Source: Octopus sinensis (lineage: Eukaryota). Taken from it: 21,140 nt of DNA. The DNA lies in contig NW_021823829.1 in the NCBI RefSeq assembly GCF_006345805.1, forward strand, positions 1 through 21,140. Reading direction: 5' to 3'. Position numbers and translations under genes: made by a program. This document shows positions 1-21,140 of this stretch, piece after piece. Positions within the stretch are counted from its first letter, which is position 1, and each line of letters opens with the position of its first letter. The notes beneath the pieces were generated by a model. That model saw nothing but the letters and a program-made list of their open reading frames with translations, searched no databases and was not told the origin of the DNA.

Positions 1-919
1 CTGACGATGTTAATGTATACATTTCAAAAAGCGTTATATAAAAACAACGCATGAAATAGGGAATATGGCTTCCTGTCAGTAAACTATTTTACGAAGCGCG
101 AAGAATTTCGCTGGTGTTTTACACGAGTGACGCGCCAATCATGAAACAGCTGCTTCTATTTAAACTGCAGCCCAGAAGTAAACTAAAACTTCTCCACCAA
201 AGAAAAAAAAGTGTCACAAAAAAGAGGAAGTGAGAAAATTCTTGCATTTAAACAAAGAGGAAATTATTTGTCTGTTGCCTTTTCATCTACTCAGGAAGTA
301 AAGATAACGAGTAAAACTAAAACGCATTAGTAAATATAATGGAGTGTTATCTTTGTTCTAAATTCTAAATTATTTCAAAGACCAGCGTTATATTGCTTAT
401 ACCTTCCAACTCAGTAAATTTGTGATAATGGATATGTAATTGTAATTTTTAGTACAACTTCAGTGATTTCAGTACGACTTTAATATGATTTGTGATATCG
501 TTAAACAAGAAATAACCATGTGTTTGCAATTGTAACCAGAGAAAGCAGTAAACATCACACAAAACAGTTGTTTCCATATTATTAGCATTCTATAGTATTA
601 TATTTTCTTCGGTATAAACCATGATAAAAATCAGTTAAACTCAAGGACACAACCGTTTGAGTACAAAGATAAAAACAGCCTTAACTCGTTTCCTTTACAA
701 TTAAATACGTGGTATGTCTTGGAGTACAGTTATTGAAAGGGAGATAATCACTTGTAGATCAATCATGGCGGAATTGGAAGTGTGAATTTACATCAAAGAG
801 TCAGGAAGAAATATTGTTGCGTTAATTCTAGTGCATTACGCCAGGCATCGTAGTTTTTTTATCTCCCTTATCTACGCCATTTTCGATAGCCTTAATATCT
901 AACTGCCATTTTATCTACG

Positions 920-957
920 TTCTCTCTCTCTCTCTCTCCCTCTCTCTCTCTCTCTCT
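920..957. repeat. (CT)n microsatellite
   Basis: Direct dinucleotide repeat with one interruption. Confidence 0.95.
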
Positions 958-961
958 ATGC

Positions 962-2176
962 GCTTGGCAAAGATTAACGTTCAACTCTGTCGCGCTATGG
1001 CCTTCTCGCTCATTTCCGTTGTTTATAGCAGTGCTCGGAAGTGTAACGGTAGAAATTGATTTATAAACAATATTATGAAATGTCGGAGTTTGTAGTTGTA
1101 ACGATAAAAGCTTGTTGTTGTAATTGCATACTGTAGGATGTGAAAGATGAACAATGCATGAAGTTTTAAGAAAGTATTTATTTACCGTTACATTACAAAT
1201 ACCTTGCCTCGACGAGCAGGTTATGATAAATCCAAAAGCATGAGAAGTAAAGTTTGTGTTTGTGTCCTCTTCATTGTTTAGTAGTAAATAGAGAGAGATA
1301 GAATGATGTTGTAAGATAATAGAATTAGAGCTAGTGAGAGTTGTAGGGTGTGGGATGTTGTCTCACAGTTGCTGACAGTAAACTTCATTTCTCCCACTGA
1401 CCGAGGCTCTATCTGGTCAGCCAGACTTCGTTGTCACCAAAGTGACTAACTGATTGAGTCGTCACCATGTGACTGGACTCGTTGAGTTTCTACCGACTGA
1501 TTTTTGCTTGGGGTGTTCTTGCTTATATAAAGATCCGGAAGGATATATATATCATTGAGAACAATAGATTTAGTTGGTGATCTTGTTATCTCTATTCTAG
1601 CCTTTGGTGAAGTAGAAGAGGTTAGAAAGGGTCAAGTGGTGAAGACATTATTTCGGCCTAGATAAAGGCATCTGGAAAATGTAAAACTGCTGTCAGAGAA
1701 AAATCATTGTTCCACCATGGGAAAAGTTCTGTTGCAGTGTTAATTTAAATTTAGGTATGGTGGATCGAATGCACTTCATGCTTGCAAGATCCACTACAAA
1801 AGTAAAGTGTGTAGAGTGTGACTATCTCAAAAAGAAAATCAGTTTTCAGCTGCGTAGGATCTCCTTGATTGTGTCAAGGAAGACGAAAACGTTTTGAAAA
1901 CGGTCATAGCAGGTGACGAACTATGGTTTATGGCTATGACCCCGAGACAAATGCTCAGTCTTCGCAGTGGAAGACCCCAATAAGATTTCAAGATTCCGAG
2001 GAAATCCAAAAGAATGCAACTACTCGCAACCCCTAAAAAGGAGTTCCAGGAATGCGTCCATCAGTAACGTGTGTGGATTCAGAAATGGACAACTTCAAAG
2101 AGATTAAATGTCGAATTGATATGCGTTGAAGTTATTTTTTATAGCACCAGTCCCGATAATTTCTTATCAGACCTTG
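962..2176 (+). mobile_element. Multiply deleted mariner (IS630/Tc1/mariner) relic interrupted by an LTR-like insertion; 3' TIR retained, 5' TIR missing
   Basis: About 1828-1979 translates (one stop, one frameshift) QKENQFSAA*DLLDCVKEDENVLKTVIAGDE-VYGYDPETNAQSSQWKTP, the mariner first catalytic Asp region. It then jumps to the C-terminal-like RFQDSEEIQKNAT..PKKEFQEC. The element ends CAGTCCCGATAATTTCTTATCAGACCTTG (2148-2176) followed by TA. Assigning 962-1041 as the 5' leader rests on recalled family similarity and is less certain. Confidence 0.8.
1042..1798 (-). mobile_element. Solo LTR-like element (~757 bp)
   Basis: TGTA...TACA termini; near-identical 4-bp flanks GAAG (1038-1041) and AAAG (1799-1802); on the minus strand TATATAAGC (1521-1529) followed by AATAAA (1177-1182); no ORF. 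Confidence 0.65.
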
Positions 2177-2699
2177 TATACAGGTGCATTCTACTAACAA
2201 TTTCCTCAACCGCAATAATTTCTGACAGGCGGGGAAAACCTAAATTTTAGATAAGAGGGCACAACACCGATCAATTTACTAGAATTTATTTCATTGACCC
2301 TGAATATAGTGCCTATAGACAAAACATATAAACTCTGACAAGATTTCAATTCAGTTATAAAGGGACGTAATAAAAATCGCAAAACGTTTTGACCGGAAAT
2401 AACATTGCAGGGCAGCAAAATGATTAAAGAGCTAAGGAATATAACGTTCGGCAAAACCTTATAAAAACCTTTAGGGATAAACCTTGTACGGGTTCAAATA
2501 TCCCTCAAACACATGTGAACGAGCAACGAGTTTATATTAATGTGTTTTATATGCCATACATTACTATTATCAAAGACAAACATTTATTTTTATGTATCTT
2601 GGATTACACCATCTTCTAAATTTGTATCAAGTGCTGATGTTACCTAAGATTTATAGTAAAGTGGGGTATTAATGCTAGATCAGTTTAATCCTAGACTCA

Positions 2700-3219
2700 T
2701 GTGTATATATGTGTATATGTGTGTCCGCGTGTGTGCGTGTATTTATGCATGCGTTTATATTCATATGTATATACATGTATACACAACACATACGTACATA
2801 TATATATATGATCTTTATACGCACACATGCACACATACAAACATATGTACATACATACACACACATACGCATACGACCATATATGTAAAGATGGATCGAG
2901 AGATAGACATATAGATAGACAGACGGAGTGGTCGATACATACATACTTAGATACATACAACACACACAAATATTTACTCGCGGATAGGATACATATACAA
3001 AAAATATGTGAAATGTGTGAATATATATATATATATATATATACGTGTGTGTGTGTATGTATATATATACGTGTGTATACGTGTGTGCTGTGTGTGTACA
3101 AATACACGCACACGTACATACATATATGCGTATGTGTATATGTATGTAGATAGATAGATAGATAGATTGGCAAGCAAGCAGGAAGAGAGACATACAGACA
3201 GACAGACAGAAAGACAGAC

Positions 3220-3250
<31 letters not shown>

Positions 3251-3255
3251 CAGAC

Positions 3256-3317
<62 letters not shown>
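2700..3317. repeat. Compound microsatellite: mixed TG/CA/TA, then (GACA)n/(GATA)n from about 3147
   Basis: Direct inspection. Confidence 0.95.
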
Positions 3318-3375
3318 GTATTATTTAATAGACACATGTGCTTATGTGCTACTAATAGTTTCATATGTTGAGAAA

Positions 3376-3413
3376 TAGTAGTAGTAGTAGTAGAGTAGTA
3401 GTAGTAGTAGTAG

Positions 3414-3495
<82 letters not shown>

Positions 3496-3513
3496 GCCGC
3501 TGCTGCCGCTGCT
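3376..3513. repeat. (TAG)n switching to (TAC)n, with CAC and GCT/GCC variants
   Basis: Direct inspection; the strand switch is centred on AGTACT 3412-3417. Confidence 0.95.
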
Positions 3514-3931
3514 ATAACCAATCCCACTGGCAACCAAATCTTCAACAACACAAATAACAATGTTGAGAAGCTGATATCCACACACAGAGTACATCCATCG
3601 CAGTAAAAGATATGAAAACAACGTTGTTGTAGGTGATATGCAAATTTTCTCTTTCATATCATAAAAAAACAACAGAATAATGAGTTTTATTAGGTTCAGT
3701 TTTATTTGTGAAATACGGTTGTTTTGAATTTGCAGTACAAAGGGATCTTTGTTTATGGTGATGTAGTGTATGTGAATGGGGGTCGCTGGGCATTTGAGCT
3801 GAAAATCAAATGAATGGCAGTTCGAAAAAGTTTGGAAAGTTTGATACTTATTTCTTAAATCTGTGCTTTTTCTACCGGTTTCTTTTGTTGAGAGAATAAG
3901 TGCAAGTCTTCAAAAATTTTCTGGTATCGAT

Positions 3932-5391
3932 TAAGCTTATAACTTTTATTATTTTTGGGGAAGTAAACAATTTCCTGTTTTAGAAGTCGATGGACAATTT
4001 TATATAAGTAGGGAAAATAACTTTTATTTTAAGTTGATTTAAAGAAACGTCACCCCCAACTAAAGAAAACTAGCACTACTTTTGACCAATATCATGTAAA
4101 ATTCTGGGGGTGGGTTCATAATGCCTACTCAAATTTTTACCAAACTTGGTGTGCTGACATAATATAATGCAGAAGCAGTATGTCTCAAATTTCAGCTTTC
4201 AAGTTTAAGTAGTTTAATAGTTAAAGAGTTTTTAATTTGTTACCACTTAGGCTCTACTTTGGGAAATATCCTCTTCCTCTCCTTTTTATTTCTGTGACGC
4301 TAAAAACTCAGACTATATTAACTTTTATTCAGAATAGTAGACTTATCCAACTAGAGTATCTAAAATAGTGTCTCATAAAAGAGAAGTGCTTGTGTCACTC
4401 AAAGAAGCAGAAAAACCTGGACGAAGAATCTCGTGCAATTTCAAGACCTACATAGGAAAAGAAGACCTGTTCCTCAAGAAGAGAATTCTTTGGAAAACAA
4501 CTTCAGGATACCAATGAAACTTCAAATTGTCGGTCGTTACCTGTTCCTTGGAGGTGTTATCAAAGGAAGGAAAGAAAGAGCAAAAGAAATTTCGAAAGAA
4601 GTAACTTTTATAGTAAAAGAAATTAAATTTCCTCTATTCATCAATTCAAAATATACAAGCAAAAGTAGAAAAGTTCTGAATATCTACGATTAGTGTGTAA
4701 AACGAGGAAAATATGATTCATTGAAAGGAAGTTTTGACATCACAAAGGTAAACGGTGAATGGCTGTGCAGTGAGGACAGAAAGTTATCTAACAAAACATA
4801 TTAATTCTTTGTTACGATTAAAAATTTGCTAGCATTCAGCACCCCTTTTCTTATACAGTTATTTAAAATTGGAATTAAACATATAAAGTTTAAAATGTGT
4901 ATTGTTTTTAATTTTGTATGTTATCGAATGCTTGTAGTAGCCTCTGTCTTAAAATAGCCTAGTTTTGAACCTTTGCATAGAGCAATTTCAATTCAGTAAT
5001 CTTAAAAACGTATAAATACACTTTCATTCCACAGCATTTACAAGGATTTAGGCAACGGAAATACTGAAGTGTGGGTCTAGTGCCACCTCGTGATTATAGA
5101 TTTAAAAAGCTCATAACTCCGAAACTACTTCAACTAGAAAGCCGAAATTTCAGATATACTATTTCTGCATTGCATTGAGTCAACACACCAAGTTTGGTAA
5201 AAACTTGAACAGGCGTTATGAAACCCCTAGAATTTTGCATGATTTGGATCAAAAGTGGTGATCGATTTCTTAAGATGGGGGTGAGATTTCTTTCAAATAA
5301 AGAAAAATAAATATTAGTTTCCTGACTTCTATGAAACTCTTCATCGAATTAGAGTATAGGTTTATTAGATTGCTAAACAATCATAACCCTA
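3932..5391 (+). mobile_element. Non-autonomous hAT-like DNA transposon (1460 bp) with long imperfect subterminal inverted repeats and a transposase remnant
   Basis: 8-bp flanks GTATCGAT (3924-3931) and GTGTCGAT (5392-5399) match 7/8. Degenerate termini TAAGCTTATAACT vs reverse complement TAGGGTTATGATT match 9/13. About 250-bp inverted arms (~3985-4237 and ~5100-5348) share a perfect 20-bp core, TTTTTACCAAACTTGGTGTG (4134-4153 and 5184-5203). Confidence 0.8.
4433..4804 (+). pseudogene. Degenerate N-terminal transposase fragment inside the hAT-like element
   Basis: ORF 4433-4693 continues in frame past TAG as CVKRGKYDSLKGSFDITKVNGEWLCSEDRKL; protein-like, lies inside a TIR element, no catalytic domain visible. 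Confidence 0.55.
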
Positions 5392-5402
5392 GTGTCGATC
5401 TG

Positions 5403-5781
5403 TATTCTTTTATTCTTTTACTTATTTCAGTCATTTGACAGCGTCCATGCTGGAGCACCGCCTTTTAGTCGAACAGATCGACCGCTGGATTTATTCTTTG
5501 TAAGCTTGGTACTTATTCTATCGGGCTCCTTCGCCGGACCGTTAAGTTACGGGGGCAAAAGCGCGCCAACATCGGTTGTCATGCGACGGTGAGAGAACAA
5601 ACACAGACACAAAGGTACACACACATAAATATATAAACACATACGACGGGCCTCTTTCAGTTTCCGTCTACTAAATCCACTTACAAGGCTTTGGTTAGCT
5701 CGAGGCTATAGTACAAGATGCTTGCCCAAGGTACCACGCAGTGGGACTGAACCCAAAACCATATGTTTGGGAAGCAAGCTT
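5403..5781 (-). mobile_element. tRNA-derived SINE, family 1 (internal microsatellite), lacking the A box
   Basis: Minus strand has B box GGTTCAGTCCC, body ..GTAGACGGAAACTGAAAGAGGCCCGTCG, an internal TG/TA tract and an AAAAGAAT-type repeated tail; homologous to the copies at 13017, 14707 and 15551. Confidence 0.9.
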
Positions 5782-5794
5782 TTGTATATCTAAA

Positions 5795-5851
5795 ATCCTT
5801 CAAGGAGGTGCACCGTTATGGACATCATTCAATGACTGAAGCAAGTAAATA
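5795..5851 (+). mobile_element. Diverged 3' tail fragment of SINE family 1
   Basis: AAGGAGGTGCACCGTTATGGACATCATTCAATGACTGAAGCAAGTAAA matches the reverse complement of 5417-5465. Confidence 0.65.
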
Positions 5852-5885
5852 ACGTTGTCTTTATGTGGGGATATGGAAAATATTG

Positions 5886-6160
5886 GTGGATGTGCAATGG
5901 CCCAGTGGTTAGGGCAGCGGACTTGCGGTCGGAAGATCGCGGTTTCGATTTGCAGACCGGGCGTTGCGTGTGTTTATTGAGCGAAAACACCTAAAGCTCC
6001 ACGAGGCTCCGACAGGGAATGGCGGTGACCCCTGTTGTACCCTTTCGCCCCAACCTTCTCTCACTCTTTCTTACTGTTTCTTGAGTAAGGCTTCGAAACC
6101 GGGAAACCGGGCCCATAAGCCTGGCTAGGCTTGAAAAGGGCGCATAAAATTTTTTTTTAA
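5886..6160 (+). mobile_element. tRNA-derived SINE, family 2 (resembles octopus OR-type SINEs), full length
   Basis: A box TGGCCCAGTGG (5898-5908), degenerate B box GGTTTCGATTTGC, perfect 13-bp TSD ATGGAAAATATTG (5873-5885 and 6161-6173). Confidence 0.92.
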
Positions 6161-6507
6161 ATGGAAAATATTGCAGGTCCTATCAAATGTCAGTAGTGAT
6201 ATATAAATAATTGTCACTTTATTATTAGTAGCTATTTTAAGAACTAAATTATGTTCTCTGGAAGCAAATCCGACAAGCTATTTAGTCATATTTTATACAT
6301 GTAACACATAGCAGGACGCTATATATCAAAAAAGTCATATATTTGATATGTGATTCTAAGGATATCAAATGTCCTTCTTATCGTCGAGAAGAGATGAGTA
6401 ACAATATAATCAGAATTGATGCAGGCGTGGCATTTGCTACTTGAAGGTTAATAACGCGTGCTTATGGACGAGGATATCTGAATGAAAACATAAACCCGCC
6501 TTCGTAA

Positions 6508-6638
6508 ATATATATACAGAGAAACGCATGCACACGCACATGCAAACACACTCACGACACGCACACATACATATGTATATGTGTACGCACACACACACGC
6601 ATACACACATAATTGCAAACACACACGTACATACACTA
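6508..6638. repeat. Degenerate (CA)/(TA) microsatellite
   Basis: Direct inspection. Confidence 0.85.
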
Positions 6639-6778
6639 CCGCATAAGCACATTGTAGATAGAACTGCGGTTAACTCCCTTGCATTGATGCGGATTGGTGA
6701 TCTGGAAAAATTTTGGCAACAGCGTGTTACTCCCACCATATATGTATGTATATGTATGTGTGTGTGTGTGTGTGTCTA

Positions 6779-7041
6779 TATCACAGTGATCACCGTGACT
6801 GACCAGGCTACACATCGCTGGTCACAATGCACTTTGCATTGTTTTAGCCTTCAAGTGACGCCACCCGCTGGCTAAGCGAGCAGGCCAACAGAAGAAAGGG
6901 TGAGAGAAAGCTATGGCCAAAGTGTACAGCATGGATCGCCACCCTGCTGGAGCCTCGTGGAACTTAAGGTGTTTTCGCTCAATAAACACTCACAACGACC
7001 GCGAGACCGCTGCCCTAACCACTGGGCCATTGCGCCTCCAC
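6779..7041 (-). mobile_element. SINE family 2 with a different 3' tail; B box deleted
   Basis: Minus strand GTGGAGGCGCAATGGCCCAGTGGTTAGGGCAGCGG.. is near-identical to the 5886 copy; about 30 bp including the B box are missing; ends in CAC(G/T)GTGAT repeats. Confidence 0.9.
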
Positions 7042-7316
<275 letters not shown>

Positions 7317-7726
7317 AAGTGAAAGAGAGAGAGATTCACAATTTTTTAAAAAGACTGGTATTTCATAGCTTGAATTTTATAAATATTCTCTGTGTGAGTC
7401 GTAATAAATTTATCAAATTACTAAAAATTATTTTACAGAAAAGGTATATGTAAATGTATACGTTATGATATACATATACATATGTGTGTGTGCCTGTGTC
7501 TGTGTGTATGTATATATTATACATATACATTTACACACACACACACATACTCATAAGCACATATATATTGCATACAAATACTCACCGGCACCCAAACATA
7601 GAGGGATATCTTGTTCAAAGTAACTGTGTAAGACTATGGGCTGCAGAGGAAGACACGTTCCCTTTTTAGTCGTATCCATTAGAGATCTCTGACAGCTGCA
7701 GCCACAATAATTTGTGTAGACATATC

Positions 7727-7959
7727 TGTTTCTTTATTGCCCACAAGGGGCTAAACATAGAGGGAACAAACAAGGACAGACAAACGGATTAAGTCGATTA
7801 CAACGACCCCAGTGCGTAACTGGTACTTAATTTATCGACCACGAAAGGATGAAAGGCAAAGTCGACCTCGGCGGAATTTGAACTCAGAACGTAGCGACAG
7901 ACGAAATACTGCTGAGCATTTCGCCCAACGTGCTAACGTTTCTGCCATTCGCCGCCTTT
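7727..7959 (-). mobile_element. tRNA-derived SINE, family 3 (Meta-domain-like core), full length, LINE-like tail
   Basis: A box TGGCAGAAACG, B box GAGTTCAAATTCC, core GCCTTTCATCCTTTCGTGGTCGATAAATTAAGTACCAG, perfect 16-bp TSD TTTGTGTAGACATATC (7711-7726 and 7960-7975). Confidence 0.93.
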
Positions 7960-8001
7960 TTTGTGTAGACATATCGTACAAAACACTAACCATTTAATTA
8001 T

Positions 8002-8130
8002 TGGCACAGGTGTTGTATTTTAGTTAAGAAACTCTCCTCATATTCACATGGTTCCAGGGTCGATCCCTTTGCCGCACCTTAGGAAAATTCTTCAACCAAA
8101 ATCTATAGAAATCCATCTGATTGACTGAAA
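8002..8130 (+). mobile_element. Highly diverged head of SINE family 1
   Basis: GGCACAGG..TAAGAAACT..CACATGGTTCCAGGGTCGATCCC..GCACCTTAGG resembles the heads of the 13017 and 14707 copies. Confidence 0.5.
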
Positions 8131-8320
8131 TTCTTGAACGTTACACTTACTAGGTCATCCTGTTTAACACTACCACCTAACCGTTGGGTAACTTTAGTAG
8201 AGTTCTACCCTGTTCCAAGTATCCTCTCTTGGTCTTCTTTCTGAGGATAACTTGTTCACTTTCTCCTATTAGTCACAGCTTAAAAATAGATCATAAGCGC
8301 TGCCCTTTTCCTCTGAAATT

Positions 8321-8437
8321 AAGGCTGGCGGTAAGCTAGCTGAACAGTTTTTGTGCCGGCTCTGCGTTCTGAGTTCATATCTTCCAGTTTTTGACAATTC
8401 CCTTCAGCCTTTCGGTCTCGATTAAATGAAAGGCTGG
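8321..8437 (+). mobile_element. Diverged SINE family 3 fragment
   Basis: GGCGGTAAGCTAGC..GCGTTCTGAGTTCATAT..CCTTCAGCCTTTCGGTCTCGATTAAATG aligns by eye to the 7727-7959 copy. Confidence 0.55.
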
Positions 8438-8863
8438 AAATATCGGCAGAATTATTCTAATGTCAGACGAAAATTCTTGAATGATTCTTGTTCTGGCTCT
8501 GAGTTTTATATATTACATGGAAAAAGTTGCTTGAGTTATTGCCTGTTATTGCCAAGTCTTCACATTTTCAGTCTTGACCCAATGCCTATTTTTTACATAA
8601 TGAAATTGTAATATTCTACTTAGCATAAAATTTAATCTATATTGGTACTTCTGGCTCTCATTTTTTCAGTATTCTAGTGTGTCAATATTTTAACAAAATG
8701 TTGGTATCATTTTTAATTATAATGTAACTTTGTAAATTAAAATCAAATAATTTTTAATATTCAAATTTTATCTTTTAGCTACAATATTTTAAGTAAAGAT
8801 TTTCTTGTTCTGTACTTTACCAGATGTAATAACTTGTCCTTAAACTTTTCCAGGTTTATAATC

Positions 8864-8987
8864 TTCGGAATATTATTTCGCGTTCGCATTTTTCGGAATA
8901 TTATTTCGCGTTCGCATGTAATCCATGTTTTTTCTAGGCTATGCTATAATGCTAATTAATAATGTGTCAAATGTGTCAAATGTGTCA
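8864..8987. repeat. Two local tandem duplications: 26-bp unit x2 (period 28) and AATGTGTCA x3
   Basis: TTCGGAATATTATTTCGCGTTCGCAT at 8864-8889 and 8892-8917; 9-mer x3 at 8961-8987. Confidence 0.9.
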
Positions 8988-9651
8988 ATTAGAGGTCTCA
9001 TTGATAATTTTTTCCTTACCTCAATGATACCGGTGACATATATTAAAAATCCCTTTATGGAACTATGTTCATAAAAAAGTATAGAACTATATCATCACCC
9101 TCAAATTTGAGAATGAAACACTCATAACTTTTTTTTATTTTGAAACTTCATTGCATGAGATTGATACCATGAAATTTCTCGAAATGAGCTCTATCATTTG
9201 AGTTTAATTAAAATATAGTTTGTTTTTAAAATAAGAAAGTGAATTATACTCAGATCCAAATTTTGCATTACTTATATTTCTTTCGTGATATTTTACTTCA
9301 CAACTTTTTTTATAGAAATCTTCGTTGCATGGGACAAAAACTATGAAATTCTTCATGCTTTCTTCTATCATTGAAGCTAAGATAAATATATTTTGCTTTT
9401 AGAATAAAAAAGTTACTTAGATCTAAACATGATTGGTGGCATTACTTACTCTCCTATAATGTTTGCTACAAATTTTGACGGAAACATTTTTCTACTGGAC
9501 CAAATTTCAGTTTCTTATGCCAAAATGTAGCTAGGGACAAGTTCTCTTCAAAAATATTAACAGTTTTCAATTAGTGACAAGGTCTGGAAGATGCTGCGTG
9601 AGAGTAAATTGCGGCCTTAAGAATTTTATTCCACTACTACCGTAGTTGAAT

Positions 9652-9654
<3 letters not shown>

Positions 9655-9683
<29 letters not shown>
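9655..9683. repeat. (TA)n microsatellite
   Basis: Direct inspection. Confidence 0.95.
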
Positions 9684-10282
9684 CGTAATTTGGTATCCAA
9701 AAAGAAACGAAGAAAAAACACAACAAAAAACAAACAACACGAGGACGTGGTGCATGCAAAGTATTAAAAGATGCTCAGGGTACGATAAATATAGAAAGTA
9801 AGGAAATACATTTTTATGCAGTCAGAACTTTTCTTTTAAGCATATCATTGTTCAGAAAAGTATAAATCTAAGGTTTATAGAGAAGGGGACTGAACGAAGC
9901 CATTTACTTCCGGTGGGAAAATTCTGAAAAGGTGATTTCGAAATCGAAACTACTGTACACCAGAACTAGAGTCATATTAACTACATGCTGTCAGAAATTC
10001 GAATGCCCATGGATCAAACTATTTTTTTATCCCATTCCACATTAGAATTGGCGTGAGAAAATATATTGTCAGAGAGTTAAGGTTAGTGCGGCGACTATAT
10101 GTAGGCGTTATAAAAAATCTTAAGTTGGATTCCACTAAACGTTTTGTTCATATTGGATTACTATGACTGCACTAAAATATATCTTTTTGTATTCTATTTT
10201 ATAAAAATAGACATTCATTTTCTAAATTACTCTTTGCTTTATAAAAATGCAAATTAAATAGTAAAACTGATTTCAATATATA

Positions 10283-10460
10283 CAGGGTTGGCCAAAAGTC
10301 ACTCGACAGTAAATCAAAATTCCATAAATACTGTCTGTTATTCTGTATTGACTCGAATAGGAAAATGTGTTGCTCATGAAGGATTTCAGTTTGAACAATT
10401 TTCATGATGTTCCATATTTAGATGCTTTTATAAAATTCATGCAGTTGTTATTAAATTATG
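10283..10460 (+). mobile_element. Internally deleted Tc1/mariner relic (5' TIR fused to the transposase C-terminus)
   Basis: TA|CAGGGTTGGCCAAAAGTCAC is a Tc1-type TIR start; 10333-10407 reads VCYSVLTRIGKCVAHEGFQFEQFS*, the R..C...G..FE C-terminal pattern of Tc1/mariner transposases; no 3' TIR found. Confidence 0.65.
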
Positions 10461-10469
10461 CAAATATAT

Positions 10470-10745
10470 ATGTTAAATTCAATTTAATGGTTGTCCACTT
10501 ATATTTAAACACTATTTTAATAATAAATAAGTGGCTGAAGATTGCTCGACATTTTAAAAGTGACGTAATACTTACAGTGTTTAATAAAATTAAGTAGCAT
10601 GAAACAATTGTACTACTCTACCTCGGATATACTTGTTGCTTATTTTGATTATAATCACCCCATTTGATTTATATGGATAATACCATACAAAATTCTGGTG
10701 CCTTTGACTTAAGTACCATATTCATCTGAATCTAAATTTTGTTGA
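10470..10745 (+). mobile_element. Penelope-like pseudo-LTR fragment, copy 1 (5' boundary uncertain)
   Basis: Contains a hammerhead core; 10625-10745 is 116/121 identical to 13793-13913; ends in a TA/TG microsatellite. Confidence 0.7.
10530..10617 (+). ncRNA. Degenerate type I hammerhead ribozyme
   Basis: AGTGG-CTGAAGA(10535-10541)-tTGCT...AGCAt-GAAA(10601-10604)-CAATTG-TA|CTACT. Stem I has 5 bp (one G.U); stem II has 4 bp with a U.U closing mismatch; stem III is short and palindromic (ACAATTGT); GUA cleavage triplet at 10610-10612. Confidence 0.65.
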
Positions 10746-10761
10746 TATATACATATATATA

Positions 10762-10808
<47 letters not shown>

Positions 10809-10876
10809 ATCTCAACGAGGTTTGTAATAACTGGAGTGTCCAACAAATGTATTGTGCAGCTGTTGTTCAGTGCTGG

Positions 10877-11017
10877 CTACTTTCCTTTACGCCCTGGTTG
10901 TAGACTGCGCCTATGCTTCTTGCGAAGTCGATACGGTATTACTAGATAACCCACTGCATCAGGTATAATCGATAAATCCCTGGAATTCGGTGCATCGACA
11001 TGATCGCAGCTTAATAC
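10877..11017 (-). other. Candidate terminal exon of an unidentified gene
   Basis: Strong acceptor TTTATTCTTTCTGTTTTCAG|G, then unique, relatively GC/CpG-rich sequence. Phase 1 reads (G)IKLRSCRCTEFQGFIDYT* (stop 10959-10961); phase 0 reads VLSCDHVDAPNSRDLSIIPDAVGYLVIPYRLRKKHRRSLQPGRKGK*. No upstream exon identified. Confidence 0.35.
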
Positions 11018-11455
11018 CTGAAAACAGAAAGAATAAACATAGATATAAAAATTTGCTGAAATCTAATGTTTCATCCAGTTGTCACTTTACTGCTTTTTTT
11101 TTCTAAAAAAAAAAATAAACTGAATGATCTATGTTACGTTTTGAATATATTCTCCCGCCTTGTGTTTACACACTTCAAGATAAATTCACAAACTCATGCA
11201 CACACATGCCTGCATATTGCTTATGTATGAAATTATGTTTGTATGTACGTGTCATGTTTCAAATGCATTTTTCCTTATTAGATAGAAAGGAGAACGTCAA
11301 GCTATGCGTCAGAAGTTTGTTTTAACACTAAATATTTAAACACTATTTTAATAATAAATAACAGATAGATTCCGGTTTTGCTGTTGTAGTTTTTCTTAAG
11401 ACGGTATAAAGCTGATGTTTCAGCTGGCTATTTTACACTGGCATCTGTATGTAAT

Positions 11456-11465
11456 TATATATATA

Positions 11466-11504
<39 letters not shown>

Positions 11505-11601
11505 CATACATATATATATATATATTATATATATATATATATATAATACATACATACATACATATATATATATAATATATATATATATATTATATATATA
11601 T
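11456..11601. repeat. (TA)n/(TACA)n microsatellite
   Basis: Direct inspection. Confidence 0.95.
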
Positions 11602-12199
11602 GCTTATTTATTTATTTATTGTCGGTTACAGCTTTTGTTCCTCTTTCCACAGAGAAAAAGAAAATGTTGGTTACAGATTATTTATATTTCTTCTTCTCTT
11701 TAAGACAACTTAAAAGCCTGTATATATTTATATTGTGATACAAAAGCAGAAAACATTTTGAGTCTGGTTGCAACTCATATTCAAAACGGAAACGTTTTAT
11801 GACAAACATTCGTGAAGAATAGCCATTTTGTTTAGTGTTTTAGCTCCAAATGGTGAACGGTGTTCATCGGACGAATGATTCATGATAATTATGGTTCCTT
11901 TATTCCTGGTTTCCTTTTCTTTATTTTTACCGTTTATTTTCCTTGGAGTGAAGTGATGCTCGAGTGGCACCGTCAATGGTTTTTTTTGTTTGTTTTTTTT
12001 GCTCTTCATTAGTGTTTTTTTCTTAGTTATATTTACCCCAATGCATTGCCAATGGATTCTATAACTGATAAATCGTGTTTACTTAGGCATAAATGGACAT
12101 TTCTCTGAATGAAACTAAACATCGCAACGTGTGTGAGCTCAATGTACGCAAATAGTTTATTTCACGCCGATACACACACATATATACAGAGACAGACAG

Positions 12200-12326
<127 letters not shown>

Positions 12327-12683
12327 TGTTTCTTTATTAACCACACAGGACTGCACACAGACGGAACAAATTACAAAGTAGAGCTTTTCTTTTGGGGGAA
12401 AAAAAGAAAAAATAAGTGGGGTAAGTTTTCGATCAAAAGGGATCGTAAAAAGGAAAGGAAAAAACGATCAATAGGGATCGTGTATCACAGAAATGTCATG
12501 ATGTAAAGTGTAAAGGAGGAAGCAGATAAGGTTTATCCGTGGAAAGAAAAGCCTACCGAAAATACCACGGTAACCTTGGTCAATAATATCACATGTTAAC
12601 ACATTTATTTGCAAGTAAGTAACTCTCTGTTTTAAAATTTTCCGGGTTCATAGGATTATGCTCAAGGTGGCTTCGTCATTCAT
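12327..12683 (-). mobile_element. 5'-truncated non-LTR retrotransposon (LINE; L1/Tx1-like by recall): ORF2 C-terminal tip plus 3' UTR
   Basis: Minus strand reads MNDEATLSIIL*, then a pyrimidine-rich UTR with stem-loops ending AATAAAGAAACA; the last 44 nt are 35/44 identical to the SINE tail at 7727-7770; (GATA)n on both sides. Confidence 0.7.
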
Positions 12684-12815
<132 letters not shown>

Positions 12816-13016
12816 CTTGTGACAAGCGTCGAACGTGGAATCACAAAATATGCATTGCCGTGGATTAAAAAAGAATTTTAATGTCCTTTATTGTAAAATT
12901 CGTGTATTCATCTGAATAAAGCGGTTTTTATAACGATGTAATATACTCATAAATCAAATAAAAGTTCGTTAGAAACAGGTGTAATGAATTGACACATCCA
13001 CTATTTTGTTATATAT

Positions 13017-13182
13017 ATACGACGGGCTTCTTTCAGTTTCCATCTACCAAATCCACTCACAAGGCTTTGGTCGGCCGAGGCTATAGTAGGAGTCACTCTT
13101 ACCAAGGTGCCATGCCTTGAGATTAAACCCGGAACTATGTGGTCGGGAAGCAAGCATCTTCCCACACAGCCACGCTTACACC
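13017..13182 (-). mobile_element. SINE family 1, 5' half
   Basis: A box TGGCTGTGTGG, degenerate B box, body ending GAAAGAAGCCCGTCG then (TA)n. Confidence 0.88.
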
Positions 13183-13232
13183 TATATATCTTTAGGTTTT
13201 ATGTACGCTTCAACATCAAGAAAAATCATATA

Positions 13233-13349
13233 TATTGGTTTCAAATTTTGACACAAGGCCAGCCAATTCACGAAAGGAAGTATCACAATTACATCGACCT
13301 CACTGCTCAAATGGGACTTGTTTTATCGCCCCCTAAAGGATGGAAGAAA
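13233..13349 (-). mobile_element. SINE family 3, diverged 3' half
   Basis: Reverse complement contains CATCCTTTAGGGGGCGATAAAAC..GGTCGATGTAAT..GGCCTTGTGTCAAAATTTGAAACCAAT, the same tail as the 16522 copy. Confidence 0.7.
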
Positions 13350-13737
13350 TACGATATTTATTAGACAGAAGAGTTAAAATCATTACAGTTACATTTACAA
13401 ACATTGATAGAGATAGGGTCGAAAAAAATCTTGCGGTATTTGTTCCGGCTCTCAAATTTCTGAGGTCAGTTCCTGCAAGGTCATCTATACCTTTCGAATA
13501 CAGACCCCCAGTAGTTCCACAGCCTCTGTTTAAAACAAGGAAAAGTAAATAATACAGACGATCTCTCCAATTCCTATAGAACTAAATTGGTTTTGCATAT
13601 CAGTTTTGAACTGGAATATATCTGAAGCGCTTCTGTTTCCATTATGTTATGCTAAATAAACAAATTGCAGGAAATTAGGCGGAAAATTACTGCTTACAAA
13701 ATTATTTCGTACCAGACTATAATCTATTAATGCGTAT

Positions 13738-13914
13738 ATATATAATCAAAATAAGCAACAAGGATATCAAAGGTAGTGTAGTACACTACTTTGGATATCC
13801 TTGTTGCTTATTTTGATTATAATCACCCCATTTGATTTATATGGATAATACCATACCAAATTCTGGTGCCTTAAACTTAAGTACCATATTCATCTGAATC
13901 TAAATTTTGCTGAA

Positions 13915-13964
<50 letters not shown>
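13738..13964 (+). mobile_element. Penelope-like pseudo-LTR fragment, copy 2, with 5' inverted duplication and (TA)n tail
   Basis: 81-bp palindrome 13741-13821 (38/40 positions complementary); 96% identical to copy 1 over 121 bp; candidate 6-bp TSD GCGTAT (13732-13737 and 13965-13970). Confidence 0.75.
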
Positions 13965-13965
<1 letters not shown>

Positions 13966-14706
13966 CGTATTAATATGAATAACTATATAGTCTACTGACT
14001 AGTTTTTTTTTGTTTGTTTTTCTTTTGTTTCACGCTAGACCACTGGTAGCAAAATATTTCTGAATAATCTTTTACTACCCTGAAATTTATTAATATATAT
14101 ATATATATATATATGCTTGTATGTGATGAAAAATTAATTATAAAACCAGTTGATGAATGATACACACACAAACATGCTGCTTTTCATCACGTATTTCAGA
14201 CTAAAATGTTAACTAATGCCATAGGAGGAGGTTGAGGAACGAACATCCTGGTTTAACAATAATCTGACAACACGCGCATACACAAACGCATGCACAGATG
14301 CAAACATATACATGCCTGTGTCTGTCTATTTGTGTGTATATCTCTACATATAGAGAGACAGACAGAAAGAGGGGAGAGAGGAAGAGAGAGGGAAAGAGGG
14401 AGAAAACGTAGAAGGAATTTTCGTCCACTGACGTAATGTTATAAGTATGCACTATGAGTGCTCCGTTTGGTTTACCTCTAAAACTCCGGTTTGTAACTGC
14501 GATTGAAAAGTGTTGTGTTGAGAATACCTATCAAAAGCGACTAGAAGTGGCTTCTCCTTGAACGGGTAGATATAGATTAAAGTAACAAAAAAATGAAAGA
14601 GCAAAAAACAGTTCAGATACAGAATATCTAAATCAAATATTTTTTTTCGAAGGGTGCCAGTTGTTTTGCTCTCTCACTTTTTATTTTAAACTATATATAT
14701 ATAGAT

Positions 14707-14847
14707 GCTGTGTGGTAAGAAGCTTCCTTCCCAACCACGTGATACCGGGTTCAGTGCCACTGCGTGGCACCTTGGACAAGTGTCTTCTACTATAGTTCTG
14801 GACCTAGTAAGCAGATTTGGTAGACGGAAACTGAAAGAAACCCGTCG
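14707..14847 (+). mobile_element. SINE family 1, 5' half
   Basis: GCTGTGTGGTAAGAAGCTT..GGGTTCAGTGCC..GTAGACGGAAACTGAAAGAAACCCGTCG then (TA)n. Confidence 0.88.
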
Positions 14848-14850
14848 TAT

Positions 14851-14904
<54 letters not shown>

Positions 14905-14941
14905 GAGAGAGAGAGAGAGAGGGTGCAATGGGTAAATTGTC

Positions 14942-14980
<39 letters not shown>

Positions 14981-15017
14981 GAGAGAGAGAGAGGGTGCAA
15001 TGGGTAAATTGTCATTT
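14848..15017. repeat. Tandem duplication of (TA)n-GT(GA)n-GGGTGCAATGGGTAAATTGTCATTT
   Basis: Unit cores at 14901-14945 and 14977-15017. Confidence 0.9.
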
Positions 15018-15305
15018 TATATTTATTATTTCACGCATGCGCATTGTTTGTTTTTGATTTTGTCGACTACACAGTATGGTAGGATCAGTAGGGCACCGTC
15101 TGTGAGAAAAACACCAACATGATTCAATTTACTCTGCCAGATATTTGGAAACAACATGCTGTGCCGCTTGGCAATTGTGCCGGAAGCTTCAATACAAACA
15201 TTACAGAGTGTTTGGGTGTCGATCTGAGGACATGTACCGAGAGGGATGAAAATCAAACATCCAGTCAACATCATAGTGTTTCGAGTGATCACTAGTGATG
15301 GCGAC
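14992..15305 (+). mobile_element. Deleted Tc1/mariner relic (DD37D/maT-like): 5' TIR, leader and two transposase pieces
   Basis: AGGGTG-type TIR start; 15119-15232 reads MIQFTLPDIWKQHAVPLGNCAGSFNTNITECLGVDLRT (HTH-like), joined out of frame to VPRGMKIKHPVNIIVFRVITSDGD, the K.P..MV.G...G motif that follows the first catalytic Asp. Confidence 0.75.
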
Positions 15306-15550
15306 ACGCACACATACATGCAATCTGGCAGACAGATATTAATTCAATATATTCGCAGTTTTCACAGATATTTACAAGCATGTTTCATAACGAATATGAA
15401 GGTCTATATATCATATACAGCTCATCAGCTAGTTTAGTTCATCAAGTAAGTAAAGCTCTTCACAAGCTGAACATAGCTCCAACGGACTCATTTCATACAA
15501 CTCTATTTGCTGACGGTAAAATGGCTCTACTACTCAGGCCATGATAATTT

Positions 15551-15929
15551 TTCTGTCTGCTTTAGTCATTAGACAGCGGCCATACTGGGGCACCGCCTTG
15601 TGAATGATTAGTCGAATGAGTTGACCCCAGTACTAATTTACTTCGTTTTTTTCTTTTTTTTTCTTTGAGACTGGTACTTATTTTATCGGTGTCTTTGGAC
15701 GAACCTGTAAATTACGGGGACATAAACCCACCAGTACCGGTTATCAAGCGCTGGTGGGAACAAACACATATACAAAGAAACACATACATATGTATGTATA
15801 AATATATATATGTGTGTGTGTGTATGTGCGTGTGTGCGTGTACGTGTGTGTGTGTGTGTGTGTGTGTGCGTGTGTTTGTGTGTATGTGTGTGTGTGTGCA
15901 TACGATGTGCTTCTTTCAATTTCCGTCTA
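15551..15929 (-). mobile_element. SINE family 1, 3' portion with expanded internal microsatellite
   Basis: Colinear with 5417-5670 (AGTCATT..CACCGCCTT..TGGTACTTATT..TTACGGGG..CTTTCA.TTTCCGTCTA). Confidence 0.85.
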
Positions 15930-16105
15930 ATATGCTAGACGGCGCCAAATCGTCTTCTAGCATATTAGGAATCCACTTTGGTGGTTATTCCTCTTATATA
16001 TATATGTAATATAATTTCTTAATGTTCGGATTTTTTAAGTATGCTAGGCCACTGGTTTAAATTGATATTAATTAATATTAATTTCTAACCTCGTTATTTA
16101 ACTTT

Positions 16106-16109
<4 letters not shown>

Positions 16110-16179
<70 letters not shown>
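16110..16179. repeat. (TA)n microsatellite
   Basis: Direct inspection. Confidence 0.97.
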
Positions 16180-16181
<2 letters not shown>

Positions 16182-16256
16182 TCCTATAACATGCCTGTCT
16201 CAGGTTTTCTTCAGACAGACGAGTAATAGTATTGGTAGTCACCATGGCTAGACGTG

Positions 16257-16277
16257 AGGTCAAGTGACCTGTGACCT
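16257..16277. promoter_or_regulatory. Cluster of three perfect nuclear-receptor half-sites (IR2 + DR1)
   Basis: AGGTCA-AG-TGACCT-G-TGACCT; function untested. Confidence 0.4.
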
Positions 16278-16521
16278 ACAAAGGAATTGACGCTTCAAAG
16301 TTTGGTAAATCAGGAAGTACTTTTAAATTCCATCAGTAATTTTTTTTTCATTCATGTCTGTCGGCAGATTAACATTCGTTCCGATTCTTTCTTTTTTTTC
16401 TTTTTTTTTGATACAGGGTAGTGAAATATGGACTATGTTTGCTAAACAGGGATTACATTGCTCTCTAAAATTTATTAATTGTGGGTAATTTAGTATTTCT
16501 GATATCAAATATATTATTTAA

Positions 16522-16728
16522 AGCGGGGAGCTGGCAGAATCGTTAGCACGCCGGACAAGATGCCAAGCGGCATTTCGTCCGTCTTCACGTCCTGAATTTG
16601 AATTCTACTGAGGGCTACTTTACCGTTCATCCTGTTGGGATGAATACCATTCGAGCACAGGGGTTGATGTAATCGACTTACCCCCTGCCTCGAACTTGCT
16701 GGCGTTGTGCCAAAATTTAAAACCAATA
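16522..16728 (+). mobile_element. SINE family 3, full length, diverged
   Basis: GCGGGGAGCTGGCAGAATCGTTAGCACGCCGG head; tail TTGTGCCAAAATTTAAAACCAAT. Confidence 0.88.
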
Positions 16729-17045
16729 TTAACTATACTAGCTGGTCCCGTGCCGTCAAAAATGACGGCTAATTGTAGTATTTTATATATAAATATGAAT
16801 GGTAAATCAAATTAATACGCTTGTCAATGTTATCTATCGATCATCGTTTGTTACTGAAAGAACGCTGGTTCATACATACAAACATTCACATACTTCCCTT
16901 GCACACGCACACACATACACACATAGATTCACACAGAGTTGAAACTCTGATTTTTCTTTTCAGCATTGAATGCTCACCATCCCCCTCCCATTGCACACAC
17001 ACACACATGCACGCACACGCACACACACACAAACACAAACATATA

Positions 17046-18344
17046 TTAGGTTGGCAACTAAGTTCCTGCCGATTTTTTAATTTTAATTTTAAGTTTTTTA
17101 AAGATTTAATAAAAAATAACAGCTAAATAATCAAAAATGTATTCACCATTGTTGTTTACAACTTCTTCCCAACGTTCAACAAGATTTTCAATACCTCGTT
17201 GGTAGGAATTACCCGATTTCGACTCGTAAAATTGATCAAACCAAGCTCTCAATTCTGCATCAGTATTGAACAAAACTCTGCGCATAGCATTTGAAAGAGA
17301 TCGAAAGAGGTGGAAATCCGTTGGTGCCAAATCAGGAGAATACGGTGTATGTGGCAGCACTTCCCAGCCAGGCGTCTGAACGGTTTCCTTGGTCATATTG
17401 GCGATATGAGGGCGGGTGTTGTCGTGCAGCAGAACTCTATGCTGACGATTAGGTCTTTTCTCTTGAATAGCCGTGTTGAGTCGCTCCATCGGTTGAACAT
17501 AGAGTTCAACGTTGACCGTTTGGTTCGTTTCAAGCAATTCGTAATGTATAATTCCCTCCCAGTCCCACCATGCGCACAACATCGTTTTACGCGGATGAAG
17601 ATCTTGTTTCACGCGCGGTGTCGCTTGTTTACCGGGGCTAAGCCATTCCTTACGCTGCTTCATATTGATTTACAGGTACTATTTTTCGTCGCTAGTAACG
17701 ATTCGGTAAAGAAATCATTGCTTGAGTCCATGACTTGAGCTGTGATGAGCAAGCAAACCAGCGGAGATTGTGGCTCGTTGATTTTTGTTGCTGTCACTTA
17801 AAGCATACGGAACCCATGCTCCATACTTCTGAACCTTTCCCATCGAGTGAAGATGCTTCTCTATAGCAATGTAGGAGCATTCCATTTTCTCTGCCAGTTG
17901 CCTTGTTGTTTGACGAGAATTTTCGTGCAAAAGTTGGTTTAATCGCTTTTCATCGAACTCAACTGGACGGCCAGAACGAGGTGCGTCTTTGAGGTCAAAA
18001 TTTCTATTCTTGAACTTGGCATACCAATCACGAGCGGTTCTTTCAGCTATGGCACCCTCTCCATACACAGCACAAATGTTGCGAGCAGCTTTTGCGGCCT
18101 TAGAACCTTGATTAAAAGCAAAAAGAAGGAGGTGTCGAAAATTCTCACTTTTCTTAAACTGATATTCCATTTTAATGATCTGAAAATAATCAAAAATTAA
18201 CTAAAATTAACTGAAAAAAAAAACAAAATAGATTCCAAAATGATCCAAAACTAGAATTCTCGAAAAAAATAGATTCTAAAATTTAAAAACGTAATAAATT
18301 CCAAAATTTTTTAATAATTTGCGGGAACTTAGTTCCCAACCCAA
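17046..18344 (-). mobile_element. Full-length mariner transposon (1299 bp)
   Basis: TIRs TTAGGTTGGCAACTAAGTTCCTGC and reverse complement TTGGGTTGGGAACTAAGTTCCCGC match 21/24; TA TSD at 17044-17045 and 18345-18346; encloses the transposase. Confidence 0.97.
17106..18170 (-). pseudogene. Mariner DD34D transposase pseudogene (355 codons, three in-frame stops)
   Basis: The two track ORFs are in one frame: ..WVPYAL..KQ*FLYRIVTSDEK*YL*INMKQ..HDNTRPH..YSPDLAPTD, with 34 residues between the 2nd and 3rd Asp. Stops at 17715-17717 (TGA), 17679-17681 (TAG) and 17670-17672 (TAA). Confidence 0.96.
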
Positions 18345-18489
18345 TACATACCTCCCTTTTACATACACGCACATATACTTGCACATATACTCATCCCTTC
18401 CGTCCTTATTCATCTGTCATTCCTTCTTTTCTCATTCATAAGTTGTGACGGAGAAAGACACGAGAGTATTATTATAATAAATCATTTAA

Positions 18490-18713
18490 GGCAGCGAGTT
18501 GGCAGAATCGTTAGCACACTGGATGCTTAACCGAATTTCGTACGTCTTTACGATCAGAGAACAAACTCCACCGAGTTTGACTTGGCTTTCAGGCTTTTGG
18601 AATCGAGGAAATAAGTACCAGTTGAGTACTGGGGCCGATGTAATCGAGTAGCCCCCCACACCGCGAAAAAAATAAAAGCTTTCAGGCCTTGTGCCTATAG
18701 CAGAAAGGATACT
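18490..18713 (+). mobile_element. SINE family 3, full length, diverged, third tail type
   Basis: GGCAGCGAGTTGGCAGAATCGTTAGCAC head, AAATAAGTACCAGTTGAGTACTGGGG core, tail GGCCTTGTGCCTATAGCAGAAAGGAT. Confidence 0.85.
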
Positions 18714-18941
18714 TAACCGTGTTATTATGTTGAGTGCGTATTTTACCCTCCTCACTCATTTCAGGTTTCTGTTTTCTTGTGGCTTCAATCCGAAAGAATT
18801 GGTACATTAATACATAAGGCACTGGGACTTTCCACCAGGAGTACCTATGTCAGTTTGTTTTTCTTTCTCCCGCTGGTTTGGTTGTTTTGCAGAATATATT
18901 TATATGAAAACAGAGGCACGCAGGAATCCATAAATACATTC

Positions 18942-18972
<31 letters not shown>

Positions 18973-19088
18973 ATATATCATATATATATATATATATATT
19001 ATAGATATATATATTATATATAGTATATATATATTAAATATATATATATATAATATATATATATCTATATAATATATATATATAGATA

Positions 19089-19158
<70 letters not shown>

Positions 19159-19227
19159 ATATATATAATTACACATACATATATATATATATACATATAT
19201 ATAATATACATATACATACATATATAG
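18942..19227. repeat. Long degenerate (TA)n microsatellite
   Basis: Direct inspection. Confidence 0.97.
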
Positions 19228-19597
19228 GTGCATAAACGTCAGTCATTTTGTTACGTACAATGGCAACGATCAGAAAGAATAAGCAAGAGAGAGAGAGAGG
19301 TGGGTGGGGAGGGTGTACAGGAGCCAAATTGTTGTCCAACACAGTCATTTTGCAATTATTATAAAATGGTGCTGAAGCAAAAATATGAAATTTTCAAAGC
19401 CTCAGTGCTGATTTCCGTTTGAAAGTTAAATCATATTATGACATTTGTATGAAAACTGGTGAATTATTTTTAGAACCGTGACTAAATGTTAAAACATATG
19501 ATATATTTTTTCTGCAATTACTGCCGAATACGCACGCAGACGTGTACATGCATAAGTGCACAGAAAAGCATTTGTTCAAATACTCTCTCTCACACAC

Positions 19598-19599
<2 letters not shown>

Positions 19600-19640
<41 letters not shown>
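19600..19640. repeat. (TA)n microsatellite
   Basis: Direct inspection. Confidence 0.95.
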
Positions 19641-19642
<2 letters not shown>

Positions 19643-20148
19643 CACATGCAAATGTATACATAAACGCGCACATATACTTGTGTATGTATGTATGTTATGT
19701 ATGCTTGTTTGTTTAAAATTATACTGAATAAATGACTCAATACAATTGTAGTGTTTACGTTTATAATTCTATTAACGGCGAAGTGTCTTTTGTCTCTGTA
19801 GTTTATTATCATTCCTTAGACATACGATCCTCAGGTGGGTTTTATAGAGACGACGGATAACTTCTTCTTCGAAACTTCAGTCCCCAAACTTCTAATATTT
19901 TCTGGGAAGATTTCCACTTATTATTAAGGCTCTGTGATTTTCTAAATGTTATCTTTTTATTGAATAAGGCACCTAGCTAGAAAAAACAAAAAACAAAACG
20001 ATCTTCCTACACACTCCAAAAACATTGATAATCTACGTATTATTATTTCCTTAAGGTTATCCTAACTACACATCAAATATCGAGTCCTTAGAAAAAGTAG
20101 TTTCGTTATGGGGATATATTATGCCCCTAATTTTCGAGTGACTTTCTC

Positions 20149-20269
20149 GTGGTTAGAGCAGCGGACTAGCGGTCGTAGGATCGCGGTTTCGATTCCCAGT
20201 CCGAACGTTGTCAGTGTTTATTGAGCGAAAACACCTAAAGCTCCACTAGTCTCTGGCAGGGGTGGTGGC
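20149..20269 (+). mobile_element. SINE family 2 head fragment
   Basis: GTGGTTAGAGCAGCGGAC..GGTTTCGATTCCC..TTTATTGAGCGAAAACACCTAAAGCTCCAC matches 5906-6002. Confidence 0.9.
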
Positions 20270-20499
20270 TTTGTTAGAAATCAGAGTCAGAACAACTCTT
20301 AACCGCGGACAAGCATTTATCTAATGACTGACAAGGGAGATAAGCCCCTTTCGGCAAGCGTGGTAGAGCCAGATCATCGATAATTTGATTAATCTTCATC
20401 AGTGACTCTCACCTGAGTCACCGATGAGAGAGTCTAAGAGACAAACAGACAGACAGGCAGAAACAGAGTGAGGTAGACAGACAAACAGACAGAGAGTAA

Positions 20500-20844
20500 T
20501 GATACATACATACATACATAATACATACATACATACATACATACACATACATACATACATACATACACATACATACATACATACATACATACATACATGC
20601 ACACATACATACATACATACATACATGCATGCATATACAGACATACATACATACATACATATACCTACATGCATACATACATACATACATAAATACATAC
20701 ATACATACATACACACATACATACATACATACATACATACATGCACACATACATACATACATACATATACATCATACATACATACATACATGCATACATA
20801 TACATACATACATACATACATACATACATAAATACATACATACA

Positions 20845-20876
<32 letters not shown>

Positions 20877-20972
20877 AAGACATACATGCATACATGCATA
20901 CATGCATACATACATACATACATACATATATACATATATACATACATGCATACATGCATACATACATGTATA
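20500..20972. repeat. (TACA)n array, ~470 bp
   Basis: Direct inspection. Confidence 0.97.
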
Positions 20973-20977
20973 TGTTT

Positions 20978-21109
20978 GGCAGCGAATTAGCAGACTTGTT
21001 AGGTAGAGCGCCTTGTAGTATTCGTCCCAGTTCCCTACGCTTTGAGTTGAGATACGTTTGAAGTCAACTTCGACATACACCAATTTCGAGCCGATAAAAT
21101 AAAGTTCCA
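20978..21109 (+). mobile_element. Highly diverged SINE family 3 fragment
   Basis: GGCAGCGAATTAGCAGA..TACGCTTTGAGTTGA..AGTCAACTT..TTTCGAGCCGATAAAATAAAG resembles the family 3 head and core. Confidence 0.55.
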
Positions 21110-21140
21110 TTTTGGTTTTTTCTCTATCTCTCTCTCTCTC

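Follow-up and report, generated by a model that had tools for sequence, protein, structure and literature searches.

Head-to-Head Insertion of Penelope-Like 3′ Repeats in Octopus sinensis and the Position of Its Junction Near a Predicted Hammerhead Cleavage Site

Described Systems and the Window Insertion

Penelope-like elements (PLEs) of the Hydra clade are distinguished, in the clade description, by the change of the DKG motif to DKT, a CxCX5C linker, a C-terminal EN, RWK, CxxC and CxH around the conserved E and N, the lack of CCHH and a preference for (TA)n (PMC8557442), and the role of the hammerhead in these elements is termed unclear in the same text. In a reported in vitro reaction, both strands were cut and extended by a Penelope protein, reverse transcription began at two internal sites that correspond to the tail ends, and hammerhead cleavage was dispensable (PMC11167929). 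Penelope palindromes have also been read as self-priming on an antisense template, a reading that counts against double priming (PMC3846280). For the metazoan non-LTR retrozymes, an origin from PLE pLTRs has been proposed (PMC7229834; bioRxiv 10.64898/2026.07.22.740005). A literature search, mostly outside subscription papers and Repbase, returned no paper mapping PLE 5′ ends to the hammerhead cut.

The window, that is, the whole stretch of 21,140 nucleotides of O. sinensis DNA analyzed here, contains two members of one repeat family: a 5′-truncated copy with the hammerhead whole (copy 1) and a fold-back insertion. Repeat positions were numbered from q1 (window 10527); the GUA triplet is q84–86, the cut is predicted after q86, and q87 is the first base after the predicted cut. 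The features are the following.

10527..10745, plus strand: copy 1, another 5′-truncated pLTR of the same family with the whole hammerhead, matched at 95–97% by the 39 others of the 40 genomic copies scored
10530..10617, plus strand: type I hammerhead motif with the cut predicted after 10612, from covariation across 29 copies
13732..13737, plus strand: GCGTAT, left copy of a candidate TSD, by sequence match to the right copy
13741..13781, minus strand: inverted, tail-less pLTR arm from q127 (outer end) to q87, readable to q83 (13785) via microhomology
13782..13785, unstranded: TACA/TGTA microhomology of 4 nt, common to both arms, which leaves the junction ambiguous
13782..13918, plus strand: forward 5′-truncated pLTR arm that starts at q88 (or as late as q92) and runs to the fixed 3′ end, with a tail of about 95 nt beyond q127
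13919..13964, unstranded: (TA)23 run at the right side
13965..13970, plus strand: GCGTAT, right copy of the candidate TSD, by sequence match to the left copy

The 81-bp palindrome noticed in a sequence-only reading of this DNA was recovered at 13741–13821, with arms of 40 bp, two mismatched pairs and its centre at 13781. Its folding energy was −52.5 kcal/mol (z −14.5), and none of 200 shuffles was equally good. The forward arm matched copy 1 at 93% over 137 nt. A short TA run lies to the left of the insertion (approximately 13735–13744), and the TA runs flanking it are likely an expanded TA target. That reading had also named a (TA)n tail and a GCGTAT duplication; the (TA)23 run and both hexamers are present, but the TSD stays a candidate, as a GCG-type duplication occurred in only 1 of 83 fold-backs, namely the window, and shuffled pairs averaged 0.79, which is chance level for the set. 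A search for the empty site of the window insertion gave the window itself as the sole match, the flank being single-copy.

The position of the junction was then compared with the predicted cut. The earlier alignment of the reverse complement of 13761–13784 with copy 1 from 10610 was reproduced as quoted, but it includes the GUA itself, which is absent from cleaved RNA. The alignment is also one base longer (TGTA). Because the forward arm shares these bases through the TGTA/TACA microhomology, the inverted end lies anywhere in q83–87 and the forward arm starts at q88–92 (locus L279 of the fold-back set described below). The subfamily sequence across the predicted cut is TGTA-C-TACA, a small natural inverted repeat, and five readings of the junction tie. 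Since the 4-nt microhomology permits all five, the junction is not pinnable to the cut, and since the TGTA-C-TACA joint overlaps the predicted cut, the window copy cannot show whether the RNA was cleaved. Base 13781, at the centre, is a G and is complementary to the C at q87; q87 thus belongs to the inverted arm rather than to the forward arm, which the inverted arm exceeds in length by one base or more.

Other repeats were observed in the window. A perfect 30-nt direct repeat (10501–10530 and 11332–11361) has one unit beginning shortly upstream of copy 1 and the other about 590 nt past the end of copy 1; it may represent a long target duplication that encloses copy 1 together with downstream DNA. 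At 10281–10310, a TA is followed by CAGGGTTGGCC, which we take to resemble a Tc1/mariner end; its inverted partner was not found within the window. Two segments of about 250 nt (3984–4235 and 5102–5350) form an inverted repeat with 78% identity and may be either the termini of a DNA transposon or two copies of a repeat in opposite orientation.

The Repeat Family, Its Parent Element and the Hammerhead Motif

Copy 1 gave 2,706 candidate matches in the 2.72-Gb genome, of which 40 were scored. The family copies have a fixed 3′ end and variable 5′ ends, some of them more than 1 kb further upstream. Exact-pattern counts over the genome yielded 4,489 matches for the tail anchor and 2,687 for the ribozyme core (core control 0), and, among 100 tail-anchored copies, 63 span the hammerhead core and 38 have an inverted arm within 880 nt.

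For the parent search, eight longer stretches of the family were fetched. One of these, L212, consists of an inverted pLTR with tail, a broken ORF, a 3′ UTR of about 0.9 kb and a tail-less pLTR. Its Pfam matches were RVT_1 (E 0.02) and GIY-YIG (E 0.0011), both below the Pfam cut-off; the ORF is interrupted by stops and frameshifts, and no intact ORF was found in this search. The RT piece of L212 had 1,030 homologues at E ≤ 1e-10, many of them of about 700 aa. The pLTR of L212 is about 80% identical to copy 1, and that of a further locus, L217, which retains remnants of the linker and GIY-YIG, is 95–96% identical. Both copies are degenerate; L212 shows ADKTGN (DKT) and CNCRIRSNC (the CxCX5C linker), the linker of L217 reads CNCRIRSKC, CEHC was found in L217 and CIH in both, and L212 has RWI where RWK is expected. 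An asparagine-rich insert lies between the RT and the linker (L212:3040–3420; L217:936–1270), as it does in rotifer Penelopes according to the text available (PMC3846280).

Judging from these domains and motifs, the repeat is the 3′ end of protein-coding PLEs with RT and GIY-YIG, and the putative parent fits the Hydra clade, as that clade is described, by DKT, CxCX5C, the C-terminal EN and TA targeting, and perhaps by CxxC/CxH. An assignment to Neptune was dropped given DKT and CxCX5C. The window insertion is of a standard kind for PLEs, and the family is probably a new member of a known clade. The sequence-only reading had proposed to look for a parent with RT and GIY-YIG, which L212 provides in spite of its broken ORF and sub-threshold matches, and had suggested a small non-autonomous, retrozyme-like family, which was abandoned, the repeat being the 3′ end of such elements and L217 lying as close as stated above to copy 1.

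The family resembles the EN+ PLEs of the Hydra clade (Craig et al., 2021, PMC8557442; e.g., Hydra-1_Obim), as far as they are described there, in the RT with a C-terminal GIY-YIG, DKT and the CxCX5C linker, perhaps in CxxC and CxH around the conserved E and N, in the hammerhead near the 3′ end, and in the (TA)n targets and the inverted 5′-truncated copy with a tail at one side only. It differs from them in the loop II of the hammerhead (about 50 nt, against 8 nt in Hydra-1_Obim; PMC8557442 supplement), in the tail (about 95 nt, against the 30–40 bp described), in the RWI of L212 in place of the RWK of the clade, and in the length of L212, which exceeds the usual <3 kb because of the ~0.9-kb 3′ UTR (PMC8557442). 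Like Poseidon of Anolis carolinensis (Frangieh et al., 2024, PMC11167929), it has AT-rich targets, a hammerhead in the pLTR and, probably, two fixed RT starts defining the tail and cutting and extension of both strands. Poseidon belongs to a different clade, however, and no reads starting or ending at the cut were reported there (PMC11167929), whereas a weak excess of DNA ends at the cut was observed in the copy 1 family. The type I hammerhead with a short stem III and a palindromic loop is shared with the metazoan non-LTR retrozymes (PMC7229834; bioRxiv 10.64898/2026.07.22.740005). By contrast, retrozymes as described consist of short units in tandem, each with its own hammerhead, and are non-coding and unlinked to an RT ORF, whereas the copy 1 family is dispersed with nested 5′ ends, is continuous with RT/EN-coding copies and runs into coding sequence, and the window insertion has no hammerhead core. 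The tandem arrays that the sequence-only reading had proposed to look for did not appear as short units in 60 loci of 3 kb; same-strand pairs were found in two of these loci (one pair, 1,197 nt apart).

In copy 1, the hammerhead comprises stem I (10530–10534/10613–10617), CUGAAGA (10535–10541), stem II (10542–10546/10596–10600) with a loop of about 50 nt, GAAAC (10601–10605), the palindromic loop AAUU and the GUA (10610–10612). Loop III is palindromic in the family (AAUU or GAUC), as in the PLE hammerheads that act as dimers (PMC4209133). Covariation was analyzed in copy 1 and 28 of 30 core-bearing loci, the two with length changes being excluded; the core (CUGANGA, GAAA and UH) and stem III were fixed by the search pattern, and stems I and II were free. 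These two stems covary, with 42 two-sided changed cells against 18.5 in shuffled and 0–3 in slid controls, counts of a type that kinship inflates. The closing pair of stem II (G10.1–C11.1) is G–C in 6 of the 29 copies, non-standard in 18 and U–U in copy 1. A search of the window against Rfam gave no hammerhead match, and minimum-energy folding of copy 1 did not recover the hammerhead (z about 0.6). Covariation, the single line of support, indicates that the hammerhead fold in copy 1 is real, with cleavage predicted after the GUA, as had been proposed. In four loci (L370, L374, L382, and L485) a common internal deletion of about q23–86, between short direct repeats and ending at q87, has removed most of the hammerhead.

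Fold-Back Insertions and the Position of Their Ends

Fold-backs with arms ≤120 nt apart numbered 516 in the genome (control 0), in agreement with the earlier recognition of an inverted, Penelope-type pLTR piece in the window. The first 50 all had two arms and a one-sided tail, with gaps of 6 to 118 nt, and many apexes fell on small palindromes. The mapped set was selected by gap size (19–80 nt) and includes the window: 154 matches were obtained, two were left out, the remaining 152 corresponded to 150 places, and the removal of four duplicates gave 146 fold-backs, or 131 when 15 with inserts >6 nt were set aside. Inner ends were mapped by joint split scoring. This method took the place of BLAST-based end mapping, in which TA runs and palindromes gave spurious ends, and of one-sided extension, which ran too far in palindromes.

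The layout of (TA)n, inverted arm, forward arm, tail and (TA)n proved to be standard in the Penelope family of copy 1. The suspected TA association was confirmed: of the 146 fold-backs, 131 have TA on their left side and 133 on their right. The outer end of the inverted arm was most commonly q127 (79/146), with q123 in 21/146, and the tail end was mostly at q220–229 (93 of 133 fold-backs); the inner ends were scattered between about q36 and q106. In 67 of 131 fold-backs the inverted arm must extend beyond the forward arm in the 5′ direction, and nesting is possible in 52. Microhomology of ≥2 nt was detected at 52 of 100 insert-free junctions, against approximately 22% expected under a rough 0.3-per-base model.

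One apex, an ATGCAT palindrome near q90, recurs in 11 of 131 fold-backs (L243, L249, L310, L314, L322, and others) and is the commonest junction in the 19–80 nt set. In L486 the complementarity of stem I links an inverted arm that stops at q87 with a forward arm at about q9; therefore, the ribozyme stems themselves provide microhomology.

With respect to the predicted cut, an arm extends past the site in 88 of the 146 fold-backs. The weighted ends (262 in total) amounted to 4.0–8.2 per position over q82–86 (about 6.5), 13.9 at q87 and 12.5–14.9 at q88–91; q87 accounts for about 5% of the ends, roughly twice the rate just upstream. Junctions compatible with q87 were found in 26 of 146 fold-backs, with q88 in 30 and with q89 in 30, and both arms end at q87 in three insertions (L264, L375, and L386). 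Under a uniform null, nominal P was 0.009–0.04 for uniquely mapped ends and 0.02–0.13 for weighted ends. End patterns were also searched over the whole genome for q85–q88, with filters that were unequal among patterns; true ends were 19/37 at q85, 9/24 at q86, 30/41 at q87 (28 without two duplications) and, at q88, 19/30 when scripted and 42/71 by eye. Contigs of four runs, a type of data in which molecule ends are not visible, displayed no accumulation of molecule starts or stops, which weighs neither for nor against cleavage. The map of breakpoints relative to the GUA, which the sequence-only reading had called for, thus revealed ends that are spread widely and clustered at local micro-palindromes, with a small and weak excess of about twofold at q87 but no dominant peak, an outcome intermediate between a peak at the triplet and the uniform spread that would have refuted that reading. 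This excess may record some copying from self-cleaved RNA.

Origin of the Window Insertion

The window insertion is probably, with somewhat better than even confidence, a head-to-head pair of 5′-truncated Hydra-clade 3′ repeats formed from two primed cDNAs that were joined by microhomology. The nuclease of the element, of which the parent carries a GIY-YIG match besides the RT, likely nicks a TA run on both strands. Two starts of reverse transcription are likely, one at the tail end and one at q127, which are the two fixed outer ends observed in this architecture. The 3′ ends of the two unfinished cDNAs, whose inner ends vary, are then likely connected by a few complementary bases, and an excess of microhomology was observed at the junctions. 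The scheme is consistent with the in vitro results for Poseidon (PMC11167929). A minority of the templates may be hammerhead-cleaved. Double priming and the joining of two cDNA 3′ ends are read here from genomic fossils. The 5′ inversion of L1 by twin priming likewise involves two primed cDNAs and a microhomology joint; in L1, however, the two segments come from separate regions of a single RNA, whereas the arms in the Penelope family copy the same stretch from two fixed starts.

The model of the sequence-only reading was that a single cDNA reached the cleaved 5′ end, folded back on itself and copied outward. The near symmetry of the arms about q87, the self-priming proposed for Penelope palindromes in the source cited for it (PMC3846280) and the 52 of 131 fold-backs in which nesting is possible speak for it. 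However, it predicts C at 13781, where G is observed, and would need one substitution or an untemplated base; with the junction ambiguous and the centre base on the wrong arm, this origin was not upheld for the window copy. Nor does it explain why outward copying should stop at a fixed position, q127, beside TA, and it fails in the 67 of 131 fold-backs with a longer inverted arm, which cannot be a copy of the forward cDNA because it necessarily reaches further 5′. This asymmetry of arm length argues for double priming over snap-back, which we regard as very improbable. Only slightly less improbable is that the RT pauses in stem I (q87–91) of the uncleaved fold and so raises the number of ends without any cleavage. 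The excess does form a plateau that coincides exactly with the 3′ strand of stem I, but the plateau derives in part from the single palindromic apex with its 11 cases, and without these q87 stands highest at 13.9, with 10.1 as the next value; moreover, stem I has merely 4–5 bp.

The remaining alternative retains the two cDNAs and differs from the favored explanation solely in where and why the inverted arm stopped: the inverted-arm cDNA would have run off the cleaved RNA at q87 and been bluntly joined to the second cDNA at q88, and a real subset of the family insertions would come from cleaved RNA. An inverted end at q87 with a forward start at q88 is one of the five equally good readings of the window junction, the uniquely mapped ends number seven at q87 against a mean of 2.15 over q77–97 (nominal P 0.009), and the end patterns are richer in true ends at q87 than at q86 or q85. 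Against this, q90 also has seven unique ends, two of the seven at q87 (L257 and L364) are doubtful, resembling a small duplication and an internal deletion, and P rises to as much as 0.13 with weighted ends. The true ends at q88 are more numerous, and a block-step test did not single out q87, its ratio of 2.1 being matched at q85 and exceeded at q78. The hammerhead itself is a further difficulty, given the frequently non-standard closing pair of stem II (U–U in copy 1) and the poor in vitro cleavage reported for metazoan PLE hammerheads (PMC4209133). Such an origin of the window copy is considered rather unlikely.

It is conceivable, although doubtful, that the insertions of the family record in vivo cleavage by a Penelope hammerhead, with cleaved RNA templating a few percent of the cDNAs, and that they show the inverted ends to come from two independently primed cDNAs. 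The value of the family lies in the size of the data set, as its thousands of copies make both questions, in vivo cleavage and double priming, countable. If the excess of ends at the scissile bond were confirmed, it would show hammerhead cleavage to occur in vivo, as far as such evidence goes.
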